Part shown: positions 1 through 64,000 of the stretch, one piece after another
Position numbering within the stretch: position 1 is the stretch's first letter
Layout: each line of letters opens with the position of its first letter
NCBI GenBank assembly: GCA_965601925.1
Contig: OZ271854.1
Coordinates: 3,808,001 to 3,872,000 of the forward strand
Reading direction: 5' to 3'
DNA: 64,000 nt
From: Alkalispirochaeta sp.
GTDB lineage: Bacteria; Spirochaetota; Spirochaetia; DSM-27196; Alkalispirochaetaceae
Notes under the pieces: generated by a model
Told to the model about the DNA's origin: nothing
What the model saw: the letters and a program-made list of their open reading frames with translations, nothing else
The model's database searches: none
Translations under genes and position numbers: made by a program

Positions 1-94
1 CGAATATCGCGGCTTCGTCGGGACGACGGTGTGTCTCGGGGCTGCCATCAGCATCGAGTACCCGGAGGGCTTCCTGTAGTTGTTGCTCATTCAT
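1..94 (-). CDS. 5' fragment of a gene running off the left edge; N-terminus resembles 2-oxoacid (pyruvate/branched-chain) dehydrogenase E1 alpha subunits
   Basis: ATG at 94 preceded by AAAGGA; translates MNEQQLQEALRVLDADGSPETHRRPDEAAIF. LRVLDADG resembles the E1-alpha N-terminal motif; only 31 codons visible. Confidence 0.4.
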   Translation of the reverse strand, partial: MNEQQLQEALRVLDADGSPETHRRPDEAAIF

Positions 95-196
95 GCACTA
101 TCCTTTGGGGATGATTTAAGTAGACAGAATATCCATTATCGGAAGTTGTGGAGCGCCGATACCGTGCGGCGATGGTGCGCGGCGTTCATGCGCTGT

Positions 197-490
197 TCAA
201 TCGTACCGATCTTTGCGTTCGCTTAACGAAGCAAAGGCGGACAAGATTATCGCAGCCGCGATAATCGGCGGAAATACATTGAGTACGCCGTTCACGGAAC
301 TCAGCCTTTCGATTAAGTCCGAGAAGAGATAGTCGGCCAATCCTCCCAGAAATGCACCGGCAATCGCCACTACTGCAGCTCCCCAATAATGGCCGGCGAA
401 GCGACGGCGAAAGACGTACACATAGATGAGTGCTATGACCATGCCGATAACCAGATAACTCAATCCTATGGCGAGAAAAAAAGTCGTCAC
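197..490 (-). CDS. Small integral membrane protein, GlsB/YeaQ/YmgE-like
   Basis: 97 aa, three hydrophobic segments, AIAGAFLGG motif. Confidence 0.5.
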   Translation of the reverse strand: MTTFFLAIGLSYLVIGMVIALIYVYVFRRRFAGHYWGAAVVAIAGAFLGGLADYLFSDLIERLSSVNGVLNVFPPIIAAAIILSAFASLSERKDRYD

Positions 491-561
491 GCTTGTATTG
501 GTATCATGGGGACGCCCGGCGACTCAAGCATTGATTTCCCGGCGGCCTTTTTTGCCGCCCA

Positions 562-1455
562 CTACGGATCATCGAGTGTCAGTCTTGCGGGCTCGAGTCT
601 CAACGGTTCGCTGTAGAATTGTGAAAAATCGGTCTCGTCTATGCCGTAACTGAGGACGTACCACACCACGGTTAGTTGGTCCGGGGAACCTGCGGTGAGA
701 TCGAGCTGCATTCGGCCCACGTCGAAATCGTCACTCGAATAACCCGATGCGTGCCAGAACCCTTCGAAGACGGTGCGCGGATCTGTGGGACCGTCCTGGT
801 CCGTGTTCCGTCGTCGGAATCCCCTCACCTGTTGGCCCGATTGATTCCAACTCACAATTACCTCGGCCTCGGGAAAATCGTCTTGATCGGGACTTCCTGC
901 GTCGCGTTGAAAGGGATCTCGGAGATCGATCGAGTACTGAATCGAGGACGAGGTTGGGTCGGTCGGAAGATGTGGAGGCCGCGCTTCCTCACCCACGATC
1001 TCGCTCGTTATGGAGAGATCGACGCCGGAGCGAACGGTGACCGCTACGGCACGAACAAAGTTGCGCTGCTGCAGGCGCGACGGTCCGGGCTCCCGGGGTG
1101 TGCTCTCGATAAAGGACTCGTCGCTTGTGATGGCGGTGCCGCCCAGCTCATAGAGCTTGTAGTACAGCTCATAGCCCTGAAATCCGCCTCCGTCGTTTCC
1201 CGAGCTGTGTTCGAACGTGAGAATACGGTTCTCTTCGTTCCCCTCAAAATCGGGATTCTCCGGGGGGTCGATAAACTGTATAGTCGGGATACCGCAGGCC
1301 GCGAGCGCCACTGCGCATAACGCCGCGGACGCGAAGCCGACGAGTACTCGACGACGACTGTGGCGCGTTCTGCAAGACGGCGGCGATTGCCGTTCATTTC
1401 CTTCGGCGCCGCGTCGGTTACGGATCGAATCCCTCGGGTACATCGACGAGCTCAT
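562..1455 (-). CDS. Putative lipoprotein of unknown function (start uncertain)
   Basis: Basic stretch, hydrophobic helix and lipobox ALAA-C(GIPT); acidic mature region; overlaps the cyclase stop. Confidence 0.7.
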   Translation of the reverse strand: MSSSMYPRDSIRNRRGAEGNERQSPPSCRTRHSRRRVLVGFASAALCAVALAACGIPTIQFIDPPENPDFEGNEENRILTFEHSSGNDGGGFQGYELYYKLYELGGTAITSDESFIESTPREPGPSRLQQRNFVRAVAVTVRSGVDLSITSEIVGEEARPPHLPTDPTSSSIQYSIDLRDPFQRDAGSPDQDDFPEAEVIVSWNQSGQQVRGFRRRNTDQDGPTDPRTVFEGFWHASGYSSDDFDVGRMQLDLTAGSPDQLTVVWYVLSYGIDETDFSQFYSEPLRLEPARLTLDDP

Positions 1456-3805
1456 AAATCAAGACGGGCTTGTTCTTGCCCTTGACTCGAATATTGTCGA
1501 GTTCGCGAGCGATAACGCGATCCTTTACCAAGCCGTAGGTGTTCTCGCTGATGATGACGTTCGTACCGTACTGCTTGTTCGTACCTTCCAGACGTGCGCC
1601 GAGATTAACGTTATCGCCCATGAGGGTGTAGTTCATGCGGCCCAGGCTTCCCATGTTCCCGACGGTCATGATACCCGAATTGAGTCCGATCCCGATATCG
1701 ATCCGTTTTCCCACCGGCCACTCTTCGTTGAGTTCGTTTAGTTTCTGCATCTGTCGGAGAGCGGACTTACACGCCAGCATCGCGTGCTCTTCCTGGGGCA
1801 ACGGCGCACCCCAGAAACACATGATTTCGTCTCCGACGTATTTGTCGAGCGTGCCGTTGTATTCGAGAATGATATCGGTCATCGCCGTAAGATAGATGTT
1901 CAGGTGATTGACCAGCTCTTGGGGAGTCATGGACTCCGAAAGTGTGGTGAAACCCCGGATATCGCTGAAGAAGACGGTGAGGTCTTTATCGACGCCGCCG
2001 AGTTCCGGAGGACTCTCGAGAATCTCCGAGACGACTGCGGGGCTAACGTACTTTCCGAACATTTCTCTGATGCGTCGCTTGTCGCGTTCTTCGGTGATAA
2101 CGCGATACACGACGATGCTCACGAATGTGAGCAACATGGCGATGGCGGGACTCGAGAAGTTGATGACCACGGCACGATCGTCAAAGACGCTGGTGACGGT
2201 GAAGAAAAAGACGATGATTATCACGAACGTGAGTAGCATCGCCCAGATCGTGGACAGGCGTGAACTCATCAGCGCGACGAGAAGCGCCGCTGCGGCGAGG
2301 ATGGCGAAATCGACCCACGACGGCACGTATTGAATGAAGCGGTCCATGATAATTGTGTTGAGGGCGTTCGCATGGACCTCAACACCGTACATCAGGCCGT
2401 AGGGAGTAAGCTTCTCATCGTCGGCCATGCCTTGCGCGAACGCGCCGACCATGACGATGTCGTTCTCCACCGCCCGCGTCGGTGGCCATTCGGCGGGATT
2501 GAAGCCGGGAACTCGGGCGGCATAACCGAAGTACGGCCGAACGGGAAACGTCTGATACCCGTCGCGCGCGGGGCTGGATCGGCGTCCCATGTAGTTGATA
2601 AGCATCGTTCCCTGCTCATCGATGGGAATGACGATCTCATCAGTGTCCCGATACTCCGCTTCGCGTACGAGGTTACCCTCTTCGTCGAACACGGCGGGCT
2701 CGATAAGGACGCGATAGTCCACCCACTCACCCGACTCGGTGTCGAAGTACTGCGGATCGGGAATGCGGATGTACTCACCGATTCGTACTTCCACCTCCGA
2801 GAGCGATTTGTTGAAATAGTCTGCGGCCAAGGCGAGCGTAATCGAGGGGATGAACTGCTCGCGATAGTGGCGCACCACGAAGGTGTACCGATCGGCTACT
2901 CCATCGCCGTCGTCGTCGAGCGGCAACTGCGGAGAACGCTCTTCCAGGTCCGAACGCAGAGTTTGAAGCGCCTCGTCGGTTAACGGGAGATCGATCGTGT
3001 GGTCTCTCCCCTGCTGATCGAACCATACGAGTCGTTCATATTCGCCGTAGTCGGCGGTCATCCCCGGGGAGAGTTCTTCGAAAAGATACTCCGACCGGAG
3101 TTCCGAGAGTCGGACGACCAACGGCTGGCGTCGAAACACGTTATCGAAGTCATTCCAGATGTTCGCGTGACCGTAACCTCCGGCGGCCGCCGCGAGCGGC
3201 TGCAGAGGCGGCTGCAAGCCGAAAAAAGACGGCATCGTCGTCCAGTCGCCGGTTACGTCGGTAATACGCCCGTCGGCCTCGAAGAGCCGTTGGTGTCGGG
3301 CGAACAGTTCATCGTAGCCGGAAGGCCCGGGGGCGCTGTACTCGACGATCGTCTCAAGAAATACGCGTCCGTTTTCCCGCATCGCCTCCAATAGGAGGGC
3401 ATCGTTAACCGCCTCATCGCTCGGCTCGATGAAAAAAAGATCGAGAAAGAGCGAGCGTTCGCGGCGATTTTGATCGGCGATACGCGAGAATGAGGTTATG
3501 AGATCGGCGTGGCGATACCGAGGAAACGGCCAACGGCCGAGGCGCGCCAACGTCGTGGGATCGATGGCCACGATTAATATGTCTTCCGATATGTTGTGGC
3601 TATATCGGACCTCCGTCGCACCCTCTTGGATCGTCTCGGAGCGTACGACGTTTTTGAGTCTAAAATGAACGTCGAGTAATCGCAACTCGAGTCGTTCGAG
3701 CATGGATGTACTCGCCGAAAGCAAGGTAAACAGCCCGACTATGAATAGAGCTATGATGAAGCCGAAATATCGTGTCTCAAAAAAAGTGGCCCGCTTTTGT
3801 GCCAT
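1418..3805 (-). CDS. CHASE2-domain class III adenylate cyclase
   Basis: N-terminal TM; CHASE2 motifs (IVAID, GRWPFPR, GVEVHANAL); three TM helices; catalytic FSDIRGFT, DKYVGD, YTLMGDNVNLGARLE. Confidence 0.93.
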   Translation of the reverse strand: MAQKRATFFETRYFGFIIALFIVGLFTLLSASTSMLERLELRLLDVHFRLKNVVRSETIQEGATEVRYSHNISEDILIVAIDPTTLARLGRWPFPRYRHADLITSFSRIADQNRRERSLFLDLFFIEPSDEAVNDALLLEAMRENGRVFLETIVEYSAPGPSGYDELFARHQRLFEADGRITDVTGDWTTMPSFFGLQPPLQPLAAAAGGYGHANIWNDFDNVFRRQPLVVRLSELRSEYLFEELSPGMTADYGEYERLVWFDQQGRDHTIDLPLTDEALQTLRSDLEERSPQLPLDDDGDGVADRYTFVVRHYREQFIPSITLALAADYFNKSLSEVEVRIGEYIRIPDPQYFDTESGEWVDYRVLIEPAVFDEEGNLVREAEYRDTDEIVIPIDEQGTMLINYMGRRSSPARDGYQTFPVRPYFGYAARVPGFNPAEWPPTRAVENDIVMVGAFAQGMADDEKLTPYGLMYGVEVHANALNTIIMDRFIQYVPSWVDFAILAAAALLVALMSSRLSTIWAMLLTFVIIIVFFFTVTSVFDDRAVVINFSSPAIAMLLTFVSIVVYRVITEERDKRRIREMFGKYVSPAVVSEILESPPELGGVDKDLTVFFSDIRGFTTLSESMTPQELVNHLNIYLTAMTDIILEYNGTLDKYVGDEIMCFWGAPLPQEEHAMLACKSALRQMQKLNELNEEWPVGKRIDIGIGLNSGIMTVGNMGSLGRMNYTLMGDNVNLGARLEGTNKQYGTNVIISENTYGLVKDRVIARELDNIRVKGKNKPVLIYELVDVPEGFDP

Positions 3806-3866
3806 CAGGACTCCTCGTCAGCGCAAAATACGGGCCGGATTCGTTTTTCTACCTTGAGAGAACGCG

Positions 3867-4586
3867 CTACTCTCCCGAACCGACCCCGCGGCTCGTGAGC
3901 CAGATTATACGGTTTCTTCCCAGATTTGTCCAAGTGCTGCCACCGTGCTCGTCGACGAGGCGATTGTAATAGTCGACCGCCAGATCCGTGTCGCCTTGCG
4001 ACTCGGCGATGCGACCGAGATTGAACAGCGCGTGCGGTACCTCGGCGTTGGGAGCGCCCTCGCCCGCGACAATTCTACCGTAAATCGTCGTCGCCGCATC
4101 CGGGTCGCCGGCGTTCTCGGCGGCCGCTGCCGCGGAAAAGAGGGCGATTGCGGCGAGGTGACTCTCGGGGTGCTCCTCGGCGACCGCAAGAAAAGCGTCC
4201 CGGGCGGCGTCAAAGTTACCGAGTTCCCACTCCAATTCACCAAGGACGAACCGACCGCGCAATGCACCGTAACGACGAGGAAGCTCCTCCATCGTAGCGG
4301 CTATCGCCGCTCTGAGAGACTCCTCCAAGGCGACGGTTTCCGGCGATATCTCGTCCTCGTCGGACGACGGCCGGCTTGCCCGCCACTCATCCCACACCTC
4401 GTCGATTTCCTCTGCCGCCAGGGCGCCGCGTTCAGCGCGGTTATTCGAAACTTGTGCGATTACCACGGTGGCGACGATACCTACGATTACGACCACCGAC
4501 AGCACCAGAAGCGTGGTTCTGTGATGCGAAAGAATAGTGTTAAGTCGATCGGAGAACGAACTCCTGTCTCGCGAATGATCGCTCAT
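3867..4586 (-). CDS. Membrane-anchored TPR protein (YfgM-like)
   Basis: N-terminal TM helix followed by TPR-like repeats (ALFNLGRIAE...AVDYYNRLV). Confidence 0.8.
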   Translation of the reverse strand: MSDHSRDRSSFSDRLNTILSHHRTTLLVLSVVVIVGIVATVVIAQVSNNRAERGALAAEEIDEVWDEWRASRPSSDEDEISPETVALEESLRAAIAATMEELPRRYGALRGRFVLGELEWELGNFDAARDAFLAVAEEHPESHLAAIALFSAAAAAENAGDPDAATTIYGRIVAGEGAPNAEVPHALFNLGRIAESQGDTDLAVDYYNRLVDEHGGSTWTNLGRNRIIWLTSRGVGSGE

Positions 4587-6112
4587 GTCGAGCTATCTCC
4601 CTTACTGTTCTTGATATTCAGATCCTTGACGAGCTTGGAAAGGTACGACCGCTGGATGTGAAGCTCCCCGGCAGTCTCCGTATGATTCCATCCGTGTCGC
4701 TCCAGGGCTCGCCGAATGAACTGCTTCTTAAAAAGATTGACACTCTCTTTGAGGCTCTTCCCTTGATAGCGTTGGTCGGTCTGGCCGTCACCACCGTGCA
4801 ACAGAAGATCCTCGGGCATGATCCACTCGCGTCCGCTGATGACCACCGCGCGTTCCACGGCGTTCTCGAGCTCGCGCACATTTCCGGGCCACGAGTACGA
4901 AAGAAGTGCCTCGATAGCCTCGTCGGAGAAGCCGGTGACGTGCTTATTGGTCTCTCGTGCAAACCGCTTGAGGAAGAAGTATGCCAACTCGCCTATGTCC
5001 TCCGATCGTTGCCGGAGAGGCGGAATGTGAAGCGGCAATACGTTAAGGCGGTAGTAGAGATCGCTTCGAAACTCACCGCTCTCCACCAGCGCTTCGATAT
5101 TCTTATTGGTTGCGGCGATGATGCGCACGTCTACGGTGATCGACTCGCTCGCACCGACACGCTCAAAGGTTTTTTCCTGAATGACGCGCAGCATCTTTGC
5201 CTGCAGCGGTAGCGGAAGGTCGCCGATCTCGTCGAGAAAGATCGTGCCGCGATCGGCGAGCTCAAAACGGCCGCGCCGATCGCTCACCGCGTCGGTGAAT
5301 GCACCTTTCACGTGTCCGAACAGCTCGCTCTCAAGAAGCGTTCCCGGGAGGGCGGCGCAGTTCACACGGATGAACGGACACTTGGAACGCAACGAGTTGA
5401 GATGGATCTGCTCGGCGATTAACTCCTTGCCGACGCCGCTCTCACCGAGGATGAGCACGGTGCTGTCGGTCGGCGCCACACGCTCGACCAGTCCCAGTTG
5501 CTCGCCCATCAGCGGGCTCTTCCACACCAGGGTATGGTACCCCTGATCGGTATTGACTTGGTCCTGGAGGAGATCGATCTCATTCCGAACGCGTTGAAAG
5601 GTGCGCGCATTTTGGACGACGATCGCCGCCTGGTTGGCGAATATCTCGAGCCACTGAAGGTCGTCGTCGTCGAAGTTGCGCCCGTCACGCTTGTTGAGGA
5701 TCTCTATGACTCCGATACAGCGATCTTTGCCGCGCATCGGCACCGCCAGAATGCTGTTGGTCGTGTACCCGATTTGTCGGCCGATGTCGCGCTTGTGGCG
5801 CGGGTCCTCGTCGGTGTCGTTCACGATAAGGGATCGATTGTGTTGGGCGACCCATCCGGCGATCCCCTCACCCATCTCGAGGGAAAACTGTTGTACCTGT
5901 TCCCCCTTGGTACCCAGGGCAACTTCGAAATAGAGTTTGTTATTTTCGGGGTTTACTAACAGAAGCGACGATGCCTCACCTTTGGTGAGGAGCATCGCCG
6001 ACTCTACAATACGCTTAAGGACGGCACGAAGGTCCGAAAAATCCGAATTGATCAGAGCATTGATCTCGATCAGCGTTTGAAACCGATCGAGATCGACCTG
6101 TGCAAGTCCCAT
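4583..6112 (-). CDS. GAF-domain sigma-54-dependent enhancer-binding protein (GAF-AAA+-Fis HTH)
   Basis: N-terminal GAF; GESGVGKE, ESELFGHVKGAFTDA, FLDEIG, WPGNVRELEN; C-terminal HTH. Confidence 0.94.
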   Translation of the reverse strand: MGLAQVDLDRFQTLIEINALINSDFSDLRAVLKRIVESAMLLTKGEASSLLLVNPENNKLYFEVALGTKGEQVQQFSLEMGEGIAGWVAQHNRSLIVNDTDEDPRHKRDIGRQIGYTTNSILAVPMRGKDRCIGVIEILNKRDGRNFDDDDLQWLEIFANQAAIVVQNARTFQRVRNEIDLLQDQVNTDQGYHTLVWKSPLMGEQLGLVERVAPTDSTVLILGESGVGKELIAEQIHLNSLRSKCPFIRVNCAALPGTLLESELFGHVKGAFTDAVSDRRGRFELADRGTIFLDEIGDLPLPLQAKMLRVIQEKTFERVGASESITVDVRIIAATNKNIEALVESGEFRSDLYYRLNVLPLHIPPLRQRSEDIGELAYFFLKRFARETNKHVTGFSDEAIEALLSYSWPGNVRELENAVERAVVISGREWIMPEDLLLHGGDGQTDQRYQGKSLKESVNLFKKQFIRRALERHGWNHTETAGELHIQRSYLSKLVKDLNIKNSKGDSST

Positions 6113-6118
6113 GCAGGT

Positions 6119-7831
6119 TTAATTATCCTGTTTTTCTTTCAGCATGTCCCCGAGAGTCACGGTCGAGTCGTCCTCGTCGTCGTGGATATACTTCTCCAAC
6201 TCCTGCCGTTGCTCTTGACGGTGCAACTCGCGAATTGAGAGCGACAGACGCTGTCGACCCGGGCTGACCTCGGTAACGACCGCCTTCACCTGGTCGCCGA
6301 CGTGATAGCGTTCGATCGCCTCTTCGAAGCTCTCCGAGCGCGGATCGGCGAGGTTCATCTTGTTGATCAACCCCTCGACGCCGCCCTGAACGCGAACGAA
6401 CACGCCGAAGTCGGTAATATTGGTGATCTCACCCTCGATGATGCTCCGCGGCGGATAGGCGTCCTTGAGCTGCTGCCACGGATCGTCGCCGAGTTGCTTA
6501 ATACCGACACGAATATTGCGGTTCTCCGGATCGCTTAGGATAACGACCACCTCTACCTCACCGCCCTCCTGAAGGACGGCACCGGGATTCTTGTAGCGCT
6601 TCGTCCAACTGAGGTCGTCGACGTGCAAAAAGGCGTCGATGCCCGGCTCGATCTCTACGAAGGCGCCGGTCGCGGTAAGCTTCTTTACCGACGTCTGCAG
6701 GTGCATACCGACCGGATAGCGCTCGTCGATGTTATCCCACGGATTGTCGAGGACCTGCTTGAGGCCCAAGGAGACGCGACCCGCTTGGATATCGTAGTCG
6801 AGAATCTTGGTCTCGACCTCCTGCCCCGGCTGCAGCACCTCTTTGGGGTGGCTGATTCGCTTTACCCAGGACATCTCGGAGATGTGGACCAGCCCCTCGA
6901 TACCCTCTTCAATCTCGATAAAGGCGCCGAAATCGGTGAGTTTGGTTACCGTACCTTTGACGACCTGATCGACGTAGTACTTATCTTCGAAGGTCTCCCA
7001 CGGATCGGTGGACATGTGGCGGAGGCTGAGGTTGATCTTCTTCTCCTCGGCGTCCATCTTAATGACCTTCAGGCGGATCGTTTCGCCCTTTTTGACGTAG
7101 TCCTTGGGACGGGTGACGTGTCCCCAACTCATATCGTTGATATGCAGGAGACCGTCGAAACCGCCGAGGTCGATGAACGCTCCGAAAGAGGTGAAGCTCT
7201 TCACGACTCCTTCGACCTCGTCGCCGATTTCGACCTCTTCGAAAAACTTGCCGCGGTTTTTTTCCGTTTCCTGCTCAAGCCATGCTCTGCGGGAAAGAAC
7301 GATGTTGACACGATTGTCGCTATAGATGCGCTCGATGAAGAAGTAGTCCTCAAGACCGACGTATTCATCGGGTTCTTCGACGCGTCGGAGATCTATTTTG
7401 GAGATCGGATTGAAACCGCGGACACTCCCGTGCAACCGTACCTCGAACCCGCCCTTGATCGCGCGCATCACTTTGCCTTTGACCGGCTGGCGCTCTTGGT
7501 AGGCGTCTTTTAGATCCTTCCAGAAGCGTTTTTCGTCCGCTTTTCTCTTCGAAACCGCAACGCCCCCATTGCGAATGTCTTTCCGCAGAAGCACCACTTC
7601 GACCGTGTCGCCGACCTCGGGCTCCGACTCGAACTCCGCCATTGGGATGCGACCTTCGGCCTTGTACCCGATATCGACAAAGACCTCGTCGCCGCTGATC
7701 TGTATGACCATGCCTTCGACGAGTTGCCCTTCTTCGAGTTCGTCCAGTTGATCAAGAAACTGCTTTTGCAGATCTTGAGACTGCGAGTCGTTCGAAGAAG
7801 AGTCGGCGAATTGCGCTTCCTTATCTGCCAT
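6119..7831 (-). CDS. rpsA: 30S ribosomal protein S1
   Basis: Six S1 repeats (FGAFIDLGGFDGLLHINDMSW etc.). Confidence 0.98.
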   Translation of the reverse strand: MADKEAQFADSSSNDSQSQDLQKQFLDQLDELEEGQLVEGMVIQISGDEVFVDIGYKAEGRIPMAEFESEPEVGDTVEVVLLRKDIRNGGVAVSKRKADEKRFWKDLKDAYQERQPVKGKVMRAIKGGFEVRLHGSVRGFNPISKIDLRRVEEPDEYVGLEDYFFIERIYSDNRVNIVLSRRAWLEQETEKNRGKFFEEVEIGDEVEGVVKSFTSFGAFIDLGGFDGLLHINDMSWGHVTRPKDYVKKGETIRLKVIKMDAEEKKINLSLRHMSTDPWETFEDKYYVDQVVKGTVTKLTDFGAFIEIEEGIEGLVHISEMSWVKRISHPKEVLQPGQEVETKILDYDIQAGRVSLGLKQVLDNPWDNIDERYPVGMHLQTSVKKLTATGAFVEIEPGIDAFLHVDDLSWTKRYKNPGAVLQEGGEVEVVVILSDPENRNIRVGIKQLGDDPWQQLKDAYPPRSIIEGEITNITDFGVFVRVQGGVEGLINKMNLADPRSESFEEAIERYHVGDQVKAVVTEVSPGRQRLSLSIRELHRQEQRQELEKYIHDDEDDSTVTLGDMLKEKQDN

Positions 7832-7837
7832 AATCGA

Positions 7838-8494
7838 TTAGTTACTCCTGCCGTGCGTGATTTTTTCGTGGATAATGGCAACCACTTTCGCACAAACTTG
7901 GTCGATGGTCAAGTCTGTGGTGTCGATATAGAGTGCCTCTTTGCTCTGTTCCAAACGCCCCATCGGTTTGGTGCGGTCGATGCGGTCGCGTTCCTCTATC
8001 GCCTCTCGTATCGCCTCGATCTTACCCTGCCTGCCCAACTGTTCGAAGCGACGCTGAGCCCGGATGTGGGGGCTGGCGTCCAAAAAAACCTTTACCTCGG
8101 CGTCGGGGAAGACGACGGTACTCATGTCGCGTCCTTCCACGACGATGTCCCGTTTCCCCGCGATGCGTTTGATTCGCCGGTTGACCTGAATGCGCACCTC
8201 GGGAATCGAGGAGACTTCGGCCACGGCGTCGTCAATGTCTACGGTGTGCAGCTCACCGGTACGTTCTACACCGTCGACGAGGAAGCGGTCGTCGGCAATG
8301 TCGATATCGATGCGCGCGGCGATTGCAATGAGTGCGTCCCTGTCGTCTTGTGTCGCTCGTTGTCGGAGCGCCTTCCACGTGATCGCCCGATAGAATCGTC
8401 CCGAGTTGAGATAAAAGAAATCGGTCTTTTCCGCCACCAAACGGCTAACCGTACTTTTCCCGGTGCCGGCGGGGCCGTCTATCGCAACTACCAT
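7838..8494 (-). CDS. cmk: Cytidylate kinase
   Basis: IDGPAGTGKST P-loop, EGRDMSTVVFPDA, ERDRID. Confidence 0.97.
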   Translation of the reverse strand: MVVAIDGPAGTGKSTVSRLVAEKTDFFYLNSGRFYRAITWKALRQRATQDDRDALIAIAARIDIDIADDRFLVDGVERTGELHTVDIDDAVAEVSSIPEVRIQVNRRIKRIAGKRDIVVEGRDMSTVVFPDAEVKVFLDASPHIRAQRRFEQLGRQGKIEAIREAIEERDRIDRTKPMGRLEQSKEALYIDTTDLTIDQVCAKVVAIIHEKITHGRSN

Positions 8495-9312
8495 CGACGC
8501 CCGGTGCTCCTTTTGCGGTTCTTTGCTCGATCTTCCGCGCGGTGTGTGTTCGCTCTATCGCGGTATCGCGAGCCTCTAAGGGCCGCCGAGGAGAGACGGC
8601 GCATCTCCTCTCGCGTGAGGGGGCGGGCTTGACCCTCGGGCAAGTGACCGAGAGCGACGGGGCCGTACCGGTTGCGATAGATGCGCCCGATACGCAGGCC
8701 GAAATGGGCGAACACCCGGCGTATCTCGCGATTCTTGCCCTCTGCAAGCACCACGGAGACGCGGCGCGCCGAATGTCGCCGGTAGCGCACCATGCGGTAA
8801 TGGACGCCTTCTACGCGCACACCCCTCCGGAACTGGTCGAGCGCGTCGTCCGAAATCGGCTGATTTGCTTCGACAACGTATTCCCGTTCCAGCCCGGACG
8901 CCGGTCGCATGAGCCGTTGCGCCAACTCGCCGTCGTTGGTAAAGAGCAGAAGACCCGAAGAGAGAAAATCGAGGCGTCCGACCGAGAACAGGCGCCCCGA
9001 ATAGAGCGGCCTCACGATATCTATGGCCAGAGGTCGACCCTGGGGGTCGGCGTCGCTCACGAGGACTCGCGACGGCTTGTTGAGTGCGAATACGACCGTG
9101 GTACGCGCAGGCCGAATCGGCTTACCGTCGAGGTGCACCGTTTGTCCCTCATGCACGCGTGCGGCGAGATCGGTCACCGTCTCGCCGTCGATTTGCACGC
9201 GTCGCTGACGTACGAGCTCCTCGACTTGTCGCCGCGATCCCTTGCCGGCCTGGGAAAGAAACCGATTGATCCTCATTCCTTGGGGACCGTCGGGGTTGTT
9301 CGTATCATCCAT
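8488..9312 (-). CDS. rluB: rRNA pseudouridine synthase, RluB/RsuA family
   Basis: S4 domain, VGRLDFLSSGLLLFTNDG, EGKNREIRR; follows scpAB. Confidence 0.9.
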   Translation of the reverse strand: MDDTNNPDGPQGMRINRFLSQAGKGSRRQVEELVRQRRVQIDGETVTDLAARVHEGQTVHLDGKPIRPARTTVVFALNKPSRVLVSDADPQGRPLAIDIVRPLYSGRLFSVGRLDFLSSGLLLFTNDGELAQRLMRPASGLEREYVVEANQPISDDALDQFRRGVRVEGVHYRMVRYRRHSARRVSVVLAEGKNREIRRVFAHFGLRIGRIYRNRYGPVALGHLPEGQARPLTREEMRRLSSAALRGSRYRDRANTHRAEDRAKNRKRSTGRRW

Positions 9313-9844
9313 TGAGACTAAACCGTTCCCGCTCGACCTCGTCGAGCTTTGGGAGGTCGGCGATGCTTTCCAGGCGGAAATGCTGGAGAAACTCGCGCGT
9401 GGTACCGTACTGCGCCGGTCTACCCGGCGCGTCTTTGCGGCCGACCTCTTTGATAAGTTTGCGATCCAACAACTGGCGAATCATATTGTCCGCCGCGACA
9501 CCCCGGAGACTCTCGATTTCTCCGCGGGTGATCGGTTGCGAATAGGCGATGATGGACAGTGTCTCCATCGCCGCCCGCGACAGGCGACTATCGCGCTTTT
9601 TGCCGAAACGATCGCGTAATCGCGGCCACAACGACCGCTTCGGGTTCAATTGAACCGCGCCGCCGACCGTAATGAGCTCCAACCCGCGCGCCGTCGACTC
9701 GAGATCGCGGCGAAGCTCCGCCACGATCTCCTCGACTTGATCGCGGGCGAGGCCGCTGATCTTCGCGAGCGTTTTGATTTCCATCGGCTCGGACTCGAGG
9801 AATAGAATCGCCTCTATGACGGCCTTTTCTTCGTCCATCTCCAC
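9305..9844 (-). CDS. scpB: SMC-Scp complex subunit ScpB
   Basis: IEAILF, LSRAAMETLSIIAYSQPITR, GRPAQYGTTREFL; start placed at GTG 9844 just after the scpA stop (ATG 9838 is an alternative). Confidence 0.96.
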   Translation of the reverse strand: MEMDEEKAVIEAILFLESEPMEIKTLAKISGLARDQVEEIVAELRRDLESTARGLELITVGGAVQLNPKRSLWPRLRDRFGKKRDSRLSRAAMETLSIIAYSQPITRGEIESLRGVAADNMIRQLLDRKLIKEVGRKDAPGRPAQYGTTREFLQHFRLESIADLPKLDEVERERFSLNG

Positions 9845-9845
9845 C

Positions 9846-10607
9846 CTACACCTCTTCCTCGTATTGGAAGTTAAGGTCCTTGGTACCAGGCGAAATCCTG
9901 ATATCCCCAAACATCCTGTTTTGCAGAATCCGAATCGAGCGTTGCCGAGCAGATTCCAAAATCGCGATGAATGCGCATACAAACTCCATGACCGACTCGC
10001 GATTCTTTATAAGGTCGGTAAAACGAAACTCACGTTTCGTCTCGAGAAGCTCATCGATCAGAGTCAGCTTTTCGTTGACCGTGACCTCCTCGTACAAACT
10101 CACGAGGCGATCGGTGCTCAAGTTGCTCATCAGTTGCGAGAAGGTCTTTAGAAGCTCCCACACGTCGATCTGTTCCCACAACTCCTCGCCGTCGTCGAAG
10201 GGAAGGACCGATTGCGAGGAGCGACGTTCGAGCGTGTATTCGAGCTCGTCCTCACGCTCGTTCATCAGATCGCTGAGCTTACGATATCGCTGGTACTCGA
10301 TGAGCTTTTCTACGAGTTCCTGCCGGGGATCGTCGAACTCCTCGTCGCCGCCGTCGTCGGGAACCGGGAGGAGCATGCGCGATTTGATGTGCAGCAGAGT
10401 CGCCGCCATGAGATAAAAGTCGGTGATTGTGTCCAAATCGATCTTCGTGGCGTACTGCAAAAACTCCAAATACTGCTCAGTGATACGTGCAATGGGAATA
10501 TCGTAAATATTGACTTCGTTCTTTCTGATAAGAAAGATCAAAAGGTCGAGCGGTCCCTCAAATTGGTCGAGCTGAAATGTGTGATTATCGCTCCGGCCAC
10601 GTTCCAT
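9846..10607 (-). CDS. scpA: Segregation and condensation protein A (kleisin)
   Basis: FEGPLDLL, IKSRMLLP, DPRQELVEKLIEY. Confidence 0.96.
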   Translation of the reverse strand: MERGRSDNHTFQLDQFEGPLDLLIFLIRKNEVNIYDIPIARITEQYLEFLQYATKIDLDTITDFYLMAATLLHIKSRMLLPVPDDGGDEEFDDPRQELVEKLIEYQRYRKLSDLMNEREDELEYTLERRSSQSVLPFDDGEELWEQIDVWELLKTFSQLMSNLSTDRLVSLYEEVTVNEKLTLIDELLETKREFRFTDLIKNRESVMEFVCAFIAILESARQRSIRILQNRMFGDIRISPGTKDLNFQYEEEV

Positions 10608-10791
10608 GTGCCGGAGAGTATAGGGTCCACCGGAATCGCGGGTCTATACCTCCCGGTACGGTCTTGAAGTGTTCATTTGCGACGAATGTTGCGAACCGTA
10701 GCCGCGCTACCGTCTAACTCGCTCGTCCATCCGAGACGCTCTCCATATTGATGAGCTTCATCCACTTCACACGGCGGATTGCCCGGTATAG

Positions 10792-11928
10792 TTAGAAGAG
10801 CTCCTCGTCGGACTCGTTTTTTTTGCCTGCGCCCTTTTTGGCGCCGCTCCCGCCTTGCTTCTCGCCCGGCTCCTTTGTCGTGTCGGCCTTCTCGCTTTTT
10901 TCCGCACTCTTTTCTGCGGAGGGGAACATTTTTGCCCGCAACTTCTCTTCCAACGTCTTGCCGATTTCAGGATTGTCGTCGAGAAACTGTTTGACGTTTT
11001 CGCGCCCCTGTCCGATGCGCTCCTCTCCGTAGGAGTACCACGACCCCGATTTTTGTACCAGATCGTACTTGAGCGCCGCATCCAAGAGGCTCGCCGTGGA
11101 GGAAATCCCCTTTCCGAATATGATCTCCAACTCCACCTTGCGAAAGGGCGGCGCCACCTTGTTTTTGACAACCTTCACGCGTACGCGGTTACCGATCGCC
11201 TCCTCGGAACTCTTACTGATCGTCTCGATGCGACGTACCTCCAAGCGGACGGACGCGTAAAACTTCAACGCGTTACCACCGGTAGTCGTCTCAGGATTGC
11301 CGAACATGACGCCGATCTTCATCCGGATCTGGTTAATAAATACCAGGACGGTCGAAGACTTGGAAATGATCCCGGTCAACTTGCGGAGCGCTTGACTCAT
11401 GAGACGCGCCTGCAGACCGACGTGGCTGTCGCCCATATCGCCCTCGATTTCCGCCTGGGGCGTGAGGGCCGCCACTGAGTCGACGACGATGATGTCGACC
11501 GCTTTGCTGCGCACAAGCGCCTCGGCGATCTCGAGGGCCTGTTCGCCGTTGTCCGGCTGCGAGACCCATAACGCGTCGGTGTCGACGCCGAGGTTGCGCG
11601 CGTATACCGGATCGAGAGCGTGCTCCGCGTCGATAAACGCCGCAACACCGCCGGCCTTTTGCGCCTCTGCGATTGCGTGGAGGGCCAACGTCGTCTTGCC
11701 CGAGGATTCGGGGCCGTAGATTTCGATGATGCGACCCTTGGGATATCCGCCGAGGCCCAACGCCTCGTCGAGGATGATGGAGCCGGAGTTGATCGTCTCA
11801 ATGCCGGTCGTGTCGCGATTGTCTCCCAGCTTCATGATCGAGCCCTTGCCGAACTGTTTTTCGATCTGAAGCCGGGCCGCCTCGATCGCTTTGGTTTTAT
11901 CGGTTTCGGTCGCTGAATTCGACGCCAT
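10792..11928 (-). CDS. recA: Recombinase RecA
   Basis: [31 protein letters not shown]; charged C-terminal tail. Confidence 0.99.
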
Positions 11929-12072
11929 TTCGCTTCCGCCTTTCAGTTGTAGACACTATTCAGGGGATTATAGCGCTTTTAATGGGGCGATGGAAACAGA
12001 AATACCGATCGTCGCCGGGAATGCCCGACGACATTTTGACCCGCGCACGACAAACGTAGTATACCTGTTGCC

Positions 12073-13176
12073 ATGCGCGGCGAGCTGGTAATCTTTGCGA
12101 CCAGGAGCATGGAGGAGTACGCGGAACGAGTCGCGTACGAAATGCAGACGTTTCCGGACTTCTACGGAAAGGGCTATAGCAAGAACATTCGTGGTGAACT
12201 GAAAACGGTCACCTTTGCCGACGGCGAGATCGAGGTCGAAGTGCATACTTCGATTCGCGGGAAGGATGTCTTTCTCTTTGCCTCCGCCGGTCGTAACGCT
12301 TACGGGTTGTCGGTCGAGCAGAACAAACTGGAACTCTACCACGCAATTGACGCGATCCGCCGCTCCCAGCCGGCGCGTATCACGCTGTTCGAGCCGTTTT
12401 GTACCAGCTCCCGCTCCGATCGTACCACGCGGCGTAACAGCGTCGGATTCTGGATCCACTACAAGACGCTCACGAGTCTCGGCGTCGACCACATCATCAC
12501 GTACCAATTGCACTCCGACAAATCGAAGACCGTCGTAGATCCCAGGGTGTGCGCGATCGACGACGTCCCGGCCAGTCCGCTCATCAAGGAGTACATTACC
12601 GACAGTTTCATTCGCAAACCCGACGTACTCAATTCGACGGTGCGCGAGGATTGGCTCTTTTGCTCGGTGGACGCGGGGGGCGAGAACGCCGCGCGCAAGT
12701 ACGCCCGCGCCTTCGGGACCAAGTTGATGATCGCCCACAAGCAGCGCAACTACGACAAAACCAATACGGTAGAGTCGATCAACATCCTGACCGACACCGA
12801 AATTGCAGGGAAAGAGGTATGGATCGTCGACGACATGATCGATACCGGCGGCAGTGTCTACACGCTGGTCAAGGAGCTCAAACGCCGCGGAGTCGAGACG
12901 ATCAACATCGCGGTCATCCATCCCGTCTTTTCGGACCCGGCGACCGAACGCCTTCGTGAGCTCCACGATTCGGGCGCGCTCGACCGTCTTATCGTCACCG
13001 ACACGCTCGAGGTCGCGGACGAGCTTCACCGCGCCCTTCCCTTCCTGCACGTCGTCTCGTCGGCTCGCCTGAGCGCCGAAATCATCATGCGGATGCACGA
13101 GGAGCAGTCTCTATCGCCCTTCTTCGACGACTTCGATCCGCGACATTACTTATCGAATTTGAAGTTGTTTCTGTGA
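12073..13176 (+). CDS. prs: Ribose-phosphate pyrophosphokinase
   Basis: FADGEIEV, SVDAGG, PRPP motif VDDMIDTGGS. Confidence 0.93.
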   Translation: MRGELVIFATRSMEEYAERVAYEMQTFPDFYGKGYSKNIRGELKTVTFADGEIEVEVHTSIRGKDVFLFASAGRNAYGLSVEQNKLELYHAIDAIRRSQPARITLFEPFCTSSRSDRTTRRNSVGFWIHYKTLTSLGVDHIITYQLHSDKSKTVVDPRVCAIDDVPASPLIKEYITDSFIRKPDVLNSTVREDWLFCSVDAGGENAARKYARAFGTKLMIAHKQRNYDKTNTVESINILTDTEIAGKEVWIVDDMIDTGGSVYTLVKELKRRGVETINIAVIHPVFSDPATERLRELHDSGALDRLIVTDTLEVADELHRALPFLHVVSSARLSAEIIMRMHEEQSLSPFFDDFDPRHYLSNLKLFL

Positions 13177-13198
13177 GTAATCTTCGTGCCATGCGGGG

Positions 13199-13243
13199 GC
13201 CTATGCGGCCCGAGAGTCGTCCGGGAGCTCTCGAGTCGTAGGC
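13199..13243. terminator. Hairpin between convergent prs and dtd
   Basis: GCCTATG/CGTAGGC outer arms and CGAGAG/CTCTCG inner arms; no T-tract. Confidence 0.35.
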
Positions 13244-13270
13244 GGCGTGTCGAGTGCGGGGAACGCCGGT

Positions 13271-13714
13271 TTACCGGTCGTGGCTGTCGATCCAGAACGT
13301 AGCGGGGCCGCGGTTGATGCTTTCCACGTCCATTACGGCACCGAAACGGCCCGTCTGAACGGGCACCGACTCTTCCAGCCGACGCCGCAGCGCCTCGTAA
13401 CGGCGGCGCGCCGGATCGGGAGGAGCCGCCCGGTCGAATCCCGGCCTTCTCCCCTTGCGGGTGTCGGCGTAGAGGGTAAACTGCGATACGAGCAGGATGC
13501 TTCCCGAGACGTCGACGACCGACCGATTCATGCGCCCCGTCTCATCCTCGAAAATGCGCAAGGTCGGTATTTTTGCCGCAAGGTAGTCGAGGTCGCGATC
13601 CGTATCGCGGTGAGTTACGCCCAGGAGTACCAGTAGTCCCGTTCCGATCGAGCCGACCGTCTCGTCGCCGACGCGAACGTGAGCGCGAGCGACCCGCTGT
13701 ACCAACGCCCTCAT
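13271..13714 (-). CDS. dtd: D-aminoacyl-tRNA deacylase
   Basis: MRALVQRV start, SQFTL and NRGPAT motifs. Confidence 0.96.
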   Translation of the reverse strand: MRALVQRVARAHVRVGDETVGSIGTGLLVLLGVTHRDTDRDLDYLAAKIPTLRIFEDETGRMNRSVVDVSGSILLVSQFTLYADTRKGRRPGFDRAAPPDPARRRYEALRRRLEESVPVQTGRFGAVMDVESINRGPATFWIDSHDR

Positions 13715-13718
13715 CCCG

Positions 13719-14837
13719 TTATATCTCCGCCGGCGAGAGCACCCGAATCGAGGTGATTTCCAGCGCAATCGCCTCCTCGGCACGGGCGTGTACCCGCCCT
13801 ATCAACTCTATCGGCTGGTCGTTTTCCAGGAGCACTGCGAATCGCAGTTGTGCGGGTACGATTCCTTCGAGCACCTGTCTCGTCTCGTACCCAACCAGGA
13901 AGTCGAACAGAATCGCCTCCTCGCCGATAGCGATGTTCGCGATACGGCCCCGCCATCGGACGAATACACCGTCGTAGAGCGCCGGATCGGAGATGACCTC
14001 GTCGTGGGAGAAATTGTCGGAAAAATCGGTGAAGTCCGGTACGGTGAGGTACGCGTCGAGGGCCGCGGCACGGTCTTTTATGAGCGGCGCCGCGTTGGAC
14101 AGGGCAACCCGATTGAGCTCGCGACGCACCACATTGTCGCGCCCGTCGTTGAAATAATCGCCGATTTGCTCCAGGATACGTTCCGCCTCACGGTCGGACC
14201 ATACGAAGCGCACCTCATCGGGAGCGTCGGCCGCGACGAGGGGCAGCGACACATCGTCGGTCGCGAGCAGTTGCGACCCTTCGCGCGGCTCGGGATTGAA
14301 ACGCGTCTCGGCGTAGCGGAGTACGATCGGGTACACAAAAAAGATCGCCGCGCCCGCCACGACAATGCCCGCCGAGACGACCGTCCACGTCGGTACATAC
14401 CAGCCCAAAGGCGGGAGAATGCGTATGAATCGACGATTCTCGAACCAATCCAACGCATCCTCCGGATCTTCCAGACTGCGGAGCCACTGGAGCGCCCGCT
14501 TCGCGCGACGGTTCCGGTGGTCGATATCGAGAATGTCCAGATACGTGCGGATCGCCATGTCGGTTTGTCTCCGTCTCAGGAGAACCGTCGCGAGGCCGAG
14601 CATCGCTTCTGTGCGCTGGTCGATATCGAGGGCGCGTCGAAGATACGAGAATGAGCCGGCGTAGTCTCCGGTGTGGAGGCAACTCATTCCCAGGACGTAG
14701 TAATACTCGTAACTCTCGCGAAACATGAAGACTTGCGGTTCGAGATAGTTGATGACCTGGGTGAACTTGCGCGTACGAAAAAAACGGCGCGCCTTCCTCA
14801 ATCCCCGTTCGGCACTGCGTTTCACCACCCCTCCCAC
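13719..14837 (-). CDS. TPR-containing membrane protein, conserved hypothetical
   Basis: N-terminal TPRs, central TM helix, C-terminal beta-rich domain. Confidence 0.75.
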   Translation of the reverse strand: MGGVVKRSAERGLRKARRFFRTRKFTQVINYLEPQVFMFRESYEYYYVLGMSCLHTGDYAGSFSYLRRALDIDQRTEAMLGLATVLLRRRQTDMAIRTYLDILDIDHRNRRAKRALQWLRSLEDPEDALDWFENRRFIRILPPLGWYVPTWTVVSAGIVVAGAAIFFVYPIVLRYAETRFNPEPREGSQLLATDDVSLPLVAADAPDEVRFVWSDREAERILEQIGDYFNDGRDNVVRRELNRVALSNAAPLIKDRAAALDAYLTVPDFTDFSDNFSHDEVISDPALYDGVFVRWRGRIANIAIGEEAILFDFLVGYETRQVLEGIVPAQLRFAVLLENDQPIELIGRVHARAEEAIALEITSIRVLSPAEI

Positions 14838-14853
14838 GGTGCGTCTTCGAGCG

Positions 14854-15717
14854 CTACTGACCGCTCACTGCGCCGCTATTCTCTCCGGTAGTGGTCTCGT
14901 TCCGCAAGCTGGTGAGCTGCTCCTCTAACCGGCGTATCTGGGCGTCGCGGCTGCGCACCGTCTCCTGAAGCGAACGCATTTGCGTCGTCAACCGGATGAT
15001 CTCCTCGCGAACGTCCTCGCTTGCCGCGTTTTGCAGCCGCTCCTGGTACGAAACGATCGCCTCCTGATAGGAGCGCTCGCGGCGCTGGAACTCATCCAAC
15101 GCCTGGAGATACTCCTCGTGACTCCACTGGAGGAGTTGCAGGAGCTCCTGTTCGCGGAATGTAAGATCGATCACCGCGATTCGGTAGCGCGCGGCCTCGA
15201 CCCGGAAGCTCGTCGTGTAGTACCTGATTACCGTGTCGAACAGGCGGCGCGCCTCGTCGAGCCGTCCGAGATTGAAGAGTGATTCCGCACTCCAATAGAT
15301 CGCATTGGCGACGAAGGGAGACGTGGGATGACCGGATACGAACCCATTGAGCGCCTGGATCGCCCCCTCGTAGTCCTCCTGCATAAACAGCAGACGTCCG
15401 CGCTGGTATTGCGCCTCGACGAAAAACTCGTGATCAGGAAACGTCTGTAAATAGAACTCGAGGTTTCGCTCCGCCTCCGAGAGGCGCCCGTTCGCCATCG
15501 CCGACTTTGCGAGCCAGAAGTACGCCGTCGCCTCGGTCTCCTCATCGGGATCCTCTAAAAGGATCTCGCGGAAACGCAGAATCGCGGAACCGAAATCGCT
15601 GCGGCGAAAGGCGTCGATACCCTCCTGGAGGATCTGCTCGTCTGCGTGAAGCGGCACGGCAACGCCGAGAACCACCAGCGCTACGAGAACTTTCGCCGGA
15701 TATGCTCTTTTTTTCAT
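14854..15717 (-). CDS. Exported TPR and coiled-coil protein (CpoB/BamD-like TPR fold)
   Basis: Signal peptide ending PLHA, TPRs (AYFWLAK, AIYWSAESLFNLG), C-terminal coiled coil; GGGAG SD. Confidence 0.75.
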   Translation of the reverse strand: MKKRAYPAKVLVALVVLGVAVPLHADEQILQEGIDAFRRSDFGSAILRFREILLEDPDEETEATAYFWLAKSAMANGRLSEAERNLEFYLQTFPDHEFFVEAQYQRGRLLFMQEDYEGAIQALNGFVSGHPTSPFVANAIYWSAESLFNLGRLDEARRLFDTVIRYYTTSFRVEAARYRIAVIDLTFREQELLQLLQWSHEEYLQALDEFQRRERSYQEAIVSYQERLQNAASEDVREEIIRLTTQMRSLQETVRSRDAQIRRLEEQLTSLRNETTTGENSGAVSGQ

Positions 15718-15771
15718 CGATAGTCTCCCGTCTTGATTGTCGGTCTCGAAGGTGGCGAGGTTGAGCCCTCC

Positions 15772-16443
15772 TTAGGCATTCACGGGCCCGGCTCCCTTGA
15801 GAGTCGACAGGTACGCACGCGGATCGGGTGAATCGAAAAAGGCCGAACCGGAGATAAGCACATTCGCCCCGGCGGCGCGGGCGCGCGGCGCAGTATCGGC
15901 GTTTATCCCGCCGTCGACGGAGATGAGAAAGCTTGCACCCCGATCGCGTCGCCACGCTGCAAACCGCTCGACTTTCTCGAGGGTCGAGGGGATAAGGCGT
16001 TGACCGCCGAACCCGGGATTAACCGTCATGACGAGCACCAGATCCACATCGCCCAGAAGCTCCTCGATCATCATCGTCGGAGTAGACGGGACGATCGCGA
16101 TACCGACCCGGGCGCCCGCGGAACGAATCCGTTGCACGAGGCGGTGGGCGTGTACGGTCGCCTCGATATGAAAGGTAAGAATGTCGGCTCCGGCATCGAC
16201 GAACTCAGCGACGTATCGCTCCGGCTCTTCGATCATCAGATGAACGTCGAGAGTCAGATCGGTCCGCGCCTTGATATCCCGTACCATTTTCGGACCGAAG
16301 GAGATGTTGGGGACGAAGCGGCCGTCCATGACATCGAGGTGAATCCAATCGGCCTGGGCCGTTTCGATGCGCTGAAGGCCCGATGCGATATCGGCGAAAT
16401 CGGCGGCCAGGATCGACGGCGCCGCGATGGTCGAAGCGTTCAT
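15772..16443 (-). CDS. rpe: Ribulose-phosphate 3-epimerase
   Basis: APSILAADF, HLDVMDGRFVPN, MTVNPGFGGQ, VDGG. Confidence 0.98.
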   Translation of the reverse strand: MNASTIAAPSILAADFADIASGLQRIETAQADWIHLDVMDGRFVPNISFGPKMVRDIKARTDLTLDVHLMIEEPERYVAEFVDAGADILTFHIEATVHAHRLVQRIRSAGARVGIAIVPSTPTMMIEELLGDVDLVLVMTVNPGFGGQRLIPSTLEKVERFAAWRRDRGASFLISVDGGINADTAPRARAAGANVLISGSAFFDSPDPRAYLSTLKGAGPVNA

Positions 16444-16492
16444 GGTGCGCCATCATAGCGCAGCGACCGGTCCTTGGCAAAGGTTTGCTTCG

Positions 16493-16520
16493 TTGACCTT
16501 TCTCGCCAGCATGATATAAT
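16493..16520 (+). promoter_or_regulatory. Putative sigma70 promoter for the TPR-greA operon
   Basis: TTGACC-16 nt-TATAAT with an extended -10 TG. Confidence 0.6.
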
Positions 16521-16549
16521 GGGGAAAACGGTAAGAGGATGCGATCATC

Positions 16550-17488
16550 TTGGACAACCATACTGAGACGGCGCATGGTTTAGTGAATCATGCCGCCGAT
16601 CTTATCGTATCGCACCAACTGTCGGTAGCAAACGAGGAGCTGGAACGGGCGCTTGCGCTTGACTTTGACAATATTGACGTGGTGACGGCCCTGAAATACA
16701 CCAATTTTTGGATCGATCGTCAGGAACGTGTCGAAGGTCTGGTAGAAGCTTTTGAACGAGGAGAGTACCTCCTCGCCCAGTGGACCGTGTTTCAGAGCTT
16801 TATCGAGCGCGTCGGGCCGCGGGTCGAGGGAATCATTAACGCCCTTCGTCAGCACGTGTTTCGTCAAGCTCTGTCTCACTATCGAGAGATCTACCAGGAA
16901 CAGAGTAATCGCGACGCGGAACTCCTTGTGAGAATCGGTCGTTGTTACAAAGGCGCGGGAGAATTCGATCGAGCGTTACGGTTTCTGCGTGCCGCGAGCG
17001 CCCAGCGACCCGGCGATGCGGAAGTATTGGCGGAACTGGCGGACGTACTTGCGCTCGTAGACGAGATAGCGCAGGCGAAGGCGTTCTTTCGTGAGGCGTT
17101 TTTCGTCGGCGCTCAAAAGATTGACATCTCGCGCCTGGAGTCGGAACTTATACGGAGGCTCGTGAAGGCTGTTGCGGAGCGTGGTTTTCACGGAGCGGCT
17201 CTTCTGGAGTGGATTCCGGTCCATGGCGTTTTGTACGATGTGCTCAACGTCAAACGGGAGCTGCGATCCATTGAGTTCGGTCGACTCAAGCAGTCTATAT
17301 ACGAATTGGAAAGGGAACTGCGCGAAGGCACGGGAGATGTCGAGTTGATTCGACCTCGATTGATCAACCATTACTTCTGGTTGATCGACCATTACCAAGC
17401 CGCTAAAGAAGCGCAGGGAAAAATCGACGAAGTGCTAGTCAAAATACGGAGTGTGGATGCCAATGTCTACCACCAGTACAATGCCTGA
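16550..17488 (+). CDS. TPR protein upstream of greA
   Basis: TTG start after GAGG; TPR motif (LLVRIGRCYKGAGEFDRALRFL); overlaps greA. Confidence 0.8.
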   Translation: MDNHTETAHGLVNHAADLIVSHQLSVANEELERALALDFDNIDVVTALKYTNFWIDRQERVEGLVEAFERGEYLLAQWTVFQSFIERVGPRVEGIINALRQHVFRQALSHYREIYQEQSNRDAELLVRIGRCYKGAGEFDRALRFLRAASAQRPGDAEVLAELADVLALVDEIAQAKAFFREAFFVGAQKIDISRLESELIRRLVKAVAERGFHGAALLEWIPVHGVLYDVLNVKRELRSIEFGRLKQSIYELERELREGTGDVELIRPRLINHYFWLIDHYQAAKEAQGKIDEVLVKIRSVDANVYHQYNA

Positions 17489-20183
17489 TCTTATTCAGCA
17501 TTTGAACGAACTTCTCAACGAAGAGAAGTGGACCCGAGCGACGCTCAACAACTATACCGTGAGCAACTTCAAGGAACTCGACGAAGTCGGCGAGCAGGTT
17601 CGAGAAGCGGGGCTTGAGGACGAAGCGCGCGAGTTGTGCGAAGAGCATCTGCAGCACACGAAAAACAGTATTATCGCCCTGTATATCGCCGGTCTTCTCG
17701 ACTTGGCGCGACAGTCGGTAGACGACGCCAATTTGATTCTCCTCACGAGGATATTCAGCGACAACCATAAATGGAACATCGTGGAGTATCTCGCCCAGCG
17801 TATCCTCGAGTTCGGCGAGAACCGTTTTGCTCTGCGCATTCTCGTCGACGTCTACAACAACGAGAACCAGTCCGAGAAGCTGCACGAGGTGTGGGAGCGG
17901 TTAATTCGCGTCGACTACGAAGAGGCGACGATCGTTCGTCAACTCGCGGAGCTCAAAGAGGCGGCCGACGACGTGGACCAAGCGGTCGTGTACTACAAAA
18001 AGGCGCTCCACCGCTACATCACCAAGAAGAGTTTTTCCAACGTGAAAGAGGTGTGGCACAAACTCGTGAATCTCGCCCCCGGCGAGACGGAGTTCTTCTA
18101 CCACGCCGAGTCGAAAATCTCGCGCTCCATCAGTGCCGATCGCGCCGTACAGCTCCTCGAAGATCTTTTTCCGGAGTTCAAGAAGGCCGGTGACTGGAAT
18201 CGAGCCATTGAGCTTCTCAAGCGCGTCCTCAACTACGATCCCAAGAATCCCTGGGCCCGAAAAGAGATTATCGATTGTTTCAGCGAGAAATACAGCGAGC
18301 ACAGCAACCTCGAAGAGTACATTCGCATCAGTAACATCAACCAGAGTTGGCGCCCCGTGCACGAGGCGATCGCCGACTTCGAGAAGCACATCTCTTTCGA
18401 CAAGGGGAACTTTGTGTTTCATCGCAGCTGGGGTATCGGTCGCATTCGCGAGATATCCGGCGACGATATCACGATCGATTTTGCCAAGAAGCGCGGTCAC
18501 AGCATGTCCTTGAAAATGGCGATCAACGCCCTGGATGTGCTTCCCAAGGATCACATCTGGGTACTCCGGGCGGTGTGGAAAAAGCAGAAACTCCACGATC
18601 TCGTCAAGAAGAATCCGGTGTGGGCGCTCAAAACGGTGATTCGCAGCCTCGGAAACTCCGCCGACATGAAGAAAATCAAGGCCGAGTTGGTGCCGGCGAT
18701 CCTCTCTCCCGGTGAGTGGTCGTCGTGGAGCACCAAGGCGCGCCAGATCCTCAAGACGAATCCCGACTTCGGTACCCTCACCGATAAGGTGGACCACTTC
18801 GTAGTGCGCGACCAGCCCATCACCTTCGAAGAGAAGACGTACAATAAGTTCAAGGCGGAGAAGACCTTCTTTGATCGCGTGAAGACGTTCGAAGAGTTCC
18901 TTTCGTGGATGGAAGAAGAGAGCGGCGACGGTATCGACAGCGAGTTTTTTCGCGACATGTTCGAGTACTTCGCCAGCTTTGTTCGCAACGTCGCCCAGGT
19001 GAACGAGTACGTCATTTCGTCCCTGATCGTGCTTCACGGTATCGTGACGCGGTATCCATTCCTGAGAGGCGATCTTGATCTCGATTTCGAGTCGATGTAT
19101 AGCCGAATCGAGGATCTGGAGGGCGTGTTTTCCCGCATCGAGTCACCGGATTTGCGCCGGAGATTCCTCAGTCAGGTTCGCGCGTATGACAAGAACTGGG
19201 GGCCGGTGTACGCGAAGCTCGTACCGCATCATCTATCGCGGGATATTCTCTTGGAACTGGAGCGCACGGGAAAGCACGAACTGATCCTGGAGTTGATCTC
19301 CGGTTTTTACGAGAGCTATCGCGACGCACGCGAGACCTTCGTGTGGTTGGTGCGAAACTGCGAGGAAGATACGTGGTTTGACGAGCTCGGCATTACCGAA
19401 GAGAAGCGCCTCATCGCGATGGTGCACATCTACGACCTCACGTTCCGGGACATCGACAACCGAAAGGATGTCAGCCACAACCGCAAAATCAACAAGCAGG
19501 TTCACACGTATCTCTTCCGCGATCAGAAGCTACCCGACTTTATCGACGATGCGGACGAGGAATCGGTATCGCGCCTCTTTACGCTGATATCGGACGTGAA
19601 GGACATGGACCCCAAGTTGTTGCTCGACCTCAAGCAACGCGTGCTCAATCGCTTCCCCTCGTTCCGTTTCTACGGGGAGGATGTGGTAGAGCAAAGCACC
19701 AAAAAGGTGCTGTATTGCACCGCCGGCAGTTACGAGGCCAAGCAAGCCGAGTATCGGCATCTCCAGGAGGTGGAGGTCCCGCAGAACTCCAAGGAGATCG
19801 AGGTCGCCCGCGAATACGGAGATCTGAGAGAGAATGCGGAGTACAAGGCCGCCAAAGAGCGTCAGGATGCGCTCAACACGCGTGCCGCGCGACTCAAGGG
19901 AGAACTCGAACAGGCGCGGATCGTGAAGCCCGCCGATGTCGACGCCTCGGAGGTCGCCTTCGGTACGCAGGTCGCCCTTACGGATCTCGAGAACGACGCC
20001 GAGATAACTTATACGATCTTGGGCCCCTGGGAGTCCGATCCGACGATTAATATCATTAACTATCAGTCGCCCCTTGGAAATAGGCTTCTGCGCAACAAAC
20101 CGGGTGATGAGTTGGATTTTGAGATTAACGAGAAGCGATATCACCTTAGAATCGGTGAGGTGCGAGTAGCAACCTTCGCCTGA
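17463..20183 (+). CDS. greA: Long-form transcription elongation factor GreA with large N-terminal helical extension
   Basis: C-terminal GDLRENAEYKAAKE and QSPLGNRLL; ~750 aa N-terminal extension typical of spirochaetes; start uncertain (17457/17463/17481). Confidence 0.93.
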   Translation: MSTTSTMPDLIQHLNELLNEEKWTRATLNNYTVSNFKELDEVGEQVREAGLEDEARELCEEHLQHTKNSIIALYIAGLLDLARQSVDDANLILLTRIFSDNHKWNIVEYLAQRILEFGENRFALRILVDVYNNENQSEKLHEVWERLIRVDYEEATIVRQLAELKEAADDVDQAVVYYKKALHRYITKKSFSNVKEVWHKLVNLAPGETEFFYHAESKISRSISADRAVQLLEDLFPEFKKAGDWNRAIELLKRVLNYDPKNPWARKEIIDCFSEKYSEHSNLEEYIRISNINQSWRPVHEAIADFEKHISFDKGNFVFHRSWGIGRIREISGDDITIDFAKKRGHSMSLKMAINALDVLPKDHIWVLRAVWKKQKLHDLVKKNPVWALKTVIRSLGNSADMKKIKAELVPAILSPGEWSSWSTKARQILKTNPDFGTLTDKVDHFVVRDQPITFEEKTYNKFKAEKTFFDRVKTFEEFLSWMEEESGDGIDSEFFRDMFEYFASFVRNVAQVNEYVISSLIVLHGIVTRYPFLRGDLDLDFESMYSRIEDLEGVFSRIESPDLRRRFLSQVRAYDKNWGPVYAKLVPHHLSRDILLELERTGKHELILELISGFYESYRDARETFVWLVRNCEEDTWFDELGITEEKRLIAMVHIYDLTFRDIDNRKDVSHNRKINKQVHTYLFRDQKLPDFIDDADEESVSRLFTLISDVKDMDPKLLLDLKQRVLNRFPSFRFYGEDVVEQSTKKVLYCTAGSYEAKQAEYRHLQEVEVPQNSKEIEVAREYGDLRENAEYKAAKERQDALNTRAARLKGELEQARIVKPADVDASEVAFGTQVALTDLENDAEITYTILGPWESDPTINIINYQSPLGNRLLRNKPGDELDFEINEKRYHLRIGEVRVATFA

Positions 20184-20210
20184 CGAGCGCGCTGTCGTCC
20201 GTCGTCAATC

Positions 20211-20244
20211 GTCGTCCGCGTCCGTCGCCGGACGCGAGGACGGC
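20211..20244. terminator. Hairpin between convergent greA and HEAT-repeat gene
   Basis: GTCGTCC-GCGTCCG-tcgc-CGGACGC-ga-GGACGGC. Confidence 0.4.
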
Positions 20245-21662
20245 TATCGCGGTCCGAACTCTTCCAAGGCGGCGAGCGCCGCCTGTCGGACGGCACGATG
20301 GTTACCCTCCTCGCTTCGAGCCTGAACTACTTCCATAAGACTGGCAAGCCGGCTTCGGCCGGCGGCGCGGAGCCCGTATATTTGCAGAATGAAGTTCGGA
20401 TGGTCGAGTAAACGGGCGGCGATAGGCTCGATCGCACGATCTTCCGTCTGAGAGGCGACGCGCCCGATCGCATCTAAAATACGCGAGTTTTCCCGTTCCC
20501 ACTCCACCTGCATAATCTCGAGCACCAAATCGACGCTTCGTTGCAGGCGATCGCGCATCAGTCGATCGATAATTGCGATGCGTTCGTCGATGCCGATGCG
20601 TTCGTTCCCGGCGCGCTCCTCCAGAAGGCGCCATCCATCGGCGCGATCAAGAGCTGCAAGCGTCTCGATCGCCTCCAGCCGCACACGTCTCTCCGGGTCG
20701 CGGCGCACCTTGTACATCACCGCGCGCAGCGCGTCGGTCGTCTCGCGCTCGGCGATCGTCTCCAGAGCGGCTACGCGGACACGCCAGAACTCATCGCGAA
20801 GCGCGGCGATGATGGCGTCGGTCGCCTCCGGCGTCTCGAATTGTCGCAGCGCATTGACCGCGTATGCGCGGGTCAGGGCGTCGGAGGAGTCGAACTGACG
20901 CATGATGATCGGTAACGCGCGCGGATCGCCGAGCTTGCCGAGTGTATCGAGAGCGAAGCGCTGGAGCACCGTCGTCGCCTCCTCGTCTTCTCCAATGATC
21001 TCAGTGATGAAATCGAAGACCTGAGGATCACCGCGCTCACCGAGTTCTACCAATATTTGTCCTCGCACATCCTCGGAAATGCCGCTTTCATCGTACAACT
21101 CAGTAAGTATACTTGCGTCGGTCCCTGCGGCGGCGAGAAGGCGCACCGCGCCGACCGCCGGGCCGAGTCGTCCGTCACGCGATATGGCGAGTAGTGCATC
21201 GACACTCGCATCCGAGAGTGCGGCTCCGGTCTCCCGGAGATAGATCATGAGGGCGACGATGAGATCATCGGTTCGCAGATCCTCTTCACCGATAATCGCG
21301 AGGGCGCGATCGTGCCCGCCGGTTAGTTCGAACTCCTGAAGATAACGCGCGGAACCGGCCAGGACCGCGGAGTCATTGCTCGTCTCGAACAGTGAGAGCA
21401 CCTCTTCGGCGAGCCGGTCTTCGCCGTTTTCGATCAACGTGGGTAAGAGCTCGACGATCTCGGAGTTGATGCCGAACAAAAGGGTATCGCGCCAGTCTTC
21501 GACGATCGAGCGGACCTCCTCGTCATTCGAGGGCGCATCTTCCTGCGCGAGAACCGGTAGAGATAGGCACAGGGCAACGGCCACGGGAAGTGCACGATTC
21601 CACGTTCTCTGTTGCATTCGTCGGGATATCTTCAGTCGTGATCCGCGTCTCATGGGCACCAT
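20244..21662 (-). CDS. Exported HEAT-repeat protein
   Basis: Signal peptide ending VLA-Q; HEAT/PBS repeats (ALDTLGKLGDPRALP, VRVAALETIAE). Confidence 0.85.
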   Translation of the reverse strand: MVPMRRGSRLKISRRMQQRTWNRALPVAVALCLSLPVLAQEDAPSNDEEVRSIVEDWRDTLLFGINSEIVELLPTLIENGEDRLAEEVLSLFETSNDSAVLAGSARYLQEFELTGGHDRALAIIGEEDLRTDDLIVALMIYLRETGAALSDASVDALLAISRDGRLGPAVGAVRLLAAAGTDASILTELYDESGISEDVRGQILVELGERGDPQVFDFITEIIGEDEEATTVLQRFALDTLGKLGDPRALPIIMRQFDSSDALTRAYAVNALRQFETPEATDAIIAALRDEFWRVRVAALETIAERETTDALRAVMYKVRRDPERRVRLEAIETLAALDRADGWRLLEERAGNERIGIDERIAIIDRLMRDRLQRSVDLVLEIMQVEWERENSRILDAIGRVASQTEDRAIEPIAARLLDHPNFILQIYGLRAAGRSRLASLMEVVQARSEEGNHRAVRQAALAALEEFGPR

Positions 21663-21749
21663 TATTCCTCATTTTCGTCCGTTTGGGACGACACTATAAG
21701 ACCCAGCATTGTGCGAAATAACGGCACCGAACCCCTTGCGATCGCAGTA

Positions 21750-23381
21750 CTAAACGATTTCGCGGCCCTTGGCGAGTCTTGCGATCGATATTCCCATTAG
21801 GCGGTAGGTGCCGATGAGAACGGCCAGTGCGGGAAGGCTCTCGGCGAGAAGGAGCGCTAGATTAATGAGCGAACTGCCGCCGCTGCTCCACCCGGAGAGA
21901 CCCACCACGCTCCATATCCGGCGCACTCCGAGAACGGCGGCGACGGCGGCGGCGGAGGCACACAGCGCCCGAACGGCCGACGCGGCGAGCCGTTTCATCC
22001 GGAGCGCCCCGGTCTTGCGGCGAACTGCGAAGAGAAGCAGGAGGAGTCCCACGGTAAACGCGAGGCTGTTGGCCGCCGCGAGGCCGGCGACGCGCAGCGC
22101 CGTCTCCTTCAACCAGAGGCTCAATCCGACATCCAGAGCCATCGTGATCGTGGCAACGACAAGGGGGGTGCGATAGTCGCCGCAGGCGTAGAAGAAGCGT
22201 TGTAGGAAGGTGAAAGCACCGACGCTGAATAGTCCGAGACAATAGTATACCAGAACGCGCGCCGCCAGCGCGGTCGCCTCATGGGTAAATGCCCCTCGCT
22301 GGAGCGCCACGGCGATAATCTCCTCGGAGAAGAGACCCAGCCCTACGCCCGCCGGTATCAGTAGGAGAACGAGAGCCCGTAGGCCTCCGCCGACGGTGCT
22401 TCTGAGCGCAGAGTTATCGCCGGCGGCGTGGTGGCGGCTCATGGCCGGAAAGAGAACCGTCGTGATCGATGCACCGAAGATACCGAAGGGCAACTGCCAG
22501 AAGACGAGCGCATTGGTCATCGCCGATCCGCTGCCGTCTTCCAGGCCACTGGCAAAGTACAGTGCGATCTGCTGGTTGATCGTGAATACGCTGGCCGTGG
22601 CTACCACGGGAAGCCACCGTTTCACAATCGCCCGAAAATCCGGATCGTGAACATCGAGGCGCGGTAGGAGATTGTAGCCGTACGCGTTCACTCGAGGAAC
22701 TTGCAAAAGCAGTTGCCCGAGTCCGCCCACCAGAACCCCTACGACCATGGCATATACTCCGAGCGTGCGGTGCCACAGAAGCGTGGAGCCGATAACCGCT
22801 ATCGAAAACCACAGGGGTGCGAGGGACGGGACGAGAAAGTGGTGGTGTGAATTGAGCGTTCCCATCAGAACTGCAGCGACGGATATTAACAACACGTAGT
22901 GGATAAGCCACCGAAAGAGACCGCCCGCGAGAACTTGGCGCTCGAGTTCCGGAAAATCGAGAATGGTATTGACGACCGGTTGCGCGAATATCGTCGCCGC
23001 CGTTAACAGCGGTACCAGTATGACGAGCTGTAGACCGATCAATGAGCGGACGATGCGGCGGGCTCGCGCGCCCTCGGGATCTTCCACGTGCGCGCGCGAC
23101 AGCACGGGAACGAACGCCGATGAGAGCGCCCCTTCGGCGAGAAGTTTTCTCAAGTTGTTAGGAATATTGAACACTAAGTTAAGGACATCGGCCTCTCCCG
23201 ATGCGCCGAAAATCGCGCCGACAACGGCGATCCTCACAAAACCGAACAGGCGCGAGACGAACGTCGAGACCATGACCAGAGCCGTCGCAACGAAGTTGCC
23301 GCGGTCGGTCGGTACGCCGGAGGGCGAATGCGATACGTGCGATTCGCCCGGCGAGTCTACGCGCGGGGAGCGTCTTCTCAT
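21750..23381 (-). CDS. murJ: Lipid II flippase MurJ (MviN)
   Basis: SRLFGFVR, IPNNLRKLLAEGALSSAFVPV; many TM helices. Confidence 0.95.
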   Translation of the reverse strand: MRRRSPRVDSPGESHVSHSPSGVPTDRGNFVATALVMVSTFVSRLFGFVRIAVVGAIFGASGEADVLNLVFNIPNNLRKLLAEGALSSAFVPVLSRAHVEDPEGARARRIVRSLIGLQLVILVPLLTAATIFAQPVVNTILDFPELERQVLAGGLFRWLIHYVLLISVAAVLMGTLNSHHHFLVPSLAPLWFSIAVIGSTLLWHRTLGVYAMVVGVLVGGLGQLLLQVPRVNAYGYNLLPRLDVHDPDFRAIVKRWLPVVATASVFTINQQIALYFASGLEDGSGSAMTNALVFWQLPFGIFGASITTVLFPAMSRHHAAGDNSALRSTVGGGLRALVLLLIPAGVGLGLFSEEIIAVALQRGAFTHEATALAARVLVYYCLGLFSVGAFTFLQRFFYACGDYRTPLVVATITMALDVGLSLWLKETALRVAGLAAANSLAFTVGLLLLLFAVRRKTGALRMKRLAASAVRALCASAAAVAAVLGVRRIWSVVGLSGWSSGGSSLINLALLLAESLPALAVLIGTYRLMGISIARLAKGREIV

Positions 23382-24529
23382 GCGTCGTACCCTTTCGAGA
23401 AGCGCTCGAGGAAGTCTCTCTTAAAGCGTAGAAACGTTCCGCTGCGAATTGCATCGGCCGCCCGCTCCACGAGCCACGCCATGAAGCGCAGATTATGTTC
23501 CGTCGCGAGCATCGCGCCGAGAATTTCATTCGCCTTAAACAAATGACGGAGATACCCGAGGCTGTACGGTCGTCCGCCGAAGGAGTCGATCTCGGGATCC
23601 GGCGCCTCGTCGAGGCGGGCGAAGCGCGCGTTTTTTAGATTGATCCTACCTCTTGTCGTGAATAACGTCCCGTTGCGCCCCGCGCGGGTCGGAAAGACGC
23701 AATCGAACATGTCGATACCGTGTTCGATTGCCGTCAAGATGTATTCCGGCGTTCCGATACCCATCACGTACCGCGGTGTGTGGGCCGGCAGAAGGGCGGC
23801 GGTATGGGCGAGAATCTCCTCGTAAGTGTCGAACGACTCGCCGACCGAGAGGCCGCCGATCGCGATTCCCGGAAGGTCGAGTGCTGAGGTCGTCTCGACC
23901 GCGCGAGTTCGCAAATCGGGAAAGAAGTTGCCCTGCACAATGCCGAAGAGCGCACCGTTGTACCCCTTCTCGTCGCGCGCCTCTATCCACCTCTTGCGAG
24001 CTCGCCGAGCCCACAGCGTCGTCGTCTCCAGCGCGTCCTCCGCCCCCTTGTAATCCTGGTCGGCGCCGGTGCAGACATCGAGTACCATTTGGATGTCCGA
24101 GCCGATCGTCACTTGGATCTCGACGGCGCGCTCCGGAGTGAGCATGTGACGCGAACCGTCGATGTGGGACTGGAAGCGCGCGCCCTCCTCGGTGATCTTG
24201 CGAAAAGGAGCCAAGCTGAAAATCTGGTATCCGCCCGAGTCGGTGAGAATATTGTGACTCCATGACGAGAAACGATGGAGCCCGCCGAACGCCGCGAGCG
24301 TTTCCGTACCGGGGCGCAGAAAAAGATGATAGGTATTGGCGAGGATGAGTCGATATCCCATCGCCTCAACCGTATCGTGGCGGATGGCTTTCACGGTGCC
24401 GGCGGTGCCGACGGGCATAAAAGTCGGCGTAGCGACCGGCCCGTGTGGGAGCTCGATGACGCCCGTACGGGCCCGACACTGCGCGTCGCGATGGTGCTCG
24501 TGGAACCGAAGTGGAGGATCTATCATCAT
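23378..24529 (-). CDS. tgt: tRNA-guanine transglycosylase
   Basis: TPTFMPVGT, NTYHL, TDSGGYQ, GGLSVGE, DMFDCVFPTR; ATGA overlap with the lptG stop. Confidence 0.97.
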   Translation of the reverse strand: MMIDPPLRFHEHHRDAQCRARTGVIELPHGPVATPTFMPVGTAGTVKAIRHDTVEAMGYRLILANTYHLFLRPGTETLAAFGGLHRFSSWSHNILTDSGGYQIFSLAPFRKITEEGARFQSHIDGSRHMLTPERAVEIQVTIGSDIQMVLDVCTGADQDYKGAEDALETTTLWARRARKRWIEARDEKGYNGALFGIVQGNFFPDLRTRAVETTSALDLPGIAIGGLSVGESFDTYEEILAHTAALLPAHTPRYVMGIGTPEYILTAIEHGIDMFDCVFPTRAGRNGTLFTTRGRINLKNARFARLDEAPDPEIDSFGGRPYSLGYLRHLFKANEILGAMLATEHNLRFMAWLVERAADAIRSGTFLRFKRDFLERFSKGYDA

Positions 24530-25608
24530 GTTTTCGCCGTTCGAAAGAGAAGCGTTCCGAGTGTGGTGAACAGAATGGCGCCGGACCACGCCCCCACAAT
24601 CGGAGGTATGAGACCGTCTCCCGCCAGAATTCCGGCTACCATTCCCGTCACGTAGTATACTACCGCCGCGATCAACGAGATGAGCAGACTCATGAGGAGC
24701 ACATTACGACGAAATCGTCCTCCAAGAGCGCTCGACAAGAGCACGACGACAAAGGGCGTCAGGGAAAAGGCGAACCGATTGTAGTACTCGGTGAGGGACT
24801 GTCGATACGGTTGTCCGGCGTCGCGCAGCCCGAACACCCATGAGCGCGCCTCATCAAAACGCATCTCGTCTACCTCCCGCGCCGACCGTTGGAACCGACG
24901 CGGCTCCATGTCGAAGCGCGCCTCGTCCATGCGCCGAAACGGCTCGGCCGCAATGCGCTCGTCGCCGTCGGAGATACGCGAGTAACGGGTACCGTGCTCC
25001 CACACCCAGTTATCGCCGTCCCAGCGGCCCGATGCGGCATCAATACGCGAAACGAACATACCCTCACCGTCGCGTTCGACGACGAGAACCCGGGAGAGCT
25101 CCTCGGTGCTATCGTTGTAGTAATCGGCCGAGTAGATAATGCGCCCCGACGCGTTGCGTACCGTGATATTCGTGTTGCTGAACGAGCGGGTAATGTTAAG
25201 AAGCTGCCGTGAAAGCTCATTTTTGGAGCGAAACGTATCGATCACGACGTACTCGTGAAAGAAGAAGCTCCCGACGCTCAGGACGAGGCCGAGAACCAAA
25301 AGCGGCAGGGTGAACCGCCATAGGGGAACGCCGGAGCTGAACACGGCAATCAGTTCGTTATTACTGTAGAGCGTACCGATACTGAATCCGACGGCAAATA
25401 GGAGCGCAACCGGCAACGCGTATCCCACCGCACGGGGAAGGTAGAGAATCTGCACGCGCAGAATCTCCGCCGCCGGTACTTGAAGGTCGAGATAACGCAC
25501 CAAGTTGGCAAAGAGATCGACCAACTCGACGATAAGCACGAAAAATGCGAGTGAGGCCAAAAAGACCGGCAGAAACGTGCGAAGAAGAAAGCGTGTAAGG
25601 ATGCTCAT
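24526..25608 (-). CDS. lptG: LptF/LptG-family permease
   Basis: 3+3 TM layout, NNELIAVFSSG motif; paired with an upstream paralogue. Confidence 0.85.
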   Translation of the reverse strand: MSILTRFLLRTFLPVFLASLAFFVLIVELVDLFANLVRYLDLQVPAAEILRVQILYLPRAVGYALPVALLFAVGFSIGTLYSNNELIAVFSSGVPLWRFTLPLLVLGLVLSVGSFFFHEYVVIDTFRSKNELSRQLLNITRSFSNTNITVRNASGRIIYSADYYNDSTEELSRVLVVERDGEGMFVSRIDAASGRWDGDNWVWEHGTRYSRISDGDERIAAEPFRRMDEARFDMEPRRFQRSAREVDEMRFDEARSWVFGLRDAGQPYRQSLTEYYNRFAFSLTPFVVVLLSSALGGRFRRNVLLMSLLISLIAAVVYYVTGMVAGILAGDGLIPPIVGAWSGAILFTTLGTLLFRTAKT

Positions 25609-26927
25609 TGACGCGCTTTCTTGAGGAACACGACGATACCGACCACCAAAAACATGACGTTCGGAAACCACATCGCGGCGGCCGGAGGCACGTGCGGGCG
25701 CTGGCTCCCGATGGTCTGGCCGGCTATGAGCATCGACCAGTACAACGTTGCGATCAACAGGCCGATGCCGAAACCCACGCTACGCCCGCTGCGCTTGGAG
25801 AACAGCCCCAACGGAAAGGCGAGAAACACAAAGGAGAGCGCCGCGAAGGGTATACTGAACTTCTTGTGGTACTCGAGCCGATGAATCTGAAGCGAACGAT
25901 TAAACGGTCGTTGGCGCGAAATGCGTTCGAACTCAGTCGATACCGCTTCAAGCTCCTCGTGTGACGCTTCGCCGCGCTCAACTTCCCCTCGAAGCTCACT
26001 CAACCGCGTCTCCGTCTCGGTGACGCGCGTGGTCCATTCCTCGATGTGCGGCGCGAGCTCATCCTCTTTTTGTCGAATCTCGGCGCGCACATCGCGGGCG
26101 CTCATCTCCCGCGGTCCCGGCGAACGAATGGCGACGGTGATGTCCTGGAGCAGGATATTATAGCGCATCGTCCCGGCGTAACTGTAATTATGATCCGAAG
26201 CCGATACCGCCGAGTGGGTCGTAACATCGCTTAACTCGAGGCTAATCGCATTAGGATCGCCCTCGCGGATCAAGCGCGCCTCGCCGGCGGTAATGACGCG
26301 CTGATTCCCCTGCCCGTCCGTATCGATAATCGTGAAGTGCTCGAGTCGTCCCGGCTCTACCGCCCCGGTAATAAGCACATCATCTTGGTAGCGCTTGATC
26401 GAGTACGCCTCAAGTTCCAAAGCGGGGTTCGCATACAGTAGCTCACGATATAGACGGCCGAAGTTCAGCGTACCGAGGGGCAGGAGAAAATCATTGACAA
26501 AGAATGAAAGCACCGACAAGAGCGCAGCCGCCAGAAGTACCGGTGAAAAGATTCTCCGGAGCGAAAAGCCGCTGGCCCTGAGTGCCACAACCTCATTGTC
26601 GGATGACAGGCGACCGACGGCCATGAGCGTTCCCACGAGTGTGGCGAAGGGAACCGAGAGGGCGATGATCGACGGTAATGAGTAGATAATGAGCCGCACA
26701 ACATCCCACAGCGGCACATCCTTCTGCAAGATGTCCTCAGCCAGCAACAACAGCTGGTTGATGAAGAACATGAAGAAGAAGAACGCAAAAGACACCAGAA
26801 ACGAGATAAAAAACTCGGCTCCAACGTAGCGAAAGACAAAAACGGGAAACCCGTCAAACGAGCGAAGACGCGAGGCGACCTCGCTCGATTGGAGCCGGCT
26901 ATTGATCGCCGGTCGAACCAAAACCAC
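25605..26927 (-). CDS. lptF: LptF/LptG-family permease (start uncertain)
   Basis: GRLSSDNEVVALRASG, EYHKKFSIPFA. Confidence 0.85.
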   Translation of the reverse strand: MVLVRPAINSRLQSSEVASRLRSFDGFPVFVFRYVGAEFFISFLVSFAFFFFMFFINQLLLLAEDILQKDVPLWDVVRLIIYSLPSIIALSVPFATLVGTLMAVGRLSSDNEVVALRASGFSLRRIFSPVLLAAALLSVLSFFVNDFLLPLGTLNFGRLYRELLYANPALELEAYSIKRYQDDVLITGAVEPGRLEHFTIIDTDGQGNQRVITAGEARLIREGDPNAISLELSDVTTHSAVSASDHNYSYAGTMRYNILLQDITVAIRSPGPREMSARDVRAEIRQKEDELAPHIEEWTTRVTETETRLSELRGEVERGEASHEELEAVSTEFERISRQRPFNRSLQIHRLEYHKKFSIPFAALSFVFLAFPLGLFSKRSGRSVGFGIGLLIATLYWSMLIAGQTIGSQRPHVPPAAAMWFPNVMFLVVGIVVFLKKARQ

Positions 26928-27369
26928 CCTCTGCGCGATCGGTTTCGGAAAGCGAATGCACCACCGAGAAGTCCGCGCGGACTACCGGCGCGACGATTAA
27001 CTGTGCGATACGCATTCCCGGTTCTATCGTCACCGCCTCGCCTCCGTGATTAATCAACGGTACCACAATCTCGCCGCGATAGTCGCTGTCGATCGTCCCC
27101 GGGCTGTTGAGCACCGTTAGCCCGTACCGTACCGCCAAACCCGATCGAGGGCGTACTTGCGCCTCGTAGTGCACGGGGAGCTCGATGTGCACGCCGGTGG
27201 GAATCGCGTCGCGCTCACCGGGAGCAAGGCGACGCGGGCCCGCTATAGCTGCTCTGAGGTCGGCTCCCGCCGATCCGGTGGTCGCATAAAACGGTTCGCA
27301 TCCGGGCTTGGCCCGAACGCGAACCGCAACCGGCTCAGTTCCGTCGGCGGCCACGATCCCGATCTCCAC
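26899..27369 (-). CDS. dut: dUTP diphosphatase
   Basis: AGADL, RPRSGLA, GTIDSDYRGEI, RIAQL, RAEGGFGSTG. Confidence 0.97.
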   Translation of the reverse strand: MEIGIVAADGTEPVAVRVRAKPGCEPFYATTGSAGADLRAAIAGPRRLAPGERDAIPTGVHIELPVHYEAQVRPRSGLAVRYGLTVLNSPGTIDSDYRGEIVVPLINHGGEAVTIEPGMRIAQLIVAPVVRADFSVVHSLSETDRAEGGFGSTGDQ

Positions 27370-29482
27370 CGGAGCGCCCTCCCCGACCGCGATTGTCGCT
27401 TTCGGTCATGCCCTCGTAGATCAGGCTCAAGTTCACGCGGCCCATCTTGTCGATTTCGATGATCTTGACTTCGACCTCCTGCCCCAAGGACAGGACATCC
27501 TCTACCGAGTTGATGCGGTGGGCCGCCATCTTGCTGATATGACATAGCCCCTCCCGACCGGGAAGAAACTCAATAAAGGCGCCGAAATCGGTGATGCGTT
27601 TGACGACGCCGGGATAGGTCGTTCCGATTTCCGGCTCCTCGAGGAGTTGGAGAAAACTGGCTTTCGCGTTGTCGGCGGCCGCCTTGTCCTTGGAGTAGAT
27701 CGTTACGGTACCGTTGTCGTCGAAGTTTACCTGCACGCCGAACTTCTCCGAGATCGCCTTCACCGTCTTGCCGCCGCTCCCGATGAGTAGGCCGATCTCG
27801 TCGGGATCGACCGTAAACGCGAGTATTCGCGGTGCGTGTTCGGAAAGCTCGGTCTGCGGCGCCTGGATCGCCTCCGCCATCTTCCCGAGAATGTGCATAC
27901 GGCCGCGGTTGGCTTGCTCCAAGGCGGTCTTCATCACCTCGGGCGAGACGTTCTTGATCTTGATGTCCATCTGGAACGCCGTAATACCGTCCTCGGTGCC
28001 GGCGACTTTGAAGTCCATGTCGCCCAGGTGATCCTCTTCGCCGAGGATATCGCTCAGCACCGCGGTACGTTCGCCGTCCGAGATAAGACCCATGGCGATA
28101 CCGGCGACCGGTTTCTTCGTCGGAACGCCGGCCGCCATCAGCGCAAGCGATCCACCGCAGACGGTCGCCATCGAGGATGAACCGTTGGACTCCAGAACTT
28201 CCGATACGACACGTAATGTATAGGGAAACTTCTCCCGCTCCGGTACGACCGCCTCTAACGCGCGGTGCGCCAAGTGGCCGTGTCCTATTTCACGGCGTCC
28301 GGTGCCGAGGCGCCCGGTCTCACCGACGGAAAAGGGAGGAAAGTTGTAGTGCAACATGAAGTTCTCGCGGCGGTCGCCGTCGATGTCGTCCATGATCTGC
28401 TCATCGTACATCGTTCCCAGCGTGATAACGGCCAGGGCCTGCGTCTCCCCGCGGGTAAACAGTGCGCTGCCGTGAGTGCGCGGAAGAACCCCGACTTCGC
28501 ACGTGATCGGTCGGATATCCTCGAGGCCGCGATGATCGGTGCGGAACCCCTTCTCCAGGATGGACTTGCGCACGATCTCCTGCTCCATATCGCCGAGGAG
28601 GCTCTTGGCCATTCTGGGATAGTCCTCGTCCTCGGCGAGTGCGTCGGCAAAGTGCTCCATCGTCTCGGTTTTGACGGCGCGCATTGCCGCGCCTCTGGTC
28701 TTCTTACCCAGCACGAAACACGCCTCTTCGAGTTTGGTATAGGCGAACTCGCGTACGTCAGAGGCGATCGGGAGCGTTTTCGTATCTTCTATAAGCGCCA
28801 ACTTCTCGCTACCGGCCGCGGCGCGTAACTCGTCCTGCACGCGGCAGATCTCGCTGATCACCTCACGCGCCACGTCGATCGCGCGAAGCATGAGATCCTC
28901 GGCGACCTCCTTCGCACCGCCCTCGACCATCGTGATACCGTCTTTGGTACCTGCGACGATGATCTCGAGCTCCGATGCTGCGATCTGCTCGAAGGTGGGG
29001 TTAACGATGAGTGCCCCATCTACCGAGCACACCCGAACGGCACCAACGGGACCGTCGAAGGGAATGTTACTGATGTGCATCGCGGCGCTCGCAGCGACCA
29101 TGGCGACCACATCGGGCGGATTGACCTGATCGGTGGAAAGCACCGTCGGAACGATTTGAAGTTCACGCATGAACTTCTTGGAAAACAAGGGGCGCATGGG
29201 GCGGTCGATGAGGCGGGAGACGAGAATCTCCTTGTCTTTCGGACGACCCTCACGCTTGAGAAATCCACCCGGAATCTTTCCCGCGGCGTAGTATTTCTCG
29301 TTGTATTCGACCTGGAGCGGGACGAAATCGATCCCCTCCCGGGGTTCGTCCGAGGAGGTCGCGGTTGCCAGTACCGCCGATCCACCGTATGTCGCATAGA
29401 CCGCTCCGTTGGCCTGTTTGGCCATGCGACCGGTCTCGAGGACGAGATCCTGCTCGCCGATCTTGATAGTTACCGTATGCAT
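27335..29482 (-). CDS. pnp: Polyribonucleotide nucleotidyltransferase
   Basis: Two RNase PH domains (RLIDRPMRP, ESNGSSSMA, DHLGDMDFKVAG), KH and S1 domains. Confidence 0.99.
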   Translation of the reverse strand: MHTVTIKIGEQDLVLETGRMAKQANGAVYATYGGSAVLATATSSDEPREGIDFVPLQVEYNEKYYAAGKIPGGFLKREGRPKDKEILVSRLIDRPMRPLFSKKFMRELQIVPTVLSTDQVNPPDVVAMVAASAAMHISNIPFDGPVGAVRVCSVDGALIVNPTFEQIAASELEIIVAGTKDGITMVEGGAKEVAEDLMLRAIDVAREVISEICRVQDELRAAAGSEKLALIEDTKTLPIASDVREFAYTKLEEACFVLGKKTRGAAMRAVKTETMEHFADALAEDEDYPRMAKSLLGDMEQEIVRKSILEKGFRTDHRGLEDIRPITCEVGVLPRTHGSALFTRGETQALAVITLGTMYDEQIMDDIDGDRRENFMLHYNFPPFSVGETGRLGTGRREIGHGHLAHRALEAVVPEREKFPYTLRVVSEVLESNGSSSMATVCGGSLALMAAGVPTKKPVAGIAMGLISDGERTAVLSDILGEEDHLGDMDFKVAGTEDGITAFQMDIKIKNVSPEVMKTALEQANRGRMHILGKMAEAIQAPQTELSEHAPRILAFTVDPDEIGLLIGSGGKTVKAISEKFGVQVNFDDNGTVTIYSKDKAAADNAKASFLQLLEEPEIGTTYPGVVKRITDFGAFIEFLPGREGLCHISKMAAHRINSVEDVLSLGQEVEVKIIEIDKMGRVNLSLIYEGMTESDNRGRGGRSGGDRDRGRRRN

Positions 29483-29517
29483 CGTTGTGTTCTACCTCAC
29501 TTTATGCGTTTACTCAC

Positions 29518-29542
29518 AAAAAAACCGGGTAGTGATACCCGG
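29518..29542 (-). terminator. Intrinsic terminator between rpsO and pnp
   Basis: CCGGGTA-tcac-TACCCGG followed by T7 on the minus strand. Confidence 0.85.
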
Positions 29543-29560
29543 ATTACAAAGGGACTCAAC

Positions 29561-29830
29561 CTATTTGCGCAGACCGAGCTTTGCCAAAACGGTCCGGTAC
29601 GCCTCAAGGTCGCCTCGCTTGAGGTAGCGCAAGAGACGACGGCGCTGTCCGACGAGCTTGAGAAGGCCGCGTCGGCTGTGGTGGTCCTTTTTGTGAGTCT
29701 TGAGGTGCTCGGTGAGCTCTTTGATGCGAGTGGTAAGCAGCGCAATTTGAACCTCGGTCTTTCCGGTGTTCTTTTCGGTGCCGCCGAAATCCGCGATGAT
29801 TTCGTGCTTCTGTTCAGCTGTCAGTGCCAT
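29561..29830 (-). CDS. rpsO: 30S ribosomal protein S15
   Basis: [37 protein letters not shown]. Confidence 0.99.
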
Positions 29831-30623
29831 CTAACGTACTCCTTAGTACAGCGTATTGAATATCATTCATGCGCGGCTCCCACGCGAGGGTTCCGTCCTC
29901 GAAAACCCTCATCATGCCCTCACGGCTGCGGTCCGAACCGACAAGGGTACATCGATATGCACCTTCGGATGGAAGCAATTGTATACAATCGTTGCGATGA
30001 GACGGGAGAGTGCCGCCGATGGCAACGGTATACGGACGACCCAGCATGGTCGCCACTTGCTCCAAATCCCCAGCCGCGACGGCACGACGGATGCGGGAGC
30101 TGCTAATTGAACCAACATTATCTTTTAGCGCCGGGACGATGTCAACCCTGACGCTGCGATCGGCCATCCAACGCGCGAGTTCCGACGCGTGAACGTCCCG
30201 GTTGTGCCCGATATGAAAGTTGAAACCGACAACAACGCGAGTCAAACGCGGGAAGAGCTCGAGTAGTCGATCGAGAAAGCGAAATCCCGACACGGTGAGG
30301 AAGGCGCTCGAAAAGCGAACCAACAGCGTACGCTCTATTCCCACACGGTCGAAGAGTTCCAATCGCTCTTCAACCGTCGATAGATCGCCGAGATAGCTCT
30401 CCGGCCGCGTCAAACGCGCCGGATTGGGGTCGAACGTGAGAACCGTCGGACATCCCTTGGATACTTCATGTGCGCTCGTAACGGCTCGGTGTAGAAGCTC
30501 TTTGTGACCGCGATGCACCCCGTCGAAGACGCCCACGGCGAGAGTCGTGGGACGATCGGTCGGGAAGCCGACGGGCGTCGAATCGAAATCGTTCCATACG
30601 GCGTACCGAGTGCGGTCGTTCAC
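29814..30623 (-). CDS. ribF: FAD synthetase (FMN adenylyltransferase) with degenerate riboflavin kinase domain
   Basis: [10 protein letters not shown] and ISSSRIR present; kinase PTAN motif absent; GTGA overlap with truB. Confidence 0.85.
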
Positions 30624-31570
30624 GCTCCAGCCTCTTTCGACGGCGCCGTGGGAAAGACCGCGGCGTACCGCCATCGGACATCTTCGTCCGCCCCGGTGCG
30701 ACCGTCACGAGGCTCGGTGGTGATGAGCGCTACCTCAAACCCCCGTCGGTCGACGCACAGCGCAAGAGACGCGTCGGAAAGCGCCGTTGTTTCCGCAGAG
30801 GAGAGACAGTTGAAGGGGGGCGTGCCGTTTCTCATGTATTGCGCCGTCCGGTCGGAAATCGACAGCACCGTCGTATGGCCCAAACGCACCAACGCTTCTC
30901 GGACGGGAATGAGGCGAGAGGTCGGATCGGCGTCCGCTGAAAGTTCCTCTATCGTGCACGCCTCCTCGAGCGAAAACGGCCCGACGGCGGTCCGTACGAG
31001 GAGACGTAGGTACCCGCGCGTATCGGCTTTTCGGGCGATATCGCGCGCCAACGATCGGATGTAGGTGCCGCTTCCGCAGTGAACGACCATACGAAACTCG
31101 TCCGATCGTTCGGTGGGCTCCATCGACAAATCATGGACGACGACGGGTCGGGAAGAGAGTGCGGGACTCTCTCCGCGCCGGGCGAGCTCGTACGCACGGG
31201 TGCCGCCGACCTTAAGTGCGGAAAATGCGGGCGGCGTCTGTTCTATCGACCCGTGAAACGCGCGACTCGCGGCGATGATTCGGTTCTGCTCCGGTATCGG
31301 CCCACGCGCAACGACGGCTCCCTCGGGGTCGAGCGTGTCCGTCTCTTCCCCTACCCGCACGACCGCCCGGTAGCGTTTGTCCAGCTTGAGAAACCAACGC
31401 GAAAGACGCGTAGCAGAGCCGACCAACACGACGAGGAGCCCTTCGGCAAAGGGGTCGAGAGTACCGGTATGACCGACCTTTAGCCCGTGAAACCGACGTT
31501 TTACGGGACTGAGAACTTTGGCGGAGCTAATCGCCGTCGGCTTGCTGAGTAGCAGAATCCCGCTGGTCAT
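30620..31570 (-). CDS. truB: tRNA pseudouridine(55) synthase
   Basis: KVGHTGTLDPFAEG, PPAFSALK, GTYIRSLARD. Confidence 0.97.
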   Translation of the reverse strand: MTSGILLLSKPTAISSAKVLSPVKRRFHGLKVGHTGTLDPFAEGLLVVLVGSATRLSRWFLKLDKRYRAVVRVGEETDTLDPEGAVVARGPIPEQNRIIAASRAFHGSIEQTPPAFSALKVGGTRAYELARRGESPALSSRPVVVHDLSMEPTERSDEFRMVVHCGSGTYIRSLARDIARKADTRGYLRLLVRTAVGPFSLEEACTIEELSADADPTSRLIPVREALVRLGHTTVLSISDRTAQYMRNGTPPFNCLSSAETTALSDASLALCVDRRGFEVALITTEPRDGRTGADEDVRWRYAAVFPTAPSKEAGA

Positions 31571-31916
31571 CCCGCGCTAGGTCTTCGATCGTCTTGATAA
31601 TCGCTTGACTCTCCTCGATGCTGTGATCCGCTACGAAATGGATGCGAGGAGTAGCACGAACCTTGAGGAGCCTTCCGAGACGGCGCTGTAGATAGCCGGC
31701 CGCGGAGTTGAGTCCCTCCACGGCGGCGTCGAGCTTCGCATGATCCAAGATGGACGATACACCGATGCGCGCCGTAGAACCGTCTTTGGCCATTTTGACG
31801 TAACTGAACGAGACGAGCGTGCTTACGCGGTGATCCTTGATCTCGCCCCGCATGAGCAATGTGCTTAACTCGTGTGCGATACGGTTTCCCAACCGTGTGC
31901 GCCGCGTCTCGTCCAT
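31527..31916 (-). CDS. rbfA: Ribosome-binding factor A
   Basis: IKDHRV, LNSAAGYLQ, TPRIHFVAD; lies between infB and truB. Confidence 0.93.
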   Translation of the reverse strand: MDETRRTRLGNRIAHELSTLLMRGEIKDHRVSTLVSFSYVKMAKDGSTARIGVSSILDHAKLDAAVEGLNSAAGYLQRRLGRLLKVRATPRIHFVADHSIEESQAIIKTIEDLARDDQRDSATQQADGD

Positions 31917-31936
31917 ATGCGTCTGTTACCGCGGAC

Positions 31937-34546
31937 TCACTCGCTACCGAGTTTCTTCGCGACTTCCTTAACGACGTAAATTTCCAACGTATCTCCTACC
32001 TGAACGTCTTGAAGGTTACTGATGCCGATACCGCACTCGTACCCCGCATCGACCTCTCGGGCGTCGTCCTTGAAGCGTTTCAACGAGGAGATCGTTCCCT
32101 CGTGGATCTGTACGTTGTCGCGGAATACCCGAACGTTCGCGTTGCGTCTTACCTTGCCCTCGATAACGTAGGAGCCGGCGACGATTCCGATCTTCGGAAC
32201 CTTGAAAATATCGCGAACTTCCACCGCGCCGATCGTCTCTTCTTGGAGCTCCGGAGCGAGCATGCCTTCCATAGCGGCGCGAATATCTTCTACCGCATCG
32301 TAGATGATGCTGTACTTTCGGATCTCCACCTTCTCGCGCTCGGCAAGCTGTTGCGCTCTGGGCGTCGGGCGAACGTGAAATCCCACTACGAGGGCGTTGG
32401 ACGCCGAAGCGAGCATGATATCGCCTTCGTTGATCGCTCCGGCCGACGCATGGATCGCGACGAGGCGAATTTCCTTCGTACTGAGTTTCTCCAGTGCGCT
32501 CTGCAACGCCTCCACCGACCCGTGAACATCGCCCTTGATGACGACCTTGAGCTCCTGAATCGCTCCGTCCTGGATGCTGTCGTACAGGTTGTCGAGGGTG
32601 ACCTTCTTGACGTTCTTGGCCTCCTCGACGCGCTTCAGCTCTTGGCGCTTTGCGCCGACCTGCCGCGCCGTCTTGTCGTCCTCGGTGACCTGGAAGGGAT
32701 CGCCCGCCTCGGGCACGCCGTCGAATCCCAGAATCTCGACCGGCGCCGACGGCGTTACCTGTTCGACGCGGCGTCCGCGGTCGTCGAACATCGCCCGCAC
32801 ACGTCCCGGGAAGATACCCGCGATGAATGAATCGCCGACTTTGAGCGTACCCCGTTCAATCAGTACGGTTGCAATGGTGCCGCGACCGGGATCGATGCGA
32901 CTTTCGACGACCTTCCCTTCTGCGTTGCGGTCCCAATTTGCCTTCAGTTCGAGTACTTCGGCCTGCACCAAGACGGTTTCGAGAAGGTCTTCGATTCCCT
33001 CCTTCTTGAGGGCCGATACCTCAACCATCGCGGTCTGCCCACCCCAGTCCTCGGGGATCAGCTCAAGCTCGGAGAGCTGCTGCTTCACGCGATCGACGTT
33101 CGCTTCGGGCAGATCGACTTTGTTAATCGCCACGATGATCGGAACCTTGGCCTCTTTGGCGTGGCTGATCGCCTCGCGAGTCTGGGGCATCACGCCGTCG
33201 TTTGCTGCGACAACGAGGATGACGATATCGGTGATCTGGGCTCCCCGGGCGCGCATAAGGGTGAACGCCTCGTGACCCGGCGTATCGAGGAAGGTGATCG
33301 AGTTTTGGTCGAGCGAAACTTGGTACGCTCCGATATGTTGCGTGATACCGCCGTGTTCGCCGGCAACGACGTTCGTCGAACGTATTGCGTCCAGAAGTTT
33401 CGTCTTACCGTGGTCGACGTGTCCCATGACCGTGACGATGGGCGGCCGCGATTTGAGGTCCTCTTCCTTATCCTCGGCGGTCTCGATGATCGTTTCGTCG
33501 TAGAGCGAGACGACGTTGACCTTTGCACCGTACTCACCGGCGAGAATTTCAGCGGTCTCGCGATCGATTTGCTGGTTGATCGTCACCATCATGCCCATGC
33601 TCATGAGCTTGCCGATGAGCTCGTTGGCCTTCAGGTTCATCTTGCGGGCCAGCTCATTGACCGTGACGACCTCCATGATGTCGATCTCTTTGGGCACGGG
33701 ATTCGCCTTGGGTTGTTGCTTCTTCTTGTTGAAGTTTATCTCTTTTTCGCGCTGGCGATCGTCCCGATTGTACGGTCCGCGTTTCTTGCTCTTATAAAAC
33801 CGCTTTCCGGGTTGTCGCTGTTGTTGAGCGCCGGGACCGCCCGGTCCGCGTCCGGGACCACCCGGTCCACGACCGGGGCCGCCCGACGGAGCTGGGCCTC
33901 TGCCGCCGGGAGAGGGGCGCGAGTTGGGGCGGTTGCCGGGTCGAGGAGGACCCGACGGGCGTCCTTGTCCCGGACCGCGCGGCGGTCCACCGTCGCGTCG
34001 CGGTCCCGAACCTCCGCGAAAGTCACGGCGCGGACCGGAAGAGAAGTCACCGTCCCTTCGCGGACCCCGACGCTGTTGGTTCATGCCTCCGCCGTCGCGG
34101 GCGGGCGGGCCGCCGGCACGGCGCGGGCCACCTTGCGAGGATTGGGGAGCGCCTCGTCTCCCACTCTCGAAGACTCTCGGGCCCGCCGTCGGGGGCGTCG
34201 ATCGCGGGGATTCTTGAGGAGATGGTCTCGTATCTTCTGCCGCCGGACGAACGGGCTTTTTCGGCTCCGCCTCACCCGTCGGTTGCGGTCGCTCGGAGCG
34301 CTCGGCAGGTGTAGGACTCTGCGGGCGTGCGACCTCGGCGGAAGGGGTTTCGGACGGTTGTTGCACGGCAGCTTGCGTGTCGTCGGCCGCGTCAACCGGA
34401 GGGCGTTTCTTGGCCACCACCTTCGGCTTGGGCTTTCGTTTTACGACGACGCGAACCTTTTTTTTCTCGGCGACGGTCTCGGCACTCTCGGGACGTTTCT
34501 TAATGAGAGTCGCCTTCGGTTTCTGTTTTTCCTGATCCTCTGCCAT
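31937..34546 (-). CDS. infB: Translation initiation factor IF-2
   Basis: MGHVDHGKT, DTPGHEAF, NKVD; low-complexity Pro/Gly/Arg N-terminus. Confidence 0.99.
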   Translation of the reverse strand: MAEDQEKQKPKATLIKKRPESAETVAEKKKVRVVVKRKPKPKVVAKKRPPVDAADDTQAAVQQPSETPSAEVARPQSPTPAERSERPQPTGEAEPKKPVRPAAEDTRPSPQESPRSTPPTAGPRVFESGRRGAPQSSQGGPRRAGGPPARDGGGMNQQRRGPRRDGDFSSGPRRDFRGGSGPRRDGGPPRGPGQGRPSGPPRPGNRPNSRPSPGGRGPAPSGGPGRGPGGPGRGPGGPGAQQQRQPGKRFYKSKKRGPYNRDDRQREKEINFNKKKQQPKANPVPKEIDIMEVVTVNELARKMNLKANELIGKLMSMGMMVTINQQIDRETAEILAGEYGAKVNVVSLYDETIIETAEDKEEDLKSRPPIVTVMGHVDHGKTKLLDAIRSTNVVAGEHGGITQHIGAYQVSLDQNSITFLDTPGHEAFTLMRARGAQITDIVILVVAANDGVMPQTREAISHAKEAKVPIIVAINKVDLPEANVDRVKQQLSELELIPEDWGGQTAMVEVSALKKEGIEDLLETVLVQAEVLELKANWDRNAEGKVVESRIDPGRGTIATVLIERGTLKVGDSFIAGIFPGRVRAMFDDRGRRVEQVTPSAPVEILGFDGVPEAGDPFQVTEDDKTARQVGAKRQELKRVEEAKNVKKVTLDNLYDSIQDGAIQELKVVIKGDVHGSVEALQSALEKLSTKEIRLVAIHASAGAINEGDIMLASASNALVVGFHVRPTPRAQQLAEREKVEIRKYSIIYDAVEDIRAAMEGMLAPELQEETIGAVEVRDIFKVPKIGIVAGSYVIEGKVRRNANVRVFRDNVQIHEGTISSLKRFKDDAREVDAGYECGIGISNLQDVQVGDTLEIYVVKEVAKKLGSE
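33831..33885. repeat. 21-bp imperfect tandem repeat inside infB (GPGRGPG units)
   Basis: ccgggaccgcccggtccgcgt / ccgggaccacccggtccacga / ccggggccgcccg. Confidence 0.8.
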
Positions 34547-34596
34547 ACACTTCCTTTCGACGAGTTTACAGACTCAGTACGGGCTCTGTAAACCGC

Positions 34597-36234
34597 CTAT
34601 TCCCCTTCCTCTTCGTCACCTTCCACTATCTCGACATATTCGGTGAGAATGGTACGAATCGTCGCCTGCTCGTCCTCGGTGAGCCCCTCAATCGCCGCAA
34701 TCTCCTGCGGATCCAACGCGATAAGCTCTTCGAGGTCGGAAATACCGGCGGCCTTGAGCCGCTCGACGATCGAGTCGGTCATGCCCGGCAGTTCGGAAAT
34801 CTCGGTTATGATCTCCTCTTCGTCCTCATCCTCGTCTTCGTCGCTCTCGACCGAGTCCTCGTCGGTATCCGGCCGACCATCCTCGTCCGGCGCTTCATAA
34901 TCCTCACCGACGTCGGCGACGAACTCCTCATCTTGTTCAACGATCTCTACGTTGTCGGCGATGATGCGGCTTAACTCCGCTGCAACGTCATCCTTCATTC
35001 CGGCCAACGCGTGGAGCTCTTCATCGCTTAAGCCCACGATCTCTTCGATCATCGTGATGTTATTCTCACCGAGGATGCGCACCATCTCGCCGGTAATACC
35101 GGGCAGTTCGGCCACGGAGGTGATTTCGTCTTCCGGTTCTTCGACATCACTGAAGAGGGCCGAGACGGCGCGTTTGGATTCGGCGGCGATGTCCATCTCC
35201 TCGAACTGATCCATCGTTTTCACATCGATATTCCAGTCGGCGAGACGGTTCGCAAGACGTACGTTCAGTCCCTGCTTTCCGATCGCGAGGGAAAGCTGAT
35301 CCTCCGGTACGATGGCGAGCGCTTGGCGACGCGCTTCGTCGATGATGACGACGTTGGTCACCTCCGCCGGAGAGAGGGCGTTCTTGATCAATATCCGGGG
35401 ATCGGGATCGTACTTTAGGATGTCGATCTTCTCCCCTTCGAGCTCGCGAACGATCGCTTGAATACGCACCCCCCGCAAACCGACGCACGCTCCGACCGGA
35501 TCGACATCTTCCCGGTTCGAGGCGACGGCTATCTTGGTGCGATATCCCGCCTCCCGGACGATACGTACGATCTCGACCGTCTTACCGTAAATCTCCGGCA
35601 CCTCAAGCTCAAAGATACGTTTGACCAGATCGGTGTGCGTACGCGAGAGGGCGATCTGAAGGCCCGAGTTGCCCTTGGCTACGTCTACGATGAGCGCCTT
35701 GAGTCGATCGTTGGTGCGATACACTTCGCGAGGCGACTGATAGCGTTTGGGAAGAATCCCTTCCGCTCTGCCGAGGTCGATAAAGAGGTTTCCGTTGCGC
35801 TCTCGCTGCACGTAGCCGATGACCAGTTCGCCGACCTTGTCGCTGAACTCCGAATAGAGCGTGTCTTTCTGTATTTCTCGGATCCGCTGACGAGCTTTCT
35901 GTTTCGCGCTTTGAATCGATACGCGGTCGAACTCTTGGGGGTTGATCTCAATAAGCAGCTCATCGCCGACCTCGCACTCATCGTTGAGTTCGAGCGCCTC
36001 GGACAGAGCGATCTCGGTGACGGGATCCTCGACTTCGTTGACGATTCTCTTCTGGGCGAAGAGCGTCACCTCGTTTCCTTCATCGGTAAACTGAACAACC
36101 GCGTTGTCCGCTTGACCGAACTTGCGCTTGTAGGCGGCAACGAGAAACTCCTCGATCACCTTGATCAATAGTTCCTCGGAGATACCCTTGTCTTGCACTA
36201 CCGCGCGGATCGCCTCCGCAAGTCCCGCTGACAT
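34597..36234 (-). CDS. nusA: Transcription factor NusA with duplicated acidic C-terminal domain
   Basis: S1 and KH domains (DPVGACVG, SLAIGKQGLNVRLA); two ELPG-containing acidic repeats. Confidence 0.98.
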   Translation of the reverse strand: MSAGLAEAIRAVVQDKGISEELLIKVIEEFLVAAYKRKFGQADNAVVQFTDEGNEVTLFAQKRIVNEVEDPVTEIALSEALELNDECEVGDELLIEINPQEFDRVSIQSAKQKARQRIREIQKDTLYSEFSDKVGELVIGYVQRERNGNLFIDLGRAEGILPKRYQSPREVYRTNDRLKALIVDVAKGNSGLQIALSRTHTDLVKRIFELEVPEIYGKTVEIVRIVREAGYRTKIAVASNREDVDPVGACVGLRGVRIQAIVRELEGEKIDILKYDPDPRILIKNALSPAEVTNVVIIDEARRQALAIVPEDQLSLAIGKQGLNVRLANRLADWNIDVKTMDQFEEMDIAAESKRAVSALFSDVEEPEDEITSVAELPGITGEMVRILGENNITMIEEIVGLSDEELHALAGMKDDVAAELSRIIADNVEIVEQDEEFVADVGEDYEAPDEDGRPDTDEDSVESDEDEDEDEEEIITEISELPGMTDSIVERLKAAGISDLEELIALDPQEIAAIEGLTEDEQATIRTILTEYVEIVEGDEEEGE

Positions 36235-36249
36235 TCTTGCTCGTCCTCC

Positions 36250-36696
36250 CTAATCCGTGAGTCGTGCCTTTATGATCATCTCCGGTGAAAACGACTCATC
36301 ACTACCGTCGTCGAATCGTACCAGACAGCGTTGCCCGGTCCCCTCGACTATCGTACCGCTCAACCAATCTCGCCCATCGGCCGGTAACAGCTCTACACGT
36401 GAGCCGGCAAAAATCTCAAACTCGTGAAAACTCTTAAAGACTCGATCGATTCCCGGCGAGCTCATCTCGACCCGAACGTCCGAACTACCCACCAGTTCTT
36501 CCAGCCGGGGCTGGAGTGTCCGGTGTATCTCCGTCAGGCCGTCGAGCGTGAGACCGCCGTCGCGATGCAGAACGATATAGGCGTGTGTTCTGCCTTTTAT
36601 GCGCTCGATCGAAAGCTCTACCAGAGCGTAGCCGGCGTCCCCGACCAGCTCCTTCACCGCGTCTGCCGCCGGACCCGAAGGTGGGCTCTGTCTCAC
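36250..36696 (-). CDS. rimP: Ribosome maturation factor RimP
   Basis: EMSSPGIDR motif; first gene of the nusA operon; GTG 36696 after GAGG preferred over ATG 36726. Confidence 0.9.
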   Translation of the reverse strand: MRQSPPSGPAADAVKELVGDAGYALVELSIERIKGRTHAYIVLHRDGGLTLDGLTEIHRTLQPRLEELVGSSDVRVEMSSPGIDRVFKSFHEFEIFAGSRVELLPADGRDWLSGTIVEGTGQRCLVRFDDGSDESFSPEMIIKARLTD

Positions 36697-36726
36697 GTGT
36701 CTGCCTCGCGTTTCCGATAGGGACAT

Positions 36727-36756
36727 AAAAAAAGAGCCGGCTCTCAGCGACTCTTT
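36727..36756 (-). terminator. Leader terminator/attenuator upstream of rimP-nusA
   Basis: AAAGAGTCG-ctgagagc-CGGCTC-T7 located between the promoter and rimP. Confidence 0.75.
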
Positions 36757-36786
36757 ACCGTCCGACCAGTAAGCTGTCTATGCATT

Positions 36787-36815
36787 ACTTTATCGATCGG
36801 ATCGTGAATCGTCAA
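36787..36815 (-). promoter_or_regulatory. Putative sigma70 promoter of the rimP-nusA-infB operon
   Basis: TTGACG-17 nt-TAAAGT. Confidence 0.6.
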
Positions 36816-36822
36816 CCCTCCA

Positions 36823-37440
36823 TTATCGCCGAATCGCAAGAACCAGGGCGCCGGCGATCGGTGTACCCGCTTCGCATAGGATGTACGCGGCGCGTCGGAG
36901 CGTAGCGCCGGTGGTATACACATCGTCGATAACGATCGCCCCGGGTACGGTACGCCCCCTTCGGAGCGTCAAAGAGCAGCGCGCGTTCTCGAGACGCTCC
37001 GCCTTGGAGAGGCGTTTCTGCTCTTGCCCGCCCTTCCTTCTTAGGACGAGCGCGGGCTTCGGCGCAAGATACTTCGCGAGCCGTCGCGTTTGATCGAACC
37101 CCCGTAGGCGTTTGCCGCGCTTACTGGCGGGTACCGGACAGATCGGCCGATCGCCGAAATAACGCTCGAGCACCGGTGCGACCATCTCTTGCGCGACGAA
37201 TGAGAGGAGTCGGACGCGTGCGCGTACCTTCATCGCCTCGATGAGCCGTACCATTACGCCCGCATACTCGCCGATACAGACGCACGGCGGCCCATCGGGC
37301 TCCAGAGGAAATAAAACGGGAGCTACAGCGGTCATAAGCTCTTCGCGGCACTCCGGGCAGAGCCCGGCAGCATCTTTTTCGGGGACGAAGGCCACGCCGC
37401 ACACACCGCACAGTTCGATCTGAAAGATAGATGTGTCCAC
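36823..37440 (-). CDS. comF: ComF-family protein (zinc ribbon plus phosphoribosyltransferase fold)
   Basis: CGVC...CPEC, RGFDQ, IDDVYTTGATL. Confidence 0.85.
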   Translation of the reverse strand: MDTSIFQIELCGVCGVAFVPEKDAAGLCPECREELMTAVAPVLFPLEPDGPPCVCIGEYAGVMVRLIEAMKVRARVRLLSFVAQEMVAPVLERYFGDRPICPVPASKRGKRLRGFDQTRRLAKYLAPKPALVLRRKGGQEQKRLSKAERLENARCSLTLRRGRTVPGAIVIDDVYTTGATLRRAAYILCEAGTPIAGALVLAIRR

Positions 37441-37511
37441 ATTCGGTAGAAACGGTGCGATCGCATCGCCGCTTGTCGCAGGAATCGCAAATTCACTATT
37501 TTCGCGGCAGG

Positions 37512-38738
37512 ATGGAACGGTTCGATTACATTTTAGCCGGCGGCGGAGCTGCAGGGCTCTCGTTGGCCTACCACATGATGCACGGTGGATTGGACGACAA
37601 GCGCGTACTCATCGTCGATCTGGCGAGCAAAAACAGTAACGATCGGACGTGGTGTTATTGGTCCGATACGAAAGAGATGTTTGATCCGATCGTGAGTCGG
37701 CGATGGTCGCATGTATGGTTCCACGGTCCCGATCGGTCGCACCGTTGGGCGTTGAACCCTTATACCTATAACATGGTTCGCGGGATCGATTTTTATCGCT
37801 TCACTCGGGACGACCTGGAGGCGCGGGAGAATGTGCAGTTCCTCAACGCACGTGTCTCTACCATCGAGGACGGCGACGTACACACCGGTACGCCGGCACA
37901 AATCGTGTTGGAGGACGGACGCCGGTTCGCCGCGGATTGGGTATTCGATAGTCTGTTTCTACCCAGGGAGTTTGCCGTCGACACGCAACGCTACCACTTT
38001 CTCAAGCAACATTTCGTGGGATGGTTCGTCCGGACCGCCGAGCCCGTGTTCGACCCCGACGCGGTGACGATGTTCGACCTGCGCGTTCCCTCCCGAGGAG
38101 ACTTCCGTTTTATGTATCTTCTGCCGGTCTCGCCGTACGAGTCATTAGTGGAGTACACGCTCTTCTCGTCGACGTTACTACCGCGCGAAGAGTACGAACG
38201 AGAGCTCGCCGAGTATATGGAGCGGTATTATCCCGGCGTCGCCTACGAGGTAACCGAACGTGAGGACGGTATCGTCCCGATGACCGAGCAACCCTTTCCC
38301 CGTCGTGGAGGGAGTCGCATTATGTTCACCGGAACCAAGGGTGGGCGCGTGAAGGCGTCTACGGGATACGCCTTTCTGCGGACTCAGCGCGACTGCGAAC
38401 GCATCGTACGGTCTCTTCGTGAGACGGGGCAGCCGTTTCACGATATCGAACCGCCGAAGCGCTACAAGACCTATGACGCGATGATGCTTTCTATTCTCGA
38501 TCGTCGGGGAGATTTCGGGAGGGGCGTGTTTGCCGACCTCTTTGAGAAGAACCCCCTGGAGCGTTTGTGGCGTTTTCTCGATGAGGAGGGCTCGCTGGGT
38601 GAGAATATCAAGCTCATGAGTACCGTACCGTGGATACCGTTTGTCGCAGCGTGGTTTCGCGTGACGTGGCGCCGGTTGTCGGCGGCGCTGCCCTTCGCAT
38701 CGCGTCGCGAGACGGCCGCCGGGGCGGAGCGAGTGTAG
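37512..38738 (+). CDS. Lycopene cyclase family flavoprotein (CrtY/CrtL-like)
   Basis: GGGAAGLSLA FAD motif, NDRTWCYW, FMYLLP..LVEYT, KASTGYAF. Confidence 0.88.
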   Translation: MERFDYILAGGGAAGLSLAYHMMHGGLDDKRVLIVDLASKNSNDRTWCYWSDTKEMFDPIVSRRWSHVWFHGPDRSHRWALNPYTYNMVRGIDFYRFTRDDLEARENVQFLNARVSTIEDGDVHTGTPAQIVLEDGRRFAADWVFDSLFLPREFAVDTQRYHFLKQHFVGWFVRTAEPVFDPDAVTMFDLRVPSRGDFRFMYLLPVSPYESLVEYTLFSSTLLPREEYERELAEYMERYYPGVAYEVTEREDGIVPMTEQPFPRRGGSRIMFTGTKGGRVKASTGYAFLRTQRDCERIVRSLRETGQPFHDIEPPKRYKTYDAMMLSILDRRGDFGRGVFADLFEKNPLERLWRFLDEEGSLGENIKLMSTVPWIPFVAAWFRVTWRRLSAALPFASRRETAAGAERV

Positions 38739-39499
38739 TGTCGGATATCGCACGATTTCTCGGTCCGACGGGTATCAGGCCCTTTTTGGCGATCTGGGCC
38801 CTTGCCATGATTGCGGTACCCATCGTCGCTGCGCGAGGCGAAAAGGGCCGTGCGTGGGGGATCTCCACCGGCGTCGTGGCGCAAGTCGCCGCCGTCGTCG
38901 CCGTTTTGGCGGTGAGTTGGTCCGCGGGGCGGACACTCCTCGCCGTCGTCGCCGTTCCGATTTTGGGATGGAGCGCCGAGTTCGTCGGATCGCGTACCGG
39001 TATTCCCTTCGGTCGTTACCACTATACCGAACGCCTCAGGCCGCAGATTCACCGCGTGCCGATCGCGATCCCGTTGGCGTGGCTCATGATGCTGCCTCCG
39101 TCGTGGGCCGTCGCCGAGGCGCTGTTTCCCGACTCATCGCGTCTGGTGCGGGCGCTCGTAGCGGGGTACGCGTTTATGGCGTGGGACGTCTATCTCGATC
39201 CTTTGATGGTTCGATGGCGGTTCTGGGAATGGGATCAGGATGGATCGTATCTCGGAATTCCTTTGGTCAATTTCCTCGGATGGTTCCTGTGCGCGGTCGG
39301 GATTTCCTTGGTCGTCGACCCGCCGCCCCTTCTCATCGAGCCCTTAGTGCTCATCTACGCGGTAACCTGGCTGCTCCAAGCGGGAGGACACTTCGTGTTT
39401 TGGCGTTGGCCCGTGTCGGGACTGGCCGGCTTTGCCGCGATGGGGCTGGTCGTTATACCTCTGATTCTCCGTCTTGCGCGCGGTGCGGGCGTGATGTGA
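38738..39499 (+). CDS. cruF: CruF-like carotenoid 1,2-hydratase
   Basis: EFVGSRTGIPFGRYHY, VPIAIPLAW, WDVYLDP, GIPLVNFLGW; GTG overlaps the cyclase stop. Confidence 0.8.
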   Translation: MSDIARFLGPTGIRPFLAIWALAMIAVPIVAARGEKGRAWGISTGVVAQVAAVVAVLAVSWSAGRTLLAVVAVPILGWSAEFVGSRTGIPFGRYHYTERLRPQIHRVPIAIPLAWLMMLPPSWAVAEALFPDSSRLVRALVAGYAFMAWDVYLDPLMVRWRFWEWDQDGSYLGIPLVNFLGWFLCAVGISLVVDPPPLLIEPLVLIYAVTWLLQAGGHFVFWRWPVSGLAGFAAMGLVVIPLILRLARGAGVM

Positions 39500-39542
39500 C
39501 GCGTGCGGACGACGAATCGGGGGCGCGACGACGGCTGTAGCT

Positions 39543-42209
39543 TCAATCGAGCGTGCGCTTCCAGCGGTAGATGAGATCCAGCGCCTCCCGCGGGGAGAGG
39601 GTGTCCGGATCGATCGTCGACAGCTCGCCGGCTACAAGATCGCCCGGTCGAAAGAGCTCTCCCACGGCCGCCGCCGGCTCCGTGCTACTCGCGGCGGACG
39701 ACGATTTCATATCACCATCGCCGGATTGAGATCGGCGGAGCGATTCTCGGCGGCTCTCCTCCGACGCATCTCCGCCGTCCTCCAGACGCGCCAAGATTGC
39801 GCGGGCACGCGCGATGACCGAGTCCGGTAATCCCGCCATACGCGCTACATCCACACCGTAGGAGCGGTCACCGGCGCCGGCGCGTAGTTTCTTCAGGAAT
39901 ACGATGCGCTCGCCGGAGTGATCCACAGCCATCCCCAGAGCCGAAAACTGCGCGTGCTCGAGCGCCGAAAGCTCGTGGTAATGGGTGGCGAAGAGTGTTC
40001 GCGCGGCCACGGCCTCCAACAGGTGTTCGCTCACCGCCCAGGCGATCGCCAGCCCGTCGTGCGTACTCGTACCGCGGCCGACCTCATCCATGATCACCAG
40101 ACTGTGCGGCGTCGCGTTCCGCAGGATATTGCTCGTCTCGTTCATTTCGACGAGAAAGGTCGACTCTCCGCGTGCGATGTTGTCCGATGCCCCGACTCGG
40201 CAGAATATGCGATCGCATAAGCCGATCCGCGCCGTCTCCGCCGGTACGAAGCTTCCGATGTGGGCCATCAGGGTAATTAATGCCGTCTGGCGGAGCACCG
40301 TCGACTTGCCCGCCATATTCGGCCCGGTAATGAGCGCAAATCGCGGAGCGTCCTCGCCCAGCAATACGTCGTTTTCTACGAACTCTCCGGGTGCCAGGTG
40401 CGACTCGACGACCGGATGGCGCCCGCCGCGAATATCGAGCGTCGGGTGTTCGACAAGTGTGGGGCGTCGATACCCGCGTAGCGTCGCTCCGCGCGCGAAT
40501 GACGCGACCACATCGACGGAGGCGATCCGCTTTGCCAATACCGACAGCAACGGCATATGGATCGCCACTCGGCGTCGCAGTTCGAGAAAGAGCTCCTGCT
40601 CGCGCTGCAATGCGGCCTCGCCCGCGTTATTGATCTCGGTCTCGAGCTCGGCCAGCCGCGTCGTGGTGAATCGCTCTGCGTTCGCCAGGCTCTGCCGACG
40701 GATGAAGTCGTCCGGAAGCCGGTCGGCTTGGCTCCTGGGGACCTCGAAGAAGTGGCCGAGGACACGATTGTATCGAATCTTCAGCGAGGAGATGCCGGTT
40801 TGGGTGCGCTGCTCGGCGAGGTATTCGTCCAAGATGTCGCGACTGCGGCGTTGGAGGGATCGGAGGCGATCGAGCTCGGAGTCGAAGCCGTTTCTGATGA
40901 TGCCGCCGTCGGCGAGGGATACCGACGGCTCGTCGTCCACGGTTTCGAGGATTTCGTCGCGAAGGGAGTGCAGTGTACGCCACTGGTCGGCCGTATCGAC
41001 GAGTCCGGTCTCGCGAGCCTCCGGGGCCGTGGTGTCGCCGTACCAATCGGGAATCAGCGCGGCGATGTCGCAGGTCGCGCGTAGCGTATTGGCGATCGCC
41101 ACCAGGTCCTTGGGATGCGCTTTTTCGACGCCGAGCCGCCCCACCAACCGCTCGAGATCGTACGTAGAGGCGAGGTGGCCGCGGAGCGCCTGGAGGACGT
41201 CTTGCCGCCGGTAGAGCTCCTCGACGCGATTCAAACGCTTCTCAATCGCTTCGATATCGCGATCCGGCGTAAGGATGCGGCGTCGAAGCATCCGCGACCC
41301 CATGGCGGTTTCACAGTAGTCCAACGCCTCAACTAAGGTGTATGACTCGCCGCCGTCCTGCATGTTCCGGATGAGCTCCAAGTTGCGGATCGTTGCGTCG
41401 TCGAGTATGACGGTGTGCGTATCGCGATGGCGACGCACGCCGGCCATATGACTCAGCACGTGCCGAGCGTTATCCTCCAAGTACTCCAAGAGCGCTGCGG
41501 CGGGCAGGAGCGCCGGATCGTCCTCCTCGATACCGAATCCCCGGAGGGACTGCACGCCGAATAGTTCGGTAAGACGTCGAAATGACTGTCTCCGGTCGTA
41601 GCCCCAGTCGGGAATGCGGTTTATCACCACGGTGGAGCCGGTCGCCGAAAGGCCGCCGAGCGTCTCACTCGATTCGAGCAACGACTCCTGCACCACGAGC
41701 TCGCGCGGTGACAGGCGGGCCAGTTCACGGCGGATAATCGTCTCTCGATCGCCCCCGGGGTTCGTGAGGGCGTACGCAGCGAGGCAGAGCTCCCCGGTCG
41801 ACACATCGCACCACGTGAGGGCGAGGTGATCGCCTTCCACGCCGAAGGCGGCGATGAAATTACTGCTCTTGGGATCGAGATAGTCGAGGTCGAAGACCGT
41901 TCCCGGCGATAGAACCTCGACGACCTCCCGTTCGACCAGTTGCCGGGAGTCGGGGGCGCTCGTCTGTTCGCATACCGCGACTTTGCGCCCCTGTTTAAGA
42001 AGGCGGTGGATGTAGGTCCGCGCCGCATGGTGCGGTACACCGCACATCGGTACGTTCTGGCGTTTGGTTAGAGTCAATCCGAGAAGACGCGCGCCCTCGC
42101 GTGCGTCCTCCCCGAACATCTCGTAAAAGTCGCCCAAACGGAAGAACAGGATCGCGTCCCGGTGGCGGGATTTGATCTGCTCATACTGTGTGAGCATCGG
42201 TGTAGCCAT
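39543..42209 (-). CDS. mutS: DNA mismatch repair protein MutS
   Basis: FRLGDFYEMF, TGPNMAGKST, DEVGRGT, ATHYHEL. Confidence 0.99.
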   Translation of the reverse strand: MATPMLTQYEQIKSRHRDAILFFRLGDFYEMFGEDAREGARLLGLTLTKRQNVPMCGVPHHAARTYIHRLLKQGRKVAVCEQTSAPDSRQLVEREVVEVLSPGTVFDLDYLDPKSSNFIAAFGVEGDHLALTWCDVSTGELCLAAYALTNPGGDRETIIRRELARLSPRELVVQESLLESSETLGGLSATGSTVVINRIPDWGYDRRQSFRRLTELFGVQSLRGFGIEEDDPALLPAAALLEYLEDNARHVLSHMAGVRRHRDTHTVILDDATIRNLELIRNMQDGGESYTLVEALDYCETAMGSRMLRRRILTPDRDIEAIEKRLNRVEELYRRQDVLQALRGHLASTYDLERLVGRLGVEKAHPKDLVAIANTLRATCDIAALIPDWYGDTTAPEARETGLVDTADQWRTLHSLRDEILETVDDEPSVSLADGGIIRNGFDSELDRLRSLQRRSRDILDEYLAEQRTQTGISSLKIRYNRVLGHFFEVPRSQADRLPDDFIRRQSLANAERFTTTRLAELETEINNAGEAALQREQELFLELRRRVAIHMPLLSVLAKRIASVDVVASFARGATLRGYRRPTLVEHPTLDIRGGRHPVVESHLAPGEFVENDVLLGEDAPRFALITGPNMAGKSTVLRQTALITLMAHIGSFVPAETARIGLCDRIFCRVGASDNIARGESTFLVEMNETSNILRNATPHSLVIMDEVGRGTSTHDGLAIAWAVSEHLLEAVAARTLFATHYHELSALEHAQFSALGMAVDHSGERIVFLKKLRAGAGDRSYGVDVARMAGLPDSVIARARAILARLEDGGDASEESRRESLRRSQSGDGDMKSSSAASSTEPAAAVGELFRPGDLVAGELSTIDPDTLSPREALDLIYRWKRTLD

Positions 42210-42228
42210 GCGGACTCGGTGTTATCGG

Positions 42229-42762
42229 TTAGCGGTCACCCATTTGCACGAGGCGCTGCACGACCTGATCGCTGATATCGACCTCGGCCGACCACCATTG
42301 GAGCCCGGCGACGTCCGTTCGCAGCACAACCGTATATCCCTCGCTCTCGGCGACGAACTGAATGGCATCTTGGAGGCGACGTAGAAAGTCGTTGGAGAGA
42401 AGGCCGCTTTGGCGAGTCTCCAACTGCTGCCGTCGGCTGCGGGTAAGATCCTCCAAAAAACGCTGCAGTTGAAGAATATCCTCATCCAGGTCCGCCATGC
42501 GTCGACTGTTCCCCTGCTCTTGGGCCAACAGTCGACGGTCGCGCAGAGCCTCTAATTGTGCGACCTGCTCATCGATCTCCTCCTGGTACTCCTGTCGAAG
42601 GCGTTCCAGTTCGCGGACCTCTTGGGAGTCGCGAAAAAAGGAGTTGTACACACGGTTGATATCGACGATCCCTACCGTGGTGAGCTGCTCACCGTAGACG
42701 GGGGCGACGGCAAGCACGATTACAAGAAACAGCAGACTTCCAGTAGTTCTCTTCATCATCAT
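42229..42762 (-). CDS. skp: OmpH/Skp periplasmic chaperone
   Basis: Signal peptide, VGIVDINRV, coiled coil, VDISDQVVQRL; downstream of bamA. Confidence 0.9.
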   Translation of the reverse strand: MMMKRTTGSLLFLVIVLAVAPVYGEQLTTVGIVDINRVYNSFFRDSQEVRELERLRQEYQEEIDEQVAQLEALRDRRLLAQEQGNSRRMADLDEDILQLQRFLEDLTRSRRQQLETRQSGLLSNDFLRRLQDAIQFVAESEGYTVVLRTDVAGLQWWSAEVDISDQVVQRLVQMGDR

Positions 42763-42776
42763 TCTCCAGAGTAGCG

Positions 42777-42913
42777 CGGTATTGAGGCTCTTGTAAAAGT
42801 GCGTGTTTCAAAAGCCTCAATATCGGGTCGAAGTCATAATTATATACATGGTATATAATTATGACTTCTAAAGGTCCTGGCGTTCTCAAAAATCGGTCAT
42901 TTTTGAGAACGCC
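42777..42913. repeat. Three consecutive inverted repeats in the AT-rich bamA-skp spacer
   Basis: IR1 TATTGAGGCT/AGCCTCAATA (42780-89/42813-22); IR2 perfect 18 bp (42830-47/42851-68); IR3 perfect 15 bp (42879-93/42899-913). Confidence 0.9.
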
Positions 42914-42917
42914 TGTA

Positions 42918-45563
42918 TTAAAACTCGATTCCGATTGTGAAAATCAGATCGAGACCTCGGCCGCTGTCCGAGTCTCCTCCGCTGAAGAGGTTTCCGGTTT
43001 GCCACTCCACATCACCGTCTTCGTCGATTTCAAAACGACGCGCGAGATAGAGCCGAATCGGAAATTGCGGAATGACGAAACGAATGCCCGTACCGACGGT
43101 AAAGAGCCAGTCCTGGGCCGTAAGGTCGGTGAGGCGTTGGCGATCGTCCCAGTCGGCCGCGTCGGCGTCAAAGGTACGTAAGGTCGCGGCCTCGAAAAAC
43201 GTATCCCACCATATGATCTGCTCGGAAAGGGGCATACGGAGTTCTATCCAGTTGTTCCACAAAGATGAGCCGTTGCTCTCGAACGGCCAACCGCGGGCAT
43301 TGAACATGCCGTCGATACGCAGGAGGTCGCTGTCGGAGGTTGCGAAGTAGCTGTCGTTTCCTTCCCGAAGGTAGAAGTTGGGCAAGATGAAACTCAGACG
43401 CGACTGTAGAGCGAGTACCATCCTCCAGTTCCACTCCCCGACCGGCACGTCCCACAACGTGAAGTACGCCTCGGCGGTGCTGTCGGTGCGCACAAAGTGA
43501 CGCTGACCGCCGAGAAAACCGCCGACGAAGGTAACGTCTTGATCGAGTCGATAGCCGCTGGACGGGCTGAAGATGAAATCGCGATTGTCGAGCGCCACGC
43601 CGACCGTCCACGAGTTGCGAAAGCGCCACGTGTTGAGGTTGTTGCGCGTCGTCTCGTTCGCCGGACGGTAGATCGTATCGTCGTAGGTAATGTAGTTGAT
43701 GCTCGTACGCAGCGATGTACTCGGAATGAAGCGTCCCACCGGCGTACGAAAGGTGTATCCGGTATTGACGCCCAGACCGATGCTGTAGGCGAGATAGCTC
43801 ATCAAAAACTCCGACGGAATCGACGAGGTGGTATCGCCCAGATACTCGTACTCCGTCTGGAGGCTGAGATCGCTGATCTGATCGGACGTCGGAATTCCCG
43901 GGAAGCGGTCGCCGGCGGTGTATGTCTGGCCGCCGAACTCCCGCGTATCGGTGAAGACGTAGTCGTCGTTGGAGAAGGGGTCGGGGACCGCCTCGTCGTC
44001 GTCATTGTAAATCGGCGCCAACGCATCCTGCGGCACGTTGTTAACCATGCTCCGCTGAAACGAAAGGTTGACACCGCCCGACCAGCGGCGGCCGAAGAGC
44101 CACCGTTCGAGGAAGTTGAAACTGACTTGCTGGCTGAGGGGCGACGCAATCGCTTGAATACCGAACGTCTGACCGCGACCGCGAAAGTTACGATCCTGCC
44201 ACTGCACCTGCGCCGAGACCGGAAACTCCTGGCTGCCGCCGAAGGCGAGTCCGAATATGATCTCCGCGGTGTTGCCCTCTTCAAGATTGATAATCAGATC
44301 CATCAAGCCGTCGGCGCTTCCCTCGGGCGTCTCGGGGGTTATCGAGTTGAAGTATTGCAGATTGCCCAAGTTTTGCAATGCGGCACGGATTTGAGTGGCG
44401 CTGAACACGTCCCCCACCTCCAAGGGAATCTCGCGCTCGATGACGTAGTCGAGTGTCTTCTCGTTCCCGCGGATGATGATGTTTTCGATATGCGCGCGAT
44501 TATTCTCGACGATGTTAATCGTGAACGAAACGAGGTTCTGCTCCTCGTCGCGCGTCTCCTGCAGGGTAATACGATTAAAGATGTATCCGCTCTCATAGTA
44601 GCGGTCGGCGACGCGCTGGTAGTCCTGGTTGAAACGGTTGAGGTCGAGAATCTCTCCCTCCTGTAGGCGAACCAGTCCACCCAAATCCTCATCATCGAAG
44701 ATCGTGTTACCCTCGAATGCGACGCCTCCGAAGGAGTACTGCTCGCCCTCCTCGATGAAGAAGGTGATCGACATGAAGATCCGTTCGGCCTCCGGGTCCT
44801 CGCGAAAGGTCTGCTCGACATCTACGACATCGGCGTCTATGAATCCCTCGCCGAAGTAATAGCGCTGGATTCTCGTACGGTCGAGGTCGAGCGTGCTCGC
44901 CTGAAACACGCCGTTGTTGAATAGGCCCTGGGTGCGCAGCTCGATCTCCCCTCGCAGGGTCGATTCGGAGGCGAATTGATTCCCGACGAAGGTGATCGAT
45001 TCGATCGATACGCGATTACCCTCTTGAATCGTGAAGCGGACGATGTTTTCATCTTCTTCCTGGATAAACTCGGACTCGATCTGTACGTTCGGATAACCTT
45101 GCTCGACGTAGAGGGTACGCAGCGCCTCCTCGTCGATCCTCAGCCTGCTACGAGTTATCATATCGCCGCGAGTCAGGAGCACGACCTCCAAGAGGCGATT
45201 TCGCCCGAGTCGATTATTGCCGACGAACTCGATGTCGGTAATGACCGGGCGCTCGCGCACGTCGAATCGCAGAACGACACGGTCCTCAGAGCCGTCGTCG
45301 GGACGCTCCGCGTTGGGAATGATCTGTTCGAAATAGTCCAACGCGTACAAACGCCGCTGGAGTTCGAGAAACGTCGGCTCGGTAAACTCGCGACCGATAA
45401 ACGGCTCGACGACCGCCGAGAGCTCATTCTCGGTAATCGTGTCGAGTCCGTCGAACACGATACTCTCGATCGGTTTGTCGAGATACCACTCTTCATTTGT
45501 CTGTGCTTCTAATATTCCGGCCGTCAATACCAGTATAGGCAGGGCGTAACGCAGTAGTCGCAT
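42918..45563 (-). CDS. bamA: Outer membrane protein assembly factor BamA
   Basis: Signal peptide, five POTRA repeats, DRNFRGRGQ, NARGW, C-terminal Phe. Confidence 0.96.
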   Translation of the reverse strand: MRLLRYALPILVLTAGILEAQTNEEWYLDKPIESIVFDGLDTITENELSAVVEPFIGREFTEPTFLELQRRLYALDYFEQIIPNAERPDDGSEDRVVLRFDVRERPVITDIEFVGNNRLGRNRLLEVVLLTRGDMITRSRLRIDEEALRTLYVEQGYPNVQIESEFIQEEDENIVRFTIQEGNRVSIESITFVGNQFASESTLRGEIELRTQGLFNNGVFQASTLDLDRTRIQRYYFGEGFIDADVVDVEQTFREDPEAERIFMSITFFIEEGEQYSFGGVAFEGNTIFDDEDLGGLVRLQEGEILDLNRFNQDYQRVADRYYESGYIFNRITLQETRDEEQNLVSFTINIVENNRAHIENIIIRGNEKTLDYVIEREIPLEVGDVFSATQIRAALQNLGNLQYFNSITPETPEGSADGLMDLIINLEEGNTAEIIFGLAFGGSQEFPVSAQVQWQDRNFRGRGQTFGIQAIASPLSQQVSFNFLERWLFGRRWSGGVNLSFQRSMVNNVPQDALAPIYNDDDEAVPDPFSNDDYVFTDTREFGGQTYTAGDRFPGIPTSDQISDLSLQTEYEYLGDTTSSIPSEFLMSYLAYSIGLGVNTGYTFRTPVGRFIPSTSLRTSINYITYDDTIYRPANETTRNNLNTWRFRNSWTVGVALDNRDFIFSPSSGYRLDQDVTFVGGFLGGQRHFVRTDSTAEAYFTLWDVPVGEWNWRMVLALQSRLSFILPNFYLREGNDSYFATSDSDLLRIDGMFNARGWPFESNGSSLWNNWIELRMPLSEQIIWWDTFFEAATLRTFDADAADWDDRQRLTDLTAQDWLFTVGTGIRFVIPQFPIRLYLARRFEIDEDGDVEWQTGNLFSGGDSDSGRGLDLIFTIGIEF

Positions 45564-45580
45564 TCGGGTTCCCTCTGATG

Positions 45581-48500
45581 TCAATAAGAAAATGACCACG
45601 AAAACGTGAACGTGTTGTCTCTGATAAAAAGCTCCTCAGGATTCTGTGGAGCAAGGTTCCACTCCAGCAGGAAAAATGGTGTTTGCCATTCTAAACTTAT
45701 TTCCGAATCAATCAAGACCCCATCGATGCGTTCGATCTCTTGGGTTGCCGGGTCGAATACGTCTCTGGATCTCATCTGTACAAGGAACTGTCCGAATACC
45801 GCGTCCCCCAAATATCGTCCCATAAATACCGATGTGTTATTAAGATACGTTCCAAGAGACGGTGTAGTCTCCTGCACCGTCGTATCCGCGGGGTTGATCG
45901 CGGTAATCAAGAGATTCTGTATAACGCTGGTTCGCACGGCAAAAAGGTCAAGGTCGAATTGTTCGCGTACCGCATCTTCAAAACGGCGAAATACGCCGAA
46001 CTGCGTCGCGATATTGGTCGTGGACAACAGGGCGGTCGAGAGATTTACCGCGGCGCTTCCTTGCTGAAAGATATCGCCGCCCAGTATCGCGACGATTTCA
46101 TCACCTTGTAGCGTGGGATTCGACTCAAAGCGCGGACTGAACTCGCTCAGCCGCTGCCCGTCGGCAACGAGGTATATCCGTACCGGACCGTCCGGCGTAA
46201 CGTCGCGAATCTCCGCCCGTGCCGTGAGGCGCGGATCGAAATCGTCCTGATTCTCTTGAAAGTCGATACGACCATCGCGGATGAAGAAGTTTCGATCAAA
46301 GTAAAATACGTCGCCGCTTTGGATCGTTACCGAGCCCTCCATCGCGAAGATCTCGTCCGACGTGTCTGCGACGATGGCGACCGTCTGATCGACGGCAAAG
46401 TTGCTTCGCAGAATGGGAAAGTTGCTGTCGGGCCAGAGAAACTGTACACCTCTGCCGGTCTCGAGCGTCAGATCGAGCTCGAGGTTCCGTCCGGGTGTCT
46501 CTCGATCCGTCTCATCTTCCGTCGCGGCCAGAGCGATATTCGCACTGGAGGCGGTGACGTCGCCGCTGATACGCATCTCGCCTCGGTCGCCGGCGATACG
46601 AAGGTCCCCGCGTCCGAACCCTTCTATTTCGACCGGTCCCAGTACGCTCTCGATACGCATGCCGTCCTCGCCCGCGATCGCCACGTTAAGCTCGTATCCT
46701 TCGACGTTGAAGCGACTGAAAGCCGCCCTGCCGTCGAGGGTAACCGGCGCATCACCGACTATCGTCGACGTCGTGGGCAACCGAACGGTCCTTTCCTCGA
46801 AGATAAGCGTACCGTCGATCGGTCCGATCGTATCGGGAGTGAGAAATAATCCCAGCGAGAAGCCCCGAACGGAGAGCGTGCCGAAGAAGTCGGGATCTCC
46901 GGGAGTGCCGATTATGCGTACCGATCCCCGCGCAACACCGCTGTCTATCTGTGCCGCATTGAGCGCGATCGCGCGAGACAGCGCCGGGAGATCCGCTACG
47001 ACGTCGGATGCGTTCACCTCTATTTGTCCCGGAGTAATACGTCCCGCCGCGTCAAACCGAATCGGGAGCGGTTCAGATGCGGTTATGGAGAAGTCACCGG
47101 CATCGGTTATCATCCCGTCGACGGCGCGATCGTCGCGCTCGATGCGGGTTACGCCACCCGACCGATCGAGTCGGTACAGGCCGGCCGCCACCGAAGTAGT
47201 CGTCGCCGTGTCGCCGCCGAGTGTCTGCATCGGGCGCACCGTGAGTTCCGCAGCCATCGGTCGCGCTACCAGCTCTCCCACATCCAACACATCGAGCGAG
47301 CCGACCTCGGCTGTAAGCGACACGTCGTACGCCGTGCGTCCGGCGGCCTGGAGGATACGCCCCTCGCCGGCTATCTCGCCGGTGGCGCGTTGCACCGTGA
47401 GTGAGGAGATTTCGGTTCTCGTAGTGCCGACCCGGAGCCTCATCTCGTCGATGGAAAGCGTATTCGAATCGCCGAACGCCACCAACCGTCCCTGAAGTTC
47501 CTGTTCGTCTACCCGCACGATGTCGCTTTCGAGGAGGACGCGCACCTGCGGCTCGTCTACGGTGCCGACCATCTGGAGTGCGCCGTGGACCGTGCCGGTG
47601 CGTGCGCGCGGCCAGAAACGCCGAACCGGCGAGTCGTTGAATCTGATATCCAACGCCGTCGCGCCTCCCGCGTATCTACCGGCGATACGATATTGCTCCG
47701 CACTGTGAAGGGACGCGAGCCCTCCGTTCACCTGGATTTCGACCTCTTCTTCCGCCCCGTAGGCGACCTCGAACGTTCCGGCAAGGGTGCTGAAGCCGTC
47801 ATCCAGCTCAACTACGGCGCCCTCTACGACGCCCGGGCCTATGCTCAACACCGCAACCGCGTCGGCTCTCCCTCCTCCCGGTACGGGGAGACCCGTCAGG
47901 CGGAGTTCCTCTACGGTGATGTACCAGTTGCTCGAGTCGAAGAAGAGGCCTTCGAGGCGCGCGGCCATCGTTGCGCCCCCCGCCGGAAGCGGCGTTTCTC
48001 GTATCTGTCCGTCGAGCGAGAACGCTCCTCCCGCGGTGCGTCGCAGACGCACGTCGATGTCATGGGGACCGAATACGATGAGCCCGTCCTCGGCGGTATA
48101 CAGACCGCGCAGGGAGTACGGAACCGAATTGATCGATAGATCGGTGCCGAAGTCGATCGTCCCTCCCGAGGCGATGCGGAGAAAACCGTCGGCATAGACG
48201 CGTAGGTTGTCGTCGTAGAACATAAAACGTTCGACGATTACCGTACCGTCGCGGTATTCGCCGGAGACACGTGCGACACGGTTGTCATCATCGGGATCGC
48301 GGAGCGAGAGCTGCGGGAGTCGTACGTAAAGCGACTCCTCACGCACATCGAGCCGCACGGAGCCGGCCGCCACGGTCCGGGAGAGCGCGGCTGGTATCCC
48401 TACCGCGTATCCCAACTGGGAGAGAAGCGCGTCGATACGGTGCAGGGAAACGTCGTAGAGCGAAACCTCCGCGGCAACGTCATCGAAGGATGCGAAGCGT

Positions 48501-49861
48501 GCGTCCGTCTCGATCCGCCCCGACCCATCCGGCTCTACGGAAAAGGCGAGGCTTGCCGAATGGTAGTGCGATCCGCGATCGAGCCGGCCGTCTATATCGA
48601 ATAGGTCGACCTCGCTCACGCGCAGCCCCTCGGCTAAGATGGTCGCTCCATCCGGCGAGCCTCCCACCACGGCCCTCCCCGAGAACGTCGGTAACTCGCC
48701 GTAGGCAAAGCGGTTCAGTGAGAGCGTTCCGGTCGGCGCCGTATCTCCGATTCTATAGCGGCCGTCGAAGCGAGCCTCGCCGCGCGAGGCGTGCACGAGG
48801 AGATTCGGTGCGGTAAACGTGCCGTCGTCGAACCGATAGTCGGTGGATATCCGAAGCGGTTCGGGAAGGACCGGAGAAAAGAAGTGTGCCGCCACGGTAC
48901 CTTCGGCCTCTCGAATCCCGGTCTCGGCGACGAGGTGAAGCGCGGAATCGGTGGTAATCGACGTCGATAAGAGCGGTGTCCACCGTTCCCACGGTCCGTA
49001 GAACTCGACGGATTCGGCCGGGACGTACGATTCGCTTTGAATGTCTATGCGAACGTGTCCGGTCTGCGGGTCGAAGAGTGCAAACAAGTCGAGGGGATCG
49101 TCGCTCCGAATGCGTTGAATCGATACGTTTTCGGTCCGCCTTTCGATACGAAAACTCTGATCGTCGAGGTGGAGGTGACTGCCGACGATATCGCCCACGT
49201 CGATACTCGCAGAAAGCTCGCGGCCCTCCCGATCGCTTGCGACGTCCGCCGAGAGGCGCGCCGCAAGGGTGAACGGATCGTCGTCCATCGTCGCCTCGGC
49301 GCTCATTCCGGCCCGGACGGTGCCGGTTATCGACTCGCGGTCGAGCGTAAGGGTCGCCCCGACGCGATCGAGGCCGACGCGGCGCTCCCCGTCGGCCATT
49401 TCTATGAAACCGTGCCGCACTTCGATCCGAAAGTCGAAGAGTCCGCGGCGATTCTCCCTAATGAAGTCGATCGTATTGGAGAGACGTCTCCAGTCTTCAT
49501 CGGTAACGAGCTCGATGTGCGGTTCCACGATCGTGAGGGCGGTAATGAGCTCATTGACATTGCCTCGAAAGAGGCTGCCGATGTTCACCGCGATCGTCAC
49601 CTCGCGAGAGCGCATGTTGTCCGAGATTCGTACATCCGATATCGCGATGCCGCGAAAGACCGACGGACTGACGGACCCCCACTCGAGTCGTTGGTCGATC
49701 TCCGATTCCAGAGCCGTGATGGTATCTCTCCGGAATCGGTCGCCGGCCGCCTCGATCCGTGCTATGAACAGACGACTGGAGAGCGTCGCGACGGCCAACA
49801 CGACCACCACGAGGCCCACGCTGAGAATCGTATTACCGGTGCGATGTGTCCTTCTGCCCAT
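45581..49861 (-). CDS. tamB: TamB/AsmA-like translocation and assembly module protein
   Basis: N-terminal anchor, long beta-rich body, C-terminal TamB-like region; directly upstream of bamA as in other spirochaetes. Confidence 0.8.
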   Translation of the reverse strand: MGRRTHRTGNTILSVGLVVVVLAVATLSSRLFIARIEAAGDRFRRDTITALESEIDQRLEWGSVSPSVFRGIAISDVRISDNMRSREVTIAVNIGSLFRGNVNELITALTIVEPHIELVTDEDWRRLSNTIDFIRENRRGLFDFRIEVRHGFIEMADGERRVGLDRVGATLTLDRESITGTVRAGMSAEATMDDDPFTLAARLSADVASDREGRELSASIDVGDIVGSHLHLDDQSFRIERRTENVSIQRIRSDDPLDLFALFDPQTGHVRIDIQSESYVPAESVEFYGPWERWTPLLSTSITTDSALHLVAETGIREAEGTVAAHFFSPVLPEPLRISTDYRFDDGTFTAPNLLVHASRGEARFDGRYRIGDTAPTGTLSLNRFAYGELPTFSGRAVVGGSPDGATILAEGLRVSEVDLFDIDGRLDRGSHYHSASLAFSVEPDGSGRIETDARFASFDDVAAEVSLYDVSLHRIDALLSQLGYAVGIPAALSRTVAAGSVRLDVREESLYVRLPQLSLRDPDDDNRVARVSGEYRDGTVIVERFMFYDDNLRVYADGFLRIASGGTIDFGTDLSINSVPYSLRGLYTAEDGLIVFGPHDIDVRLRRTAGGAFSLDGQIRETPLPAGGATMAARLEGLFFDSSNWYITVEELRLTGLPVPGGGRADAVAVLSIGPGVVEGAVVELDDGFSTLAGTFEVAYGAEEEVEIQVNGGLASLHSAEQYRIAGRYAGGATALDIRFNDSPVRRFWPRARTGTVHGALQMVGTVDEPQVRVLLESDIVRVDEQELQGRLVAFGDSNTLSIDEMRLRVGTTRTEISSLTVQRATGEIAGEGRILQAAGRTAYDVSLTAEVGSLDVLDVGELVARPMAAELTVRPMQTLGGDTATTTSVAAGLYRLDRSGGVTRIERDDRAVDGMITDAGDFSITASEPLPIRFDAAGRITPGQIEVNASDVVADLPALSRAIALNAAQIDSGVARGSVRIIGTPGDPDFFGTLSVRGFSLGLFLTPDTIGPIDGTLIFEERTVRLPTTSTIVGDAPVTLDGRAAFSRFNVEGYELNVAIAGEDGMRIESVLGPVEIEGFGRGDLRIAGDRGEMRISGDVTASSANIALAATEDETDRETPGRNLELDLTLETGRGVQFLWPDSNFPILRSNFAVDQTVAIVADTSDEIFAMEGSVTIQSGDVFYFDRNFFIRDGRIDFQENQDDFDPRLTARAEIRDVTPDGPVRIYLVADGQRLSEFSPRFESNPTLQGDEIVAILGGDIFQQGSAAVNLSTALLSTTNIATQFGVFRRFEDAVREQFDLDLFAVRTSVIQNLLITAINPADTTVQETTPSLGTYLNNTSVFMGRYLGDAVFGQFLVQMRSRDVFDPATQEIERIDGVLIDSEISLEWQTPFFLLEWNLAPQNPEELFIRDNTFTFSWSFSY

Positions 49862-49914
49862 TTCAACGTCTACGTGATAGAGTATCGTATCACAGAGAGG
49901 GAGAACCTATCAGG

Positions 49915-50565
49915 ATGTTGACCCTGCCGTGGGATAACCCGGTGTTGCCGGGATTTATCGTATTTGAGGGTATCGACGGCGCGGGAACGACGACGCAGGC
50001 GCAACGCTTGGTCGCCCACCTGGCGACGGCCGAGAGGAGTGCGCAGTTCACCTGTGAACCTACCGATTTTGCTACGGGAGCGACGATCCGTCGTCTCCTT
50101 GCCGGGCCGGAGCACGTTGAACCGTGGACGCTGGCGCTCCTGTACGCCGCCGATCGGCACGAACACGTCGAACGACCCGCGGTGGGAATCCGCGCTCTGC
50201 TCGATCGAGGAATCCGTGTCGTGAGCGACCGATATCTCTTTTCGTCCCTCGCCTATCAAGGTGCGTTTAACGACTTTGCCGCCGTTGAGAAGCTCAACCA
50301 TCACTTTCCCCTTCCCGAACACCTTATATTTATCGACACGCCGCGAGAGGAAGCTTCGAGAAGGCTCTCGTCCCGCTCCAAACGAGATATCCTCGAGCGG
50401 GATGATGTCCAGCAACGGGTCGAAGGGATGTATCGGGAGATCATCGACGATTTCGTCCTGCAATCACCGATACACATACATACGATAGATGGAGGCCAAA
50501 ACCCCGACGGCGTGTTCCGAGACATTTTATATCACCTTCAATGTACCACTGAAACGAAGGAATGA
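49915..50565 (+). CDS. tmk: Thymidylate kinase
   Basis: FEGIDGAGTTTQ, AADRHEH, SDRYLFSSLAYQ. Confidence 0.95.
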   Translation: MLTLPWDNPVLPGFIVFEGIDGAGTTTQAQRLVAHLATAERSAQFTCEPTDFATGATIRRLLAGPEHVEPWTLALLYAADRHEHVERPAVGIRALLDRGIRVVSDRYLFSSLAYQGAFNDFAAVEKLNHHFPLPEHLIFIDTPREEASRRLSSRSKRDILERDDVQQRVEGMYREIIDDFVLQSPIHIHTIDGGQNPDGVFRDILYHLQCTTETKE

Positions 50566-50584
50566 CTCGGTCGATAGTATTGAT

Positions 50585-51202
50585 ATGCGTATCCTCTCTC
50601 CCGGTCGCGCTGCGTGTCTCGCCGGTATACTCATAGTCGCAACGGCCGGTCCGAGCTTTGCGTACCGGCTCACATATCGCGAACAGCTCTACGAGCTGTA
50701 TCACCGCCACTTCGTAATGTATCCCGAGCGCATCGCGGAAAACGTCTACTGGCTCGAGCAGGCGCTACGCAGCGATTTCGCCAATCCGCTCAATGCGCTG
50801 GCGGAGATTCGCGACGAACGGGAGTGGGAGTGGTACCGTTATCTCTTTACGATGCATATCAATCTCAAGCTGGTAGAGTTGTATCTCATGTGGGGTGCCG
50901 AATATACGAAGTTCGAGGCGTACTTTTATAACGCTCCGTGGCAGCGCGAGAATCTGGAGAGCCTCGATCGAGCCGAGGAGTTTTTTCGGTATGCGGTGCG
51001 CTACTGGGAGGCCGCCCAACGGTGGAGTCAAGAAGCCTCATCGATACGATTCGTGCACCTCGAGGAGATTCAACGGTGGGAAGACGATCACCATCGGATC
51101 CGCACGGGCGATCTTGACTACGGGCGCATCATCGAGCGGCAACTCGACCGCGTCGCCGAGGTGCGCGCCGCGTTTCTGGCGATGGACGGGGAAACCTACT
51201 GA
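50585..51202 (+). CDS. Exported helical hypothetical protein
   Basis: Signal peptide ending SFA-Y; aromatic-rich helical body; host-like codon usage. Confidence 0.75.
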   Translation: MRILSPGRAACLAGILIVATAGPSFAYRLTYREQLYELYHRHFVMYPERIAENVYWLEQALRSDFANPLNALAEIRDEREWEWYRYLFTMHINLKLVELYLMWGAEYTKFEAYFYNAPWQRENLESLDRAEEFFRYAVRYWEAAQRWSQEASSIRFVHLEEIQRWEDDHHRIRTGDLDYGRIIERQLDRVAEVRAAFLAMDGETY

Positions 51203-51204
51203 GC

Positions 51205-52230
51205 TTACCGGATCAGCATCGCATCGCCGTATGAAAAGAAGCGATACCGCTGCGTCACCGCCTCGCGATAGCTTTCCAGGATGAACTCCCGATCGGCAAA
51301 GGCGCTCACCAGCGCTACCAAGGTGCTTCCCGGCGTGTGAAAGTTGGTAAAGAGTTGGTCGACGACCCTGAAGGTGAAGCCGGGATAAATGAACAGATCG
51401 GTGCTGCGGTATCCGCTATGGAGCTCCCGTACCGTCTCGTCCCACGCCGATTCCAAAGTACGGACGACCGTCGTTCCGACCGCAATCACCGGATGGCCGG
51501 CACGACGTGCAGAGGTGATCGTTTGCGATACCTCGGGGGAGATATAGAACTCCTCCTCATGCATTCGATGGTCTTCGAGCGTCTCGCTGCGCACCGGAAG
51601 AAAGGTTCCGATTCCCACGTGAAGCGTCACGAAGCGGATCGTCACACCGTGACGCCGTAGATCACCCAGGATTTGCGGCGTGAAATGCAGTCCCGCCGTC
51701 GGTGCGGCGACACTCCCGACCGTTTCGGCGTAGATTGTCTGATAGCGCTCGGCGTCCTCGATCGAGTCCTCGCGATGAATGTACGGCGGAAGCGGCACAT
51801 TGCCGTGTCGATCGAGCCAACGATTGTCCACCGGTGTATCGAAGGTGATCTCGCGGTAGGGGTCCACGACATCGGTTATCTCTCCGGCGACCCCACCGGG
51901 AAAGGTGAACGCCTTTCCAACTCGCAGTCGGCGTGCATTGCGACCGATCGCCAGCCACGAGCGGGCGGAGCGGCGGCGTACCAGCAGAAACTCCTGGCGC
52001 GCGTTCGAATCGGTAGCGATGCCGTACAGCCGCGCTTTGCGTACCCGCGAGTTATTGAACACCATGACGCTCCCCGGCTCCACGAAGTCGCGAATATCGG
52101 CCACGTGGGCGTGGCGACGCGTCGCCTCAGCGCGGTCGAGGACCATCAGACGGCTCGTGCCGCGTTCCGCGGTCGGTTCTTGGGCTACGAGATGTTCGGG
52201 CAGATCAAAAGAGAAATCGCTGGTCCTCAT
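51205..52230 (-). CDS. queA: S-adenosylmethionine:tRNA ribosyltransferase-isomerase
   Basis: [31 protein letters not shown]. Confidence 0.98.
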
Positions 52231-53257
52231 TCCTCGTTCCTTCCTCGTTCTCGCCTGAAGACGCGGGATTCGGAAGCCCCAGAAGACCGTACGCGCGCTC
52301 GGTAACGATGCGCCCTCGAGCGGTCCGCTGAAGCAGGCCCTGTTGAATCAGAAACGGCTCGTAGAATACCTCGAGCGAGTCGATCTCCTCACCTACGGAG
52401 ATCGCCAAGGTTTCGGCTCCCACCGGACCGCCGCCGTACATCTCGATAATCGTGCGCAGAATCTGGCGATCCTGCTCCTCCAGGCCGTGGACATCGATGT
52501 TGAGACGCGCCATGCCGTCCCGCACGACCTCGATGGTAATCTCACCGTCGCCGATTACCTGGGCGAAGTCGCGCATTCGGCGCAGCAGCCGATTTGCCAC
52601 CCGCGGCGTACCGCGACAGCTATCGGCAAGCAGGGTTACCGCCGCATCGGATATCGGTATTTCGAGGATACGCGCGGAACGGCGGATGATCGCCTCCAGA
52701 TCCTCTCGGCGATAGAAATCGAGGCGCACGGGAATACCGAAACGCGTGTATAGCGGAGATGCGACCATGCCGGGACGCGTTGTCGCCCCCACGAGGGTAA
52801 AGCGCGGTAACGGCACGCGCAGCGTACGCGCCGACGGTCCCTGTCCGATCACCCAATCGATTTCGAAGTCCTCCATCGCAACGTACAACATCTCTTCTAA
52901 TGCGCTCTTCAAGCGATGAATCTCATCGATGAAGAACACCGAGCCCTCCTGGAGGGTCGTAAGAATACCGGCTAGGTCTTTCGGCTTGTCGAGGGCCGGC
53001 GCTGCTGTGACCCGTAGATCCGCGGACATCTCGTGGGCCATAATCGTCGCAAGCGTCGTCTTGCCCAACCCCGGAGGTCCGGAGAGGAACACGTGGTCAA
53101 GAGGCTCGCCACGCTCCCGCGCCGCCCGGATGAATACTTTGAGATTGGATTTGATCTGTTCTTGACCGAGAAAGTCCTCGAGCCGCCGTGGGCGCAGCTG
53201 ATTCTCGAACGAATCGTGGGACTCGTCATATTCGGGGTGAATCGGATGCTCTTCCAC
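52205..53257 (-). CDS. ruvB: Holliday junction branch migration helicase RuvB
   Basis: [36 protein letters not shown]. Confidence 0.99.
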
Positions 53258-53270
53258 GTCCTACGCTCCC

Positions 53271-53900
53271 CTATCGCGCACTCAACTCGACGATTGCACG
53301 ACGAAAGAGCTCCCGCTCCCGCGCGTCATCATCGTCCGGCGCGGCGCCGCTCGCGCGATCCCCGTCAATTTCCGGGATCAATCGATCCAGGACCGCCTGC
53401 GCCTCACTCCGGTCGAACCCCATTTCTACCAGCGCGCCCAGAATCTCTTCGTCTCTCGAGGCGGCTCCGGCCGGAGAGGCTCCGTCGCGTTCCACCACAA
53501 GATGTCCTTTGAGTTGAAGGATCATCTTTTGGGCCGTCTTTTTGCCGAGCCCGGGCAGGCGCGTGAGCGCGTCGACGTCTTCGCGGTTGAGGAGCTCGGT
53601 GAGCGCCGCGACGGTGGTTCCCGAAAGAATTTTAAGCGCCTGGCGCGGTCCGATTCCCGAGACCGAGATCAACTCCAAAAAGGCGTTTCGTTCCGCCTGC
53701 GTCCAAAACCCATAGAGGCGCACGAGATCCTCTCGGGAGTGGAGGTACACGAATACACGTTGCTCTTCGTCGCGATGCGCGGCGAGTGCCGCTTGAAAGG
53801 TCGTCGCGCTGACCTCCAGAAGCCACTCGATACCGCCGGTGCGGAACGAAAGATTCGGGAACTGGTGTCCGGATACGACGCCGTACAAGCTATTGAACAC
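53271..53900 (-). CDS. ruvA: Holliday junction binding protein RuvA
   Basis: LYGF, VSGIGPRQAL, LPGLGKKTA HhH motifs. Confidence 0.97.
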   Translation of the reverse strand: MFNSLYGVVSGHQFPNLSFRTGGIEWLLEVSATTFQAALAAHRDEEQRVFVYLHSREDLVRLYGFWTQAERNAFLELISVSGIGPRQALKILSGTTVAALTELLNREDVDALTRLPGLGKKTAQKMILQLKGHLVVERDGASPAGAASRDEEILGALVEMGFDRSEAQAVLDRLIPEIDGDRASGAAPDDDDARERELFRRAIVELSAR

Positions 53901-54378
53901 GCCCTGCATCCTTTTCGTTGTAGCGAGTAATCGCCGTAGCCAATGCGTCGGCGGCGTGATCGGGACGCGGCGGGTCGGCCATACCGAGAATAATGCGAAC
54001 CATCTGGATTACCTGCTCCTTGTCCGCCTGACCGGTGCCGACCACCGCTTGCTTGATCGCCTGAGGTGTGTACTCGCACGTGGGCACCGCAGCCTGCGCC
54101 AACGCTAAGAGCACGACACCTCGCGCCTGGGCTACCGGAATGGCACTCGTGACGTTTTTCGTGAAATAGAGGCTCTCGATTCCGGCCAGATCGGGGTTGT
54201 AGGTACTGACACGGTCCAACACGGCGTCGTATATCTCCCGCAATCTGTCACCCGGAGTGCGGTCCGATCGGGTGCGAATCACTCCGTATTCGACGCACCT
54301 GAATCGCCCGGCATCGACATTGATCACCCCGAATCCCGTGGCGGCGATACCCGGATCGATGCCGAGAACCGTGGACAT
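53890..54378 (-). CDS. ruvC: Holliday junction resolvase RuvC
   Basis: LGIDPG, AQARGV, DHAADALA. Confidence 0.98.
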   Translation of the reverse strand: MSTVLGIDPGIAATGFGVINVDAGRFRCVEYGVIRTRSDRTPGDRLREIYDAVLDRVSTYNPDLAGIESLYFTKNVTSAIPVAQARGVVLLALAQAAVPTCEYTPQAIKQAVVGTGQADKEQVIQMVRIILGMADPPRPDHAADALATAITRYNEKDAGRVQ

Positions 54379-55121
54379 TAACCGTCGATCTCGAAATCGT
54401 CGGGGATTTCGAGATTGGTGGCGACCTCCTGCACATCGTCGTGGTCGTCGAGGAGATCGATGAGACGGAGCGCCTTGCGCGTTCCGTCGGCGTCGAGACT
54501 GACGGTCGTCTCCGGCACGCGTGATACCTCGGCGACAGTGTGCTCATACCCCGCCTCGGAGAGAGAACTCATCACCGCCTCGAACGTTTCCGGCGTCGTC
54601 GTGACCTCGATCGTATCTCCCGATGTCGCGACGTCGTCCGCGCCGGCCTCCAGCGCCGCCTCGAGAATCTCGTCCTCGGCGTAGCGCTCGGCGTCGTAGC
54701 CGATGATTCCCTTGCGGGAGAAGAGATAGGAGACGCACCCGCTCTCACCGAGATTCCCGCCGTTCTTGCTGAAGATGCTGCGAACGTCCGCGGCGGTACG
54801 GTTTTTGTTGTCCGTCAACGCGTCCACCAGTATCGCCACACCGTTGGGGCCGTATCCTTCGTAGCTCAACTCGACGTAGTCCTCGCCGCCGAGTTCGCCG
54901 GTGCCCTTCTTGATCGCCCGTTCCATATTGTCCTTGGGCATGTTGGCGGCTTTGGCTTTGAGCACCGCGGCGCGGAGTCTCGGATTGGCCTCCTCGTCGC
55001 CGCCTCCCATCTTGGCCGCTACGGTTATCTCTTTGATGAGCTTCGAGAAGAGTTTTCCCCTCTTTGCGTCTTGCGCGCCCTTCTTGTGGCGAATTGTCGC
55101 CCATTTACTATGGCCGGACAT
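54378..55121 (-). CDS. yebC: YebC/PmpR-family protein
   Basis: MSGHSKWATIRHKK, YEGYGP, TDNKNRT. Confidence 0.97.
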   Translation of the reverse strand: MSGHSKWATIRHKKGAQDAKRGKLFSKLIKEITVAAKMGGGDEEANPRLRAAVLKAKAANMPKDNMERAIKKGTGELGGEDYVELSYEGYGPNGVAILVDALTDNKNRTAADVRSIFSKNGGNLGESGCVSYLFSRKGIIGYDAERYAEDEILEAALEAGADDVATSGDTIEVTTTPETFEAVMSSLSEAGYEHTVAEVSRVPETTVSLDADGTRKALRLIDLLDDHDDVQEVATNLEIPDDFEIDG

Positions 55122-55156
55122 GCAATCTCCCTTGCCGATGAGAATAGAGTGCCGCG

Positions 55157-55185
55157 AGGCTACCACTTGACCCCACAGCTGTCAA
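55157..55185 (-). promoter_or_regulatory. Putative sigma70 promoter for yebC-ruvCAB-queA
   Basis: TTGACA-17 nt-TAGCCT with TG extension. Confidence 0.6.
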
Positions 55186-55231
55186 GTTGCTTGTACACAG
55201 GCAGTTGCGCGGTTACCTTTCAAGCCCTCGG

Positions 55232-56512
55232 TTACGTGTCGCGCACCGCTCCTTCGCGACCGGACGCGTTCGTCGCCGTCTCGGGCCATCGATATGCGTC
55301 AAGCCCGACGTCCCGTCGATCGAGTTCGACAAAGGCGTCCACCAGAAAGCGGTCGAGGAGCATCGCTCCCCCGTCGGTGAGGGCGAGACGTCCCGCGATC
55401 GGTTCGGTGAGATACCGATCCCATCGCCGAATCGTCTCGGGAATGAGGACGTCCAACGTCCGGTCGAAGACGCGTGCGATCGCATCACGCCGGATTCCGT
55501 CCCGCATTCGAAACCCCATCATCAGATATTCTCCGAGGAGCGCCCGCCGGTCCAGCGATTCGGTCACGATTCCGTAGTCCGGCTTATCGTACTCGTCGAA
55601 ACGGCGCGGCAGATGCAGGTGGCACGCCGTACCGTGCGACGAGTCGGTCCGCGTCGACGGCAGGAGCGCCACGGCGCCCGGTCCCGCGGCGGCCCACGGA
55701 CGCATCTCCCAGTACGCGATGTTGTGACGACCTTCGCACCCCGGGCGAGCAAAGCTCGATATCTCGTACCACCGAAGGCCGGCGTCACTCAGGTGGTCGC
55801 GAGATAGACGGAGGAGCGCGGTGCGATGCTCGTCATCGCTCACGGGAAGCGAGCCCGAACGGTATCTCCGGTACAGACGCGTACCCTCCTCGATTCCTAA
55901 CTCGTACAGTGATACGTGATCGGGCGCAAAGGTCATGAGCGCTCGGATGTCCTCTTTCGCCTCCTTCGGTGTCTGGCCGGGAATCGCCGTAATAAGGTCG
56001 GCGCTCCAACTCCCGCCCCAGCGATCCGCAACGATCGAAAGGCCGCGGTGCGTCGCCTCAACCGTCGTGTGTCGGCCTATTCGCGCAAGAAGCGGCGACT
56101 GCAGGGATTGGATACCTATCGAGAGGCGGTTGACGCCCGCTCCCTCGAGTTCGGCCAGGAGCGCGGGTTCGACATCTTCCGGATTGACCTCAACGGTACA
56201 CTCGAGTGTGTCGCGGTCGTCGTGGGGCGGGCGTATCGCTGCGGTAACGTCGGCGAGCGCCGAGAGCAGCGCCTCGCGCGCTTCCCCGGTAAGGACCGAG
56301 GGCGTTCCCCCGCCGACATAGACGCTTTTCAGCCGTGTCCGAGTCCCGGGAACGGTGCCGACGATGTCGCGAATGTGGTCTACCGTGCGGCGTATAATCG
56401 CGACCTGCCGCTCGGGAGCGACGCCGATGCGAGAGAAAAAATCACAGTAATCGCAGCGAAATCGGCAAAAGGGAACGTGAATATAGAGGTGTGCCGCCGG
56501 ATGCGGCGTCAT
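55232..56512 (-). CDS. hemW: HemN-like radical SAM protein (probable heme chaperone HemW)
   Basis: LYIHVPFCRFRCDYCDF, GGGTPS, YEISSF, HNIAYW. Confidence 0.88.
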   Translation of the reverse strand: MTPHPAAHLYIHVPFCRFRCDYCDFFSRIGVAPERQVAIIRRTVDHIRDIVGTVPGTRTRLKSVYVGGGTPSVLTGEAREALLSALADVTAAIRPPHDDRDTLECTVEVNPEDVEPALLAELEGAGVNRLSIGIQSLQSPLLARIGRHTTVEATHRGLSIVADRWGGSWSADLITAIPGQTPKEAKEDIRALMTFAPDHVSLYELGIEEGTRLYRRYRSGSLPVSDDEHRTALLRLSRDHLSDAGLRWYEISSFARPGCEGRHNIAYWEMRPWAAAGPGAVALLPSTRTDSSHGTACHLHLPRRFDEYDKPDYGIVTESLDRRALLGEYLMMGFRMRDGIRRDAIARVFDRTLDVLIPETIRRWDRYLTEPIAGRLALTDGGAMLLDRFLVDAFVELDRRDVGLDAYRWPETATNASGREGAVRDT

Positions 56513-56570
56513 GTCGGCGGCGTCGAGGCGTAACGCGCCTCGGTGGCGACGCGTACTGACCGAGGGTTCT

Positions 56571-57218
56571 TCACGATTGTCGCTCCCCGTTCGGCAATAG
56601 GAAGCCGTCTTCCAGAAGCTCGACCGGCCGCCGTCGGTCTCGCGGCCATACGATGCGTTCTACTCGACGTCGAATCGAGCGCATCGGAACGGGGCCGGTG
56701 ATTCGGGAATCGATTCTTCCGGAATCGAGGGCGACAAGAAAGACGTATCCTTCGGGAACGGTCGTTTGGCGTTGTTCGTACTCGACGACGGTATGGATGA
56801 TACCGCCCTCGAGTCTATACAGACCACCCTCGCTCGTTCTCACGACGATGCGCGCGTGATCCCATGTGACGCGGTCCCCGGGCAACGCCGCTACGACGCG
56901 CAACACATCGCGGTCATGATAGAGCGGTGCGGTCTCGTCGCCTTGGGTCCCTCCCCATATGCGCCGGGTAACATCCGCAAAGGGAGCGGTTTCGTCGGGG
57001 AACGGGTTACGGGCCATAACAATCGAACCGCGGTATACGCTTCTGCGCGCCGATCGCAGTGTCACGAGATCTCCCGTCTCGAACAACGGCGGCACCGCGC
57101 CTTCCCCGACGGTCGCCACGGTCACACCGAGTAGTCCCCACGCGGCAAACGAAGCGAAGGCCACGAGAAAAAAACGCAACACACGACGAACGCGTCGTCG
57201 CGATGGACGCCTCGCCAT
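56571..57218 (-). CDS. Signal peptidase I (S26) paralogue lacking catalytic residues
   Basis: TM anchor, GD and PGD boxes and DSR..GPVP retained; SxSMxP reads GEGAVPP and the KR box reads LR. Confidence 0.75.
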   Translation of the reverse strand: MARRPSRRRVRRVLRFFLVAFASFAAWGLLGVTVATVGEGAVPPLFETGDLVTLRSARRSVYRGSIVMARNPFPDETAPFADVTRRIWGGTQGDETAPLYHDRDVLRVVAALPGDRVTWDHARIVVRTSEGGLYRLEGGIIHTVVEYEQRQTTVPEGYVFLVALDSGRIDSRITGPVPMRSIRRRVERIVWPRDRRRPVELLEDGFLLPNGERQS

Positions 57219-57225
57219 TACACGG

Positions 57226-58203
57226 TCAGCGGATGGGCCCTACACGCGGTATCGGCCAATAGATGACCATTGCGCGGCCCAACACGTCGTCGACGTGCAC
57301 CGGTCCGAAGTAGCGCCCGTCCCGCGAGTTGTCGCGGTTGTCGCCCAACGGAAAGATACGATTCGCCGGGACGTACCACCCGACGCGCAGAAACTGCATA
57401 CGCTCACGCTGGCGACTCACGTGCGGGCGCGCCGCATACACTACGCTCTGTCTGATGCGGTCCAGCTCGATTGGGTCGCCGAATCCTATGCCGCGCAACC
57501 GTCCTATCGCCTCGGCTTGGCGTTCGGTAAGCGGGAGATCAAGATCCTGGAGCGCCAACGCCTCGGCCGCCTCTTCGATGATGAGATAATCGTCGGCGTC
57601 GAGCATACGTCGCGAACGGTAATCGGCGCCGGTCAGCCGACCGAACTGCTCTTCGGTCATCCACGTGGAGGTACCGGACGGGAGGATCTCAATGTCACCC
57701 CTAATCGAACGAAACCGATCTCCTTCGACGCCGACGGCCCGCTTTATCAACAGTTGTGCGCGAGGTTGGCCCATCTCATCGCGGTCGATATCGATGAGGG
57801 AGAGTGTGAGCATGTAGATCGCCCGTTGGAGAATGGTGAATGTGGTTCCACGACTGATGTAGGACGGATTTTCGAAGATAACGACTTCTCGTTGCTGCGG
57901 GCGGGCAAATCCGGGAAGCTTAGCCACTCCCGGGAGCAACTCGGGGCCGTACACGACCTTGTTGACGAAAATGCGGTCTTCCAACAGCAGCGTTTCGATC
58001 ATGGATCCCGATGGAATCTGATACGCTTGCAGAAGGTACTGGTTGATGACGAGCACCAGAAATGCCGCCTGAAGGAAGGCCTCGATCCAGTCGAGTATCG
58101 GGTGCTTCTGCGATTGCTTGAGACGGCGTCGAGCCTTGCGTCGAATGCGCCATGTGAGAATGCGCTCGGTGATCACCACGAGCGTAGCGCCAATGCGTTG
58201 CAT
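57226..58203 (-). CDS. lepB: Signal peptidase I
   Basis: IPSGSMIETL, LIKRAVG, GDNRDNSRDGRYFG; ATG 58203 preferred because ATG 58263 overlaps the divergent -35. Confidence 0.95.
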   Translation of the reverse strand: MQRIGATLVVITERILTWRIRRKARRRLKQSQKHPILDWIEAFLQAAFLVLVINQYLLQAYQIPSGSMIETLLLEDRIFVNKVVYGPELLPGVAKLPGFARPQQREVVIFENPSYISRGTTFTILQRAIYMLTLSLIDIDRDEMGQPRAQLLIKRAVGVEGDRFRSIRGDIEILPSGTSTWMTEEQFGRLTGADYRSRRMLDADDYLIIEEAAEALALQDLDLPLTERQAEAIGRLRGIGFGDPIELDRIRQSVVYAARPHVSRQRERMQFLRVGWYVPANRIFPLGDNRDNSRDGRYFGPVHVDDVLGRAMVIYWPIPRVGPIR

Positions 58204-58256
58204 GATCCCGAAGGCTACCACCGCTCGAACGGCGATGACAAGGTTGACCCCGCTCG

Positions 58257-58285
58257 TTGACATAAGATAGGGCCGTTTCTATACT
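58257..58285 (+). promoter_or_regulatory. Near-consensus sigma70 promoter for the PEGA/FGE-smpB-IMPase unit
   Basis: TTGACA-17 nt-TATACT. Confidence 0.7.
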
Positions 58286-58298
58286 CCGTATCACCTCT

Positions 58299-59924
58299 AT
58301 GGCCTCTTCGTGGAAAGACATTCAGTCAAAAAAAGAGATCGAAGATCTCGACGTACGTCTTAAGCCGATCTTCGGCATACCTCCGGAACGATACATCGTC
58401 GTCATATGGGCCGCGGCCCTTCTGCTCGCCTCGTTTCTGCTGTTGGTTCTTCCCGGCTTGAGGAACTATGGAACGAAACTGACGGTCACCTCTTCACCCG
58501 AGGGCGCTCAGGTGCTTATCGACGAGCGACGAGTCGGGGCGACACCGGTGGAGGTCTTCGTCGAGGCGGGATCGCGAACGGTGACCGTTTCGCACCCCGG
58601 GCAGTCGGAGGTGCTCTCCCTCGATGTACAGGGACGGCGCATCGCCGGGCTCTTCTTTCAGCGTCGCGATGCCGTCCATGTAGCCCTGGATCGCATCGAT
58701 CACGAAGTCGTCATTCAATCCGCGGTCGCCGACTTCGCCTCGTGGGCGCTCAAGGGGTCTCCAAGCGCGCAGTTTCAGATTCCGCCGGTGGCGCACAATG
58801 CGGCTCGCCTGATATGGGCGGACCGCGCGGCGCGACGCGAGGGAGTTGAGACGCTGTTGGTCGACCTCCTCGCTCACGGAACGGCCGATCAAACCGGAGA
58901 TATGCTGGCGGCGGTCGTACGTACGGCAAATCCGCGCGGTGTGGTATCTCCCCTCTCCCTGAGCGAAGTTGTACATTTTTTTATACAGCTTGATAATGCT
59001 TATCCGACCTTTTTCCACGTCGTCGACGGTTTCGCGGATGCCGACTCGACCTCACGTAGGGCCGTATCCGACAGCGCATGGATGCTACGTCGCGAGGAGG
59101 CGCTCTCTACCGCGATTTTGGCCGCATCGATCGTTCCCGATGAACAGCCGGCTCCGAGTGCTCGATTATCGACGGTCGGTGGGGTGCGTTTCGCACGCGT
59201 TCCCGCCGGTCGATACGTCCTCGGCTATCCCCTTCGCGGCGTTCACGTACACGGCGAGCCGGTTCGCTTCACCGATGAATATTGGATCCAGGATTCCGAA
59301 GTAACGCGCGTTCAATACGCTCGATTTCTTGCGGCGCGTCCGGATTGGGCACCGGCCCGACGCGCATCGCTTATCGCGGACGGTCTCGTGGACCGCCACT
59401 ACCTCGCAGATTGGCCCGAGGACTGGACGACGTGGCTGAACGATCCTACAGTGGACGCGACACAGCCGGTGCGATATGTGAGTTGGTACGCTGCAGAGGC
59501 GTACGCCGAGTGGGTGAACGAGGTTGCGGCTCGCGCAATCGACGAGTTGCTTCCCGGCGCGAGGGCGGTACTTCCTACCGCCGCCCAGTGGGAGTATGCG
59601 GCGTTTCTTAACGGTCTGGGGGCGCCTACGGTAGTCAGCGAAGCTACCTCACCGCGCGGAACGACGGAAGCGGCGTCCGGAGCCCTGGGAGCGTACCATC
59701 TGGTGGGCAATCTCTGGGAGTGGACCGCCGACTGGCACGCGGAGCACCGCGTATTTCACGCCCCCACCTCGGGCGATCAACGCGCCGTTTTCGGCGGTAG
59801 TTTTGCAAACCCGGAAGCGTCGCACTCCGTTGCCGGCGCACAGCCTCCCCTGTGGTCCACGCCGTTTCTAGGATTCCGTCTCGCCCTTACGGGGCCCGAG
59901 TTTGCGGTAGAGTACGATGGCTGA
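58299..59924 (+). CDS. Membrane-anchored PEGA plus FGE-sulfatase (SUMF1/EgtB/PvdO-like) domain protein
   Basis: TM helix, VTSSPEGAQVLID...GATP (PEGA), LPTAAQWEYAA, GNLWEW, LGFRL. Confidence 0.85.
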   Translation: MASSWKDIQSKKEIEDLDVRLKPIFGIPPERYIVVIWAAALLLASFLLLVLPGLRNYGTKLTVTSSPEGAQVLIDERRVGATPVEVFVEAGSRTVTVSHPGQSEVLSLDVQGRRIAGLFFQRRDAVHVALDRIDHEVVIQSAVADFASWALKGSPSAQFQIPPVAHNAARLIWADRAARREGVETLLVDLLAHGTADQTGDMLAAVVRTANPRGVVSPLSLSEVVHFFIQLDNAYPTFFHVVDGFADADSTSRRAVSDSAWMLRREEALSTAILAASIVPDEQPAPSARLSTVGGVRFARVPAGRYVLGYPLRGVHVHGEPVRFTDEYWIQDSEVTRVQYARFLAARPDWAPARRASLIADGLVDRHYLADWPEDWTTWLNDPTVDATQPVRYVSWYAAEAYAEWVNEVAARAIDELLPGARAVLPTAAQWEYAAFLNGLGAPTVVSEATSPRGTTEAASGALGAYHLVGNLWEWTADWHAEHRVFHAPTSGDQRAVFGGSFANPEASHSVAGAQPPLWSTPFLGFRLALTGPEFAVEYDG

Positions 59925-60369
59925 CCGCAAGACGCTGGCGCGTAACAGGCGCGCCTTCCACGAGTATGCGATCGAGGATCGCATCGAGGTCGGTATTGTG
60001 CTCCACGGGACGGAAGTGAAGTCGATGCGTGCCGGACGATTCTCCTTCGCCGACTCTTACGCCAGGATACGGAACGGTGAGCTATGGCTTGTAGCGCTCC
60101 ATATCAACGAGTATAGCCACGGAAATCTCTTTAACCACGAACCGACGAGAGAGCGGAAGTTGCTCTGCCACCGCGACGAGATCGATCGCCTCCGACGCCG
60201 AGTGGAAGAGAAGGGCTTTACTCTCATTCCTTTGGAGTTCTACCTCAAGCAGGGGCTGATTAAGCTCGAGTTGGGCGTCGGCAAGGGGAAGAAACTCTTC
60301 GACAAACGCGAGACGCTCAAAGCGAAGGCGCAGAAGCGCGATATGGACCGCGAGATGAGGGGGCGGTAG
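59917..60369 (+). CDS. smpB: SsrA-binding protein
   Basis: NRRAFHEY, GTEVKSMR, RKLL, GKKLFDKRE. Confidence 0.98.
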   Translation: MADRKTLARNRRAFHEYAIEDRIEVGIVLHGTEVKSMRAGRFSFADSYARIRNGELWLVALHINEYSHGNLFNHEPTRERKLLCHRDEIDRLRRRVEEKGFTLIPLEFYLKQGLIKLELGVGKGKKLFDKRETLKAKAQKRDMDREMRGR

Positions 60370-61172
60370 TGGCCGATTCTACACCGAATGCCGACGAACA
60401 ACGGCACGTCCTCCAAGAGTATCTCGATGCCGCGAGAGAGTTCGCCCGCGTCGGAGGCGCGGTCAGCCTCGGATGGTTTCGCGCCGATGCCCTCGAGGTC
60501 GAACGGAAAGCCGACGATTCGCCGGTGACCGTTGCCGACCGCCGAACTGAGGAGGCGATGCGCGAGGCGATACAACGACGCTTTCCGGACCACGCAATCG
60601 TCGGAGAGGAGTTCGGCGGCGAGCTGGGAGCGAGCCGTTACCAGTGGGTGATCGATCCCATCGACGGCACCAAGACATTCGTCCGGGGCGTTCCGCTCTA
60701 TACGACGCTCGTCGCCCTCGTTGTCGACGGAAAGCCGACTATCGGAGTGATTTACTGTCCTCCTACCGGCGAGATGGCCTCTGCGGCGGTCGGTTGCGGA
60801 GCGTGGGACGAACGAGGACGACGCATACACGTCTCCGGTACGACACGCCTGGACGAGGCGTGGTTTTTCTCGACCGATCCCGCCGATTTGCTGCGACGCC
60901 ACCCGGAGTGGGGACATGCGCTCCTATCGCGAAGTGCCGCAGTGCGAACGTGGGCCGACGCATACGGATATCTACTCCTCGCCCGTGGTGACGCCGATCT
61001 CATGTTCGATCCGATTATGAGCCCCTGGGATATCGCACCGCTCTCGGTGATCGTTAGAGAAGCGGGTGGTGTCTTCACCGATGATACGGGCGCGCATAAC
61101 GATTTAGGTGCCTCGGCGCTCTGCGCGTCCAGCCGTGCCCTCCACGACGCGGCATTGCGCCTGCGCCGCTGA
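60369..61172 (+). CDS. Inositol monophosphatase family protein, probable histidinol-phosphatase (HisN-like)
   Basis: KADDSPVTVADR, GEE, WVIDPIDGTKTF, WDIAP. Confidence 0.85.
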   Translation: MADSTPNADEQRHVLQEYLDAAREFARVGGAVSLGWFRADALEVERKADDSPVTVADRRTEEAMREAIQRRFPDHAIVGEEFGGELGASRYQWVIDPIDGTKTFVRGVPLYTTLVALVVDGKPTIGVIYCPPTGEMASAAVGCGAWDERGRRIHVSGTTRLDEAWFFSTDPADLLRRHPEWGHALLSRSAAVRTWADAYGYLLLARGDADLMFDPIMSPWDIAPLSVIVREAGGVFTDDTGAHNDLGASALCASSRALHDAALRLRR

Positions 61173-61189
61173 CGGATATCCCGCGTCTC

Positions 61190-61219
61190 TTGACGTCGTT
61201 GAGCGAAGCTCACTATCAT
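61190..61219 (+). promoter_or_regulatory. Putative ssrA promoter
   Basis: TTGACG-18 nt-TATCAT ending 12 nt before the mature 5' end. Confidence 0.6.
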
Positions 61220-61231
61220 TATGAGATGCTC

Positions 61232-61586
61232 GGGGGTGTTCCGGATTCGACTGGGGCTACATTGAGCGGTACGTGGCAGGTGGAGCGTCATCTCCTGATT
61301 GACACCTTTTTATCTGCCAACGAAGCAGACTATCTTCCTGTTGCTGCGTAAGTAGTATAATAGGACGGGCGCGCGGGGCGCGGTTCTGAGCCTCGCGTAG
61401 CTTGACAGAAACCAGGACTTACCGCCGGCTCTTTCCGGCGTGTCGGTGGGACATCAAAAGTCGGAATCGGGCGGCGATTGGCCCGTTTGGCCGCCGAAAT
61501 CGCCGCCGACACTGTAAGGCTGAACTAAGCCTGTAGAAGCGTATCGCCGGTACCTTAGGACAGGGGTTCGACTCCCCTCACCTCCA
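61232..61586 (+). ncRNA. ssrA: tmRNA
   Basis: 5' GGGGGTG..GGATTCGAC; T-arm AGGGG-TTCGACT-CCCCT; acceptor GGGGGTG/CACCTCC-A with G3.U; internal tag ORF; smpB nearby; full CCA not encoded. Confidence 0.97.
61316..61351 (+). other. tmRNA proteolysis tag frame (A)ANEADYLPVAA
   Basis: GCC AAC GAA GCA GAC TAT CTT CCT GTT GCT GCG TAA; ends in AA like typical tags. Confidence 0.88.
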
Positions 61587-61594
61587 CGTTTCGT

Positions 61595-61629
61595 AGCGCT
61601 GTAGAACAGAACCTGCAGCGCTTTTTTTT
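61595..61629 (+). terminator. Intrinsic terminator of ssrA
   Basis: AGCGCTGTAG...CTGCAGCGC followed by T8. Confidence 0.85.
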
Positions 61630-62689
61630 GTCGTGCGAGAAGCCGGCTCAAAGGGCCTCTTCTGTTTTGTAACCAACGCATAACATTATGTCGGTGCCAT
61701 TACTGAAACCACGAGCCTGAGAGGCTGCCGCCGCCGAGTTATCATCCGGTCGATATAGACCCAAATACATTCTACTCCCTTACCAAGACTATCGTGTCGG
61801 CGGTGTGGGATCTGGCGGACGTCTCGTGGTAAATACTCCGCTACCATCTGAGATAGGACAATTTTGAAAGTCCTTTGCGAAGTAGAATCGCGTGGCATTT
61901 TTGGCTGACAAACCGTTGAAATCTGCTACGGTTTTGCAATCGATCTCGCTATCTTCGAACCCGGCTGCAAGAATAACGTGTGGGAAAACGGGTAGGATCA
62001 AATGATCATCGTAATGATCAGCTACGATGAACTGACCGCTCGACGCGGTCAGCCTTCCCCACTTCTGGTCTCGCAGTGTCAAGGACTGCTGCATTATCGC
62101 AACTTGTATCTGATCGCCAACAAAAAATCGACTGGGAACTGATCCACCGTCGCGCAAAAAACTTACGCCTGCGACCTCAGCTTTTTCTTCTTGATCTTTA
62201 CTCAAATCAGAAACAGAGTGATCAAAACCTACGAGGGGAGTATCGTCTTTTATTTTCTGATCAAAGTGATATCGCCATTTCAAGAGTAACCAATACTCTG
62301 TGACTGTTAGGTGATCTCAAAGCTTGAAGTCAGTCCAATTACTTGTTTCCTCCAAGAACTTGTCTTCAATCGACTTCGCATAGCCGCCCTCTGACCGTTG
62401 GTCCCAAACTCTCTTGGTAAAGAAAATGCGTTCTCGAGGGCCGCGTGTTTGCACCTTGCCAGAATCCCTGTAGCGAACCTGAACTTTTCCGTTCTGGCCG
62501 CAGAAACGACTGATCGTGGCGGCCATGTGAATGTGTTGGTTGACAGTAATCTGATTGGGATTACTTTGCTGCGTTTTTTCGTAATCTGACATGTTTGTTC
62601 ATGTGCTACTACTCGATCACCACGCAGGCGGATAGTCGGGTGGCAACGCGATTTCAGGCGCTCCTCCCGCCAAGCATTGGTGCACCACC
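61630..62689. mobile_element. Low-GC foreign islet/remnant between ssrA and guaA (no integrase or att duplication seen)
   Basis: Hand counts of three 60-nt lines gave 37-42% GC versus 63% for a guaA line; lies between two known integration-target genes. Confidence 0.55.
61789..62592 (-). pseudogene. DUF4238-like gene interrupted by one in-frame TGA (62317-62319)
   Basis: ORFs 62317-62592 and 61789-62283 share a frame (...TDFKL*DHLTVTEYWLLLKWRYH...), 267 codons in total; N-terminal NQHI...ISRF resembles the DUF4238 motif (family call from recall). Confidence 0.65.
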
Positions 62690-62945
62690 TCCCTCTCCCC
62701 ACCGATCCACCAAGCGGCCCCGGGTACGAAGGTTCACGCGCGTGGGATGATGGTGGCGATGAGCACGACTTCTGGCCCGGAGGGCCTGCTGAGTGCTCGG
62801 CGACACCGTCGTCCCGCTTCCCTTTCCCCCACAGTCCACAAAGCGGTGTCGGGCGCGGGAGCTGCCTCAGGAGGTGGGTGGTGGTGGCGGACGCGGCTTC
62901 TGACCCGCAGGGTCTGCATGAGCGTCCGCCGCCGCCGCCCGCGCT
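62690..62945 (+). repeat. Two tandem ~130-nt structured elements with covarying hairpins
   Basis: Shared leader TCCCTyTCCCC..TCCACmAAGCGG and shared hairpin architecture at 62742-62817 and 62874-62942. Confidence 0.85.
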
Positions 62946-62981
62946 CGTGGTTATCACACCCACCCTCGAGCACGCACCGTA

Positions 62982-64000
62982 CTATTCCCATTCGATCGTC
63001 GCCGGCGGCTTTCCTGAGTAGTCGTAGACGACGCGACCCACCTGAGGAACTCTGTTGGTTATTGCCGCCGCGACGTTCCGTAGAAACTCCGGCTTGAAGT
63101 CGTATACGTCGGCGGTCATACCGTCGCGCGAGACGACCGCCCGCAGTGCGATGACGTCGCCGTACGCTCGGCTGTCTCCGGCAACGCCCACCGACCGAAT
63201 CGGCAGGAGGACCGAGAGGGCTTGCCATATCTCGTCGTACAGACCGGCGTCGCGAAGTGCTTGGATGAAGATCGCGTCCGCCTCGCGCAGTATCGCGCAC
63301 CGCTCCCTCGTAACCTCCCCCAGGATTCGCACCCCCAGTCCGGGACCCGGGAAGGGGTGACGTCCGACGATGGTGCGAGGAAGACCGAGCACCGCGCCGA
63401 GTTCGCGTACCTCGTCTTTGTACAGTGCGGAGAGCGGCTCGACGATGCTGCCGGCTTCGCGTTTGGCCTGTACCAGGGGACTCGCGACGTTATGATGGCT
63501 CTTTATTTTCGCCGCGTGATTACCTACGCCGTGACCGCTCTCGATCAGGTCGGTATACAGCGTCCCCTGCGCCAGATAGTACTCGCCGTCCAGGCGTGTG
63601 GCGATCTCGCGTTCCTGCACCCGAATGAAGAGATCGCCTATGATAGTGCGCTTCTCCTCAGGATCGGTAACGCCCGCCAGCGCATCGAGAAACTCGTCTT
63701 CGGCGTCAATGAGGTAAAGATTGCGCGCTCCCAACGTGCGTAGCGCTGCGCCGATCTCTTCGGATTCGTTTTTTCGCATGAGACCGGTATCGATGTACAT
63801 CAGATGAATCCGGTCGGGGTCGAGAGCGGAGAGGAGCAACGCGGCTACGACCGATGAGTCGACGCCTCCCGAAATGAGGAGCAGCACGGGAGTCGAGCCG
63901 ACGCGACGACGAGTCTCCTCCTCCAGCTCCCCTCGATAGTCGGCGACCGACCACTGCCGTCGCGCACCGCATACGCGGGTTGCGAAGTTATCAAGAATGA
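62982..64000 (-). CDS. guaA: GMP synthase (glutamine-hydrolysing), 3' part; 5' end lies beyond the window
   Basis: SGGVDS, QGTLYTDLIES, IKSHHNV, RHPFPGPGLGVR, KPPATIEWE; frame open to the window edge. Confidence 0.98.
   Translation of the reverse strand, partial: ILDNFATRVCGARRQWSVADYRGELEEETRRRVGSTPVLLLISGGVDSSVVAALLLSALDPDRIHLMYIDTGLMRKNESEEIGAALRTLGARNLYLIDAEDEFLDALAGVTDPEEKRTIIGDLFIRVQEREIATRLDGEYYLAQGTLYTDLIESGHGVGNHAAKIKSHHNVASPLVQAKREAGSIVEPLSALYKDEVRELGAVLGLPRTIVGRHPFPGPGLGVRILGEVTRERCAILREADAIFIQALRDAGLYDEIWQALSVLLPIRSVGVAGDSRAYGDVIALRAVVSRDGMTADVYDFKPEFLRNVAAAITNRVPQVGRVVYDYSGKPPATIEWE

Follow-up and report, generated by a model that had tools for sequence, protein, structure and literature searches.

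Hairpins beside guaA in an Alkalispirochaeta genome are very probably copies of a dispersed repeat with Flavo-1-type ancestry

The attC sites of integrons are strand-biased hairpins with an internal loop and a variable apex, closed by an RYYYAAC inverse core and a GTTRRRY core with paired L boxes, and they are recombined by IntI as a single strand. IS91/ISCR elements have oriIS ends and acquire DNA by one-ended rolling-circle capture, REP/REPIN sequences are intergenic hairpin repeats with RAYT transposases, and adjacent deletion by insertion sequences gives a fixed element end with variable far ends. Flavo-1 (RF01705) is an abundant orphan motif that was originally proposed as an RNA (Weinberg et al. 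2010, PMC2864571), and a Flavobacterium transcriptome study reports Flavo-1 matches in sense or antisense alike, many of them outside transcribed regions (PMC9723704); the literature naming Flavo-1, as far as consulted, offers no mechanism. The seven Flavo-1 rows consulted in the published alignment (PMC2864571, supplement file 4) all share the left end and an AGCCCG junction, and past the region that Rfam models they continue into a second arm, which is short and ends in an ACGCCC-type right end. Homology-facilitated illegitimate recombination has been invoked to explain the orphan module arrays found at Rhs, CDI and T6SS loci (Kirchberger et al. 2017, PMC5361080).

The window analyzed here is a stretch of 64,000 nucleotides from Alkalispirochaeta sp. 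(GCA_965601925.1, contig OZ271854.1, positions 3,808,001 to 3,872,000 of the forward strand); its genome, called G000 below, is a single contig of 5.05 Mb that is 96.7% complete. Two adjacent hairpin units lie in this window between the gene for tmRNA and guaA, which converges on them (Table 1). In 10 of the 20 relatives with a guaA match, tmRNA and guaA stand tail to tail, about 10-130 nt apart; in G000 the spacing is 1392 nt and consists of low-GC DNA followed by the repeats, which cap the insert. The element is absent from this site in the relatives examined. One cargo ORF (62317-62592) is likely a DUF4238-like remnant, a lead only, given an ESM Atlas score of 0.95 to DUF4238 clusters with a recognition value below the bar. 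In one relative, G004 (L140), this site (60-330 nt past the guaA stop codon) is occupied by a repeat mosaic of another kind, GC-rich and containing a tail-like word, that gave no model match. On the other side of the locus, an inositol monophosphatase family gene (60369-61172) is found between smpB (59917-60369) and tmRNA.

Table 1. Features of the tmRNA-guaA locus (window coordinates) and of related loci elsewhere in the genome (prefix G000:C1).
Feature	Coordinates	Strand	Description
tmRNA gene, left anchor of the insert	61232..61589	+	Rfam RF00023, 143.6 bits
Terminator-like hairpin and T run after tmRNA	61595..61630	+	consensus scan
Low-GC cargo	61630..62620	.	GC 0.41-0.54 vs 0.60 for the genome
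Cargo ORFs	61789-62283, 62317-62592	-	no Pfam match
Possible third unit, truncated	62622..62663	+	5' arm and start of internal loop; nhmmer E 2.7, weak
Unit 1	62690..62818	+	pyrimidine-rich leader, hairpin, no tail
Unit 1 long stem	62742-66/62793-817	+	
Unit 1 internal loop	62767-73/62787-92	+	
Unit 1 apex	62779-81 (loop)	+	5-bp apical stem, c(GGA)g loop
Unit 2	62819..62945	+	leader, then hairpin
Unit 2 long stem	62874-94/62922-42	+	
Unit 2 internal loop	62895-901/62915-21	+	
Unit 2 apex	62907-09 (loop)	+	5-bp apical stem, c(GCA)g loop
Conserved tail, right end of the element	62946..62980	+	family alignments; 1-2 nt short of guaA stop codon
guaA (GMP synthase) 3' part, right anchor of the insert	62982..64000	-	Pfam GMP_synt_C, E 4.5e-35
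Large-gene loci	G000:C1:1324000-1348417 (L001), 4142000-4161678 (L002), 4313400-4324689 (L008)		
Sites of the ~30-45 nt hairpin module	G000:C1:1590247, 1766021, 1962312, 2923007, 3111498, 4313438, 4727939		
Tandem arrays of the ~30-45 nt hairpin module	G000:C1 1522632, 1529101, 2060595, 2356835, 4988126		

Both hairpins are present with the stems, loops and apices of the original prediction, the stem of unit 1 comprising 25 positions (with four G.T pairs and two mismatches) and that of unit 2 comprising 21 pairs (four of them G.T). The element itself had been drawn too short, as the tail of unit 2 runs to about 62980 and the model match for this unit spans 62823-62984; unit 1 has no tail, and the last part of its 3' arm also serves as the beginning of unit 2. 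The claim that the fold is specific to the + strand also stands: folded as RNA, the + strand gives z -3.11 (0 of 200 shuffles as good) and the - strand z -1.15, which is no better than chance. Under DNA folding, z is -2.74 (+) and +0.36 (-) for unit 2, and no better than -1.60 (+) for unit 1. An alternative 8-bp helix (62801-08/62844-51) had been described as mutually exclusive with the unit 1 stem; its halves are complementary, yet a match of this kind occurs in 65% of 1000 shuffles, so we reject it as a switch, and its 3' half falls in a stretch that is variable across the family. A decayed protein-coding repeat can likewise be discarded, because the three overlapping ORFs have no Pfam match and the family covaries as a fold. 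An Rfam scan found tmRNA as the sole match nearby, with no RNA family over the window units, and no known RNA family at nine loci holding other copies. Two promoter-like sites were found vs 0.9 expected, none immediately upstream of the units. In the single RNA run consulted, coverage is confined to the tmRNA of a relative.

Searches with BLAST and an iterated profile, of the kind proposed with the original prediction, recovered 35 copies in G000 at E<0.01 (29 at E<1e-5), and a covariance model gave 33 among the matches listed. The two units are thus adjacent as described but are not a private pair, being two among about 35 diverged and dispersed copies. Sorted by eye, the family comprises 16 A-type and 19 B-type copies, and both window units are B-type. 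The nearest copy to unit 2 has 78% identity and lies at 4406033, that to unit 1 has 69% identity and lies at 4990218, and the junction between the units is seen again at 4406008. Because the units are not each other's nearest relatives and their junction recurs, the tandem is a stack of different family members rather than a local duplication, and its arrangement is incidental. Identity to the nearest copy is 59-85% throughout, bar two local pairs (90% and 97%), which indicates that the spread was not recent.

Outside G000 the core hairpin was found, among the matches listed, only in the genomes G009 and G019; these model searches scored limited candidates per genome (42; 150) and missed a second G019 copy that was found otherwise. 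Viral contigs gave no matches, species genomes gave none and then two (the match in L069 being coding sequence), and metagenomes gave 11, of which three are real. Four further loci (L070, L071, L076 and L081) hold the same single copy as L038 and add no independent loci, and a core pattern run over 99 genomes returned single matches in eight others, not above the reversed control. The second G019 copy (L178:9647-9808) is 5'-truncated, ends at the stop codon of a convergent gene and sits behind toxin-antitoxin-like ORFs, with the same polarity as in G000.

Several other arrangements were observed. A-type and B-type copies form head-to-head inverted doublets (L007:4843-5431, between two EF-G paralogues, and L011:5031-5567), and single genes or gene pairs of lower GC are bracketed by two direct copies in a cassette-like manner (L003:4984-6180 and L004:5116-7620). 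Another hairpin module, ~30-45 nt long and distinct from the element, occurs both as insertions at the element's apex and in independent tandem arrays (Table 1), and other small hairpin modules insert into the stems.

When the A-type copies are followed in the 5' direction, the relationship of the family to Flavo-1 emerges. These copies reach a common left end, giving a two-armed element of about 260-415 nt in which the hairpin is the second arm; a homologue of the first arm is found upstream of 10 A-type copies, once alone, and upstream of none of the B-type copies, including the window units. Full-length copies share with Flavo-1 the GCG-N-N-AGGG left end, the AGCCCG junction and the GGG..ACGCCC right end, with order and strand also matching, as far as the published alignment was consulted, and both repeats are intergenic, multicopy and without fixed orientation. 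They differ in that the Rfam model of Flavo-1 covers the first arm only, whereas the second arm in G000 is expanded to about 170 nt; the window subfamily departs further, having no first arm and keeping the right-end motif alone. Of 18 distinct parsed elements, 14 have ends that pair at five of five positions, and compensatory changes are seen when lineages are compared; of the remaining four, two pair at four of five positions and two were mis-picked by the script, and a further three yielded no right end and three no parse.

An 18-nt motif from the left arm occurs in 28 of 99 genomes of the order (reversed control, 0). Among short relatives found with the G000 left arm, three of 18 loci match RF01705 on the same strand at 25.7-32.5 bits, below the gathering cut-off of 42 bits; 12 further relatives' loci and the G000 copies gave no match, so that by gathering score neither G000 nor the relatives' loci scanned contain a member of RF01705. 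A link to a known Rfam family, which would count against the element being undescribed, is therefore seen indirectly through relatives and below threshold, the window copies themselves having no match; the description as new holds for the hairpin-bearing arm and fails for its parent element, which is Flavo-1-like. From these likenesses in sequence, the hairpin is likely the payload of a greatly enlarged second arm descended from that of a Flavo-1-type element, although for B-type copies this ancestry is traced through the A type since they have no first arm. We consider it very probable that the two hairpins are copies of a dispersed repeat with Flavo-1-type ancestry. This arm, the independence of the B type and the joint rule described below are new relative to known Flavo-1, being absent from those parts of the literature that our searches covered.

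The copies have no fixed orientation to genes: with gene ends taken from a home-made ORF caller, the 3' neighbor is convergent in 15 of 35 copies and co-directional in 20. Thirteen of the 15 convergent neighbors end 16-64 nt from the profile end, and gaps on the 5' side range from 38 to 1331 nt. With the two flanks taken at different offsets to exclude the element, GC is lower on the 5' side of 26 of 35 copies (p 1.7e-4), and of 18 of the 27 copies outside arrays (p 0.009; eight array copies left out). The element is polar, with its right end abutting host gene ends and lower-GC DNA on its 5' side. Copies are also found at the ends of housekeeping genes.

Each of three large paralogues in G000, about 3100 codons in length, is followed by a small low-GC gene and then by an element (Table 1), and we read these from their layout as putative polymorphic toxin/immunity loci. 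Pfam gave a weak M23 match in one tip only, and the Atlas lead was under 0.9. The large genes have variable tips and apparently form an unnamed polymorphic-toxin-like family with homologues in G004 and G019. Behind two of the three lie arrays of truncated bodies whose tips and partners differ, so that the order of full-length gene, immunity-like gene and truncated bodies is that of Rhs, CDI and T6SS orphan arrays. As described in the consulted parts of PMC5361080, however, those arrays have no known dedicated joint site or integrase, whereas the G000 modules are headed by a structured repeat and joined at a fixed distance from it.

Seven of the eight array copies are immediately followed by a fragment of the gene body, and these fragments start at different positions along the intact gene. 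Six of the seven fragments begin with ACG, always at a distance of exactly 11 nt from the closing strand, and the remaining one has ATG; a pair among the six represents one duplicated event, which leaves five of six independent joints with ACG vs a frequency of 0.043 in the gene body, for an offset that was noticed post hoc. In all four of the ACG joints that can be aligned as DNA, the intact gene has ACG at the matching point, and no target duplication is seen at the right joints comparable with the intact gene. A-type copies outside arrays have no ACG at this offset. Many B-type tails contain a second ACG-like word 9-11 nt past the first, suggesting that ACG may be borne by the element and act as microhomology. 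In other genomes, an element lies 2.3 kb behind the homologous large gene of G019 and another lies between two RHS fragments in G009; short Flavo-1-like copies follow low-GC genes by 13-111 nt at three of the four sites found in G012 and at that in G015, where the case for toxins is weak.

We tentatively propose, at somewhat short of an even chance, that the element is the folded end of single-stranded DNA and a preferred joint for splicing incoming DNA into the chromosome. Incoming single-stranded DNA ending in the element would use ordinary homology to pair its far end with the chromosome, the folded element would set the joint of the non-homologous end with the 3-nt ACG as crossover core, and the resident DNA would be pushed behind the element. 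Repeated events would then give arrays of modules headed by elements, and at the tmRNA-guaA locus would give cargo and stacked elements. Cutting and joining might be performed by a nicking enzyme acting in trans or by host repair alone, both of which fit. Such a route would be the homology-anchored joining considered for orphan arrays generally (PMC5361080, as consulted) with a structured site added.

The same joints could be produced without any capture. A passive selfish repeat could spread as folded DNA and survive only at gene ends, later deleting from its own right end to the next ACG, and would in that case mark joints and capture nothing. The combination of a fixed element end with variable far ends is the outcome of adjacent deletion, and the copies at the ends of housekeeping genes are also in keeping with this explanation. 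In G004, moreover, the joints of a homologous orphan array are short and the element is missing, and one module of that array begins at roughly the codon where a G000 orphan begins, which indicates that arrays need no element and that the element may have arrived later. A passive repeat alone, however, leaves unexplained both the lower 5' GC outside arrays and the presence of elements downstream of the immunity-like gene at three of three large-gene loci in G000, and we regard it as unlikely, though a serious competitor.

Covariation was assessed in the 23 of 35 copies without long insertions, using 26 pairs drawn from their consensus. Pairing holds in 87% of cells vs 76.5 +/- 0.8 in shuffles, and 17 of the 26 pairs show substitutions at both partners (equalled by 0 of 500 shuffles; slid controls reach 30-42%), which is strong support rather than a probability, as the copies are related and the structure was drawn from their consensus. 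The aligned copies thereby support the original inference that selection acts on a fold that is strand-specific and has a conserved internal loop. The commonest apex is c(GNA)g, found in 11 of the 27 copies that could be parsed, and each of the four bases occurs at its middle position; the other 16 parsed apices have other loops, none of the 27 is GNRA or UNCG, and eight of the 35 copies could not be parsed. GNA mini-hairpins are reported to be far more stable in DNA than in matching RNA (PMC13037366). Under DNA parameters the + strand is favored in 31 of 35 copies vs 45 of 175 shuffled sequences, and under RNA parameters in 13 of 35 vs 29 of 175; the stem alone prefers the + strand in 30 of 35 copies as DNA and 27 of 35 as RNA, so the case for DNA rests on the loops and context and not on folding energies. 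The element probably folds as DNA rather than RNA.

A structured RNA, such as an sRNA or a stabilizer at the 3' end of the guaA or tmRNA transcript with a protein at the internal loop, would account for the covariation, the G.U-compatible pairs and the + strand preference of the stem alone under RNA parameters, and would agree with the first proposal for Flavo-1. It is nevertheless improbable when set against the missing GNRA and UNCG apices among the 27 parsed copies, the free orientation to genes, the absence of the element from the tmRNA-guaA site in the relatives examined and the Flavobacterium Flavo-1 matches, which lie in either sense and in many cases outside transcribed regions. Of the candidates first suggested, single-stranded DNA serving as a substrate is a better fit than either an ncRNA or a protein-binding array, in light of the GNA triloops, the lack of fixed gene orientation and the joints at a fixed distance from the element end.

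That the repeat is a MITE, a non-autonomous cut-and-paste element mobilized by a DDE transposase, is very improbable. Full-length elements do have paired ends, and G000 encodes IS3- and IS1182-family transposases, but these paired ends are only 5 nt long, are unlike those of the G000 IS1182 copy and are not terminal inverted repeats shared with an insertion sequence; the joint lies 11 nt outside them, the window subfamily has no left end, and, as noted above, no target duplication is seen at the right joints comparable with the intact gene.

No obvious enzyme accompanies the family. Y1/RAYT, IS110 and RT genes have no match in G000, and its IS91-like (Y2) transposase gene is a single, frameshifted copy; that gene (G000:C1:3753892-3755228) stands beside a low-GC gene cluster. 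By our own tally over mostly incomplete assemblies, Y1 genes occur in 10 of 28 motif-bearing vs 23 of 71 other genomes and Y2 genes in 7 of 28 vs 22 of 71, so neither tracks the motif across the 99 genomes, and the flanks of 59 Y1/Y2 loci contain no element, with one partial match at E 0.014. The element resembles IS91/ISCR in its single fixed end, variable adjacent cargo and single-stranded hairpins; it differs in having no linked Y2 transposase, no co-occurrence with one, and no likeness around the G000 Y2 gene or in the flanks of 29 Y2 loci of the order. It resembles REP/REPIN in forming intergenic hairpins at gene ends with tandem and inverted doublets, but is much longer and has no short tagged palindrome unit, and no RAYT gene in relatives is flanked by it. 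A derivative of a group II intron, suggested by the look of the ends, was rejected for want of an RT, domain V-VI or D1-D4 match.

G000 also contains an integron (G000:C1:3558300-3569585, L021) with its own 121-nt attC family, copies of which lie at 2199663 and 3734241, and an IS1182-family element sits at the start of an attC in this integron. That the hairpins are non-canonical attC-type sites for the integron integrase is very unlikely: a true integrase is encoded (TIGR02249, 401 bits vs a cut-off of 265), the fold is a strand-biased hairpin with an internal loop and variable apex, and GTT occurs in many B-type tails, but the element is unrelated to the resident attC family, neither window unit was among the sites listed by a canonical attC scan, no AAC/GTT pair closes the fold, two outer stems tried for the window subfamily gained no support from covariation (75 and 196 of 500 shuffles did as well), and the copies are dispersed at host gene ends with array joints at ACG rather than GTT.

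Our preferred reading remains that of a folded single-stranded DNA end that sets the joint of incoming DNA. Orphan toxin arrays are usually ascribed to illegitimate recombination without a known site, and G000 offers base-exact joints of a Flavo-1-type element with target genes whose intact forms are also present. The question of what Flavo-1 does and the question of how orphan arrays form therefore meet in whether the folded element fixes the joint. If it does not, the family is one more lineage-specific repeat. A broader and doubtful possibility is that Flavo-1-type elements generally are single-stranded DNA recombination ends whose fold sets the joint of capture; they would do attC-like work without an integrase of their own, and in this spirochaete one lineage of them would build the orphan arrays of putative toxin/immunity modules and cap small gene islets such as the one between tmRNA and guaA.
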